From assembly GCA_047967505.1 (NCBI GenBank), contig CM106538.1: a stretch of DNA of 64,000 nt. One strand, 5' to 3'. The notes below the pieces were generated by a model that saw only the letters and a program-made list of their open reading frames with translations, was not told the origin of the DNA and did no database searches. This document shows positions 1-64,000 of the stretch, in pieces; the stretch's first letter is position 1; every line of letters starts with the position of its first letter. Source of the DNA: Dipteris shenzhenensis (lineage: Eukaryota). Position numbers and translations under genes: made by a program.

Positions 1-835
1 GCAAAAGCCAAGTCAAATTGCTGCAAGAAAGTAAGAGCCTTCATCCTATCTACATGACCATTGAAGGTCTCAAACTTCACTGCTGCCTCCCCTTCCTTGT
101 AATCCTTCATCTTGAGCCTGGGCTCTAACTGATCATAGCCAGGGGGCTGCAAATAAAGAGGCTGCTGTCTTTGGGGTCCTTTTGGGACTTGAAGAACACC
201 CCCCACAGCTGGGTTTGGAGGCACAGGTGGTACTGGCTGAGTGTGTGACATCATGGGACTGCCTCCCTGCAGTCCAGGCTGTATCCCCACATTAGCATAC
301 AAAGAATTTGGGGGCTGGCTGTGAGGTCATGGCCTGAAAAATGAATCCTCCTCCAAAGTGTGTAGGCTGAACCACATACTGTGGTTGGGCTTGCTGCCCT
401 TGCTGCACATTCTAAGCATTGCTACCATGCTCATTCCCATTTGGTAATTGTCTCCGTGGCACTACAAGTGGCTGTACCACTGGTGTCGGTGGCTTTGGTA
501 GTGGCTGTCCCACATGCATCTGTGGACCCTGAATGGGTTGTGCCTCTGCCCTCAGCATCAAAGCTGGATTATGCATAATTTCCTCTGAGTGAGTTGACTC
601 AAAACTTGCAACACCGAAGCCATTTGTGTTTGCATTACTACCATAGCATTTGGCTGTACACTTGGGACAACACCCAATGCAACTGTACCCACAGGATTTT
701 GCACTTGTGGAGCTGGCTGCCCCAATGCATCAACTTGAACATTCTGCCCTTCATGGGCTGCATCGTGCACTCTTATTCCGGGGTGTGCTCCCCTTATCTG
801 TGGCTTTGGCTCCAGACTCTGAGTCTGCATCATAA
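1..835 (-). mobile_element. Ty3/Gypsy gag N-terminal fragment, degenerate, running off the window start
   Basis: Minus strand 1-110 reads KEGEAAVKFETFNGHVDRMKALTFLQQFDLAF, similar to the Gypsy gag at 43480-43570 ([28 protein letters not shown]). Confidence 0.65.
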
Positions 836-1880
836 CCAAGCCTTATATGCTCCATATCGAAGTGCGGCTTTATTACAGCCATTGCAAATCCTCAATAATA
901 AATGGGAAAGTATTTCCATGGACTTTATTATGGGTTTGCCCAGAACGCGCAAGGGTCATGACACCATTTGGGTCATAGTTGACCGTCTGACAAAGATGGC
1001 TAGATTCTTACCTAGTAGATTGACCATATCAGCTATTCAGTTGGCTCACGAGTTTGTGGATCAATTATTTAAATTATATGGTTTGCCTTCAGACATAGTT
1101 AGTGACTTGGACTCAAGTTTACATGTATCTTTTGGACACCTGTTTTTGAGAAGTTGGAAACTACTCTAAGTATGAGTTTCTCAAATCATGCACAATCTAA
1201 TGGCAATACAGAAACGGTCAACTAGTTGGTTGAAGATATGCTTCGTGCATATGTTTCTGAGAGACTTTCTTCATGGGAAGACTATCTCCCGATGATAGAA
1301 TTTGCTTATAACAGTGCAAAGCATTGAAGTACGGGTTACAATCCTTTTATGCTTATGTACGGGTTTCAACCTAAGTCATCAGTTATGGTTGGATTCAAGG
1401 GAATAAACAATGATGTTGCAAGGACATTCTTGCAAGACATGCAAGAAATGTTGCAGTTCGCCAAGGAGTCTATTAGAACTGCCCAGGATCGGAATAGATT
1501 TTATGCTAATAGACATCGTTCACCCAGAGAGCACTTTGATGGAATGATGGTATATTTACGTATTCCCAAGGAATCCAAGAGTTTTAAGTACTGGTATGGT
1601 TCCGATATTATCCCCCAGATAATGTGGTCCATTCAAGATTATTAAAAGAATTGGCCCAGTTGCATATAAACTAGAATTGCCTCTTGATGTTAAAGTGCAT
1701 CCAATTTTTCATGTCAGTAGACTGAAAGAGTTACTGGGTGCTGATGATCAGCTTGTTTCTCCTCAAGAAATAATAGAAGTTACTGATTTGACTTTTATTC
1801 CACACGAACCTAAGAGTATTCTTGAATTTCGTGAAAGACAAATCAGGAATAGAACTATCACGGAATGCAAGATCAAGTCG
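836..1880 (+). mobile_element. Ty3/Gypsy integrase and start of chromodomain region, degenerate
   Basis: [75 protein letters not shown]; stops and frameshifts. Confidence 0.9.
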
Positions 1881-2348
1881 AAGCATCATGTTGGAGGAAC
1901 ATAAGAGACATAAAGGATGAATAGAAGGCAGAATACTGAAGACAAGTTAGAGAGCAGTGGGATGCCATATACTTATATGATATCTCCTTCCCAGCTTGAA
2001 GAATTTCCTGTTGAAGCTCTTGGAGCTTGTTGATATGCTCCACATGGAGGAAGGCTTTGCGGAATCCAACACCGTCATCTGAACTTCTAGAGAAACCCTC
2101 TTCATGGGAGCGGTCCGAGTTATGCAAGGATGCCAGGTGCTCCCATATGCTTTTGGCTACCATCATATGCTTCAGATGATTCATAATTTGAGGAATACAT
2201 TTCAGAAAAATGAAAGTTACGTACCCTTGCATCACTCTGTCCTAGACCTGAGCCAAATTCTCGGCCTCCTTCTGATCAAGGATCCCTAAGACTGCTGCAA
2301 GGGGGTCTGGCCTTTTTTATACCCACCAAAATGAAGGCACAAGTCATA
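1685..2348. repeat. 664-bp tandem segmental duplication, copy 1 (copy 2 = 2349-2821 + 8687-8904, split by a Copia insertion)
   Basis: Near-identical sequence; TGA microhomology at the junction; copy 1 carries the empty insertion site ttttggctaccatc. Confidence 0.9.
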
Positions 2349-2821
2349 TGATGTTAAAGTGCATCCAATTTTTCATGTCAGTAGACTGGAAGAGTTACTG
2401 GGTGCTGATGATCAGCTTGTTTCTCCTCAAGAAATAATAGAAGTTACTGATTTGACTTTTATTCCACACGAACCTAAGAGTATTCTTGAATTTCGTGAAA
2501 GACAAATCAGGAATAGAATTATCACGGAATGCAAGATCAAGTCGAAGCATCATGTTGGAGGAACATAAGAGACATAAAGGACGAATAGAAGGCAGAATAC
2601 TGAAGACAAGTGAGAGAGCAGTGGGATGCCATATACTTATATGATATCTCCTTCCCAGCTTGAAGAATTTCTTGTTGAAGCTCTTGGAGCTTGTTGATAT
2701 GCTCCACATGGAGGAAGGCTTTGCGGAATCCAACACCGTCATCTGAACTTCTAGAGAAACCCTCTTCATGGGAGCGGTCCGAGTTATGCAAGGATGCCAG
2801 GTGCTCCCATATGCTTTTGGC

Positions 2822-3016
2822 TGTGAGGGAGAGAGAGAGAGAGAGTGGAACCAAAAGGAGACAAAGAGAGGGAGACACAAGAAGTGTGGGTGTGTAAAAA
2901 GTGTTGAGCCACACCACAAACTTATAGGTTTTATTAGGATTAGGTATTCACCCTATGACTGACAGTCATAGGTGTCATAACATTTTAAAGGGTGGCAATG
3001 TGCCTTTACCCCAACA
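2822..3016 (-). repeat. 3' LTR of Copia element
   Basis: 195 bp, direct repeat of 8479-8681. Confidence 0.95.
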
Positions 3017-3115
3017 ACCTCCCACCTAAAGGCCAATGTGGCTAAAGGGGAGAAAAGAATAAAAATTACAGCAATATACAGTTACTGTATACAAGACCAT
3101 AAAATAAGAATGGTC

Positions 3116-6100
3116 TCATCCTAATCCCATGATGTGGCGACAATGTGCAAACCGCTCTGTAGGCAAGCTCTTAGTGAGTAAATCTGCAGGATTATCATCA
3201 GTATGCACCTTCACAAGCTCAAGCTGCTTGTCTTAAAGTACCTCCCTGATGAAATGGTATTTCACATCTATGTGCTTGGTCTTCTGATGAAAGACCGGAT
3301 TCTTTGCCAACATGATAGCACTCTGACTATCACAATGCAAAACTGGCATATCTCCTATAATGCCCAAATCTCCCACCAGCCGAGTAAGCCATATTGCTTC
3401 CTTGCAAGCCTCAGTGGCTGCAACATATTCAGCTTCAGTGGTTGACAGTGCAATGCATTTCTGCAACCGAGACACCACCCATGATATAGCACCTCCTGCA
3501 AATGTGAAAATATAACCGGTAGTAGACTTCCGATTATCTGCATTTCCTGCATAGTCTGAATCTGTAAAACCATGCACCAATTATATGGTTTGCATCACCC
3601 AAGTCTTTCATGTCAAAAGACTTATGCAGTTGCTTCTTCAAAGCACTAATCTCCTGCTGAGATTTGCTGGCAATCAGCATGTCATCCACATATAGAATGA
3701 GCATCAAACTGCCATCCTTTGCCCGTTTGGTGTACAAGCAGTGATCGGTCTCACACCTATGATACCCTTGGGACTGCATGAAGGCATCAAACTTCTTGTA
3801 CCATTCTCTTGGTGCCTGCTTGAGTCCATACAAGCTCCTTTTGAGCTTACACACAAGCTGCTCTTTCCCTTATACAGCATATCCCTCTGGCTGACTCATG
3901 TAGATCTCATCATGGAGATCTCCGTGAAGAAAAGCAGTCTTCACATCCATCTGACATAAATCCATGTCCTCATGAGCAACAAGAGCTAACACTGCCCTCA
4001 AAGTAGTCATCTTGACTACAGGGGAAAAGATCTCATCAAAGTCAATGCCCTTCTCCTGCTTAAATCCCTTGGCAACCAATCTGGCCTTATACCTCGGTAA
4101 AGCATTTGAATCCACTTTGACTTTGTAAACCCACTTGCTTGGCAAAACCTTTCTGCCTGCAGGTAGCTGCACCAAGTCCCATGTATCATTTTGAAGTAGA
4201 GAGTCCATTTCAGATTGCATGGCTTTCTCCCACTTCCTTTTCTATGTTCTTCCCATAGCTTCCTTGAAGCTGGAAGGCTCACCACAATCTGTCAGCATGA
4301 TAAAATCAGCCACATTATTGGCTCCTGGAACAAACCTGTCAGGAGGCCGTTGTACACGGATGCTCCTCCTAACAAAATGTTCCGGATTAGGCTGCTGTCT
4401 AGCCTGTTCGTCATGCATGACGGGTGGCTGTACCACCATATTTGGCTGTTCTACAGCGCCATTTGCTAGCATATCCAGTGGTGCATCATTGGCAAAATTG
4501 TCTGCCTGATTTTCAGCCTGTATACCCTCTTGACCAGGGTTATCTACAGCAGCCTGCTGTTGCATATTAATGGGCATTCTTTGCTGTCCAACATCATCAT
4601 AAACAACCCTCCTGTATTCCACAGGTTGCACGGGTTCTTTGTGTACACTATCCTCTTTAAAGATGACGTCATTGCTGCGTATAATCGTCCGTTTGACGGG
4701 ATCCCATAACCTGTACCCCATTTCACCTTCATCACCGTAACCCATGAAGATGCATCTGAAAGACTTTGGCTCCAGTTTGGTGCGCAGTTCTTTGCGTATA
4801 TGAGCAAAGCACTCGCAGCCAAACACACGTAAGTGCTTATATGAAGGTGGCTTGCCAGACCACACCTCCTCTGGCACTTTCAACTCCAAAGCCTTGTTCG
4901 GCGACCTGTTAATTAGGTGAACTGCTGTTTGCACGGCTTCTGCCCAAAAGCCATGGGGCAATGCAGCATAAGACAACATACATCGAACTTTCTCCTGAAT
5001 AGTTCGATTCATCCGCTCACTCACACCATTTTGAGATGCATTATGAGGGGCTGTGAGTTCCTGTTTAATGCCCTTAGCTTCGCAAAACTGTACAAAAGCA
5101 TGTGACACATACTCACTCCCATTATCGGATCTGAGGCATTTCAGCCTGCATCCTGTCCGATTCTCAACCTGAGCGACAAACTTCTTGAAAGCATCTAAGG
5201 CATCGCTCTTATGCTTCAAGAAATAGACCCACACTTTGCGTGTGGCATCATCAATAAAAGTAATGAAATACTTTGCACCCCCTAGTGATAGCTGTGGCAT
5301 CTCACACAAATCAGTGTGCACTAGATCAAGCGGTGCTCTATTCTGGGGAGTTCTCCTCTTATGAGGAGTCATAGAATGCTTTCCAAAAATGCAATGATCA
5401 CAAGTAGACAAATCTGAAAATGAAAGAGACGGCAGATAACCCAAACGTGACAGTTCTTGCATTCCTTTAACGGACATGTGTCCCAACCGGCTATGCCACA
5501 ATGAAACCTTTGGCAGCTCGGTTATGGCAACAACATGATTACCTCCACTAGAAACATAAAGAGGGTACAAGGTATCACTCTTATAACCCTCAGCCACTAC
5601 AACCTGGCCATCAGTAATCACCCATTTGGAATCCCCAAATGTGGTGTGGTAACCACTGTCATCCAACAAGCCAGTGCTAATCAGATTTTTCTTGATTTGC
5701 GGCACATGGCGAACACCATCAAGCATAAATATGCGTCCATCAGGGAATACTATCTGTATACTGCCAATCCCTACAATCTGACATGCATAGTTGTTCCCAA
5801 GGTGAACAACTCCATGAGTACCTGTGTAGGAAGTAAACCACTCCCTATGAGGAGTAACATGAAAAGAAGCACCTGAATCCAAGAGCCAGGTGTGCATGTC
5901 ATGGCCATCAATAACCAATGTATGTGCAATTACAACAGAAGAGCATAAAACATCATGTCTGTCACTGTCACTGTCCTCTGCTGCAACATTCACTACATCC
6001 AAGTCATCTGCCTTGGCCTTGCCTTTGCCTTTGCTTCCACTGCCTGCATCCTTTGTCTCAGCCTTCTTGGCTTTCTGATCCCGTATAAACTTGAAGCACT

Positions 6101-6839
6101 TAGACTTCACATGTCCCTTCTTGCCACAGTAAAAGCATTCAATATCCTTTTTGCCACGGGACTGACTGCGGGATTTGGACTTGCCAGCAGATCTCCCCTT
6201 CTGCTGAGTCCTACCTCTTTCCTGTACCTGCAAAGCATTGGAAGACTTGCTGCCCACATTATTCTTCCTCCTCATCTCCTCCATAAGGAGAGAGCTCTCC
6301 ACATCAGCATACATAAGAGTGACATTTGAATTAGACAGGGTGGTCTTGAAAGTGTCCCAACTCTCAGGGAGGGTACACAACAAGAAAGTAGCCTTGAACT
6401 CCTCATCAAGGTTCAATCCCTGTGCAATAAGCTGTGTAAAGATGGCATTGAACTCACTCAAGTGTGAGGTCATAGCTGTACCTTCCTTCATGCGAAGGTC
6501 AACAAGCTTCTTCAACCAATAAACCTTACTGGCTGAACTCTTTTGGGCATACAACTCTTCTAGCCTCTGCCATAGGCCATAAGAGGTCTTTTCAGCCTGA
6601 ACATTGAACACAAGAGAACCAGTGAGAGTAAGCATAATAGCAGCCCTTGCAGACAAATCAAGCTCCTCCCACTCATCATCTGCCATCCCAGATGGCTTGA
6701 CACCCTTCACCCTTATGGGCTTAGAAATCTTCTTTAGCAGAAGTACATTCAAACACTGTTCTGCCCATAATGCATAATTGTGTGCCCCTTCCAATTTCTT
6801 TATGTTCAGTATTGAAGATTCACTTCCCCCTGATGCCAT
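3116..6839 (-). pseudogene. Copia gag-pol polyprotein with nonsense mutations and an RT deletion
   Basis: Zinc knuckle CFYCGKKGHVKSKC, protease WLLDSGAS, integrase HSRLGH/VHTD/RSDNGSEY/SERMNRT, RT YKARLVAKG/LYVDD, RNase H DSDYAG. In-frame stops at ~4242, ~3870 and ~3233; frameshifting deletion at ~3577. Confidence 0.93.
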
Positions 6840-8478
6840 ATCAAATAAGGAAAGTGCCTGACTCCGTGTAAGTCAAAAAATGACTAAATAAAATTCTGAT
6901 TTCTCAGAAAACCTGCTCTATCAAGAGCCAGGAGCACTCACAATAGTGCTGTTTTTACTGTCAAAAAATCTGCAGCAAAACAGAAAATTTTCCCTCCAGT
7001 CACTGTACCTTCTGACACACTGTACTGTGCTCAAGTAGGCATAAAACAGTAACTTCAGAATGCTGCAGCTATTCCACAAGTGCTTTATCAGTGCATCATC
7101 ATCTGACGAAGCACAAAACACTGCTGTCCTGGACACTTCTCCCACCTCAGATGAGGTATTGCACTGATTTTATATGCATAAACCACTTGTCATACACTGT
7201 TTTGTCCACTGAAAAAGGCTCCAAACACCTCAGCCTGTCACAAAACCTGCAACAAAGTATGGGACAAATCCCAAACAATCACCCTTCTGCCAAGGGGATA
7301 AAAGGCATCTGAAGGTCTCAAACAGTAACTCAAGTGCTCACAAGCAAAATCTGGGCAAAAGCCCCTTGATTTGACACCTGTACCAAGTGAAAAAACACCT
7401 CAACACTGAGGTAGCATACAAAATACAGCGCTCTCCTGGCACTTTCACCTGACAATGTAATGCATAAACGGCCCTGTGCACACAGTAACAACACAGATCC
7501 CAACGTACAAACACTGAAGAGAAAATCTTTTGAGCACTGTCAACGATGGACAGTTAGGGACCGAGTAAACTCGATGCGCCCTGGCCAAGCGTGGCTCAAC
7601 TGAGATTTTCAAAGTGTCGTACATAGAATGTGACCTGCAAGAAATGTCACTGAATACACTGCGGAAACAAGACCAATGTGGGCACCTTGGCTCCACACTG
7701 CCTCAAGGCATACACTGCATACACTTCCAGGCAAAAGCCCTATGAAATTGTCACCCGAAAACTGAGATTTGCACTCAGCAAAAGCATAAAAGCCCTCTGC
7801 AAAATCAAGGCATCTGACCTTCCCGAAACAAAATAACTGTGGCACTAGTCACCTCAAGCACGTGGGACACGAGTGTACTTGCTGTACCTCAAACACACAG
7901 TTTTGAGAACTGAAAAAATTCCGGGAATGAAGAGCAGAGTGCTCTCTCTTTTCCTTCTTCCCCCAAAAAAAATGTGCCTGCTGTACCTTCTGTACCTGCG
8001 CAGGGTACTCGCTGTACCCTGTACCTGTGAGGGCACGAATCCCCAAAAAAAAATTTCGCCCTATACTTGCTTGTCGAGGCATCCATACGGCCGCATCCGT
8101 ACGGTACGGCTGCCTGTACGGCGTCCGTACAGCCGGTACGGATGGCCGTACCTGTCGCAGCTGCTGCCTTGCAGCCGGTCGACGGGCTGCAAGCAGCTGG
8201 TGCTGCGCGCGCTGGCTGCGCCCGCCGGTGCTGTGCGGTGCGCGTGCTGGTTGCGCCCGCGCAGCTAGCAGCAGCTAGCTGCTGCTGCAGCTATAGCTGC
8301 GTGAGCAGCTGCTCCTGCGCGTTGGCTGCTCGCCCTACTCGCGCGCGACCTGCTCCTGCTGCCGCTGCTCGCTACTGCTGCTGCCGCTGCTGAGGGTACG
8401 AGGCCCGAGGGGAGAGGGAGGGGTAGAGGGAGGGGTAGACCAGAGTTGAGAGGGAGAGGTAGAGGCTCTGATACCACT

Positions 8479-8681
8479 TGTGAGGGAAAGAGAGAGAGAG
8501 AGTGGAACCAAAAGGAGACAGAGAGAGGGAGACACAAGAAGTGTGGGTGTGTAAAAAGGTGTTGAGCCACACCACAAACTCATAGGTTTTATTAGGATTA
8601 GGTATTCACCCTATGACTGTCTTAACACAGTCATAGGTGTCATAACATTTTAAAGGGTGGCAATGTGCCTTTACCCCAACA
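8479..8681 (-). repeat. 5' LTR of Copia element
   Basis: 203 bp; followed on the minus strand by a tRNA-iMet primer-binding site. Confidence 0.95.
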
Positions 8682-8686
8682 TTGGC

Positions 8687-9809
8687 TACCATCATATGCT
8701 TCAGATGATTCATAATTTGAGGAATACATTTCAGAAAAATGAAAGTTACGTACCCTTGCATTCACTCTGTCCTAGACCTGAGCCAAATTCTCGGCCTCCT
8801 TCTGATCAAGGATCCCTAAGACTGCTGCAAGGGGGTCTGGCCTTTTTTATACCCGCCAAAATGACTTTTTTATACCCACCAAAATGAAGGCACAAGTCAT
8901 ATGACTGCAAGATAGACTCCATCATAACACGCCAAACACCGTAGTTATTCCCATCCAGTTGATGATCTAATGGGAAGGTGGGTAATACCGGAGTCTTCAC
9001 CTTATTCTTCGCTATCTCTGACATGGTAGCCATGTTGAACGGAAGAGGAAGTAGAACGAAAAGAGAAAGTTGGGTGGGAGGATAAGAGAAAGGGGTATGA
9101 AGGAAGAAGAGAGGAGAGGGCTTTTGGCAAAAGACAATGAAGAAAGCTTGCAGCAAACACTACCTTCAAGCTCCTGCAGTCTGGCCCTCACAAACACTCT
9201 GATACCATGTGAGAAGTGCAGCGGATGTGAACAACCAACGGAGAGCACAAACACTGCAAACTGGAAAGCAAGAGAGAAAGCGAGAAGACTGCACACAAAC
9301 TCAGGGAAATGCCTCTACTACTAGCAGAAAACCCTGCTGGAACTGATCAGAAACAATGAGGGGGGAGCCCCTATATATAGGGTCCCCCATCTGCCCAAAA
9401 AAGTGGATCGGAGGGGGCGGTATGGCCAACCAGGTCCGACCATGGGTCGGGTGTCTTGACCAGGGTTGGGGGCCAGGTTGACCCCCCAACCAAGGCACCA
9501 CCTAGGAACCAGCAAGGCAGCCTAGTGGCAACCCCAAAACAGGACATGGGGGCGGGCAGAAGCAGCCCTGCACCCCTCTACGTGCCATCGTGGCAGCCTA
9601 ACACTGGCCTGGGGGCGGGTGAAAACAGCCCTGCTCCCCTCCATACATTTGTATGGCTTCACAGCCTCCAGGGTGACCATGAGACCAACCCCCTCTACCT
9701 CTCCTAGGCGGGCAAACCCACAACCAAGGCCCTCACTCTACCTCACATGGGCGGGCAGACCCACAACCAAGGCCCTCTTTCGATGATACAGGAGATGCTA
9801 CCTCTAACA
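8687..9809 (-). mobile_element. Older host Copia: 5' LTR (9208-9809), primer-binding site and gag start; gag continues at 2537-2821 beyond the nested insert
   Basis: LTR TGTTAGAGG...CTCACA (minus); primer-binding site TGGTATCAGAG at 9197-9207; gag MATMSE...LDGNNYGVWRVMMESILQSYDL from 9033; AKSIWEHLASLH on the other side of the TSD. Confidence 0.8.
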
Positions 9810-11263
9810 GTCTTGCCATACATCACGCTTGTAATTCCACCTCCTGTGGCCATGGTAGGAACTTTGAACTTAGGAGAGAATAGAATCAAGGGAAGGAGAG
9901 GAGAATAGAAAGAGAGACAGGGAATAAGATGGGAGGGTTTGGGAAGTGAAGCTTAAAGAGAGTCGGCTGTTGCTCAAAAAGGCGAAGGGAGAGAGAGAAG
10001 AAGCAAGGATTTTTTGGTGCAAGCTCGTGTGGGAAGGAGGGAGCAAGGATGAAGGAAGAGAGCAAGAGATGAATGTGCCAAAATGGAGAAGCTGGAAAAA
10101 ACTAGCTGGCTGTCTAAAACAGCCAGCCTGGGCTGCAAAAAGTCCAAACATTCCAATACGTTGCAACAAGGGAATGCGATCTTCACAAAGGAAGGGCACA
10201 ATGGGGGCAGAGAGGCAAGCGAAGGAGGGGAGACCCTGACAGGTGAAAGCCATACGTCTGAAGAAATTGGGAAAACAGTGCTAATTGACAAGTCAAATAC
10301 ACCTCGACCCCATAGAAGATACACCTGTTTGAATCTGAGCACCTGCCTTCTTGCAGAGGTCCCATCTTTCAGATGCTAGTGTGGTGCTCTGAATCTTTGA
10401 CTACATATGTATGTTGGTATACACAAACACACACAGAATGTATGTATGTATGTGGGTTCATGTGTGCGCATGCATTTACACTCCATAGTCACTGGAGTTT
10501 GTTACTGTCATTTGTCACATGACTGCACTCAACTGCCTTGTCTTCTTGGAAGCAGAATTTTGGTCTTAGTGTCGAGGTCTAACCTCCCACTCTGTGCTGC
10601 TCGTTGGCAGCTTCATATGTTTGAAGGTCACCTTAAAAGAGCGGTTTAATGCTTTCCATTGATGTGCACTGTTGACTTCACTGGATTCCATCAGCATTAA
10701 AGGACAGATTTTGCAAGTGTAACCCTGCGATGCAAGGCGACTATCCTTCTCAAAGAAAAATAAGTAAGCGTTGGTGCAGCCATATAGCCTTGTATTGTTT
10801 TTCATGAGCTGGTGTATTCGAAACGACGAGGTTATTTTTCACTGATGTAAAGCCCAGAACACGGTTTTGAACCCAGCAAAGGTGCTCAGCATCAGGGTCA
10901 CTTTGATCTCATCAGAATGAAACAGATTTGACTTTCTAACTTCTATCCCTGAATTGATAAAACATGTTGGGCCCAATTTTTATCATTTGTAAAGCCTTGT
11001 CCAAGTTTTTGTAGTGACGAGAACCTGAATTTGAGGGGAGACTATACTTTGGTTTATGCTCAGCATGATGATGGGAAACTATAGTACTCTTGTAATGGGT
11101 TTGTGCTGTTATACTTGTCATATTTGCTTTGGAGTTGGAAAAATTCAATCCGTCATCTTGTATATTTCATCTCCGTTGCTTTCTCCTTGCCAATTCTTGT
11201 TTATTACCTACTCTTAATTGAAGTACAATCTGTTAATACGTTTCTACGCTATTGTTGTACCAG

Positions 11264-11382
11264 ATGAAAAAGTTACGGCAATTGAAGCTGAGCGAAGAGC
11301 TGAACTTCAAGCGGCTCAAGCTTCACCTGAGGCTATTGTCCCATTGATTATGTCAAAACCAACAAATCCTGAGCAACACTAG
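11264..11382 (+). other. Candidate terminal exon or tail of an unidentified host gene or pseudogene
   Basis: ttgttgtaccag acceptor, open frame DEKVTAIEAERRAELQAAQASPEAIVPLIMSKPTNPEQH*, then a T-rich UTR-like region; no TE motif recognised. Confidence 0.3.
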
Positions 11383-11730
11383 TTATGAATTACTAAGCAG
11401 TATTTTTGTTAACTCACCCGTAGGATTTTCTTGCTATCGGCTCAAAGTTTGTATTGGAGGAGACACAAATCACCATTTTTACTACCATACAATGAATACA
11501 CATCTATTAGTTGCAAAATAAGAAATTTTTATATTTCTTTGTGCCTCATTGTCAATGCTCTTGTGTAAACCATTGCAGACACTGAAATAATTTTGGTAGA
11601 TGTTCTTATTGAGTAGTTTTTAAGTGTATCTTGCCTGCATGCTTACTGGTAGTAAGCATTTGTGAGCAGGCTGAAATTGATGTTGCATCCACTATCCGCA
11701 TGTAAACAAAAGGGATAGAAATATATACAA

Positions 11731-11963
11731 AAGTATGTGTGGGTGTGTGGATTTGTATGTGTGAGAGCATATTTTTATACTATGGTCTACACCCACTATT
11801 GGGCACTAATGATGTCAGTGGGGATGTCATAGTAGCTAGTCCCTGCTATGCGTGATGGAGTTTATGGTTTTTAATCTTATGAGTGACTCTCGTGAGATTG
11901 AAACTGCACTATGTTGTGTTTTTAGAGGATGAGTTTGGGAATGTTCCTGGATTCATCTAGGTA
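11731..11963. repeat. ~233-bp dispersed non-coding repeat, copy A
   Basis: Aligns end to end with 48417-48649 with scattered substitutions. Confidence 0.9.
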
Positions 11964-11968
11964 TATAT

Positions 11969-12109
11969 GTTTCAAAAGAGAGTTTGATTGAGTATGCTTA
12001 TGCTTTCTAAGTTAGGAATGTAATTTCGCCTCTTTGTAGGAAGTGATAGATGAGTGTAAAGGGTCCATTTAGCTTTTTATGTTTTAAATAAGAGAGAGAG
12101 AGAGAGAGA
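11969..12109 (+). repeat. Pseudo-LTR-like direct repeat, 5' copy, of the Penelope-like element
   Basis: gtttcaaaagagagtttgattgagtatgc...gttttaaataa(GA)n; repeated at 17462-17638. Confidence 0.8.
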
Positions 12110-12110
12110 T

Positions 12111-12858
12111 AGTTTATTAAAGTCTTCGGAAGACCGATGGGTCTATGAGATTAAAAAACTTGATACAATGAGCTTTGGAAGTGGAGCTACTAAATGAGCA
12201 TCCACACCAATGCATAATGCAAAAAATGCAAATTGGCAGTATTAAGTCGTAAGTACAACATAGTACAACAGTCATGTCGATAGCATCATCATCATCATCA
12301 TCATCATCATGAGAATCATCATCATTCTCATCATCAGCAGCAAGACATCAAGATGGATGAGGTAGTGGAGGCATGAGGTCAATAATAGAGCGTTGTTGGT
12401 CCCTCAAGGATGCAGTCTTGGTACGTCTCTTAGTCGTAGCTCTGCATCTAACCAAAATAAGGAGGGGAAGTCCCCAAGTATGATCTGTTTGAGCTATCGG
12501 GTCACAAGCTCCGAGTCACAGTCATGTCGAGGTCTTGTCTCGTGGGGGTTTGTGATCTGGTTGAAAGAACTCCGTGATAGAGCTCTGAGAGGTATCAGTC
12601 GGAGAAGTTTGCTTTTGTCTTCATGCTCAGAGCATTCTCTCGTGGTGTCTAAGCACCTCATAAATGAAACCAACCAAACACTGCTGATCTGGGTAGGAGA
12701 GGAGACGGGCCAAATTTTCATAACTATCTCTGAAGAGGCAATAGAAACGTCCTTGGATCTCATAGTAAACAGGACACCTGAAGATGAAATGCTCCTCTGT
12801 CTCAACCTCCTGCATGTCACACAGTGTGCATATGCGCCTTTGTCGAGGTAACCGCTCT
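12111..12858 (-). mobile_element. RTE-like LINE 3' end (C-terminal CCHC motif and 3' UTR), inserted in a (GA)n tract
   Basis: RLPRQRRICTLCDMQEVETEEHFIFRCPVYY; 3' end ...TTAATAAACT abutting (TC)n on the minus strand; (CAT)n tract at ~12284-12335. Confidence 0.65.
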
Positions 12859-15050
12859 AAACTCCCATTCAAGTCTATCATAAGCCTTGTCAAAGTCAAC
12901 CTTCAAGAAGCATATGTCCTGTTTTGTTTCTCTGGCATACTCACATCCCTCCCAAATGTTGATGATAGCTTTAAGTAAATGTATGCCCTTTATGAAGCCT
13001 TTCAACTCTGGTAGGATCCACTTGGCCATTCTGTTTTTAATCCTCAGAGCCAGAGCTTTAGCAAAGGTTTTATATCTACGGTTGAGCATAGTAAGAGGTC
13101 TCTAGTTCCTTAGCTCAGTCTTATCTCCTTCCTTAGGAATAAGTTTTATAACACCACCATTGATATGTGTAGGCAGGCACCCACTTTCAACACTTTCCTG
13201 CCATAAGAGGAGAAGGTATGGGCCGATAGTGGACTAGAATCTTTTGTAGAATTCAATTGGTAGTCCATCCTCTCTTGGTGTTTTACCATCAGCCATCACC
13301 TTGACAGCTTCAAAAAGCTCCTCTATAGTCAGAGGTTTCTCCAGGTACTTGTTATCAAAGCTGAGAAGAGTGCTTTTTGTAGCTTCCTTGCAAAGTTCTC
13401 TAGCTTTAATCACTTCATTGTCTACTTGAATGGTGCAGGACAGTAAACTCTGAAAATGAAGCTGAATGAGGTCAATGTCCTCCTCATTGGACAGGGCCAA
13501 AGAGTTGTCAGCTTTTCTAAGAAGGGGTACCTCTTCATTAGACCCTTTCCTTCTAATACTTTTGAAGTACTCCTTGGTAGGTCTATCAGCTTTGGCAGCC
13601 TCTGAAGTATACCTTAGAGTCATTTAGAAGAATCTACTCAATCCTAAACTCATTTCTTTTGAGCACCAAGTCAACCTATGCCGGAGGGTCCCCCTGTCTA
13701 GCTAGGGTCTCCAGGGTAGTAATCATGCTCTGAATGATGTCCATCCTCTTGGCCCTAATTTTAGCTCTGTCCTTTCTAGCTTTTTTGAGGAACTTTTGGG
13801 TCTAATCACTGCAGTATACCAGGATTCACTGGCAGAAGGAGACTCAGTGAAAGCCTTGAGCCAAATAAGTTTAACACCTTCTTGAACACTCCTTAAGTCA
13901 AAAAATTTAGGATCATCCTTAAACCATGATGTGGTTTTTTGGCCCAGGCCAAAGTCACACTTGAGAAGGATTGGCTTGTGGTCTGAAAGAAAAAAAGAGG
14001 AAAAAACTCAACTCTGGCAAGAGCTGGTTTGGCTAACTAGATCTTGTGAGACATATATCCGATCAAGTCTGGCCTCTCTTTTGTTGTCCCCCACTTGACT
14101 GTTTGACCATGTGAAGGTGTCTTTCATCCCCATGTCCACTAGACTTAGCTCTTCTTTCAAGTCCTCCTAGCTCTGATGACTGTTCCTTTACCCATCCATC
14201 TGTCCTTGGAGCTTTCCACCATGTTAAAGTCACCAGCCACAAAACATTTATTCCCTGCCAGCAGGAGTGATTCCCAGCTAACCATTCTTTCTTGTGAACT
14301 GTTAGAAGCATGAAGTGACACCACTATGAATGTCTGCCCATGTATCATGCATTTAACCATAATCCATCTCTTCTGTGTATCCACTTCCACATCCAAAATC
14401 CCCTGAGCATAGTTAGATAGTATACCAATTGCTACCCCACCTTGCCCTCCTCATGGCCAGTGAAGTACCATTTCCTTCTCTTATCAATAACAGTCAATCT
14501 CTTCTCCAAAAAAGGACCAGAGACTTTAACTTCTTGCAAAGTAAGGAAAGTAGGAGAAAGAGCATTAGTTCTTAGCCAAAAAGCTAACTCTCCTCCTCTG
14601 CCAGTAGTAAGCCCTCTAACATTGAGTGAGAGGATGGCTATTGGTTTACTTGACATTCTTCTTAGTTCCCTTTCTAGCCTTGGGATTGGGGCTGATTATA
14701 TGAGGGGAGGCATTTTTTCCTTGAGATAGTTTTCTCTTGCTTTGTACTTGAGTAAAAGCCTTACCTTGGTCAGCAGTATCCTTTTCAACCCCCATATGAT
14801 CAACTCCTAGGTCTTCCTCATTGATTTTTGAAGAGGCCATCTCATCCTCTGTGTTTATATCCTCCTCAAAATCTTTTGACCAACCTATTTCAATCTGAGA
14901 GTCAATGTCCAGGTTTTGATTTTTTTTTATATACTCCTCAGTTTCACTGTCTGCCAAGGTGTCAAAAACATTATTCAGAACTATGGTGTCATCAATCATC
15001 CCTTTGCCTTTATCCTGGGGAAGCAAGGGTTTGAAAGGGTTTATCTTTTG
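12859..15050 (-). mobile_element. L1/Tx1-like LINE fragment: ORF1 tail, AP endonuclease and N-terminal RT
   Basis: ILSLNVRGL, LQEVK, VAGDFN, ARLDRIY, SDHKP, DGLPIEFYKRF, YKTFAKALALR, KVDFDKAYDRLEW; many frameshifts. Confidence 0.9.
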
Positions 15051-15059
15051 GAGAAGGAT

Positions 15060-17462
15060 TTTTTCAGTAGAAAGTTGTCCTAGCTCTCTTGCAATCTCAC
15101 ATGTTATTCATGAGTTGCATCCCTCACTTCCTCTTCCTCCACTTCCTCCTCCTTCAATTCCTTTAACTTCCTCAGTTCTAAGAGTTTTTGCTTCTCGAGA
15201 CTATAGAAGAAGACTTCTTTAACTAGATAGATTAATGTCTTTGGGTCTTTTTTCAATAAAAGTTTTTGAAAAATATAATGTTGAAGTTCTTTTTAAACTT
15301 CAATACACTTTGGAAAACTTCTCTTTTGAGGATTTGAACCTAAATAAGCTCCATCTTAAAACTTCATTGGATCGCTCTTAAAAGTAAAAGCTTCCTTTCA
15401 AAGCAAAGAAGTCTATCTAAATAAGGAACTCTTGATTTGTATTTTTACTTCTCCCTCTCTTGACAAGGTAGGCTTAAACTCAATTTTGAAGTCTCTTGAA
15501 GTAATGGATTCTCTCCCACATTTTGTGAGAAGAATTTGGAAGCATCCAGTAGTAGCTTGAAAGTATGTAAAAAGTTTAGGACAAAAGGCTTTCAACTATG
15601 GAGAGATAGGTAAAAGGCATTCAAAATCTTCTATCCTTAGAGAACCTTGTTGTTGTAAAAGTAAGAGATTCCAAAGCTTTATTGATGCTGATTTAGGACA
15701 TGTAGTCATAGCTGATACCTCAATTTTGTCTTCTAGTAACTTAAGAGACCTTTTCATGAAAGGCATGAAATTTGTACTCTTTTAAAGAGTCTTGCCTTTT
15801 AAAAGCTATTGATGATAAGGGAATCTCAAAGTTTGCTTTGCACAATTAGAAGAATGTTTAGGAGTTCAAAATATCTTATCAGGAATGAAAGAGAAGATTT
15901 TGAAGAAAGTTGCTTAAAACTAGAAGTCCCTTCCATTAATTGCTCAAAGCAAAGTAACCATCTTTCTAAAGAAGATGAAACTCTTCTTTAAAAATTCCAT
16001 AGGAATTTTGTCGTTTCTTATATGGACAAATGTTCCAATAACTTTGTTTTTATTTGCAAAAATTTTTACTTAAAATGTCTTTTAAGAGTAGTGAACTCAT
16101 CTACCAAAACTTACGCCCCTGCATTAGTTTCTCAAAAGGATTTGATCTCAAAACACCAGAGTTTTTGTGTCTTTTGGTTTGTTTGCAATCCAAGTATCCC
16201 TTTTCTTTGTGTTGCTTGGAAGTTTCACAAAACTCTAAAAAAGCCAAGATTTATTGCAGTTGCTTGTGAGACTACTTTGACGGATGTCTCTAAATGGCTA
16301 AGCTACTGCTTCAAAGCCATGTTACATAATGTCCATGAACTTTGGAGGGACTTATTAAAGGAGGCAGATGTCCCCTCACACTCAAGCTAGATTTTAAACG
16401 ATTCTGCAGGAGTGATTCCTGTTGTAAAAAAAATTTATTCCTCTTGAAGCATTCAGGAAAAAGAGTCTTTTGTTCTCCTTCAAACCTACGATTTTACTAC
16501 ACTTTACACAAAGATCAAACCAGAAGATCTGAAGTTTAGAATCAAAAAACTAGTGCTGAAGTTTTCAAGCTAAGATTTGACAAAGATAGATGCAAAGTGC
16601 TAAAAGTTGAGAAAACAACTTTATGCTTTGACTTTTTGTGGCTAAAAATTAAAGATCATGACATCAGTTCTAAAAAGAAAAGATCTACAAAAAATGTAAC
16701 TGTTGAAGATGTTTTCTCTTGGATAGATTTTCTTTTAAATAATCTCTACATCACCATAGGTGATTCTTTGTTTCAACAAATTATAGGAATCCCCATGGGC
16801 ACTAATTGTGCCGTCTTTTTTATCGAACTTTTATCTTTTCACTTATGAATTTGAGTTTATGCAACGTCTTATTTCTATCAATACCTGCCCTATCATTTTA
16901 CATAAGATTAGCCAAGTTATGTGTTTTATAGATGATTTATTTGTACTACATGTTCCTGACTTTCAAGACTTTATGTACAAAGATACTTGTGCTTTTGGAG
17001 AAGGAATCTATCCTCGTGACTCTTGTGAACTGAACTACACTTCAAGAGGGGATTCTTGTGTTTTCTTAGATCTTGGACTTTCTCAATCTACCATAGGATT
17101 AGAGGTTGATATATACACTGATAAACGTGAACAACCTGAATATAGTGGTTTACACATTATAAAAATGCCTCACATTGACTCAAAACATTTTTAATTTGGC
17201 AAATTATGGAGTCATTTCTTCCCAATTCCATAGGTTTTCCTGCCTTTGTACAACAACTGAGTCTTTTATCACTCAATGTAGTAATTTGAGCACTTTACTA
17301 TTACACAAGAGGTATAATCCAAGAAAATTAATGAAAAAAGTGCGCACATTCTTAGATATGAAGTCTTTTATCTATGGTATATCGGCCTTAAGTATGTTTC
17401 GAATGATTGATCATAAGCTAAAAACAAAAAGCGGGGAGCTAAATAGCCCGTTTTTCTTTTAG
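15060..17462 (+). mobile_element. Penelope-like retroelement (CxC-linker, Naiad/Chlamys-type) RT ORF, decayed, 5'-truncated
   Basis: LDKVGLNSIL...LP...PVV..KY..LGQKAFNY, EPCCCKS...LGHVVIAD...LRDLFMKGMKF, DKCSNNFVFICK, KFHK..KPRFIA, TYDFTTLYTKI, QQIIGIPMGTNCA, FIDDLF, GIYP, FLDL, DKR, YGVISSQFHRF. Confidence 0.85.
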
Positions 17463-17590
17463 TTTCAAAAGAGAGTTTGATTGAGTATGCTTGTGCTTTC
17501 TAAGTTAGGAATGTAATTTTGCCTCTTTGTTCCTAGGAAGCGATATATAAGTGTAAAGGGTCCATTTGGCTTTTTATGTTTTAAATAAGA

Positions 17591-17638
<48 letters not shown>
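17462..17638 (+). repeat. Pseudo-LTR-like direct repeat, 3' copy, ending in (GA)n
   Basis: Begins at the stop codon of the Penelope-like RT frame; matches 11969-12109. Confidence 0.8.
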
Positions 17639-17642
<4 letters not shown>

Positions 17643-17757
17643 ATTCTTGTTTTTTGGAAGATTTTGTTTCTTGACTTGCTTCTTTATTTTTGCTTAGTCA
17701 CCTTCTTCCTTTCTTCTTTATTTCTTGTTTTCTTTCTCTCTCTTTTTTTTTTTTTTT

Positions 17758-17880
17758 GACATACTTTAGTAAGCACTAGGTTTGCCCGAGAGACTCCGCG
17801 AGTCTTTAGAAACCTAGTATAGTTGCTTGTGCTTGGGCACTGATGACGACATAAGTGTTGCTTTGCTTGCTCAGTATGTC
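17758..17880 (+). ncRNA. Candidate structured cis-RNA (hammerhead-core-like, pseudoknotted) in the Penelope-like 3' region
   Basis: Outer stem gacatact..agtaagca / tgcttgct..agtatgtc; actaggT / GAA-Acctagt; tgcccgag / cttgggca followed by CTGATGA; hairpin agactc-cgc-gagtct. Confidence 0.4.
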
Positions 17881-18653
17881 TTCCTTTCGTTTTTCATTAA
17901 AGTTTTTGTTTACCTCTATTTTTTGTTCTCTTTTGTTTTCTCTTTTATTTTCTGTGTAGTTTTTTTGTCTTTAGAACAACAAAAAAATCTAAATTTGTAT
18001 GATTGGACATATTCTAGTCTTACAATGGTATATATACAAAGGTGGTGTGTTTTTATCCCTCAGTTAGAAGCACAGTGATAAAGGCTAGCACTAAGTGTTG
18101 TATGTGCACATGTAAGCAATGATATGGCTAGCACACGTGTTTGCTTTCCCACCTAAACACCCACACCCACACTTGAACTTTCAACTACATTGCTGAACAT
18201 GCAAGCTCATACATGCAAAAGCACAAACCCCCCCCCCCCGGGAAGAAAAAAAGGCATGCACATATGCACTCGCATGCTCATGCATATACACCCCTGTGTG
18301 CACACATACACATGCACCCATGAAAGTTGCACAAATGTATGTGCCTTACATGCATGTGTGCACTTCCACTCTTACCCTTACCTTCCCAATTCCTTGGGTT
18401 TCATAATATAAGCCAAAATGACAACATTTGTAGGGTGAATCATGGGAATGGTCATAGTCAAGAGCATGCATGTCTTGCTCTTCTTTGTATCATTTGCCAT
18501 GATCTAAGTGGATAGAAGTGATGATAGCACCCATGGCAAAATGACCCTAATTATAGGAGGTTTGAGGGAATGGCATTGGTTCCATTCGTCTAATGCAATG
18601 GGCAGAATGCCAATAGTACTATTCTTCGCAACCTCCTATAAGGATGTGGGGAG

Positions 18654-18658
<5 letters not shown>

Positions 18659-18730
<72 letters not shown>
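18659..18730. repeat. (CT)n(AT)n compound microsatellite
   Basis: Directly visible. Confidence 0.95.
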
Positions 18731-18731
<1 letters not shown>

Positions 18732-20394
18732 CAAATAGCACACATGCATGTAACATAGCAATTATTGATTTCTCTTCTGCAATTGTCATTGGAATTCAAA
18801 TTAAAGGCTTACCCTCATGTCAAGGCGAAATTTCTTTGGCAAATTTGAACAAGTACAATCATGTTGAAGAAATGTGGACTTTGTAGTTATTGTGGATGTG
18901 TATGTTGTACCTTCCCACCAGATGTGCAGTCTATTTTCTCCTACTCTTGCAATTGATCTTTGTTAGTAGGAATTGTATTTTGTATCTACCATTGCCCCCT
19001 GTCTATGTTTTTATGGTTTGAGTTGCTCATCAATCTTGTGCCCATATCACTTCTTAGCGTGTCTCCACGATGCTTAATCATAGTACTTTTTTGGGACATG
19101 ATGTTTCAACTACTCAAAAGTTGCACATCATGTCTCTATGGACATGGGTCAATTGAAGTGGAAAAGCAGGGTTGTCAATGTGGGTTGAACTTAGATGCAA
19201 ATGAAGAACCATATAACTTTGGAAGCGATGGCAATGGAGGAAGTTCATGTGAAAGGTTTGAATTCATTATATTTTTAGCGTACTTGACAAGAGAAACCTT
19301 GGCAGAACATTGTAATGTAGATTATTAAAAGAAAATGTGGAATACAAATAGGCTTGTGGTTGAATTTGATTGCAATCAACCATTTGTTATTGATGACATT
19401 GTAGGCTTTAATACTTAAAAACTCAAAACATTTTATTGTGTTGTTATATCCCTTTCTATAGGTTGCTTGGCATCTTGTTCCATGATCATAACTTGTAATG
19501 ATGATGAGGAAGCAATAAATCAAGCACTCATTGAATCAATGATCTTAATGGGAGGAAATTCTTCTTGCAAAACTAGAAAATGGTAGTTTTCAAGGCCATA
19601 GTGATATGAATTTAAACAAAGAAGATTGATTTGAATGTAGTTTGTTCCTTTTGTGTTGGAAATATCCCAAAACACAAGATCTATAAGCTCTTAGAATCAA
19701 ATCTTTCTTTGATAATAGCTTCACTAAGAATTTTTAGGAAAGGTTACATAGAGACTCTTTACTTATATACAAGAATTTGAGCAAGTGCAAGTGGCTTGGG
19801 AGCACGATGTGCCCAACGAACGCTAAGCAAGAATGAGCTCGAGCCTCCCTAGCCTCATACATCCCAACCTTCACAAATCCTATTTTCTCTCTTATTTTCA
19901 AACATTTATACAAGGAAAGAAAGACTAATAAGAAATCTAGATTTGACAGCCAATGGGATGATTATTGAAAGAAACTTAGCCATATTGAAAGAGATGAGTG
20001 ACTCCATTTTGCTTGATTTTGAATAATATCATGGCATGTCTTCTTGAAATTTTATGTAGACTTTATGCCTTGATCATAGGGAGCAATTATAAGTACCAAA
20101 CAATAAACAGAGAACAAATTTTATAGTCACCATACTTACCCATGATATTATAAAATACTTCCTCAATAAACTGAATAAACTCATCATCGACAACATCATG
20201 GAGATGATATACTGCCCGATCGCCACTGATAATCTTTCCAAAGTATTCAGAAAGGCTCTCCCATGGGAGCACATGGAACACCTCATTTGACACATGGGAA
20301 TCGGCTCATAGTGACGTCATTGAGAGGGGGTGTTGGAAGTAAATGTCCCCCACCTATGAGCCCCCATATGAGGAGGACATGGGGGGTATTATGA

Positions 20395-20661
20395 CTATGA
20401 GGGGGAGGGATAATCATCTATTTTTTTTCCAATGATAAAGAAACAGATATCACATGCATGGGTACTACTGGTTAATGTTTTCATCTGTAATTTTTTGCAT
20501 GTTTTTCCACATGAAGGCTTCATATCAACAGCTAAGGACTTTATAGATACTTCTTCTTTACTCTTGGCTTGGGCAATGGTAGGGCCTAGTGCTTGCTTTT
20601 CTTTTCCCTTCACTACTTGATCTTTCCAAATTTGAAAGAAATTGAATTGATGAGTTGCCAA
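20395..20661 (-). mobile_element. Possible hAT-type transposase remnant
   Basis: Weak resemblance of KKLQMK...FFIIGKKIDDY to a hAT N-terminal segment; not verified. Confidence 0.25.
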
Positions 20662-20844
20662 ATCTCACCTATTTAAAATGCCAATTGGAGCAAATTATTA
20701 TAATCTCTAAAAATATCACTAGGATGCCTCAAGGCACTTGGCAAAGTGACATTGATTTGTGCCAACAAGCTTGCCTTTAAAGCTATAATCAATAGAAACC
20801 TATGCTCATTCTAGGTAGTCACAAACTCATTTTTAAAAATATAT

Positions 20845-21020
20845 TTCTATCGATCTATACTATCCATGTATTCTATCTATTTATTCTATCTATCTATCTA
20901 TCTATCTCTCTATCTATCTATTAGTATATATCTATCTATTCTACCTATCTAGCTATCTATTCTATCTATCTATCTGTGTATCTTATCTATATATCCCTCT
21001 CCCCCCCCCCACACACACAC
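20845..21020. repeat. (TATC)n / (CA)n simple repeats
   Basis: Directly visible. Confidence 0.85.
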
Positions 21021-21699
21021 GCACGTATGCACGCACCATAATCATCCCTTTCTTGTAGTCATTGTCTATCAAACACTAGTGAATAGTTGTTTGTCAATCT
21101 TGCAAAGACACAACAATTGCGAGTGTTGTGGAATGTATGAGTGGGGTGCCATGTTGTTAGTTGCCTTTTTCCTTCAGTTAAATGAAAACCACCCTATAGA
21201 ATATAAATTCTTTAATCAAATTCTTTTTGTAAGACCTTGATTTGAATCCACCAATACAATCCAATTTATTACATTGTGGCCCGAGCAGATACAGGGAAGG
21301 CACCCATGTCTCATGTTCTCAAATGTCAGTTCTACGTGCATTCGCTATCGTCCAAGCTATGCTTGTATATTAATATAAAATCTTGGCAAAAGTTTTCAAG
21401 CTTATTTTTTTAGTTTCACAATATTGGTAGAAGGTAGTACTTTTTAATTTATTTTCTTTTGAATTTGGAAGGAAAAAATGTAAATCCTAGCGAGAATTTA
21501 TTTTTTTTTATAAGTCCTTCACGCAAGCTCGAAATTGGGGCAAGAAGTAATTGTAGAACACAATGCCCCAGTCTACTTCGATCTGGCCCTCCTACACGGC
21601 AATCGCCTTGGCTACAAAAGCCTTGGGACATTGCCAATGATTTTTCCAATCCGATGTACTTTGAGAGGAATTTGAGGAAGGGCCTCACCTACTAGAGGC

Positions 21700-24600
21700 T
21701 AGTATTGGGTGTAGTTGATGAGGTACCCTTGTGAAGCATTGTAGCTTCCCTCCTAGAAGTACTTGTCGCAACACAAAGCGTTCGAGAGGCAAGTGGGATG
21801 CACAGTGGAAGGGATCTGGAATACTTGATCTATCAGCTACAGGTGGACGTTCATCTTCCTCCCTTTGACGAGGATGGTGCATTCCTTATCATCATAAGTG
21901 CAAAAGATCACATGTGCCTCAGATGCATTGAATTCTTTTCTCCATGGAATCCATGTGAATTTCTTCTACTTGTTGCGTTTGAGCATAAACTAGCTCAAAC
22001 ATTGTTGTTGTTGTTGTTTTGTTTTTGTGATAATCAGCACCGTAGTTTTGGGCGCTATATGTTATGGCTCTCCTTTGAGTAGTTGCATGAATGTTGTATA
22101 ATCTTGCCAAGTGGGAGCATTGCTTTCTTTCATTCCTTGCACATGTGAGTGCTCTCTTTCATTAGCATGCCATAATGAGAAATTTCAATTGCAACCGACT
22201 GAGATTACTCCCATTGAACAACTTGTGGATGATCCTCCCTTGTAAATCGGCTAGCTAGGGACTGCACCATTATTGAACATTTTGACTAATTGGGAGGGTC
22301 CATTCCACCCTAGCTTATGCTGGGGTATGAGTGGGCCAAAAGCTAAGATTGTATAGTAGCATGAGCATGTTCTTCTTCACGTTCTTATGTACAATGTGGT
22401 TTTCATGCCATGCTTTCCTCATCTTTGAATCACTTGATGTGTCCACACTACTTGTACTCAAACATCATCAAGCTCCACCAAATATTGGAGTCATTTGTTA
22501 ACAGTGTCTATCTGATACTCAGCGAGCACCCATAAGGGCACTATTGCTTTTAGCTTGCAAGCCATTCGGAATTGAGTCCGATTTGTTGTTACCTTATAGG
22601 CCATTCTATAAGCCTATAAGGTAGTATTTAGCTTGATGTCCCAATCCCATTGATGCATGGTGATCATGAAGATGGATTTCAATAACTCGAATAGTAGTAG
22701 GTCACTACTCTATGTATGATCATGAATTCCTTGGTGTGAGCTGAACACCTCATTCATGAAGTGTTGCCTTGGTCACTATGAGCTCAATTGGGCAACCATA
22801 TCCAGAAATGATATTCTTGTAGATGATCTTGGCCATACTTAGAGCTAAGTTGTCTCATATTTTCTTGGCCTCTTCCCAATTCATTGCATAATCCATTGCA
22901 ATGATGATGTGTTTGTTTTGTGTGTTTTGGGCATACTATTTTGAAGGGTCCCATGAAGTCTAATCCCCAACGTTGGAATGCTTCCCATGATTTGATCAAG
23001 TCTAGTGGCTTGTGATGTTGAGGCAAGAGTCTTATCATTCTTTGGCATACATCATATTTGAGACACCATGAGTGACCATCCTGGAACAAGGTGCTCCACT
23101 ATGGCTTGAATTGAAGTGTAAGTTCTCCACTAAAGTGTCCTCCAACGAGTCTTGTGTGCACATCAATGAGGTAAGCTACTTGTTCACTAGAGAGGACCCA
23201 TCTTTGCAAGATCCCATCTATGGCTTGGTGATAGAGCTATCCTCCAATCAAGCTATGCCTCCAGGCTGTCACTACGAGGGCCTTCACTAGTCTTGTGGCA
23301 TGTCTTTTGGAAATGTTTCTTGGAATAGGTACCAAATCGTATCCTCATACTCTTTTTTGAAATGTCAACTACAAATGGGTGAGCATTTGGTAGCTCGATG
23401 GTAACTTGCCTAGTGCCATAGGTCTATTGCAGCATGCAACTTCCTAGGCTTGTGGATGATTTTGAAGTTCCATTCCTACAACAATGGCATCCAACCTACT
23501 TGTATTCCTTGGATGATTTTTTTTTTGATTAGATACAACAATGGTTAGTGATCAACATAGGAGATAAACTGGTTGCCAAGCAAATATGTCAGAATTTTTA
23601 AACAATACAGACCATGCCGACGACCTCTCGCTTGATGGTGCTATTATTGCGGTGGAGGAGGCCATCAAATGAATGACATAGTAAATAGGGTAATCCATTC
23701 TACCATTTGACTATGCTAATTAGATACCTATAGCATACCTTGATGCATCAACATGTATATGGAAAATCACATCCCACCTTGGTTGTAGGATAGAGGTGGT
23801 TGTTGCTCAACTTTTCAATGTGTGCATGGAATGCCTTGGACAGTTCTTCATTCCATTGGGGCTTTACATCCTTGGTGGGCTCATAGAGCCCCACGATAAT
23901 CTTGGCAAAGTCTTTCATGAACCCGTGATAGAAATTGATGAAGCCAACAATGTTATGTCAAATTCTTTAGTTTTGGAATTTGCTCTATGGTATTGATCTT
24001 GAATGCTCGGTTCTGATTCATTATTTACAAATCATCTATCCCAACAGGATGCCAACTCCAATGCAAAAGCTATAATTGACCAAAACAAAGGAGATTATCA
24101 CCTCTCTGCACTTCTTGAAGACTTTTTTAAGGCGAGAGAGAGCACGTATTTCTATTGGGTAAACAGAAAAATCATCTAAGTCAATAGCAAAAAACTCAGT
24201 CAAGTACTAACTAAATGTTTCTACCATGAACTATTGAGATATTGTTGATGCATTCCTAAGTCTGAGGGCATGAACTTGCATGCATATGCACCCTACTCAG
24301 TGATGAAAGCCATTTTTTGTTATCTTCTAGCGCCAAGAAATTTAATTGTAGCCTCTGTACCTATCCATGAACAAGTATATCTTGTGGCCCGCTACTTAGT
24401 CCAAGATAATGTCAATGAAGGGAATGGGGAACAAGTAGCATTCATACTTGAAATGGAGATGGCCGTAGATTTTGAGGTTCAATCTCTTCATTAGACTCTC
24501 AAAAATGATGTGGCTCATGATCTTACGACCCTTGGATGTTTTGCTTCTTTATCTTGATCATGATTATGTGACTTGCCTTGTCTACCATTGGGTTTTCTAG

Positions 24601-25538
24601 AATTGGGATGGTTACTAGTGGATCAATCATTGGTGTGCTTTCATTTTGGGTGCAAATGGCCTTGCGAAAAATTCTCGACAATAAGGTGCCAACTACATAG
24701 ACCATCCATCATTAGGATAATCTTCACTTCTCGAAACATTTTCGAGGCTTTTGTTACCTCTATGCTTGAATCTCCACCTTGGCTTAGCTCTAGGTTGGGT
24801 GACGTGCTTGGTGATGCCTCTCCTTGCTTTTGCAAGGCATGTGCTTGTTCTATTGTGTGTTCAGTACTCTATGGGAACTCCACTATAGGAGCCTTACCCT
24901 TTATCCCTTGCCACTTTTGATGCGTCTTAATTTTGCTCCTCGATTTTATGTCCTTTCCTTTTGATGGCGTCCTCCCCATGCTTGCTACCATTCCCTTGTA
25001 TTGGGTTACTTCATTGACGTCTATTGACTTACATACCTCTATTAAAATTGCTCAACATTCAACATATGGATCTACTTCACTTCTTTTGGAGTTGTGGTCA
25101 TATTCTTCACAAAAGCAGCACTAGATCTTTCTCTGTGTCCTCTCAATGTGAGTTGCTGCTTCCTTGACCTCTTGGTCCATACCCTCTTTCTCTTCATTGG
25201 TCAAAACAGCATGGTCTATAGTCTTTCGGCTTTGCTCCTTGAGTGACCTAGCTGATGTCAACTATTCGCTTGTACCAACATTTCAAGCAATCACGCCGTG
25301 CTTTGCACAAGCATCGCTTCTCGCTAACTCTGAGTCTTCCTCGAATGCCTAGATCTTGAAGCACCTTCTTGAGTTGTGCTAGCAATGCTTCCTTTTTTGT
25401 TGGGAGCAAGTTGTCCTCCTCCTAGCATTCCTCGATGATCTTCTTTTTCTTGGGATTGACTATTCCACTCTCCTCTAAAGCAATGGCTCTGATTGAGGAG
25501 TTCCTTGTAGTTCTTTGTTGGGTTAACTATCTCCCAGG
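21700..25538 (-). mobile_element. Heavily decayed Ty3/Gypsy internal region; probably continues at ~28006-28330
   Basis: Integrase CQRM...FQRWGLDFMGPF (22784-23089); RT and RNase H remnants at ~23400-24400; many stops; boundaries approximate. Confidence 0.7.
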
Positions 25539-28000
25539 TGTTGGGATATATGTGATCAAGGGCTTGCTAGGTGCATGTGTGCATCCACTAGCAATCGTAT
25601 GGCTGTGTGTGTGTGTGTAGAAGAGCCACACTTAGTGCCATAGACCACGACACAAGTGATGATGTAATGCAAAGGCTCCCACATGGGGTGGTGCCTATGA
25701 TTGTGGAGTTCCTATGACTTAGGAGCTAACTCCATTGATGTAGTAGAGGTGCCATTGATTTAGGACACCCTCTCTCCATTTCTATAAAAGAAGGACTTCT
25801 CTCTCACAATGAATATAACACCCATTTGAATATCTCATGTGTTCTCACTCACCTCCATGATGAAGCTCTTCTCTCTCCCCAAGTTCCAACATTTGGTAAC
25901 AGAGCCTCCTTGAGTCGCTAGCCCATTGTAGCTTCAATATGCCACCTCATCATCTTCTTCTCCACCCTCCATCTTCTTCTTCATTTCTGTCCTCTTTCTC
26001 TTCAAATTTTGCTTAGCTCCGTTCTCCTCCATTAAGCGACCATTCCCAAAGCCCTCTGAGTTGAAGTTTCCTCTACTTAGGACGCACCTTTGAGACCAAG
26101 CAATTAGAGAGAGATACCCTCTACAACCCGTGCCGACACGATCTCTGCTCGCCAAAATTTTAAACAATTCCACCTACTAATACAATATTTCACCAATTCC
26201 TCTTAGCCATGGGTGGGCGATACTATGAGCTTGCTACTCATGAAATTTGGACTCAAATGCTTGTTGGAATAAGGAGAAACAAGCAAAAGACCAATCGGAG
26301 AAGGCACTACTGCCATGAGCAATGCTGCGTATCTTTTTGGCAATCCTCTGCTGAAAGTAGTCCTCAGTAAGAACTTCCATTTTCCTTTAAAAGCCCTCTC
26401 AAAGCTTTTTTCTTCAACTTCAATTGCACCCTCCAATTTCAGAGTCCTCAATTTGGGAGTAACAGTGATATCTGCTTCTAAGATGAACCGTTGAATATGA
26501 TTAAGTGCTAGAAAGTTTCATTATTATCTCAATTATCTCTAGTCTTTTGGATGTTTGACCGTTGGAAGTGATTTGAGGCATTTTTAGTCTTATCTTTGGA
26601 GCACTGTCCTGCAGTTTGACAGTTTTGGTAAATGCTCATAATGCATTTATGATTTGAATATGCTTGAATGCTATTTTTTGAAGCAATAGACACTGTATTT
26701 TTTAAAGCAATAGACACTGCATTTCCTTTATGCTAAGAGTTTGGGGTATCTAACTCTCTCCAACCAATTATACTTGTGGAGAAGGAGACTTCTTTGTAAG
26801 GGGCTAGACACTGCCACATTAGTGATAAGTCCTTCCCAATATGCCTTCATCACATTGTTCCTCAACATTGATTATGTATCTCAGAGGAAAGCATTCTAAA
26901 AGAAGCCTAGAATGAGAGTAAAGTTTGTAATGGTGGATATTTCATCAAGGTGAACACCAAGAAAAAGATATGTGCCTTTTGTGGAGTATGCAATCATACT
27001 ATGGAGTATTGCCACCTGAAAAGGTTTTCTCTACAGCTGCTCTCCAAGAGACAAGCCCAAGAAGAGAAGAGGAATGACTCCCGAAAGAATGAAGCATTTT
27101 ATGTGAAAAAGAGCTGCATCAACAACAAAGAAAATCTTGCTGAAGGAAAGACTGCATCAACAAATGAAGAATCAAACTTTGTGGTAGAAGATAAAGACTA
27201 TGCCTTTTCAGCACTTTGTCTTTTGAATTTTATTTATCATCACTTTGTCCAATTTTGAGGTTCTCTGCCTGGAATAGTACTCCAAAAAGAATGTTATGTG
27301 TTTTGTCTTTTGTAAATCACCTCTGGTCACCATATGATGTAAGCCATGTGATGTGTGTTTGCTCCCATGGTACCTCTTGCAAACATGAGAAACTAGGTCC
27401 ACACAAAGGCCTATGATTAATCCTTGTACATGCAAGAGAACCATTTGAGAGTGATCTATCCCATTTTTGTAAACCTTAACCCTTAGGACACCTTTGCTAG
27501 CATGAGATCCTAGCCATAGATTCATTCTTAACCACCATGAGATGGCATGAAAAACTATGTAGATTTATCCTTGACCACCATGAGATGACATGAGAAACTA
27601 TGACTAGATGAATCCTTGTCATAGCAAGAGGCAAATCCTTAAGGGGAGCTATGTTGGGATATATGTGATCAAGGCCTTGCTAGGTGCATGTGTGCATCCA
27701 CTGACAATCATATGATTGTGTTTATGTAGAAGAGGCACACTTAGTACCATAGACCATGACACAAGTGATGATGTAATGCAAAGGTCTCCACATGGGGTGG
27801 TGCCTATGATTGTGGAGTTCCTATGAGTTAGGAGCTACCTCCATCGATGTAGGAGAGGTGCCATTGATTTAGGACACCCTCTCTCCATTTCTATAAAAGA
27901 GGGACTTCCCTCTCACAATGAATAGAACACCCATTTGAATATCTCATGTATTCTCACTCACCTCCATGATGAAGCTCTCCTCTCTCCCCAAGTTCCAACA
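25539..28000 (+). mobile_element. Non-autonomous LTR retrotransposon (2.46 kb, TRIM/LARD-like, gag remnant only)
   Basis: LTRs 25539-25891 and 27652-28000 (TGTTGG...CCAACA); primer-binding site TGGTAACAGAGC at 25894-25905; polypurine tract AAGGGGAG at 27641-27648; TSD CCAGG/CAAGG (1 mismatch); zinc knuckle CAFCGVCNHTMEYC. Confidence 0.92.
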
Positions 28001-28369
28001 CAAGGAACTAAGACCCATGTTTGTACCACTAAGAATTCAAGTGTGCATCGCTTTGTCATCGGGCAACGTGCTCAATTGATTGATTAGAGCTTTCATGTTC
28101 CAACACAAAAACTTGAACTACATCCTCTTTCTTCTACTTCAAGTCATCGAGCTTGGTTCAGACATCTTCCTCATTGAATTCTTGACAAAACCATCTCAAG
28201 AAGGTTTCCAACATGTGGTGCCAATCCAAGAAGTGTCCAATGTGAAACTAGTTGAACCACCTCTATATTGTCTTCGTCAACATGCACAAGCACTTCATAT
28301 ACTAGTCCCTGGTGTGGCTCCATTAGTAGTCTTGCAATTGGATGCATAGATATTCATCCTTAGGTAAAG

Positions 28370-31300
28370 ATTTATATTAATGTGCTAGGATGCTTTTGCA
28401 TTAGTTCGCACCACCTTGGAGCCCGGGGTGCATTCTTTCCTGCTTCTCGTACTTCAATCATTTGAATGCTGCCCACAGATTGCCTCGTACGCTTTTGGAT
28501 CGAGGGTCCTCTCAGCCCAGTCTTATTGAATTTTTTAAATCCTAAGCTTTGGTGCACCTTTGCTCTAAGTCTTCAATCATAGCCTCCTATACTCGTGGTT
28601 GTGTGCATGCCTCAACCCTAGGCTTTGCCTACCTTCCTCTTAGCGCATTGGTCTCAATCAGAGACGCGCAGCGATTTAATACGCCATTCACGACTAGATG
28701 CGTGTCCCGACTCAAGGCTAGACACCCTTATTGTTTCTACATGATCTCACTCATGGCATGGCTATTACATCACTTCCTCATTGAATTGAGCATGCCCCAC
28801 TCATAGCTTGGCTAGTACTCAGTTTCCTTCCACTGTTCCTGAGATATAGGACACTCCCACAATAAGTGCATGTGTGTCTCCCTAAAGTTGTTGCAGAATG
28901 GGCATTGTGGCTGTATTCTCGGGTTCCACTTGGCCAGTCTTGCTCTAGTAAGAAGCTTACCCATTAATACCCTCCAAATCAGGAAATTTAATTTGAAGGA
29001 TGGAGTCAATTTCCAGCTCCTCCTCACTCTCATTTCCAGGTGGATTCACTGTCCATTGACACATGAAACTTCCAATGGGCCTTTGCCATCAGGGCAGCGT
29101 CATTGCCTTATCTGTCTTTGAAGTCCTGCAGGGTCAGTTTGGAGAATTCCTTTCTTGTCTTCCATAAGAAGCCTTTGAAATCCTTAGTCTGCATGAAGAC
29201 ATGGCTCGTTGGCCAATCCGTTTTGAAATTATTGATCCACCTGCATTAGTGTCTTCATGCATAGAATGTCATTCTTTTCTTTCATTCTCACCAACCCAAT
29301 GCCTCCTTCTTCCTTTGCTCTATAAAGAGCAGATCAGCACTGAATGCATGCCATCTTCCCTCCCAAACAAAGTTATTGATGCATTTGTCCACCTTTCTCA
29401 AACAATTTTTTGAGAATGGTATTAAAGACAACACATAGACTAAAACTGACTCCAGCACATGTTTAACTACTATTAGTCTTCCTGTGAGTGAGTGTTTTGC
29501 CCAACCATTTGTCAAACTTTGCTTTGATTCTTTGAAACGCCCATTCGAATTGATCCTTCAAACTCACTCCTACTCCGATCAGGCAGCCAAGGTACCAGAT
29601 TATCTGACCTTTTGGGACCCACTTAAAGTCAAACATGTCCAACCATTGGGGCTGCTCAGTCGCTTCTGTTTTAATGTTTTGAGTTTCGAACCAGACAATT
29701 CTGCAAATTCATTAAAGACCTCCATTAAATTCTCAATGTTTTCTTCAGACCCCTCCAAGAGGCTCGTGTTATCATCTGCAAAAAAATGTGCAATAATTTG
29801 TACCGTCGCAGAGCAATAGCCCCTTCAGTGACCCTCTGTTCTGGTGCCAGTCTATTTGGCTCAATAGTGGCTCAATTAATATGGCAAATAGAAGGGGTGC
29901 CAGTGGACATCCTTGCCTAACTGATCTCTGCAACTCGAAGCTCTTGTAGTGATATCCATTGACCGCTATCTGGGCCCAGGCAAAGCATTCTGACCATACC
30001 ACAAAATTTTCCTCCAAATCCCAGAGCTATCACTGTGCATAGGATAAAATCCCATGAGACTCCGTCGTATGCTTTCTCGAAGTCCATGTTAAGCATCACA
30101 TACTGCTTGTTTTGTGCCATTGTGTAGTCTATTGCAATAAGTGCATTGAGAACTGCATCTTTGATATTTCTTCCTGTGGTGAAACCATACTGTCTCTGAT
30201 GAATAATTCTTCCCAAACTAAACTTGATTCTGTTGGCTAGTAGCTTGGCCATGATCTTATATGTTGTGCTGAGCATTGCTAGTGGTCTCCACTGATTTGG
30301 GGTTAACTTCTTGTGACTTTTGGGAATCAATTTGATAATCCCCGTGTTTAAGCTTCGAAGCATGGCTCCTTTCTTGTATAACCACTGAATCAGTTTGACC
30401 AGCTCGTTTTTGCACAGTGGCCAGAAGTGTTGGTAGAACTCTGCTGGTATCCTATCAGGACCCGGAGCTTTTTCCTTAGGCAGTTGCATTACTGTAAACC
30501 TGATTTCTTCCTCTGAGAAGGGTCTCTGTAGCATGGAGTCTTCACCGGCTATTCTGCTAAGGTGTGTCGCAAAGACATCTGCGATTTCTTTCTCTTCTGT
30601 TACTATATTTCCTGATTCATCCTGAATCATTGTAATGCAATCCCTTTTCCTTTTGTCTTTGACAGCTTTGAAGAAGAATGCACTGGGCCAATCTCCGTCT
30701 ACTAGCCATTTATGCCTCAGTTGGATGCGAGCTGCTTTGAGCTTCTCATGTTCCTGCATTCGTAGAAAAACTTCAGTAGTGCTTAGGAGTGAAGCAAAGT
30801 GACTATCTTTCAAAGAGTCCTGCAGAGCTTTAAGGAGTGAATCTCTCGCTTCTTCTGCTTCTTACTTGTTGCCTTCCTCTTTTTACATTGTTTCTCCCAA
30901 ACTCTTTAGCCACCCTAGTGACTGCCTGCATGCATTCCAACCACTTTTTTAATGGGTTTCCTTGTCTGTTAGCAGTCTTTTCCCATTCTGCAGCGATCCT
31001 AGCATCAAAATCCTTTCTCCTAATCATTGAGACATTGAGCTTGAAGGGTGGTGGCCCTTTCTTAGGTGTCGTGTCTGTCAGTAGGTCGAAATGTATTTGC
31101 AGCAGCAGATAGTGATCTGAGTCAAAGCATTCCTTCATAACTCTTCCTTGAACTCTCGGCTTTATCCAATCTCCTCTCTTAGATAGGTAGATCCTGTCTA
31201 ATCTAGCCACATGCCATGTCTCATCTGCATGTCTGTTGTGCCAGGTGAACACTCTCTTCCTTCAGTGGGTCATAGCTTATCCAATCAATTAGCTCACTAC

Positions 31301-32980
31301 TTGCTTCCAGCTGTCTCAATTTTGTTCTTTCTTGAACCGGCATATCATTGCTTTCATGAGATCTATCTTGTTCACTGCAAACATTGTTCCAGTCCCCCAT
31401 GAGTCCCACATCCTTTCCTGCAATTGTTTCCCTCGATCTATCCCATAATTCGCTCCTGGGGCGACGAGTTGTTGGGGGCATACTCCAAGGCCACTGAAAA
31501 CTGTATACAATGAAATATAATGTCTGCTAGGACAAATTCTCCCACCGGGTCAGAGATTACCGTCTTCACTTCGATCTATTCTTCCAAAAGCAAAGCCATT
31601 CCTCCCTTCATCCTCCAATGATGCAGGTCCCTCCAGGCTCCTTCCAAGGGAGTGCTTGCATGTTGGCATTCTGCATGGACAACTCCTGCATGTCGCTTTT
31701 CTCACCTGCGGGATTGCTATTCTGATCTTTTGCATGAGACTTTTTCGGTTTCTTCTCTTTTGTCTCCACCCTTTTCAGGGCACTCCCTTGCGAAATGGCC
31801 GCTTTTCCTGTAAAAGTAACAAGCACAGTGAAAATGTTGAATCGTACCTCCACAAAGAGGTTCCATCCGTTTGGAAGGTCCAACTCCAGCGCTTCTGGGA
31901 CCTCCTTTCTTCTATCCCACATTATGCATGCTTTCGGCGAAGCCCTCTTAGGTTGAATCAGTGGCATGTAGAGAACTCTCCCCATGGCCGCTGCAATCGT
32001 CGCCAGCTGTGGTAGTAGTATCTCGTTAAGTCCCTGGAAGTGGATCCAAACAGGACATTCGTGTTGAAGAACCTCCTTCGATGTGAAGGATGCGCTCCAC
32101 GGGATTGCGTAGACCAGGTTTTCCCGCTAGCCGATTGAACTTGACACCAGCCACTCTCGTTCACTAGGAGACGAAACCGTTGCTTGGAAGAATCCTCACA
32201 ATGCACACCAACGGATATCGTCCCATGAACAGCATGAAGACCCCACAGTCCAGCAGCCTGTTATACTCTCTACACAGCAATTCCGGTTGGATGTCGACCT
32301 GCATGCGCAGAATTTTCCTTACCTCTCCTGTTTGAAACCCCTCCTGTTTCCTGATGTTGATATTCTGTAAGTCATGCTCCATGCAAGCAAGGTCGATGGC
32401 ATGCAGACCATCTTGTCCAGTCTTTACTACCTCTGCAAAGGAGAAAGACGGTTCACCTACCACCTCTTCAGTTTGTTGCACCTTCCTCGGCGAGCTTTGC
32501 AACTGTTTGCTGACATTTGGCGTCTGGTTGTCCTCTCTTGGCAGCGGACATTTTGATGCAATGTGTGAGCCAGGAGGGCTCACACATTACTTCCTCATTG
32601 AAATGTGCATGCCACGGTTCTTGACTTTGTCTCTCTTCTTTTGGTCATGCCCTTCACTCCCGGCGGTTGGATGCACACCTTGACTCGGGACTCGCTCATG
32701 GCTCATCCGGTCTACCACATCATTCTTGATTGGAGGCACATCTTGATTCAAGGCTTGATGGGCTTCTCGAAGATGATGACTCAAAGGTTCCTCTTGTTAC
32801 AAGTTTCTACGCGTGGCTCACTGCATGCCTCTACATAGTAGTCTAATGATGCATCTCTTCTAGGTAATGCCTCGTGCTCTCTACTGTCGGATACCACACT
32901 CCACTCCCATTCTTTGCCTCCTATCATCCAGTCCCGGTTCTGAGTTCTTCTTAATTCCTTCCACCCTTCAAAACACACGT
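28370..32980 (-). mobile_element. L1/Tx1-like LINE (ORF1, AP endonuclease, RT, zf-RVT), decayed with internal deletions
   Basis: LMGDWN, ARLDRIY, DSDH, KAPGPD.IPAEFY, WRPLAMLST.YKIMAK, DFEKAYD, SVRQGCPLAP, CPFC...ETHMHLLWEC; ends approximate. Confidence 0.9.
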
Positions 32981-35694
32981 AGATGCGTAGGTTCTCAGAA
33001 GCTGTAGGTCTTTCTTTGACTCATAGCACTCACTTGTAGTAGTGTATCACTCCAAGCAGTTATCACATCTCGTTCCTTGTCAACATGAGCTCTTGTACGC
33101 TCAAATGATTATGCTCTCGTGTCTAGGGGCTCCTAATGCTCATTCCTCACAATCTTCCACTCTTTTACAGTAAGTCCCACCTTGACTACTAGACGTTGAC
33201 AGTCTTTTCCCCTCACTACCATGCAATCACTACTTGTATGTCTATGTGTATGCTTGTAGCCCGCTAAGATGCCCTCTCTTATTGTCATAACGCGTAAAGT
33301 GGGAGAGACCTGATAGTAAGTAGGTAGCCTAACGTCATGCTTCGACCAATGCTGCGGGTTGTAAGGGAAGCCAAGTGTCGTGTAGCGAGGGTTGTTATAA
33401 CATGGACACAAACATATGAAGACATGTGAAATGAAGAAGAATATAGATGGAAATCAAATCTTATATTACAGAAGGGGGATCTGGGCCCATATTGTGTGTC
33501 ACACTACCAAAATACAAGCAACTATGATCTCTACTCTGTGGTCTTGCTCAATACAAGCTCCAACCCTAGCTTTTAGCTCTAGCTTTCAGCTTTCTGTTAG
33601 CCCTTGCTTCGGTGTGGTCCTATCTTTTAAAGGGTGTATAGCTTTTTTATTTGTTTAGCTTGTTTTCGTTGCCCATTGCATTTCGGGTCAACATTAAAAG
33701 TCCTTGATTATAAATGACTCTTCCTGTCTACTAACATCTTTTTATTTCCCCCATTAAATTTGTAAGGGCTTCAAGTGCACAAATAAGGCAAGTCGTTTAT
33801 TAAAAATATAAAGCATGTTTCTCTTAAAAGACAACCATAGTATATTGTTATAGATTTAAATGTTAAAAGAAGTCAACTCCTACTATTTCTTGATTAGAAT
33901 TTAGATTGACAAATTTGAATTAAAAAATACCCTTAATACTACAAGCAAGCTCTTCACCATCCCAACTTCTAAAGAGAAACGAGGTAGGGCTTGTGGACTC
34001 GCAACAAGCTCTTTATGATTGCCTAGTTGGTGTGAAAAGTCAGGTCATGTATGGCGCTGCTAGACATAACATAATGCATGAACTTAGTAGTTCTCCCACA
34101 ATCTTTTCACTCTAATTGTGGTGTTATACATTGTAAATCGTTTGCAAATTTGATACAAATTACCTATATCTTATTACAATGTCAACTGACTTTCAAAATG
34201 GTCACCAAATTTCAAGAAGCTTGGACATCATCCCTCTAGAATAGAAACAAAGAAACAATATCTGCCATCTATATGACACTTGTTTGTGAGTGGTGCTAAC
34301 ATATAGGGCATCATAATGTACATTACAACATTCAAAGAAATCTCCATAAGCGCTTTCAAGTAGAGGCTTATAGCGTATACACACCACGCGCGCGCACACA
34401 TCACGATACTCTAGAGATTGCAGACGCTGTTGGTAATCAACCCTAATACCATACAAGATTGCCTTAGTATTGGGATTGAGTGGATTTCTATCATGGAAAT
34501 GCTATGACACCAAGAATGTTAGGAAAGGTTGCTTCCCTCTCCAAGTTATTACTAAAATTTGCATGCAAATATAAAAGGCTCTGATTTTAAAAAGTCCATA
34601 CATCGTTCCAAAAATATATATTGTAGATGTTCTCTAATAAGAATATTGAAAGCTTTAAAATTATGGCGATGATTTTAAAAAATTGTGGGGCACTCACACC
34701 AAACAAGAAGCATGCTTCATGAAATGCGACTTCATATTAAAAGGTTGAAATCCATTTCCATTGATGTCATTAAAGAGGTGTCAAAACTCAAAAAAGGAAC
34801 ACTATCAACTTGCAAAATGGCATAATTAATTCAGCAAAGGTAGACCAAAATCAAGGCACTCTGATGTCCAAGGACATTTTAACGTCTTTTCTCAGTAAAC
34901 TAGTGTATCCAATTTCATGCCATACAAATGTAGCATTCGCATTACTTTCAGGTAGATTTCAAAATTCAGCAATCATATATTATCATATCGAGGCAAGGAA
35001 TTACTAGTTTCCATGCGTAGCCTTCTCAACTAGGAGTTAAAAAGTCACAAATTCAAGCTAGGCAAATCTTTCCTTTATATTGATGCTAGCCCAAACCACA
35101 AGCTAGAGACACGATCACCACTATTAAGCTTGCAGACTGGTACTCTTACACGTCATATTTATGAAACACCATTGTATACTACTTGGACTATCCATAATTA
35201 CACAAAATAGCTACCATTTTACATAAAATATTAAATTGGGTGGTGAATTCTACAAATGATAAACTTAATCAATAAATATCAAATAAGGAAATGTCCTTGC
35301 TTTGTACATTCACTGATGGTACCAAGAATGTGATAAGGGCTTTGTTGAAGGAAAATTTCCTCACACCTAAAGCTCTGTGAAGTCAAGGGATAAATGACCC
35401 CTTGCCTTAGCAGCAGCAAAGAATGGACTCTCGCGAAAATGTTCAACAAAATTCAGGAAGATATTCTTGTGATTCCATGAGATATCGTTGGCATTTGAAA
35501 ATTGGCATGTCACTATAAGAGTGGTAAGTATTTCTACCACTGCACATGTAGATTTACAAACATCTCATACTACCACCAAGCTTCTCTTCCAATCTTCTTT
35601 GAAGAAACAATGGTTGGTAAGATGTATTGGTAAGGAGCTCACCAGGTTAAATTTTTCATGGCTGATATCTCTTCCCCCCATCCTCAATTCTTAC

Positions 35695-35826
35695 TCATGT
35701 TAAGAGTTCCTCTATCTCTTCCAAGCTTAAACCCTTTGTCTCAGGCACTTTGAAGATGATAAATAGTATTGCAAGCACACCGATGATCCCAAACATTGAG
35801 AATGTTGCAGCAGTACCAATTGCATC
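35695..35826 (-). CDS. VGT: VGT-like terminal coding exon (DAIGTAATF...[18 protein letters not shown])
   Basis: ttgccag acceptor; PETKG motif; TGA stop at 35695-35697. Confidence 0.9.
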   Translation of the reverse strand, partial: DAIGTAATFSMFGIIGVLAILFIIFKVPETKGLSLEEIEELLT

Positions 35827-38800
35827 CTGGCAACACAGAAATCCCTAGAATACATCACAAGCTGAATGTCCAACATGCTTAATTACACATTGTTATATCA
35901 GTCTAGCTTTACATTAATGCTCAATTGATCTAGCTCTCACATTACAAACCAGATCAACAATGAAAGGGTTGATATATTTCAATGTAAATACCTAGCAAAC
36001 GATAGTTTGCTCGCAAATACCTCCCATCTGAGGTGCATCACCACACATAAAAGTACAAAGAAAAGCAATCCAATGCAAAATCTCTATAGCCATGCATGCA
36101 GAGCATGTATGCAGCATGTGAAATGCTGTGTGCAAAATGGCCATGTGCAGGTAGGCCCATTAATCAATGTTCAGCCATCATTGTGGCTTCCTTTGAAAAT
36201 ATGAAGGGTGGAGGTAAGGCCACAAAGATCCCAAACTAAGCATCATAAATATAGAATAAAACATATGTAAGAACACTCAACTTAAGAGCTTCAAACTTAA
36301 AGCTTTGCCATATGATGGAGGAGCTTCTGCATTCGAGTTTCCCAGATGATGTTGCCGTCTATTTGCAGGGTGATAACGTTATTTTGGATCAGTTGAAGGG
36401 TGTAGAAGAATTGCAAAGGCAGGAGCAATGTTGGAGGGGACCTAAACATCGTTAACAACTATCCCATTTGCAACATGTTCCATTGAGCACAAGTCACCTC
36501 TTAAGCAATATCCTCGCTCCTCAAAATCAGGACACCATGGTCACCCCAAGGCTGTTCCTAATGCCAATGCTTAAACGCACACCCATGGCTGATATTGTCG
36601 GAAACCCTATTTGACCCTGCATCCCTCTATTTAGAGGAAATATTTGATCCAGAGCACCATTTTCCATTCCCAGGAGGTGGCCTACACCTCCCCAAGGTGA
36701 ATGAGGAGGAGAATTTGCTCGGCTGGGAATAGCAAAGTTAATTCGCCAGAAGCACAGGTTCTTTACGTTTATTGCAGAACAATTCCAGTAGGGGTGTAGA
36801 TTTGGGCTCCCCTTGGATAGAGTTTCTACACAACTGTTTCGAGGAGGAGATCATGTGTTTCTCAGGCTCCCCAAGTCCCACTAATACTAAGCTTGCTAAC
36901 AAGTGCTGTGGCCCTTACAAAGTTCTGAAGAGAGTTGGCGAGTTGCTTACCAGTTGGCACTGCCCCATCTTCTAGAATCCATAACTTTTCCACGTCTCAT
37001 TTTTTAAGAAATACTTAGGCCCTTTGGAGCAAGTCCTTGAGGAATTGTCTCCCATGGATGAAAAAGGACACATCTGGTACATTCCAGAGAAAATTATTGC
37101 ATTCAGTGACCATGTAGTAAGTCCACACACGTTAAGAAGTAAGGAATGATACAGGCTTACTTACCTCTTTTTTTCTGCTTTTTAGCTCTTGGGTTGAGGC
37201 TTGTCACTTGTATGGCTGTCTCCTTAATCTGGCGACAATCTCCTTTTGTTTTGCATAGTGCCTAAATCTCTCCCTTGAACTGAGAAGTCCTTCTCACAGA
37301 GGCAATTCCTCCCCAAAATTATCATCCTCAAGCAGCTCTATCACCATTTATTTATTTCGTCCTCAAAATATTTTGACCATCGTGGCTTAATTTCAATGTC
37401 TTCAAAGTCGTTCTTATGATCCTGTATCCTTTCTTACGTTTCTTGATCTGCTAGACCCTCCAAAGCATTCTTGCAAATTAAATATAATAGCTTGCTGGTG
37501 AGATCTCCAGAGACAACAGCATTATTTTCCCCTCTTTTGATTTGTTGTCTTTTGGAACCCAGTTCTCTTTTGGAACCAAGAACAAAGTTGAAGATTCAAC
37601 CGGAGGTCTAGCCTTGCCCTCTCTTTGAGGAGAATTCTTAACCATGTGGTCTGATAGGCCACATAGGAAGCAAGTATTTTTATCAGAGTTAAGTCAAGAG
37701 ACCAATTCTCTAAGTAGTTAGGTTGGTTCCTTATAGTCAAAAGTACCTAGTAGAGGACTTTGGCTGCCATTTGTTCTTTCTCAAAAAGAAAGACGTAGTA
37801 TTGTTTCCTCAGAAAACGTACGTTCGTAACTGTCGCCCCTCTCTAACCCAAGACTCAAGGAAAGCAATAGGGGGACTGCAACCAGGAAAAGCCCACTAAG
37901 GCATAAGTTTTCAACCAATCCATTTAGTCGTTATGGGGATCTTGATTGATGGTGATAGAGACACAAATACTTGGAGTAAAAGAAGTTGGCATTTTTTAAG
38001 GTTGATGGCCCTCAACATGAAGCTCTCGTGTATTGCTTTGTGGGCTTGGAACTCGCTTCTTGTGAATGAGTCTTCCTTTCTTCTTGTTGGTCTCTCTGCA
38101 AGGATTTTCTAATGAAGAGTCGTCCAATATTTGGGAACTAGCAAGGCCAGTAGAATGTCGTGATCCGTGGAAAGGCGTGGAGAATAACCCTCCTTTATGA
38201 GCTTGTGGCACACCTGCGTACAATGGCCATACATAGATTGTCTGTTTGCATGATTGTCACCTGGTCTTCCATATGTTGGTCTTCTGTTTGTCGCGGAGTG
38301 GAGAAATAGAGATGAATCTCCTATTTCAATCTCCCCTACAAAGGGGGAAAGAGATAGAGGTAGCGAACTGCCTAATCCACTAGAGTGAGGTTCTGTCACA
38401 TTAAGGTTGTCTTTTCCAGAAGAGAGAGGGTCAATTATAGCAAATCTAGCTCTAAATACTTGTGCGTGAGAGATTTTTGGAGGGAGGAGAGGAAAAAGAA
38501 CGGTTGTCCCATCTGAGTCAACCTCCATCCCTTCCTCCGAGATTGTTTTAAAATTTTTTGCTTTGCCAATTGGAAATAGTTCGTCAAGGACATCCGAGCC
38601 GATTCTTGACACCATAGTACATGGGCTATCTTTACAGAAAATTCTTCGAGCTAGTACAAGGCACCACTGAATCATTTAACTACTCCGTAAATCACTTGAT
38701 TCAAGTGGCCATCCACTTGTAGGTTTCAACTTTCACACAAGGACTGGATCAATAAGTTTTTTTCATGGTCTTCAGTATGACACTTATGATATGTTTGCAG

Positions 38801-41800
38801 CTTCAGGCCAGCGACGAACGACAACGCTTATGACTTAGAATTTTGAGCTCATGAGCTCTCAACAAGAAATGTCAGCAGACCACAGGACCAACAGCACCTC
38901 ACACATCAAGACATCAAGTGACTAAGTTTGGGGGTTTTCTCAACATGGAGGAGAGGCAAAGGCACAACGAGGAGCATCCTTAGACATCAAGACATCAACC
39001 GGCAGTAAGTTTTGGGGTTTTCTCAACAGGGAGGAGAAGCAGAGGCGCAACAAGGAGCATCTTTGTTATCATTGCCATGTGCATCGCCACAACAAGCAGC
39101 ATTGCCCCCATTTGCATCCTTCAGATAGTGCAGAGATTACAACTTCGCTTCCATCAAGATCTGCTACAATCTTAGGAGCAGTCTCACAAGTTGCAGAAAC
39201 TCTACAGAAGGGAGGTCCTCGAGGAGAAGGAATTCTCGAGGTTCTCATGTGTTATGGCCAGATAGCCAGAACGAAGGTCACTATCGTTTTGGACAGTGGC
39301 AGTTTTGAAGGATTTGTTGGACAACTCCCTCACCACCAAGTTTCGTCTTCCAACAACACAGTCGACAACGGTGCTTCAACTCACAATGCATTGGGAGTGC
39401 CTACACATGTTTTTGGATTTTGAGTCGATCTGACATCATCAAAGGAGATGAACATGTGATTAGTTGACACCATTATACGTTGTTGATGAGGAAGCATGTG
39501 CATTGGACCCTTTCCTTTGCAGCTCTCTTGGCTGAGAGTACCTGGCTCAACGCTTGTTTGACGTTGAATGACTTGCTAGCTCCTTTGATGGTCAACTGGG
39601 AGATGGTCCATCAACCTCACTGTGTACTCTAAATGCGTTCACAAAATGAACCTTGTTGAAACCATTATAGGCCTTGCGAAACTTTCATACGATAGCTTCT
39701 ACTATTGATGGGGCTACAAAACCTCTCATGGTAGAACTTCAATGAGGCACCTACAAACTGCTCACTTACTGTCCTTACATTGCAATCCCCTAGAATAATG
39801 ACTCTTCCTGCTTGAAAGTAGAGGCATTGGCACCCAAATCAGAAGAGTCATCATAATATGGTGAACCACAATGCAGGATATGACAATTAACAAGGGAAAT
39901 GAACCTCTCGATTCACCATATTATGGTGAATCATAATTAAGTATAGTATGGTGAATCAAGATATAAAAACCAGCAAGGGAAATTACCTTCTTGGGGCCTT
40001 CCTTCCTATGTTCCATTTGCATTTGAGTAAGGTCTCATTAACATGGACTGTAGTCCCCTTGAGGACATACCTCCTAGTGAAGACACCCTATCTTAATTGT
40101 GCATCCTTGAACTTAATGATGAGGTATCGCCCTGCATCCCCCTTAATCCCAACCTATTTAAGATCAAGGGCTTTATTGCATCTTCTAGTTTCTTTACTTG
40201 AATGACCTTTGAGGTTTGCACCCGATCAACCATCTCTTACCATGTTTTGGCCTCTTATGTATGTGCTTCCAACTTAGCATCCACTTTGACTTCCATCTAC
40301 ATAAAGCTCTCTATCACTTTACCTCGGGCATTTTTCAATTCTCTCTCTATCACTTTACCTTGGGCATTGTTCAATTCTTTCAGCTTTAAATTTTCCTTCA
40401 TCAGGGCATTGTTGGAAATGGGAGGAGGATTGAGAGTGGAGTGAGCAGGCATGAAGCAAAATGAGTTGTTGCTATTGCAAAAAGAGTGACTAAAATACAA
40501 CAAAACTTAGGGTTTTGTACCCTCAAACAAAAGAAAAGCCCTAAGTAGCCCAAGGGGAAAACCCCTTACTGGGGATAAAAGTGCCCCTGGGTCATGTGTG
40601 CACAGCAACTCACTACTAACATCTTACAAATCCCCCCTATTGTAATAGTTTGAACATGTACACAGTAGAAGGTGATAGATCAGTCACCAAATGGAAGTAA
40701 GGTATGTGGCAGCTCAGCTCCTTCTCATCCAACTTACAACTCTAATAGGCTAGTACACCATGTCCCTGTTTCAGCACAGTCCCAATGCCTCTACCACTAG
40801 CATCAGCTTCAATAGTAAATGGCTGATAGAAATCTGGATATACAAGGATTGGAGCTTTAAGTCAAGGCATCCTTCAAGCTTTGAAACTATTTTCTGCCAA
40901 GTGCTGCCAATGCACAGCGCTTGATTAACCTCCTATAGAAAGAGGCAAAGCCCAAGGAAACCCCTTAACTCAATAGTATTTTTGGAGTGTGGCCATTCTC
41001 TTACACACTTGACCTTATTGGGGTCCACTCTAATCCCACTACTGTTAACAATATGACCAAGATACTCCACCTCATTTGCCATGAATGTACATTTTCTTGT
41101 TTTGGCAAAGAGTTTGTGAGTCCGAATTGCATGCTTCAGGGTCCTCCTCCTTGGATTTACTGTATAGACAAATATCATCAATAAAGACCAAAACAGTTTA
41201 TTGAGGTAGGGCTCTAGGATTGTATTCATGAGTGCTTCGAATTGTACCTTGCAAAGTCAACTCCCTCAAAATCAGAATCACCGCCTCTTGAACGGTCACC
41301 TAAGGGACTGGAAGAAGTATGCGCAGCAAATGAACCCTTACTTGGAAACACCTTACCAGTGGAAAAGTTACCCCACAGTTCCCAACATAAGAAGTTTCGA
41401 AAGTATAAGCCACATGTGCATATGAAGATCGATCAAGAGAATTCACCCAAAAAAAAAGAAAAAAAAGAAAAAAAAAAAGAAAAAAAAAAGGATCTACAAG
41501 AGTCAAACAAATTATAATACTATGCCACCCCGTACACATGGCACATGTCAGGCTAGTTCAACACATCAAAGGCTGATCTTTAAGAAGTGCTGGAGTACTT
41601 CAAGAATTATACAAGTGGCAGTGTCCCCAAAGCAATGCCAAGACCATGAAAAGCATCTGAAGTTCAAGCTGTGCTGCTAGAAACCTTGGACGGAGTCCAA
41701 TTCAACACAACAATAACCGGGAGCCAACTAAAGCGCTACTACTTCAACACGCAAGCCATCCCCGATAAAAACAACGATTTGGGAAACCAAGTCTTCCTTA

Positions 41801-44800
41801 GTTAGGATTAGATTGTATCACAAGCACTCACTCGCATATGCACGTTTTTGCACATATAGTTTGTACTAGATTGTTACACGCACACTCACTAGCATATGCA
41901 CGTTTTTGCACATTTAGGAAGACCTAATCAATTTCGTATTAGGGATGTTTGAGTCTTAGTTTCCCTATTAAATCCCACAAATAAGCATATAGTTAGACAC
42001 ATCACATGCACTCACATGATTTTGCATAGGCACATAATAGATTGCATCAAAAATAGTATCACACACTTTCATTCCATACTCTCAAAGCATGCAATGAATT
42101 CACAAGCAGGACAAGAAGCTATGCCAAAACTCAAGATAAATTGGCAAAAGAGTCTGTAGCCTCCGCAACGAGACCCCCGCCAAACATCATAGCCGTCTCC
42201 TATATGCAAAAATATCAAACTTGCATTCTAATTACCTAGAAGCTCAATGATACAGGTGCAATCACATCCAACATGTATGCAAGATAGCAAGAAATGCTAG
42301 CCTAAAAAACGAGACCCCCGTCAAATCTCTTCCCAAGAAGATTCGATGGCACAGTCCGCAACCTCAGCAACGAGATCCCCTCTGAAATTCACAGCCGTCT
42401 ATCCCTCCTTAAGAGGAGATAAGCTTCTTGACTACAGACCACAAATTGTATGGTGCAAAAGCATTACAGCAGGTACGACTGGATTACGCACATGGCATCC
42501 CAACTCTGAAATCAAGATAAGCCATAACCCGAGGACGGGTAATAAAATGGATCCAGGAGTATGTTGACTCTGTGCCAACATGAACTTATGTAGAAAGAGA
42601 ATGTGTTACAACTTTGTGTTACAACTCCTACATACGACTTCTACATATAGAAAGAGAATGTGTTACAACTTTGTGTTACAACTCCTACATACGACTTCTA
42701 CATGTAGAAAGAGAATGTGTTACAACTTTGTGTTACAACTTCTACATACGACTTCTACATGTAGAAAGAGAATGCGTTACAACTTTGTGTTACAACTTTG
42801 TGATATAACTTTATGTTACAACTTCTACATACGACTTCTACATATAGAAAGAGAAGCTCTCCAACTTTGTGATATAACTTTGTGTTACAATTCCTACATG
42901 CAGAGAGAGAAGCTCTCGAACTTGTATAAATACCCCATAATGGAATGAAGCCCACACTCTTTGGGACATTGTGTTCAGTCTACTTTGGTATTCCAAGCAT
43001 TTGTCTCAAGTGTCCATGCTTCCTTGCACTCCATCTCCAAAAGCACGTCCTAACCTTACAACTCCTCCTCCCCTCTCCTCCAACCTTGCAATCCACCCTC
43101 TCCCTCTCCTCCTCCCTCCTCCTCCTCCTCCTTCTCCCTCCTCCTCCTCCTCTCTCCTCTCTCTTCTTTCCCCCATGCTCTTACACCTTCTTTCTCTCCC
43201 ACTCCTATGCTCCCCCTAAACCCTTTGTTTGTCTTTCCTTAAAATCCATGATCTACGAGGGAGATGAGTTCTCCAGAGAAAGAGAGATCTCATAGGGGAC
43301 GGTCTCATAGCAAGAAGAGATCGAGGCATCATCACCGATCAAGTTCTTTGCCATCTATCTCGCGCTCGACTTCTATATCTTCTTCTTTATCAGATAAACC
43401 ATCCAAGAAAAGAAGGAAACACAAGAAGTCTAGGAAGAGTAAGTCTTCCAGAGAGACCAAAAAATTCAAAAAGAGAGGCAAATCTGTCAAGTTTATGACC
43501 TATAATGGACAATATGGTCATACAGACAAAGCATTGCAGTTCATCAAGTAGTTTGATTTTGCGTTTGGTACAGAAAAGTTTTCAGAATCCTCCAAATTAA
43601 GAATGGTCAGTTTACACTTGACAGCAACAGCTAGTGCATGGTGGAGTGCACATACCACAGATGGGTCAACCCCAAAGAGGTGAAAGGACTTCAAGAAAAC
43701 CTTCTACAAATAGTTTATGCCTAAACAGTTTAGAGACCATGTTCTTCAAGATTGGGACAGTTTGCATATGGATGCAGGAGATACAGTGGATGTGTACAAC
43801 CAAAAGTTTTGGGATGCTTATTTGTAGGTTGCACCTTTCAAAAACCCCAAAGAGGTGAAAGGACTTCAAGAAAGCCTTCTACCAACAGTTTATGCCTAAA
43901 CAGTTTAGAGACCATGTTCTTCAAGATTGGGACAGTTTGCATATGGATGCAGGAGATACAGTGGATGTGTACAACCAAAAGTTTTGGGATGCTTATTTGC
44001 AGGTTGCACCTTTCAAAAAGATCTGCAAAGGAACCCAAATGAGAAAGTACAGAGCAGGTCTCAGTCCAAGAATTCAGGCAGTAGTAAATGCTTTGGGGGC
44101 AAAGAACATTCAAGACCTTACGCATTCAGCTTCAATAGCTAGTCTTGTGCCGTTACAAGATTTATCTATAGTACTATCCTTGCATGCACGACGTGCTGAA
44201 ATTTCAAAATCAGAAAAGAAAGAGTACCCCAAGGTTGAAAAGAAAGGGTTTCAACCTCAGAAGCTGAGGGGTACTCAGTTTTCAAAGACTTATAAAAGCA
44301 AATCCCCATTCACTCCTGAACAGATAGCTGAGTTTCGCAGAGATGGGAAATGCTTTAAGTGTGGCAAAGAGGGGCATGTGGCTGCCCAGTGCCCAACAAA
44401 GCCTTCAACTTCGAAGGGAAAAGAGGCAGAGAAGCCACGCAGACCGCAAAAGCCAATGGCAGGAGGAATTCCTTACATACTGGGTCATGTTTCAAACCCA
44501 GAAGAACGAGAATTGCTGCTATCATGGGGCAAAGTTAGAGACCAGCAAGCGCTAATTTTATTTGATCCAAGGGCTACTGATAATTTCATATCAGAGGACC
44601 TAGCCCTGAGGCTGGGAATAAAGACGGAGGAGTTGGGCACGGCTTTGGATGCCGATCAAATGTTTTGTGGGAACCCTATGCCAGTCACTCCCTTGATAGG
44701 GAAGCTCCGTCTTCATGTACAGAGTTATGTGGATCAAGAAGACTTCTTCATTTCTCCACTGAAACATCATGATGTAGTCTTGGGTATGCCTTGGTTTCAT

Positions 44801-47800
44801 CGCAAGGCAGTGAAGTTGACTCTTCCTGAAAGAGTGCTGGAGTCTGTACATAGGGGCAAAGTATCAAATAGTTCCGTTGAAAAAGAAATAAAGTCTGCAG
44901 TTTCAGCTTACATGATTTTTGTAATAGAGAGAGATGTGGAAATGCATGCTGAAACAAGTGAGGCAGATCAGAATAAATTTCAGTTTATTGAAAATTTTAA
45001 AGATTGCTTTTCTGATGCTTTGCCAGGGGAGCTACCCCCCGAGAGACTTGAGGATCATGGCATAGAACTCATTCCTGGAAGTGAGCCACCCAATAGGCCC
45101 CCATACAGAGTTAGTGCAACTCAGCGATAGGAGATTATGACTCAGGTGCAAGACTTGTTGTCCAAGGGGTTGATTCAGCCCAGTTCTTCTCCTTTTTGTT
45201 CCCTTGTACTGCTAGTACAAAAGAAAGATGGCTCATTCCGTATGTGTGTCGATTACCGCGCACTGAACAAAATGACCATCAAGAACAAATTCCCTATTCC
45301 GTGCATTGATGATGTGCTGGATCAGTTAAATGGAGCTTCAGTTTTCAGCAAGATAGACTTAAAGAGTGGCTATCACCAAGTGAGGATACAGCCTCAGGAT
45401 GTGCACAAGACAGCGTTACGCACTACTTCTGGGTTGTATAAATATCTGGTGATGCCTTTTGGATTAACAAATGCCCCAGCTACCTTCAATAGGATGATGG
45501 ATTGTATCTTCCGACCCTACAGATGGTTCACTGGTACCTTCTTCGATGACATAATTGTCTTTTCTAAGTCCGAAGAAGAGCACAAGGAACATCTTGCTAT
45601 AGTGTTTCACGAGCTGAGAAATCATCAGCTCTATGCAAACAGCAAGAAAAGTGAATTCTTCCAAGAAGAAATCCATTATCTGGGGCATATAATATCCAAG
45701 AATGGGATACAGATGGATTCAACAAAGATCCATGCCATTCAGGAATGGGGCTAGAGCTGAAAACTGTGCATGAAGTTCGAAGTTTCCTGGGCCTGTGTTC
45801 TTACTACAGAAGGTTTATCAGGCATTTTGCGGATATAGCCGCTCCACTCCACGATCTTACTAAGAAAAATGCAGCTTTCAGATGAGGAATTCCTCAAAAG
45901 ACAGCCTTCACCACACTCAAGGAGAGGCTGACTACAGAGCCAATCTTAATCGTTTCAGATTTGTATCAACCATTTGATGTGGATTGTGATGCTTGTGGGG
46001 AATGTGTTGGGGCTGCATTGCATCAGAATGGTCATGTAGTGGCCCATGAGAGCAGGAGACTCTGGGATGCAGAGAGAGGGAAAGCCCCCTTTGAGGTCAT
46101 CTATGGAAAGGTGATTTTGCCACCTATCCTGAGGACCAAGGACGACATATTTGCAGCTGATCAGTTTGTGAGAAACCTCCAAACAGCTTACAGCCAAGTC
46201 CAAACAGCAATCGAAAGGTCTCAAGAGAAACATAAAAGAGCTGCGGATAAGCATAGGAGACAGTTAGATCTCAAGGAAGGGGATTGGGTACTTTTAAAGT
46301 TCGAGAAAGCTAGGCTCCGTAAGTTTAAAGGCAAACAGAAAGTGTATGCAAAGTTATCTCCCAGGTACTATGGCCCTTTCCGGGTTACAAAAAGAATAAA
46401 TGAGGTTGCATACAGGCTAACATTGCCAGAGCATTGGAGGATTCACAATGCATTCCATGTGAGTCTTCTAAAGAAATTCCAGGGGCCAGAGCCTACAGAG
46501 CCCGTATCAGAGGATCCACCAGAAGTGGATGAGCTGGAGGAGGTCCTTCAACTAGAACAGATTGTGTACCATACTGTGCGCAAAGGCCCTCAGGGCAAGG
46601 AGTTTTACAGGTATCTTGTAAAATTCAAGAATTATACGGCATTAGATGCCAAGTGGATGGATGAAGACATGTTGTCCGATCATCCACAGCTTTTGGATGT
46701 TTATAAGGAAGCTTTTCAGTTGAGGTCAACTGAATAGAAGCCGAGGGGATGTCACCATCATGTAAATATCCCAGTTGACCATTTATTTGATCATAATTAA
46801 AGAGTTTTCATATGTGTTAATTATGGTCAAAGAGTTCTTTTAATGGTCAGAGAATTGACTACAGTCAAAGATACTTGACTCTGGTCAAGTAAACCTGACT
46901 TCGGTCGGGGAGACTTGGTTTATCACCAAGAGGGTTAACTACGGTTAACCAAAGAACCACAGAGCTGACTACAGTCAGAGAGTGTTGACTTCGGTCAACG
47001 AGACTTGGTTTATTGCCAAGAGGGTTAACTACGGTTAACCAAGATGTGCCAACTTCGGTTGGAGAGACTTGACTATAATTAAGGTGCCTCAACCCTTGGT
47101 CAAAGCCTCTTAATTATAATCAAGAGTGTTGACTCCGGTCAACCAGAGAATAAATATAAATATATATTTTTATATTTGTTATGTGTGCACATGTGTTCAA
47201 TGGGGACACCCACCGTGGCTAGAATTAGTCCACAGTGTGTTGTTTGCATGCAAAGCGTCAACAATTAATGGGTGCCATGGTGGTGCGCTTTAATTAATTG
47301 TTGCAGGTACTAGGAAGAGTGATTTTCCTAAGCGCAATGGAGCCTACCAAGAGTCTAGGAGGTGCTTCACGTGACCAAGTGCTTCGAAGACTCCAGAGTT
47401 GCCCTTAGTGGCATGTAATTAGGAAAGTAAAGTAGAAATTGACAAGTGGCTTGTTGCCAAGAAGGGGAGCCTAAGAGCTCATGTAATTGAAATTCACGTT
47501 TGAATTTGGTATGTACAGCTTCCATGCTGAACTCATGTATTGATTCTTCTCTCAAGTAATAAAATCCTTCCGGGGGTTCCAGCCCAACTGTCGTCCTGGG
47601 CCCTAGTGTCTCTGTTGAGAGAGGGAGAGAGGGAGAGAAATGATAATGTCTCTGCTGTCTTTAACAAGTAAGGTTGCAATTACCCTCAAAATCTCTGCCA
47701 ACACAACATACTGATCATCAACAACTTTGACATTTCAGTGACACTGTGGTTGGTAGTCTCCATTAATCATGGAGTATCCCAAGGTAGAATCACCTAGGTC

Positions 47801-50800
47801 AAAGGGAAATGAGGCCCCCTTCTTGGAACCGTGAGAAACTAATGTTTGCCATCATTCTCATAAACATGGAATTCCGAAGCTGCTACTGGATCATCAGAGG
47901 CTGGTTAATCATCAATCTCTGAGAATCATGCTGAACTTTGCCCCTGATTTGGCCTTGAGGTTTGCATACCCTCAGAAGCTCCAGAGTCCGCTTTTCACCA
48001 CATAGATAGCACAGATTCTTTTTGAGGGCCTGAGATAATTGCTTAACCGTCTTCTCCGCAAGTCATCCTTGGAGGGAATTGTCTTGGTGTGTTGAGTTGA
48101 AATTGTTTGTTTCACTTACCAATGAGCAACAAAATTTAGGCCGAATACGCACTTGTATGGGTTGAAGGAGATTTGAGTCTCCGTATTTGTAGAGCACCTT
48201 CTTCAGGCACTATAAGGGATAAACTACACCCTTCAAGTGTTCAAGATAGTGACTAGAGAATCATATTCGACCGGCATACTCTTGAGGAATTTGTCAAGAG
48301 AGCCTCCCACATAGCCTTTACTGTCATGAGATTAGACACATGATGAATGAGTCTACCCTTCACCTCCGGAGTGCCAACATAAACTCGGTACAAAGACTTT
48401 GTATAAATGGATGCTCAAGTATCTGTGGGGGTGTGGATTTGTATGTGTGAGAGCATATTGTTATACTATGGTCTACACCCACTGTTGGGCGCTGATGACG
48501 TCAATGGGGATGTCATAGTAGCTAGTCCCTGCTATGCGTGATGAAGTTTATGGTTTTCAACCTTATGAGTGACTATCATGAGATTGAAACTGCACTATGT
48601 TGTGTTTTTAGAGGATGAGTTTGGGAATGTTCCTGGATTCATCTAGGTACGTGATGAATGAGGCACTTTGTGATGCATAGCGTAATGGACTGTGCTTTCT
48701 CATCATCATCGATGTTGTCCTTGCCATTGATGTTGAATCTCCTTGTTCACTTCACGATTGACCACACCCTTTGACATGAGCAAGTAACAAATGGAATCTG
48801 CCATGCGTGAAAACCAGTGCCATCAAATTTGTCCACATAATGGGTTCTTTTGCCATGGCGAGAAGGTCTTACCAGGTTGTAGACCGCATGGCAGTGTCTA
48901 TGGGTTTATACAACACAAAGCACATGAGCACACTAGAAGATATGGGCTAAAAAACAATGAAGCATTAGAAAAGACAAAGCTGCTTTTGTTGCGGTGCAAA
49001 CAATTCACTGTAATAACACAGTCAAAATTACAGCTGAGCTGCCCAAATAACAACCTTGTAATTTGGAAATAAGAGGCCTTAAAGGACTAAAACTTTTCTG
49101 CCACGTGTAATCAAATGAGAACCTTAGCCAAGAAACTTTGGCCAAAAAACTCTTCAGAGAAGAGACCGTCGTTGTGGCAGAAAAACATCAAGAAGGCTTG
49201 TTGCAGAAAACCTTGCTGAAGCAGAAAACACAGGGTCATAGTCCTTCTGTGTGTAACAGAGGGGCTAGTTTAGTTGGCTAGTTAATTGACTTTATAGTTA
49301 GTGCGATGTAATCTAGGCTAAGTAGGTGATGCCACGTCACACTTTTTGGGTAGTATCCCACATACATAGTTCTAAAAAACCTGCTTTAATTCCATAAAAA
49401 GCCTGGCTGCCCCATTTGTACACAAATTATCAGCTATCACCAGCTTGTGAACAAATTGGATCTGTACAGCAGGGCTCATTGCTCAAGCTAGAATTCAATA
49501 ATGAAATAACACTTTCTGTCCTTGTGCAGCCCATCACAAGTTTCTGTCGTAGGTCTAGCTCATGACTTGCATCCTTCCTAACTTTTGAGAGGTACTCTTT
49601 GTTTAGTTCTGCATTGCAGCTCTAAAGTAATGAATGTAGCTGCTCTTGCCTAGGCCTCTTGTTAGGGAAGAAGTTCCTGCTTAATCTGCTCTAATATTGG
49701 AGTTGATCTGCCCCAAGATTGTCCACTGGTCAGGGATAGCCAGAGATAGCCAGAGTTAGGGCAAGTTCTGTTTCATTGGTATTAGAGCATAAAAATTGTG
49801 GGAAATTGTAGAAAAATCATGTCCAATTCTTTTGAAATTTGCAACATATGTTTGTTTGTAAGCCTATGGCACACCTCTGTGCAAATTTTTGTCGTTAAAA
49901 GATGTTTCAATCTCTGGATTCCGTGTGGGCCTGTAAATAGGTTGAAAATTCAATGTTATCAAGTTTGAATTTTTTTTTGCATCATTGTGTGTTATCAAGT
50001 TTGATTTTTTTTTTGCATCATTGTGATCGGAATGACCTCTTGCATCAAAGCCCTAGGTCATTTTTGAATTGGAGCTGTATTTGGTGTCTGAAAGCTGGAA
50101 GGCTATTTCACAAATGTGGTGCTACCTCTTGGAGATCTGAGTCGCAATTGTATTCTGAAGAGCTGTACTATGTGACATTGTAATTGAAGCTGATTTGCCC
50201 CAAATTTTGGAGCAATTTCTAAAAAACTGTTGATCTCTCTAAATCCTAGCTGATCTCCAGAAATTTTGGCATTTGTCTATTCGATTCTCTACTATGCTTC
50301 ATTGAATATAGTATATGCTATAAGATTTGGGAAATTTTTGAATTCGGATCAGAACAGTGAGTTCTCTGTATTCCTAATACCTACAAAGATTCTGGAAACC
50401 AGTTGAGAAGGTAAGTATTGAGTGATTCAGACCCTAGGATGGAGGGTGAACAAATGGAAAATTCAATTAGAGCTGGTGGCATTGCAATGTTGGGATTGGG
50501 ATCAATAGCAGGAGAGCAGGCTGTAGCTTCAACTTTGAAGTAAGGAGCCTGTAGGGAAACAAATCAAGTTTCTATGGCGGTATCCAGGAAGATCACATTC
50601 AATCAGGTCAGGAGCAGTTAATTCGAGGTTGTTTGGGCCTTGTGCTTTGTCCTTGATTCAGATGAGAAATTCCAGCTCCGGAGGGATCTAATAGGAGGGC
50701 TCACTATATTTAAGGGGGGGGGGGGGGAGAGAGAGAGAGAGAGACGATAAAGCAAAATATCTTCCACAGGGAACAATTCGGAAAAATACCAGTTCTGAAA

Positions 50801-53800
50801 TTGAAAGTTCTATGTCAGAGATTTAACGAGTACAAAGGCTACTTGCTGATTTCAGATAAGTTCTCACATTTCAACAATATTTCAAACTTTGAAACCCACA
50901 GATTCCAAGGGGGTTAACATCAGATGTCAAAGGTAAAATTATCCTTTCCGAATTCAAAGGTGAGTCTGGTTCACCGGGTAAGCTGGAAGAATGGATAAGC
51001 AAACTGGAAGATTATTTCATATTGTATCCAAAAGGGGATCAAGCAAAAAATTGTGCTCCATCTTGAAGACTTTGGGCATACATGGTGGAGGCATCTACAA
51101 CAAGATGGTGTTGTAATTTATACTTAGGAAGCATTTGAAAGGGAGTATCTCCCCTGGTCTGGGACTAATATATCTGCAAATGGTATGATTTTGACTCAAA
51201 AAGGAATAGTGAAGAATTATATCAGACAGTTCTGGAAATTCGCTTTGTTCGTCCATGGCATTGATGACAGAAGTAGAATGCTCAAATTTATCCATGGAAT
51301 GCATCCTAGTATTGCCTCAGATGTTGCCGCATAAAAGCCAAGCACTCTCAAGGAGCCTATGTGGTTGGCTGAATTGTATGAGCCCAAGCACAATTTGAAG
51401 GAGAAGAATCTGGGAATTGGCCACGTTAGTGCTAAGACTTTAACGAAAGTTAGCACTTCTGATGATAGCAAGCCACATAAAATGCACTTCTTACTTGAAA
51501 CTCAAAATCCTGAAAGAGGATTAACTTACGCGTCACATAATATTTGAGCCTACATTAAGTCTAGGGAGTGAATTTAAACAGCTGGCATAAAGCAGTCAAA
51601 ACTGACTGCCAAGAAGCATTTTTTCTTAGAAACACATTGAGTCTCAGACCAAAGTATTTCAAACTTGCGTAATAAAAATTCACCAAATTAAATTTACCTC
51701 TAGGGGTGAGAAAGCAAAAGTTACTAGCGCATTTGCTGAAAAATTCACAAGAACTGTGATACTTAGAGCCCATCCCCGTGTTCGTAACGGGAAAATCTCT
51801 GAAAGCATAGTCCACCCTATAGGCCCAAAAGAAGCCTGAAATAATATGCACATAACAGCAAATTACTTGTACATAGAAATAAAAATTTCTGCTACCAAAG
51901 GCATGGCTAAAATTGAAGGATGTAACAGATCCAGGATCATTGTTTGCATGTTAGATCACAAAGAACACAAAATGCATTGAAACAGTCAGAACTGATATGC
52001 ATGGTGCTATATTAAAATTTACTCCATGTTGGAGCTACAAGGCAATTGAATGTGTAGATAATTCCTCTAGCATGTCTCGCTATTTGTGAGAAGACATCAG
52101 ACTTACTTCTACAGACTTCACATAGAACTGTCCAATACTGAGCAAAGCATTCAGACCAATTATATGGATGAATCTTACTTGATAGGAGCCCACATAGAGC
52201 AGCAGAGAGGTGACTGCCAAAGCTGGAACATTTGGCAAAAAGGCATAGTAAAATGCTAGAAGAAAGACTGAAAGAGTCTGCATAAGAAGGTGAAGAGGGA
52301 AATTATAGGGGCTTAAAAACACCATATTCGCTTTACAGTTAAGAAATTAAATCAGATACAAACTACTGGTGAGCTAATGGGACGTTTAAACATAAGGAAA
52401 ACATTGAATTAGCAACTTATTGGTGATCCAATTGGATATTCAAATTTAGGAAAATCTTACCAGGACAGTCACGCCTCCAATCAGCAACGGTCTTCGCCCT
52501 AGTTCATCTACTTTCCAGACTGCAATTAGTGTCATCAAGATCTGCAGCTCCACCAAATGATGATCATTAGCCAACGCGCATACGAAACTTGAATGTTTCT
52601 CATAAGAACCATTCCTTTGTTTTTAAGTCTTGCAATAGCAAATGGTCGATACAATAAAGATAAAACCTCAGAAACGCTAGGAACATGCCATGAACTTTGG
52701 AGGCAGATTCTACGCCTGACATTAAAAATGACTGCTTCTACGCCCAACGTTAAAATAACTGCCAACAACTGTATGATTCTGAAGTTTTCGGCATATCTCC
52801 CTCATTTGCATTCCATTATTCAAACACCCATTTGTGCCAATGTGTTCCTCCTTGAGAGCTTACCCTAGTGTTTTGCACGAAAATTTAGACTTGCATCTGC
52901 ACAAGTCTTCTAATCTTGAAAGACCACGATTTGTTGCTGAACAGATCCTAGTTGTATTGTATAATTATCTCTAATTCGATCACAAAGAAAAGCTGGATCA
53001 TAATTGGGAGAGACTCCCATGAAAAGAGCAATTGCCCACAACATCAAATAAAAAAGATTTCCATGTTGCGTTGCTGGGAACACATAAGCACATAAATCCA
53101 CATTAATCGGTACTTGAGGAGTCAACGGCTTGTGTGGAAGGTCATACAAAACAGCCTCAATAGGGTAGATCGAAGGGTGATTCAATATCTCATACAGCAC
53201 ACACACACCCCAATTGCCCGCCCTTTTTCCCCTTGCACCAAAGTGAATGATTTATAAGCTTGAGAATTGTCATCCTATTAAAGGGAGGTTTGTGCGAGAG
53301 CGTTGTCGTGTGGCATTTGGAATATTGGAAATTGGCAGAACAGACGTAAAGTGAAACAAAGATGATAAAGGCAAAGGTAAATGATGTTGTGAAGCTGATG
53401 ATTTTATTGCAACATGGCACGTGGCTACCCACATTTGACGCCAAAAAGGAGGTCTCTTCTGTGGGCTGATGATCCACATGTGTCCACTGCTCTTGACTTG
53501 TAAACTGGATATCTATAAGCACATACGCATAGGAGAAAATTTTAGCTTGTCAAGGAGCCAAGAGAAGCAAACGGAAGAAAATGAAGAGATAGGAAACCCT
53601 CATAAAAGGGGATTCTAGAAGGAGATCATGTAAAAACGAGAGAGAGAAACTATCTTAAAAAAAGAAAAATAAATTATAAGCATCTAAAAAAGAGAGGAAT
53701 GGTGAAAACAAAAAGACTTTGAAACAGACATAAAAGAAATAATGTATGGGCCCTTCCTGCGGTCAAGGATTAAGTCAAGGAGATCGCAATCTTGCATGCT

Positions 53801-56800
53801 CTTGTCTTGCTCTGTGAGCAAGTATAGATTCTCCTTCTTTGCTCTGCGTCTACCTCTTGCACAGCTTGAGACACCCAGGATTCTTTGTATGCTAAAGTTG
53901 CAGCAGCCCTTATTTCAATTCACCTGTACCAACATTGAACTAACTTGCCAAGATGTAGGAAGAAAGGCTTAGTTGCTGTGCAGAGAGGGGAGAGGGAGGA
54001 GGGAGGAGGAGTTAGAGAGAAGCAAAGGAAGGGAAAGAAGGCAGGCTCGCTACTGCGAGCAGGGTGGGAGCTGCTACACAAACGGGGTAGGAGTGGGAGT
54101 TTTGGTTCCAGTACAGAACCAAATGTACTAACTCAGACAGCCATGCCACCTGTGTTCAGCAATACTTCAAGGGAGGAGGAGGATGAGTGTGGCTTGTTCC
54201 TTCTATGCCACTGTGTTCTTTGCTTCACCGACATGATAAATGCAATAGCATCAGTTATTAGGGGATATAAGGTTCAAGCCTACAAATAATGAGAAGCTCT
54301 GTATCTCTTTCCTAGACAAGGAGAGGGATAGAGGTCTCAAGGAACCTCTCAATCATTGAATCTACTTGTCCATTTTTTGGAAACTCCACTGTTTCTGAAG
54401 GCTGGCAGATACTGCAAAGAGAGCTCTTCTCCTATTATGGTTTACAGTGCAAGAAAGACTTTGTTTAAGAAGTCCATAGACCATAGTGGCGAGAGTTTAT
54501 TTTATCTTATTTTAAAAGGTGGCTAAGCAGATGCGGCCAAAATACCTCCATGAAACACAGACCAAAATTGACTTGTAAAACAAAAAGTAGTTACCCACAA
54601 GGTTCGAAACCAACTATGCCATTTTCACAAACCAAAATGGGCTAACCATTACCTAACATATGCAACATTTATACATACTGATATTTAAAGTTTCACAAAA
54701 GCTTTCAAAACCTTTGACAATTAAGGCTTATCGCATAAAAATTTGTGCCCTCCGCAAATGCTGCAATTGTTCAAGATAACGCTAATTCATTCAACTGCCT
54801 GAAACAATAGAGATAAGAAATCCACTTAGAAAGAATTATAATGATGTCAACTGGCTATACCCAACAAAATCAGCATGCCTTTTTGCTTTAGTGGGTATGG
54901 GTCTGTTTACAGACAAGGATACACAACCAACAAGTGTGCTTATGTATACATGTACAGAGGAATCATCACACATCCCCAAGTTTCTTGGTAAAAGCCAAAG
55001 AAAAACACAGTTTTTAACCTTGGATAGTCACTAACAAGGCACAAATACTAGATCATGCATAGCATTTATTATATGCCGTGCCTTCCATTTTAAGGGGGTG
55101 TCATCTGCGAAGTATTTTGTGGCTATCATTTCCAGAGACATTTCTATTCTCAAATTTATTCCTTCAATACCCAGAAGAACTCCAAGAGTTGCCTACTATA
55201 AAACAAGTCTAGACACTAGCATCAATAGCCTGTTTTATAGTGAAGGACATTTCAAAGAACAGAGAGAGTTCGTTCTCACCTTGACAAGGCCAAGGATGAC
55301 AGAAACTCCTGTTGCATCTGAGGCAGTAGAAAATCCTGCATTCTGTACAGCAATCAATGAATGCTTTGCTAAACAACAGATCTGAGAAAAACAACAGATT
55401 TAAGGGAAAATTGCCCAGTTGCCACTGTGATGAACTCCTTAAATCTGCCAATTGGAGCAAACTAAAACGATGACCCCAGATTAATTGCCCTTACTTGTGA
55501 GATCACTATACCTGAAAGATTGTTGCAGCATAGTAAAGAACGCTAGGTTGTCCAGTAAACTGAGATTCCGAGCTAAGTCAGAATCCATGTTACAAGACCT
55601 TTTTTGCAATAATAGTTAGCCATGAATACAAAAAAACAAATCTGGCACATGCACACCTGCTGGAATAAAACAAGGCCAAGACCAATTATAAGGGCATTCA
55701 AGCTGCTGCCCTTAAAAATGTCTGAGAGGCTTGCTTCATTTTGAACAGATTGCAATGATTGCAAGGTTTCCTCTAGTTGATGCTTTAAAACGTGTTCATC
55801 AGCATCATTTCCCCTCAACCTACACATTGCTGCCATAGCACTCTCTCGTGCTGAATCCATTCTATGTTTTCCTTTGCATGCTTGAAGCAGGATCCAGCGA
55901 GGTGATGAAGGTAGCCACAACATGCCAATCGCCATAACAACAGCGATAGGTGCACCAACTATATACATGATCCGCCAACCTCCTACTGTATCTACCACCA
56001 GATAACCAACAAGATATCCAAGCTGTCGAACAAAAAGATTAAGAGTTGGTAGACAAAAGCAGGCAAAAGATTCTTCATAAACTTGTCTCTTTGTAAGCAA
56101 ACTTACCAGCATCCCCAAAACTACGAAGGCCTCTTTCATAGAAATCAGTGTCCCACGTATTTCGACAGGACATGTCTCTGCAATGTACATGGGGCCCCCA
56201 TGCATAGTCTGCCACAAGGAATCTTACATTAAGATCATGAAACCTAGACTGACCTTTACACGTAGCCCTTACAATGGTTTCTCAGGTCACCAGACAACTA
56301 ACTTCTTGCAATTCCATGCCTTACGCTTAATGTAGATAAATCATCCAACATTTGACATCTGTTGTTTCAGCGTTGCTAATCCTATCAACACACCAGATTC
56401 CCAAAATACTAGGAGTCATACTCAGACATTGTGTAGGCAATTAATGGAACTATTTAATTTTAAACAGATGCAGCAGTGCTCCTGTTAGAAATCTGTCATC
56501 TCCTGTCTATACATTAGTCACTGGTGAGTGAGGGCTTGTATGTGGGTGTGCCCACCTGAGATAAGTGCAATGTTCTCACTGTATTTGTACAGTTATTGAA
56601 GGCTTTTCCAGCAGACATTTCCAGGGACAATGGGTGGATGAAAGGTTGTCTACAAGCCTGGTTAAGGGGCTGGTCAGGACCTGGTAAAGGCCACATCTGG
56701 GCCAGGTAAGCAGGGCAGGTTTGGGCCTGTTTGTCCAACCAACCACCAGACCCTTGGATCAAGATTTGAGTTGATGGATCCGACAGGTCCAATTAAACCG

Positions 56801-59800
56801 ACCAGCCTGTCAGGGCCAGTCAAGTCTGGTCAGCCTGATGGACCAGACCAACCAGCAGGGGTTCCCCCTTATAAAAAGGGCACTACCTGTATTCTATCTT
56901 TTACAGTGAAGGTTTTCTCAGTAATAAACGTGTAGTTATTCCTGTACATCTCTATTCGCATTCTGCTCTCTCTCTCTCTCTCTCTCACACCTAGTATAAT
57001 ATAGCTTATCTATAATAACTTTGGAAGTGGTTATATGCGCTCCCAAGAGACTCTCGGTCTATAACTGATTTTTTGTGTTTACCTTTTTAGTGAGTGTGCT
57101 TTGTCTCATAGTCCCACAAGGGCTTCTGAAGCCGTTAATCTCTTTCTCTCTCTCTCTCTCAACCCACTTGTATTCTGGCCCACAACCCACTTGAAGAAGG
57201 GCAGATCCAAACACCCCTTAATGAGGAGCTGAATACCCTCAAGATAGAGAAGAAAAGCTCAAGGAAGAGATGGCTTCCCTACATATGACAATGCAAGTGA
57301 AGCATGAGGAGTTTTCCAAGCAAATAGACATAGGAAAGGCTGAAATGGAGTGGAATGAAGTAGTCAATAAGGGTAAAGCAGCTCCAACAAAGAAAGAATT
57401 TATTATGATGCCTTAGAAGAAGAGAAGAAAAGAAACAATAAAGCACTAAATGTCCTTGTTAGAGGCCTCTCAGTCGGGGCCACTGCAATGGCAGATGCTG
57501 AAGTCTTGATCACTAAGATGGGGGTCATTCTTACCTTCAAGGCAGCTTGGAGAGTGGGAAAGGATGATGCACCAACAAGACCTATGAAAGTGAGATTCCG
57601 GACACTAGCAGACAGGTCTACATTCGTGAGCATGAGGGCAGCCTTGAAGGGGACTACAACATACTTAGATGATGATCTCACAACAAGCGCACAGAAGAGA
57701 AGGGATGGCCCATGTGTTGGCTGCAAGACAAGAGCGGAGATGGGCTGTATATGAAGATGGTAAGGTCATCATCCGGGAGAGGGCAGAAAGAGGAGGGAGA
57801 GATACATATAGTGCATGAAGGTGTCAAGCATTTGATGCCCCTCTCTTGGGATACTTTAATTTCCTTTGCCCCTAGGCACATTTCTTACATTAGGCCCTTA
57901 GCCTTAGATCCACCTAGTCTGGTGCTATCATCCCTCACCTAGGACCTTGACATTAATTCCCTCTCGATCATTTACATGAAGCGCAAACAAATATATTACA
58001 AACATAGATCCTTAAGGGAAATGTCGACTGATTCTTCCGAGGTCATGCTACCTCGGCTAGAGCGTAACATTCCTTCCCTCTTCAGACATCAGTATCCTCA
58101 ATACTTGGTGACATTACACTGTAGCATTGTGATAGCAAAGAGAATGTTGTAGACATGAACCATCATCCAGCTACCTAACGCACAACCAACTTTTATGGCG
58201 GTGTGCTGCTTCCCCCCAAATACATCATCATATGCGCATGATGTCACTAGAGAGGGTCACAACCCATATGAGACAATTTATGCCAACATCATGGAGTTCT
58301 CCAGGCAGGGTCACTCTCTGAAAGATAGAATCAATTTGGAGAGGTGTCGTGGCGAACTCTACTTGTATAATCTGAAGAGGGACCGAGGGCTTACTTCTGA
58401 TCACCCGAGAATCCATAATCACATGCAATCTCTCAAGCCTCTTCCAGTTTGCCGTCGAGAGGTCACTCCCCAAGAAAGGTGATGCAGAAATGGCTGGTCT
58501 CATGAGCGTATAAAAAAGCCATCCCTGCGTATGCGGGTCCTGGAAGTGCACCTAAAAGCACTGTTGCTCTAGTTGAGCTAGAGCTCCCTAGCCGTGTGTG
58601 AATTGTGCTTTGGCTGAATGGACCATTCTGAAGACAAGGCTCGAGAAAAGTGCTTCGAATATGTGTAGGACTACACAATCTCTACGGGCTCGCCTTGGTA
58701 GGTGAAACTGTGTCGACGAAGCACCACCTGTGAGTGTTGAAAATCATAACCTTGGTCTTCCCAAGGTTGTCTGTCAGGTTCCTCTCCCAACAGAACACCT
58801 CTAGGGAGGAGGATACGAGGACTATGTCATCAACATAGAACAATATTTGTACCATCAAGTCAGCAAGCAGTGATCCCTCACCTCCTAAACTATCACAATG
58901 AAGGTAGTGATCTCATCTGTATACAGCCCAAAAGTGTCGGTGAGAGGGGGCATCCGTGCTTCACTCCAATCATGCTCTCAACCCAATTTGATAAACCTCT
59001 TGTAGCATGTACTCTACCTCTGACTGTCTCGTATAAGCTCATCACCCCCCATATCATTCTGCAGGAATCTGCCTCTCTTGAAGCCTCCTAATCATGCGAG
59101 TCCATGGGACAGTGTCAAAGGCCTTCCAAAAGTCCACGTAGACTTTCTGGGATCTCGATCTCGCCTCCTCAATGATGGCCCGTAGAGTGAAGGTGTGATC
59201 TAGAGTAGAGTGATGTCTCTTCCACCCGGCCTGCCCTAAATCTTGTTGCTCATGTATCTCTTTGAAGGCAATAATGTGTGGGCAATAATTCCCAGTATCC
59301 ATGGGATCTCCTAACTTGTGTATCGGGTTGATGGTGGTAGTGCTCCAAGCGGAGGGAAACCTGTGACAAACAGCCTGGTTGAACACTTGCGCAAGGACTA
59401 GTGCTCAGCCTCATGATCCTGTGCTCGCCAGTTGTGAAGCTGACGTAGTGCCGTCTGCACATTATAGATGGTGAACAGGGATATCAGCTCTGAGCACTTA
59501 TCATCAAACCATGGGTTTTGTGGCATCTCCTTGGGTGGGGAGGCGTGTTGTAGAGAGGATCGTGGGGAATGGTCTGATGGCCGCATTCTGGACCAATGAA
59601 ACAAGTGTCTCCGAAGAGTGAGTGAGGTCTGCATCATCACCAAAGGGAGTCGCCAGCCCCTGAGACAGGTGGCTTATGTATACCGCATGAAGAGAATGAT
59701 CAAAGTGTACTCCAACCTGGGCGGGGGAAGGGGGATCATGTCCTATAACTGGTAATGCGGTCGAGATACTGAAGGACAAATTTGAGTCGTCAGCGCCAAG

Positions 59801-62800
59801 TGGGAGGGGGTGATCTATGAAGAAACAGCTTGCAATGAAGAGCCTTTGTGCCATAAAGATGCTTTTGACAGCAAAGAGTCGATGGATGCAATGAGAGCTG
59901 AGTTACAATCCATTGCCAAAAATGACACATGGGAATTAGTAGATCTCCCTCCCAGCAAGCATGCCATTGGTGCCCGGTGGGTCTACAAATTAAAAAAGAA
60001 ATCTGATGGCAGCATAGATCGATACAAAGCCAACAACAAGGCATTGACTTTGAGGAGACATTTGCTCCCACATCCAAGATTACTACCATTAGATGTGTCA
60101 TTGCCATTGCAGCCCATCACCATTGGCAAGTGCACCAACTTGAAATCAAAACTGCTTTTCTTCATGGGGATCTGCACAAAGAAGTCTATGTCACACAACC
60201 TCCTGGCTTTGAGGTTGTTAATTCTGAAAACAAGGTATGCCGGCTTAGAAAAGCCCTTTATGGTCTGAAGCAGGCACCCCGAGCATGGTATGCCAAAATT
60301 CATGCACACTTACTATCTCTTGGTTTTCAGAATAGCCCCACAAAACCCACTCTTTATGTCCGTGGGAGTGGATCTGATTTTTTAGTGCTGATTTTATATG
60401 TGGATGATATGCTCATCACAGGCCCAGATCCTCAGCATATTGCAGCTTTCAAGGCTGATTTGCAAGAGGTTTTTGAAATGTCAGACATGGGACAGCTCCA
60501 CTATTATTTGGGCATTCAGTTTGCTCATGTTGAGGGGGGGTATCATGATGTCACAGTCCAAGTATATTGGACAGCTCCTTGATCGTTTTCAGTTCGAGGA
60601 TTGCAAGCCAATTTCTACTCCAATGGACCTTGGCTTCAAATTCTCAGCTCATGATGGGAGCCCACCATGTGATATCACTCTTTATCACTGGGCTGTTGGA
60701 TGCCTTATTTATTTATGTCACACCAGACCTGACTTACAGTATGCAGTATCTCAACTCAGCAGATTCATGCACATGCCCAGTTCACAGCATTGGCAGGCAG
60801 TGAAGAGAGTCTTCAAATATCTCAGAGGCACTCAGGATTTAGCCCTCTTCTATGGTGATTAGGGTTCACTTACCATGCATGCTTACATAGATAGTGACTA
60901 GGTAGGATGTTCTGACACTAGAGTGTCACATACCGGCAATTGTTTTTTGCTTGGCAATTCATGTATCTCTTGGCTTAGCAAGAAGCAACCAGCAATTGCC
61001 ACATCTAGCTGTGAGGCTGAGTACATGGCAGCTTTCACTGCCACAGTAGAGTGTGTTTCGCTTCGATAGTTACTTACAGATCTTAGTATTCGCCAGACAT
61101 CCTCCACTATTGTCTACACTGACAGCCAGAGTGCTTTGGCCATTGGACGTAACCCAGTGTTTCATGCGCATACCAAGCATATTGATGTTCACTATCATTA
61201 TGTTCGGGAGCGGTTGTCAGCAAGAGACATAGAGTTGTCCTATCTTCCCACAGAGGACAACATAGCAGATATGTTTACAAAGGCACTTCCTCATCCCAAG
61301 TTCGAAGTCTTCTGACAAGCTTTACACTTGGTTCCCTTTGTTACATGATATGACATCCCTTGTACATTCATAGGTGGCTATATCCTTTTGGATGAACATG
61401 TGCAACCATGACCAGAAAATACCAGGTATTCTAAGATGTTTCCAGAATACTTCAGCCCATCCCATGGAGGGGGGTTTGTAGGCCATCTTCTGGTGGTTCT
61501 AGTGATGCCCTATAGGCCATGGCATGTGCCTTGTAGGCATAAATATAGGCACTTATAGTTTTAGTGCCTTTTAGGCCACATAGGACACTTAGTCCTATGT
61601 GACACCTAGGACACTTAGTCCTAGGTCTAGGTACAAGTACTTTGTACTGTTTCTTTTCTATTACTCAAGATTGACGTGACAGCTAAGACTCTATCGACTC
61701 TTTGCACCTTGCTCTCTCTCTATCATCTAACGATCCTACAAACTCTTTGCACCTTGCTCTCTCTCTCTATCATCTAACGATCCTACAACCTGCAAATAGA
61801 AACCAAAGATATATGAAATGGCAAAGAATATAGGACGTGCAAGCCGTGCAGCCCAAGAAGGTTATTTTACACAAAAGATCTGCGAAGGAAACTGCTTCAA
61901 CTCAACTGATAGAAAATCCATTGATAAAAGAATGTGTAATCATGCATACAAACGCACCTTGCCACCTCAAAATCTGCCTCGACTCAATTGCTAATCTTTT
62001 TAACGTAGATTGAATTTATAAATTGTCCATATCTCTTCAACCGGTTATCTGTTTTCAATGAAACTTATATCAGAGCGAAGCTCTCTTTAAGGGTCTCCCT
62101 CCCATTTATTAGTTTCTTACAATGGGTCCAAGACAAGAAGTTATGAGTCTCTGTGTATGACTACTTATTTTTATGGTAGTTTTTACCCTCTTTCAGTAAA
62201 CTATCCATATCTCTTCAACCGGTTATTTGTTTTCAACGAAACTTATATCAATACGAAGCTCCTTTAAGGCACATCCCTGTATGTACTTTAATTTATGATC
62301 GCAGTTTTTTGGTAAAAGTTATAGACCTCTATGTTTTCTAGCAGTTTGTAGAATGATTTTAAGCCATTTCTAGAGGCTTCTGTGAAGGAGGTGCCATGTT
62401 TCCCTGGGATTTATCCATCCAACCAAATCAGCCCCTTCAAGCCCCTAGATATATATCAGTTCATGTCATGTTGAGATGAAAGATCTTCTTCCAACAACGC
62501 ATCACTCTTCTCTTTGGCGCCAATCGGCTTGGTGAGATAATGGCCTCTGCGGATCCTTTTCTTCTCCCGATGCTAGACTACAACATCACTTGGGATGTCA
62601 CCATATTCATTCTCCTCTAAGGGAAGCAAGGAGAAAGATATGTTGTGGTTTTTTTCGCATGAAAATATTTTCTTCATCTCTCTTTGCAAGTGATAAGGGT
62701 CTCTATTATTAAGATGGGGAAGAGCAAGAAGGTAAGAGGTGCATGAAGTTTCATTACCCCCAACTTCATGTCACACTATCATGCTCCATCATTGTAGTAG

Positions 62801-63866
62801 GATTCTAAGTTGTAAACGAACTTGTAGGAAATATTTGAATTAACTTATTAGTAATCTGTTTACTTTGTTTTTCTCCGTACTTCAAAAAGACAGATGGAGA
62901 TATCTAAAGCAACCATCACTTTGATCAAAAGTAACTTTTTAAGATTCTATGCTTAATAAACACAATACAGTCCTTTCACCCCTCAGCCACCACTAGTTGC
63001 GAGTACACAAACCGCTATACTCGCCCCAGAAAATTATAAGAGAAGGTTGCTAGCTCATTGCAAACAAGCATTGATAACATAAGGCACCTGCTCACATTTT
63101 CATGGTTTAGAGAAAAATCTGATGCAGGATGCATGAAGTCTACCTTTAACGTCTAGAAGTTCTACGAATATACATTGTAAGGGTCTGACTGCACATTAAT
63201 ACAAGATCTTTCGTAATCCAACAACAAGACAAGGACAGGAAGCTGTGTTGATAGAACTGTTCATGCATATATATATATATATATATCTATATATATATAT
63301 ATCTATATATATATATATATCTATATATATGTACAGTTAATGATATCCCATTTGAACAAGCATTACGTGTATTACAGAAGACTTGCCCAAGACACTTACC
63401 ATACCAATTCCAAAGCCATAAACTAATCTTTCAATAAGCAAGAAAGTGAAGTTAGGTGCTCCAATGTACTGTGAAGAATATCCAATTTGAGAGTGAGGAG
63501 ATGTATTACAGAGGACTAGGTACTTACCACACCAATTCCGAAACCATAAACTAATCTTCCAATGATCAAGACAGCAAAGTTAGGCGCTCCAGCCATCAAT
63601 ATGGCTCCAAGCATAAAGAAAACTGCAGCAGTAAGCAACTCCCTTCGGCGACCTTCATAATTTTCCCAACAAATTATTTTTTAGACTATTTGCCTCAATT
63701 TATATTGAGTAACAACATGACATAAATTTTGATGCTACCAATTTCAAATTGAAACAAATATGCAAAGGACAGGTATCTCTTATTGGATTTGAGGAAAACC
63801 TAGAAAATCTGCTACATTGAAGGCCAAGACAGACCCTGCAAGTGCTCCATAAAGTGATCCACTTTT
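35695..63866 (-). CDS. VGT: MFS sugar transporter, vacuolar glucose transporter (VGT)/D-xylose-proton symporter-like; 5'-partial spliced CDS, 10 exons in window
   Basis: Exons join(63800-63866,63528-63652,56107-56208,55657-56022,55512-55559,55280-55342,52461-52541,52179-52277,51698-51835,35695-35826). All junctions are GT-AG; total 1221 nt, open frame to TGA. Sugar-porter/VGT motifs: [79 protein letters not shown]. Confidence 0.93.
36860..37130 (+). mobile_element. Gypsy integrase C-terminal fragment
   Basis: [18 protein letters not shown]...SRIHN.FHVS. Confidence 0.7.
37150..38000 (-). mobile_element. L1-like AP endonuclease remnant
   Basis: RARLD and GLSDH motifs on the minus strand near 37600-37660. 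Confidence 0.5.
39060..39310 (+). mobile_element. Gypsy gag zinc knuckle and protease fragment
   Basis: [15 protein letters not shown] (CX2CX4HX4C) and [16 protein letters not shown]. Confidence 0.65.
40690..41240 (-). mobile_element. Gypsy RT/RNase H fragment
   Basis: [13 protein letters not shown]...[39 protein letters not shown]. Confidence 0.8.
42588..42900. repeat. 57-bp minisatellite (about 4 full units plus derived units)
   Basis: Unit tagaaagagaatgtgttacaactttgtgttacaactcctacatacgacttctaca(t/c)(a/g). Confidence 0.9.
42945..47666 (+). mobile_element. Chromodomain-bearing Ty3/Gypsy retrotransposon, defective; 5' LTR not found
   Basis: gag knuckle [14 protein letters not shown], protease [24 protein letters not shown], partial RNase H, integrase C-terminus YYGPFRV, chromodomain [12 protein letters not shown]; polypurine tract at ~46736-46749; 3' LTR 46750-47666. 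Confidence 0.92.
46750..47666 (+). repeat. 3' LTR of the chromovirus
   Basis: TG start directly after the polypurine tract; ends ...TTAACA; AATAAA inside; end inferred because no second LTR is available. Confidence 0.7.
48417..48649. repeat. ~233-bp dispersed non-coding repeat, copy B
   Basis: Aligns with 11731-11963; sits among Copia gag remnants in the last VGT intron. Confidence 0.9.
49009..51480 (+). mobile_element. Truncated Gypsy: 5' LTR (~49009-49775), primer-binding site, leader and decayed gag
   Basis: ...TTTCA then TGGTATTAGAGC (49777-49788); gag [32 protein letters not shown]...PSTLKE; LTR start inferred. Confidence 0.7.
51698..51835 (-). CDS. VGT: VGT-like exon ([21 protein letters not shown]...FAFSPLE)
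   Basis: tttcag acceptor, GTAAAT donor, 138 nt. Confidence 0.9.
52179..52277 (-). CDS. VGT: VGT-like exon ([13 protein letters not shown]...LLLYVGSYQ)
   Basis: atgcag acceptor, GTAAGA donor, 99 nt. Confidence 0.9.
52461..52541 (-). CDS. VGT: VGT-like exon ([27 protein letters not shown])
   Basis: ctgcag acceptor, GTAAGA donor, 81 nt. Confidence 0.9.
53954..54284. repeat. Possible solo LTR
   Basis: TGTAGG...CCTACA inverted termini; no matching TSD seen. Confidence 0.35.
55280..55342 (-). CDS. VGT: VGT-like exon ([21 protein letters not shown])
   Basis: tacag acceptor, GTGAGA donor, 63 nt. Confidence 0.9.
55512..55559 (-). CDS. VGT: VGT-like exon ([16 protein letters not shown])
   Basis: ctcag acceptor, GTATAG donor, 48 nt. 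Confidence 0.9.
55657..56022 (-). CDS. VGT: VGT-like exon (LGYLVG...GWRIMY...LPSSPRW...GLVLFQQ)
   Basis: ttcgacag acceptor, GTGTGC donor, 366 nt. Confidence 0.92.
56107..56208 (-). CDS. VGT: VGT-like exon ([34 protein letters not shown])
   Basis: ggcag acceptor, GTAAGT donor, 102 nt. Confidence 0.92.
56483..57213 (+). repeat. Possible solo LTR
   Basis: TGTTAG start, TATAAA and AATAAA, ...AAACA end; no TSD. Confidence 0.4.
57220..57790 (+). mobile_element. LINE ORF1-like remnant
   Basis: NVLVRGL...AWRVGK...RPMKVRF...[13 protein letters not shown]. Confidence 0.55.
57950..59790 (-). mobile_element. RTE-like LINE ORF2 (RT) remnant
   Basis: [74 protein letters not shown]. Confidence 0.8.
59800..61787 (+). 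mobile_element. Copia 3' half (RT and RNase H) with polypurine tract and 3' LTR (61477-61740, terminal 44 bp duplicated to 61787)
   Basis: [53 protein letters not shown] polypurine tract; LTR TGTAGG...CCTACA. Confidence 0.9.
63267..63330. repeat. (TA)n microsatellite with TC interruptions
   Basis: Directly visible. Confidence 0.95.
63400..63468 (-). other. Tandem duplicate of the 3' half of VGT exon 63528-63652 (pseudo-exon or candidate cassette exon)
   Basis: [23 protein letters not shown] versus [21 protein letters not shown]; own GTAAGT donor, ttcttcacag acceptor, and duplicated downstream intron sequence. Confidence 0.75.
63528..63652 (-). CDS. VGT: VGT-like exon ([16 protein letters not shown]...[13 protein letters not shown])
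   Basis: AG acceptor, GTAAGT donor, 125 nt, phase 1 to 0. Confidence 0.9.
63800..63866 (-). CDS. VGT: VGT-like exon ([23 protein letters not shown])
   Basis: ttttgcag acceptor, GT donor, 67 nt, phase 0 to 1. Confidence 0.85.
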
Positions 63867-64000
63867 CTGCAAAATAACAAACCTGGCCTTAGAATTAGAT
63901 TTCTAATCAATCACCTTGTGTATCCTTAAGCATCAGTAAATAGCATGCAGTTCTTTAATCCTGATTCCTAATGCCAACCAAAGACCGATGCATACTTGCA

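Follow-up and report, generated by a model that had tools for sequence, protein, structure and literature searches.

Penelope-like elements are the class of retroelements most closely tied to hammerhead ribozymes, and the hammerheads of canonical Penelope-like elements are reportedly of type I. In the portions of the survey by Craig et al. that deal with ribozymes, Naiad and most Chlamys elements are described as being without canonical hammerheads, some Chara and Selaginella families forming the exceptions (Craig et al., 2021; PMC8557442). All hammerheads tabulated there run in the order CUGAnGA, GAAA, cleavage site (C-G-S in the block notation below), and most of the Penelope-like hammerheads in Files S2 and S1 lie 100–330 nt from the end of the element. 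Eight Naiad families are tagged ‘HHR_half_core’ in the same source, a label given to a CUGANGA string in the 3′ UTR with a GAAA 35–50 nt away on either side (PMC8557442).

Natural hammerheads whose order is not a circular permutation of the known types have since been described and validated at the bench (Eckert, Friedrich, Weinberg and Weinberg, NAR 2023; PMC10085705). As set out in the sections of that paper on block order, hammerheads can be divided into three blocks: S, containing the cleavage site and those strands of stems III and I that adjoin it; G, containing GAAA and sides from both stem II and stem III; and C, containing CUGAnGA and sides of stems I and II. Type SGC, which corresponds to the HRIMA-1 motif and its variants, comprises 583 predicted sequences with the stems kept in all of them; five were found to cleave at the predicted site, and disruptive and compensatory mutations showed that stem I, stem II, stem III, and also a fourth helix are each required, with disruption of stem II abolishing cleavage of SGC-3 (Eckert et al., 2023). 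Type CSG is represented by two sequences and type GCS by one doubtful case (Eckert et al., 2023). The RNAMotif descriptor given for type SGC consists of stem III (4–7), UH, stem I (4–7), a single-stranded stretch of 0–8, stem II (2–6), and CGAAA, followed by the second strand of stem III, a single-stranded stretch of 0–15, the second strand of stem I, CUGAUGA(U)G, and the second strand of stem II (PMC10085705).

The locus compared here with these systems is a 123-base segment (17758–17880) of a 64,000-nt stretch of the plant Dipteris shenzhenensis (GCA_047967505.1, contig CM106538.1), the whole of which is referred to as the window. It is best interpreted, at a probability of roughly 0.55, as a non-cleaving, structured 3′-terminal retroelement module that resembles, or is descended from, an SGC hammerhead.

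Sequence and Fold of the Segment

Direct reading of the plus strand places the stems, both conserved boxes, the GUU site, and two flanking hairpins where the first-pass annotation of this DNA had put them. The unit is closed by an outer stem whose 5′ strand (17758–17774) pairs with a 3′ strand (17865–17880) taken from the minimum free energy (MFE) structure; the stem itself stands as first described, while its length of ~16 bp is corrected to 15 pairs (8 + 7) in the MFE. The first half of block S (17775–17782) contains the 5′ strand of stem III, ACTAGGT (17775–17781, with U16.1 at 17781), the exact reverse complement of ACCTAGT at 17812–17818 (7 pairs). The last A of GAAA (A17812) pairs with T17781 as A15.1–U16.1, and T17782 is left as a single unpaired base at position H17, which gives a GUU triplet and a predicted cut 3′ of 17782. 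The second half of block S is the 5′ strand of stem I, TGCCCGAG (17783–17790), which forms eight pairs, one of them G-U, with CTTGGGCA (17832–17839) and thereby crosses stem III.

Block S is followed by hairpin H1 (AGACTC-cgc-GAGTCT, 17791–17805; six pairs, loop CGC) and a linker UUA (17806–17808). Block G (17809–17818) then supplies GAAA (17809–17812) and the 3′ strand of stem III (17812–17818), with no stem II strand 5′ of the GAAA. Thirteen nucleotides separate the 3′ strands of stems III and I, and block C (17832–17846) joins the latter to CUGAUGA (17840–17846). Directly after this box comes hairpin H2 (CGACA-taag-TGTTG, 17847–17860; five pairs, loop UAAG), which occupies the place of the stem II hairpin in types I and III but is followed by CUUU rather than GAAA.

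The conserved letters of the hammerhead core are thus all in place: CUGANGA (C3–A9) at 17840–17846, G12, A13, and A14, the A15.1–U16.1 pair, and an H17 that is not G. Stems I (8 pairs) and III (7 pairs) abut the core without spacers, stem I forming only as a pseudoknot. The order S (17775–17790), G (17809–17818), C (17832–17846) lies outside types I, II, and III, as had been recognized from the outset; it is not unprecedented, being that of type SGC (PMC10085705), a topology in print since 2023. Similarities with type SGC extend from the succession of site, GAAA, and CUGAnGA to the crossing of stems I and III, the full set of core letters, and a linker between stem III and stem I of 13 nt, within the 0–15 nt allowed by the authors of the descriptor. 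Differences are found at positions 10.1/11.1, which are C/A here and G-C in the descriptor, with at most two weak pairs beyond them, and in provenance, since the present case is a plant genomic repeat known from its sequence alone and theirs come mainly from metatranscriptomes. A literature search led back to Eckert et al. (2023) and retrieved no report of an S-G-C permutation from either a retroelement or the genome of a eukaryote.

The segment folds stably. The plus strand of 17750–17890 has an MFE of −45.8 kcal/mol (z −4.12), a value reached by none of 200 shuffles; the minus strand of the same segment gives z −3.75. The crossing of stems I and III constitutes a pseudoknot, and stem I is missing from the nested MFE, in which bases A17810–A17812 of the GAAA pair with UUU at 17781–17783 to extend stem III, so that both GAAA and the cleavage-site U are buried in the extended helix. 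The nested MFE amounts to −44.6 kcal/mol, compared with −39.9 kcal/mol when stem I is forced, a cost of 4.7 kcal/mol, and in context stem I contributes −10.5 kcal/mol and stem III −7.2 kcal/mol. All 33 bases of 17758–17790 are complementary to three downstream segments in non-collinear order. A simple inverted duplication was considered as the full origin of the segment and rejected, as the three complementary segments are not collinear. Self-comparison of the window, down to word size 7, found the motif in a single copy.

The Missing Stem II

What the segment does not contain is a stem II joining the 3′ side of CUGANGA to the 5′ side of GAAA, as the first-pass annotation had already remarked. 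Positions 10.1/11.1 are C17847 and A17808, the only pairable bases beyond them are G17848–U17807 and A17849–U17806, and both would-be strands are locked in hairpins H1 and H2. The type-SGC RNAMotif descriptor of Eckert et al. (2023) was re-implemented and run on both strands, yielding no match on either. Its failure can be traced to three points: AGAAA in the window against CGAAA in the descriptor, CUGAUGAC in the window against CUGAUGAG, and an 18-base gap between stem I and GAAA, mostly taken up by H1, against a descriptor maximum of 14. When positions 10.1/11.1 are left free and the linker is allowed up to 25 nt, a match is obtained only by way of a two-pair ‘stem II’ beside the C/A mismatch.

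Other ways of supplying the stem were explored. An alternative stem II of four pairs (UAAG at 17852–17855 with UUUA at 17805–17808) was rejected, as it needs a 5-nt bulge after CUGAUGA that is not tolerated by the type-SGC family. A dimeric or trans-acting hammerhead, one of the early proposals for this locus, was rejected by eye and does not survive, because the same two strands are unpairable whichever molecule supplies them. Type I and type II registers were likewise rejected by eye.

Rfam returned no match at gathering score across the whole window, nor any at E ≤ 10 within 17300–18300, which agrees with the earlier expectation that standard searches would miss the motif and is a weak test of its nature, as the hammerhead models cannot represent the S-G-C order. 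HDV-like ribozymes follow the order P1-5′, P2-5′, P3 hairpin, P1-3′, P4 hairpin, P2-3′. An HDV-like fold was rejected on inspection, with the second crossing helix closing before H2 and not after it, and with no Rfam match. A C/D-box snoRNA was rejected by eye, there being no box D downstream, as was an H/ACA snoRNA, there being neither a hinge nor an ACA.

Because stem II is missing and the type-SGC descriptor does not match, the segment is not filed as a type-SGC hammerhead or as a hammerhead of any type. A hammerhead origin is nonetheless thinkable. H2 starts exactly at 10.1, which is where the stem II hairpin of types I and III begins, and were the GAAA and the 3′ strand of stem III to come after H2, the result would be a complete type III hammerhead. 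The flanks of the boxes are likewise compatible with such an origin: a C following CUGAUGA and an A preceding GAA are also seen in the hammerhead of Chara PLE-X1 in File S2 (Craig et al., 2021).

These features bear directly on whether the segment could be an active sub-variant of S-G-C order, in which H2 would serve as a closed stem II stacked on the core, the GAAA strand would be delivered from the loop of stem I by way of H1, and the core would be junction-like with a broken 11.1–G12 backbone. To our knowledge, there is no hammerhead without a stem II joining blocks C and G. Such a variant nevertheless has the exact register in its favor, with all 11 core letters, A15.1–U16.1, and H17 in place, H2 beginning at 10.1, C/A flanks shared with Chara PLE-X1, and a very low chance expectation (below); the linkers UUA, 13 nt, and CUUU also seem long enough on geometric grounds, and non-circular permutations as such do cleave (PMC10085705). 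Against this, the stems are kept in all 583 type-SGC sequences, and SGC-3 is dead without stem II, as reported in the mutational part of that study (Eckert et al., 2023). Moreover, the MFE sequesters both GAAA and the cleavage site, and some copies of the family described below are without the S block or have lost half of block C. Activity of this kind is accordingly regarded as very improbable.

A Penelope-Like Element Upstream

On the plus strand upstream of the segment lies a decayed, 5′-truncated Penelope-like ORF (15420–17462), detected by tblastn with P0004–P0013, that contains the reverse transcriptase (RT) and CxC linker, carries several frameshifts, and terminates at a stop codon at 17460–17462. 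More distant relatives, of 1022–1285 aa, align to the window only from approximately residue 342 to residue 1008, and the same residues are covered in the tblastn by P0004–P0013, proteins of about 1030–1105 aa. The best protein matches are 61–69% identical, the closest named one being a hypothetical protein of Ceratopteris richardii (62%). The CxC motif of the window frame aligns with that of six longer relatives, and this motif is given as diagnostic of the Naiad/Chlamys clade in the classification of Craig et al. (PMC8557442). A GIY-YIG domain is found above the Pfam cut-off at residues 95–191 of relative P0010 and below the cut-off in P0011, with none in five other relatives; the ORF pieces of the window itself gave no Pfam matches. 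Because the CxC motif aligns and P0010 carries an N-terminal GIY-YIG domain, the upstream ORF is assigned, on its sequence features, to the N-terminal-endonuclease clade, in accordance with the first-pass annotation. The copy at this locus starts at about residue 342 of the relatives, so the N-terminal GIY-YIG region is missing here, and the ORF appears as a frameshifted, 5′-truncated member of the clade that has lost its endonuclease part.

The ORF is followed by a 148-bp block of 3′ UTR sequence, labeled R2 in this analysis (17462–17609), that runs into an (AG)n microsatellite (about 17588–17639). Self-BLAST shows a 92% copy of this block 5.5 kb upstream, at 11969–12112; both copies end in (AG)n, and the interval between the two holds other sequence, minus-strand ORFs among it. 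The pair was considered as a possible pseudo-LTR or partial tandem with a microsatellite at the insertion, as described for the N-terminal-endonuclease clade. The segment begins ~120 bases after the (AG)n and ~300 bases after the stop codon, in T-rich surroundings and in the same orientation as the ORF. The initial placement of the motif inside the Penelope-like element is not upheld by the repeat itself, as the sole second copy of the block in the window shares nothing past the (AG)n: 12105–12700 aligned with 17630–18100 scores 29, against a shuffle mean of 31. Taken together with the many-copy family described below, the arrangement suggests that this 3′ family is probably the Penelope-like element’s own 3′ UTR, a link for which the balance of evidence is favorable by a modest degree.

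In its association with a Penelope-like RT and its position a few hundred bases from the 3′ end of the element, the segment resembles the canonical type I hammerheads of Penelope-like elements. It differs from them in architecture: theirs have C-G-S order, a genuine stem II hairpin set between the two boxes, and a very small stem III, whereas the present segment has S-G-C order, a long stem III, and no stem II. A further parallel is offered by the Naiad elements tagged ‘HHR_core’ or ‘HHR_half_core’, which, according to the descriptions available in the survey, share a CUGANGA in the 3′ UTR, membership of the N-terminal-endonuclease clade, and a GAAA tens of bases off, possibly upstream, and which were fitted to no descriptor (PMC8557442). 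Compared by description, the ‘HHR_half_core’ cases are strings only, in animal elements (PMC8557442), whereas the boxes of the present segment abut helices in register.

Copies of the Segment in Public Sequencing Runs

Contigs from four public runs (X1–X4), which represent three organisms, were placed on 17645–18640 at a likeness of at least 80%. The range 17645–17764 was skipped as repeat, and 17645–17780 and 18053–18640 received no or almost no cover, which is not evidence of absence. Matching contig records numbered 29, 37, 77, and 146 in X1–X4, all within 17791–18036 on the plus strand; this stretch is thus common to the window and a many-copy repeat family. Among the public runs sharing sequence, no RNA run was listed, and all shares were small.

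The family has a common 3′ end at ~18025–18036, because many contigs diverge at 18025, 18033, or 18036 into mutually unlike sequence. The 5′ break points differ (17791, 17794, 17802, 17816, and several between 17962 and 17999), which is the pattern of a 5′-truncated, retroposed family. With the family end near 18033, the segment lies 150–275 nt from it. Contigs at 17816–17953, 17816–18033, and 17830–17922 cross the 17880/17881 boundary into the T-rich flank. A MITE or other independent insertion of the 123-nt unit was rejected, since contigs of other copies span that boundary.

The contigs also reveal how the segment varies. Two loose ends on the upstream side, at 17794 in X4 and 17809 in X1, enter sequence that is unlike the S block of the window and that, by eye, cannot pair to form stem I or stem III. 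In X4, one contig passes straight from 17842 to 17983, so that half of CUGAUGA, all of H2, and the 3′ strand of the outer stem are gone. A 693-nt contig of X3 extends ~590 nt upstream of 17830; the first 30 upstream letters match H1–GAAA with changes, minus one copy of a TGCTTG hexamer.

At the level of single bases, no variant is listed at 17832–17846 or 17809–17812 in the four runs; since the neighboring bases are equally invariant, this does not single out CUGAUGA or GAAA. The changes A17801>G in H1 and C17847>T and A17851>G in H2 retain a G-U wobble on the plus strand only. These three are all the listed changes inside the stems of H1 and H2, each one-sided and each a transition, and they lend mild support to a fold at the RNA level on the plus strand. 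The 3′ strand of stem III has a C at 17815 in most contigs and an A at 17817 in some; the changes T17815>C and G17817>A would disrupt pairs of stem III if 17778 and 17776 had not changed as well, the partner strand lying outside the view of the contigs. The bulged C17872 is A in nearly all other copies.

The family was also sought elsewhere. An exact scan with a 23-mer from the C block found none in metagenome_contigs or viral_contigs, and one with the 3′-terminal 23-mer of the family found none in metagenome_contigs or genome_contigs. A plus-strand ORF at 17818–18075 had no matches among 1.84 billion representatives, and a minus-strand ORF across the motif gave no candidate relative.

The copies also bear on the possibility that the segment is what remains of a formerly active hammerhead, of type SGC or type III, that was carried by this element family and lost stem II through mutation or a small rearrangement. 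The frameshifted, 5′-truncated element that surrounds it would be a natural setting for such decay, and a type III hammerhead would be complete if GAAA and the stem III 3′ strand came after H2. In addition, the position is usual for Penelope-like hammerheads, and the eight Naiad ‘HHR_half_core’ families could serve as a precedent, as far as their tabulated descriptions go (PMC8557442). However, other copies in all four runs have the same letters around GAAA and after CUGAUGA, which indicates that the family at large is without stem II, no intact ancestor was found among them, and a shift of ~10 nt is an uncommon kind of mutation. Decay at this locus from an active ribozyme is consequently held to be unlikely.

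Chance Expectation

CTGATGA alone is not enriched in the window, with 19 sites against 15.7 expected. A descriptor of the joint core was defined that requires CUGANGA; directly adjoining it, a stem I of 7 or more pairs with no more than one G-U; next the letters U and H; and, adjoining these, a stem III of 6 or more Watson-Crick pairs that GAAA closes, the blocks being free to occur in any order within 200 bases. Applied to the two strands of the window, it matches only the segment at 17758–17880. In first-order Markov sequence, the descriptor matched twice in 481 window-equivalents (1 in 150 and 1 in 331), and at the observed strength (stem I at least 8, stem III at least 7) it had no match in 331 simulated window-equivalents. 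Analytically, the S-G-C order at the observed strength is estimated to arise by chance about 1e-5 times per 64-kb window. Coincidence is rare for one window, yet not negligible across a scan of very many windows, and demanding a Penelope-like RT just upstream as well makes it much rarer.

Pure coincidence in palindrome-rich, T-rich repeat DNA, with no function at the RNA level, is unlikely. It would account for the nearly equal folding of the two strands (z −4.1 and −3.75), the ordinary frequency of CTGATGA, the fact that GAAA is the complement of the local TTT(C), and the presence of a stable nested fold that does not need stem I; where very many windows are scanned, events of 1e-5 are presumably to be expected somewhere. 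It does not readily explain why the changes in H1 and H2 preserve wobble pairs only on the plus strand, why all 33 bases of 17758–17790 have non-collinear complements, or why the match adjoins a Penelope-like RT when none of 331 simulations reached the observed strength.

The joint occurrence of core and stems, rare by chance, is seen beside the one retroelement class known for hammerheads, and this combination of rarity and a Penelope-like neighbor argues for hammerhead ancestry or function over a mere look-alike. Further observations that run in the same direction, against the reading preferred here, are the start of H2 at 10.1, the invariant boxes, whose neighbors are however just as invariant, and the non-collinear pairing of 17758–17790.

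A Probable Structured 3′-Terminal Module

The 3′ UTR of the R2 element is structured and is recognized by its reverse transcriptase for target-primed reverse transcription. A comparable role can be proposed for the Dipteris segment when it is read as a non-cleaving module. It would form a stable multi-helix fold within the 3′-terminal ~280 bases of a dispersed family of retroelements given to 5′ truncation, and its S-G-C blocks, with good stems I and III and no stem II, would either only resemble an SGC-type hammerhead or represent a descendant that has been disabled. Because stem II is missing, the RNA in its present form most likely does not self-cleave. Its role would instead be structural, as a folded 3′ module of the template RNA, likely recognized by the reverse transcriptase during target-primed reverse transcription.

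Similarities with the structured 3′ UTRs of non-LTR and Penelope-like elements consist in a folded module near a common 3′ end and in a family prone to 5′ truncation. For Penelope-like elements, RNA structure and internal initiation have been reported to be important, in the part of the work that concerns the anole element (Frangieh et al., 2024; PMC11167929). The initiation stem-loop described there lies at the pLTR/ORF start and is not a hammerhead-like fold (PMC11167929).

Implications for N-Terminal-Endonuclease Penelope-Like Elements

The reported lack of hammerheads in the N-terminal-endonuclease clade left open whether a ribozyme is needed for transposition. Non-circular permutations were described in 2023, after the survey of Craig et al., and have so far been found mainly in metatranscriptomes. 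Since stem II is missing from this copy, the practical value of the Dipteris segment is that of a lead and a caution rather than a discovery. Were the very improbable active variant nevertheless true, neither a eukaryotic genome nor a Penelope-like element would have yielded a non-circularly permuted hammerhead before, and the ‘hammerhead-less’ Naiad and Chlamys elements, including the ‘HHR_half_core’ families, may then carry permuted ribozymes unseen by the descriptors current at the time. The segment suggests applying SGC, CSG, and GCS descriptors to the 3′ UTRs of Naiad and Chlamys elements, and the question of whether these retroelements need a ribozyme would become testable with a permuted core in the 3′ part of one of them.

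Flanks and Linker of the Hammerhead-Like Motif

The hammerhead-like segment (17758-17880, plus strand) is flanked by T-rich tracts at 17704-17757 and 17879-17933 that are 73% alike over 55 bases (E 0.04). Within the segment, the linker that joins stems III and I contains a TGCTTG hexamer in tandem duplicate (17824-17835), of which only one is present in a contig from X3, a public sequencing run carrying other copies of the many-copy repeat in which the linker lies; the linker is thus 13 or 7 nt long, depending on the copy. Beyond the 3' boundary of this many-copy repeat lie a C12 run (18228-18240) and a compound microsatellite of the form (CT)n(TA)n (18660-18730).

The R1 Repeat and Its Likeness to the Motif

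R1 is a 233-bp repeat that folds strongly (z -4.27) and is present in two copies (11731-11963 and 48417-48649), 94% identical to each other. A 19-base stretch inside it matches the C block of the motif, comprising the 3' strand of stem I and CUGAUGA, at 17 positions, and, like the motif, R1 presents a box followed by a local hairpin. The 48492 copy has CTGATGA as its box, the other copy CTAATGA. Descriptor scans found no hammerhead register in R1, and no Rfam family matched it at E ≤ 10.

Recurrence of the R2 Block

Immediately 3' of the Penelope-like ORF's stop codon lies R2 (17462-17609), a 148-bp block whose second copy (11969-12112), 5.5 kb upstream, adjoins the downstream side of R1 directly. 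Between the two copies, minus-strand open frames of 129 aa (13234-13623) and 153 aa (14646-15107), neither matching Pfam at E ≤ 0.1, may be parts of another decayed mobile element. Both R2 copies terminate in (AG)n. The recurrent block could be what remains of a pseudo-LTR, or else a non-autonomous element with the same 3' end.
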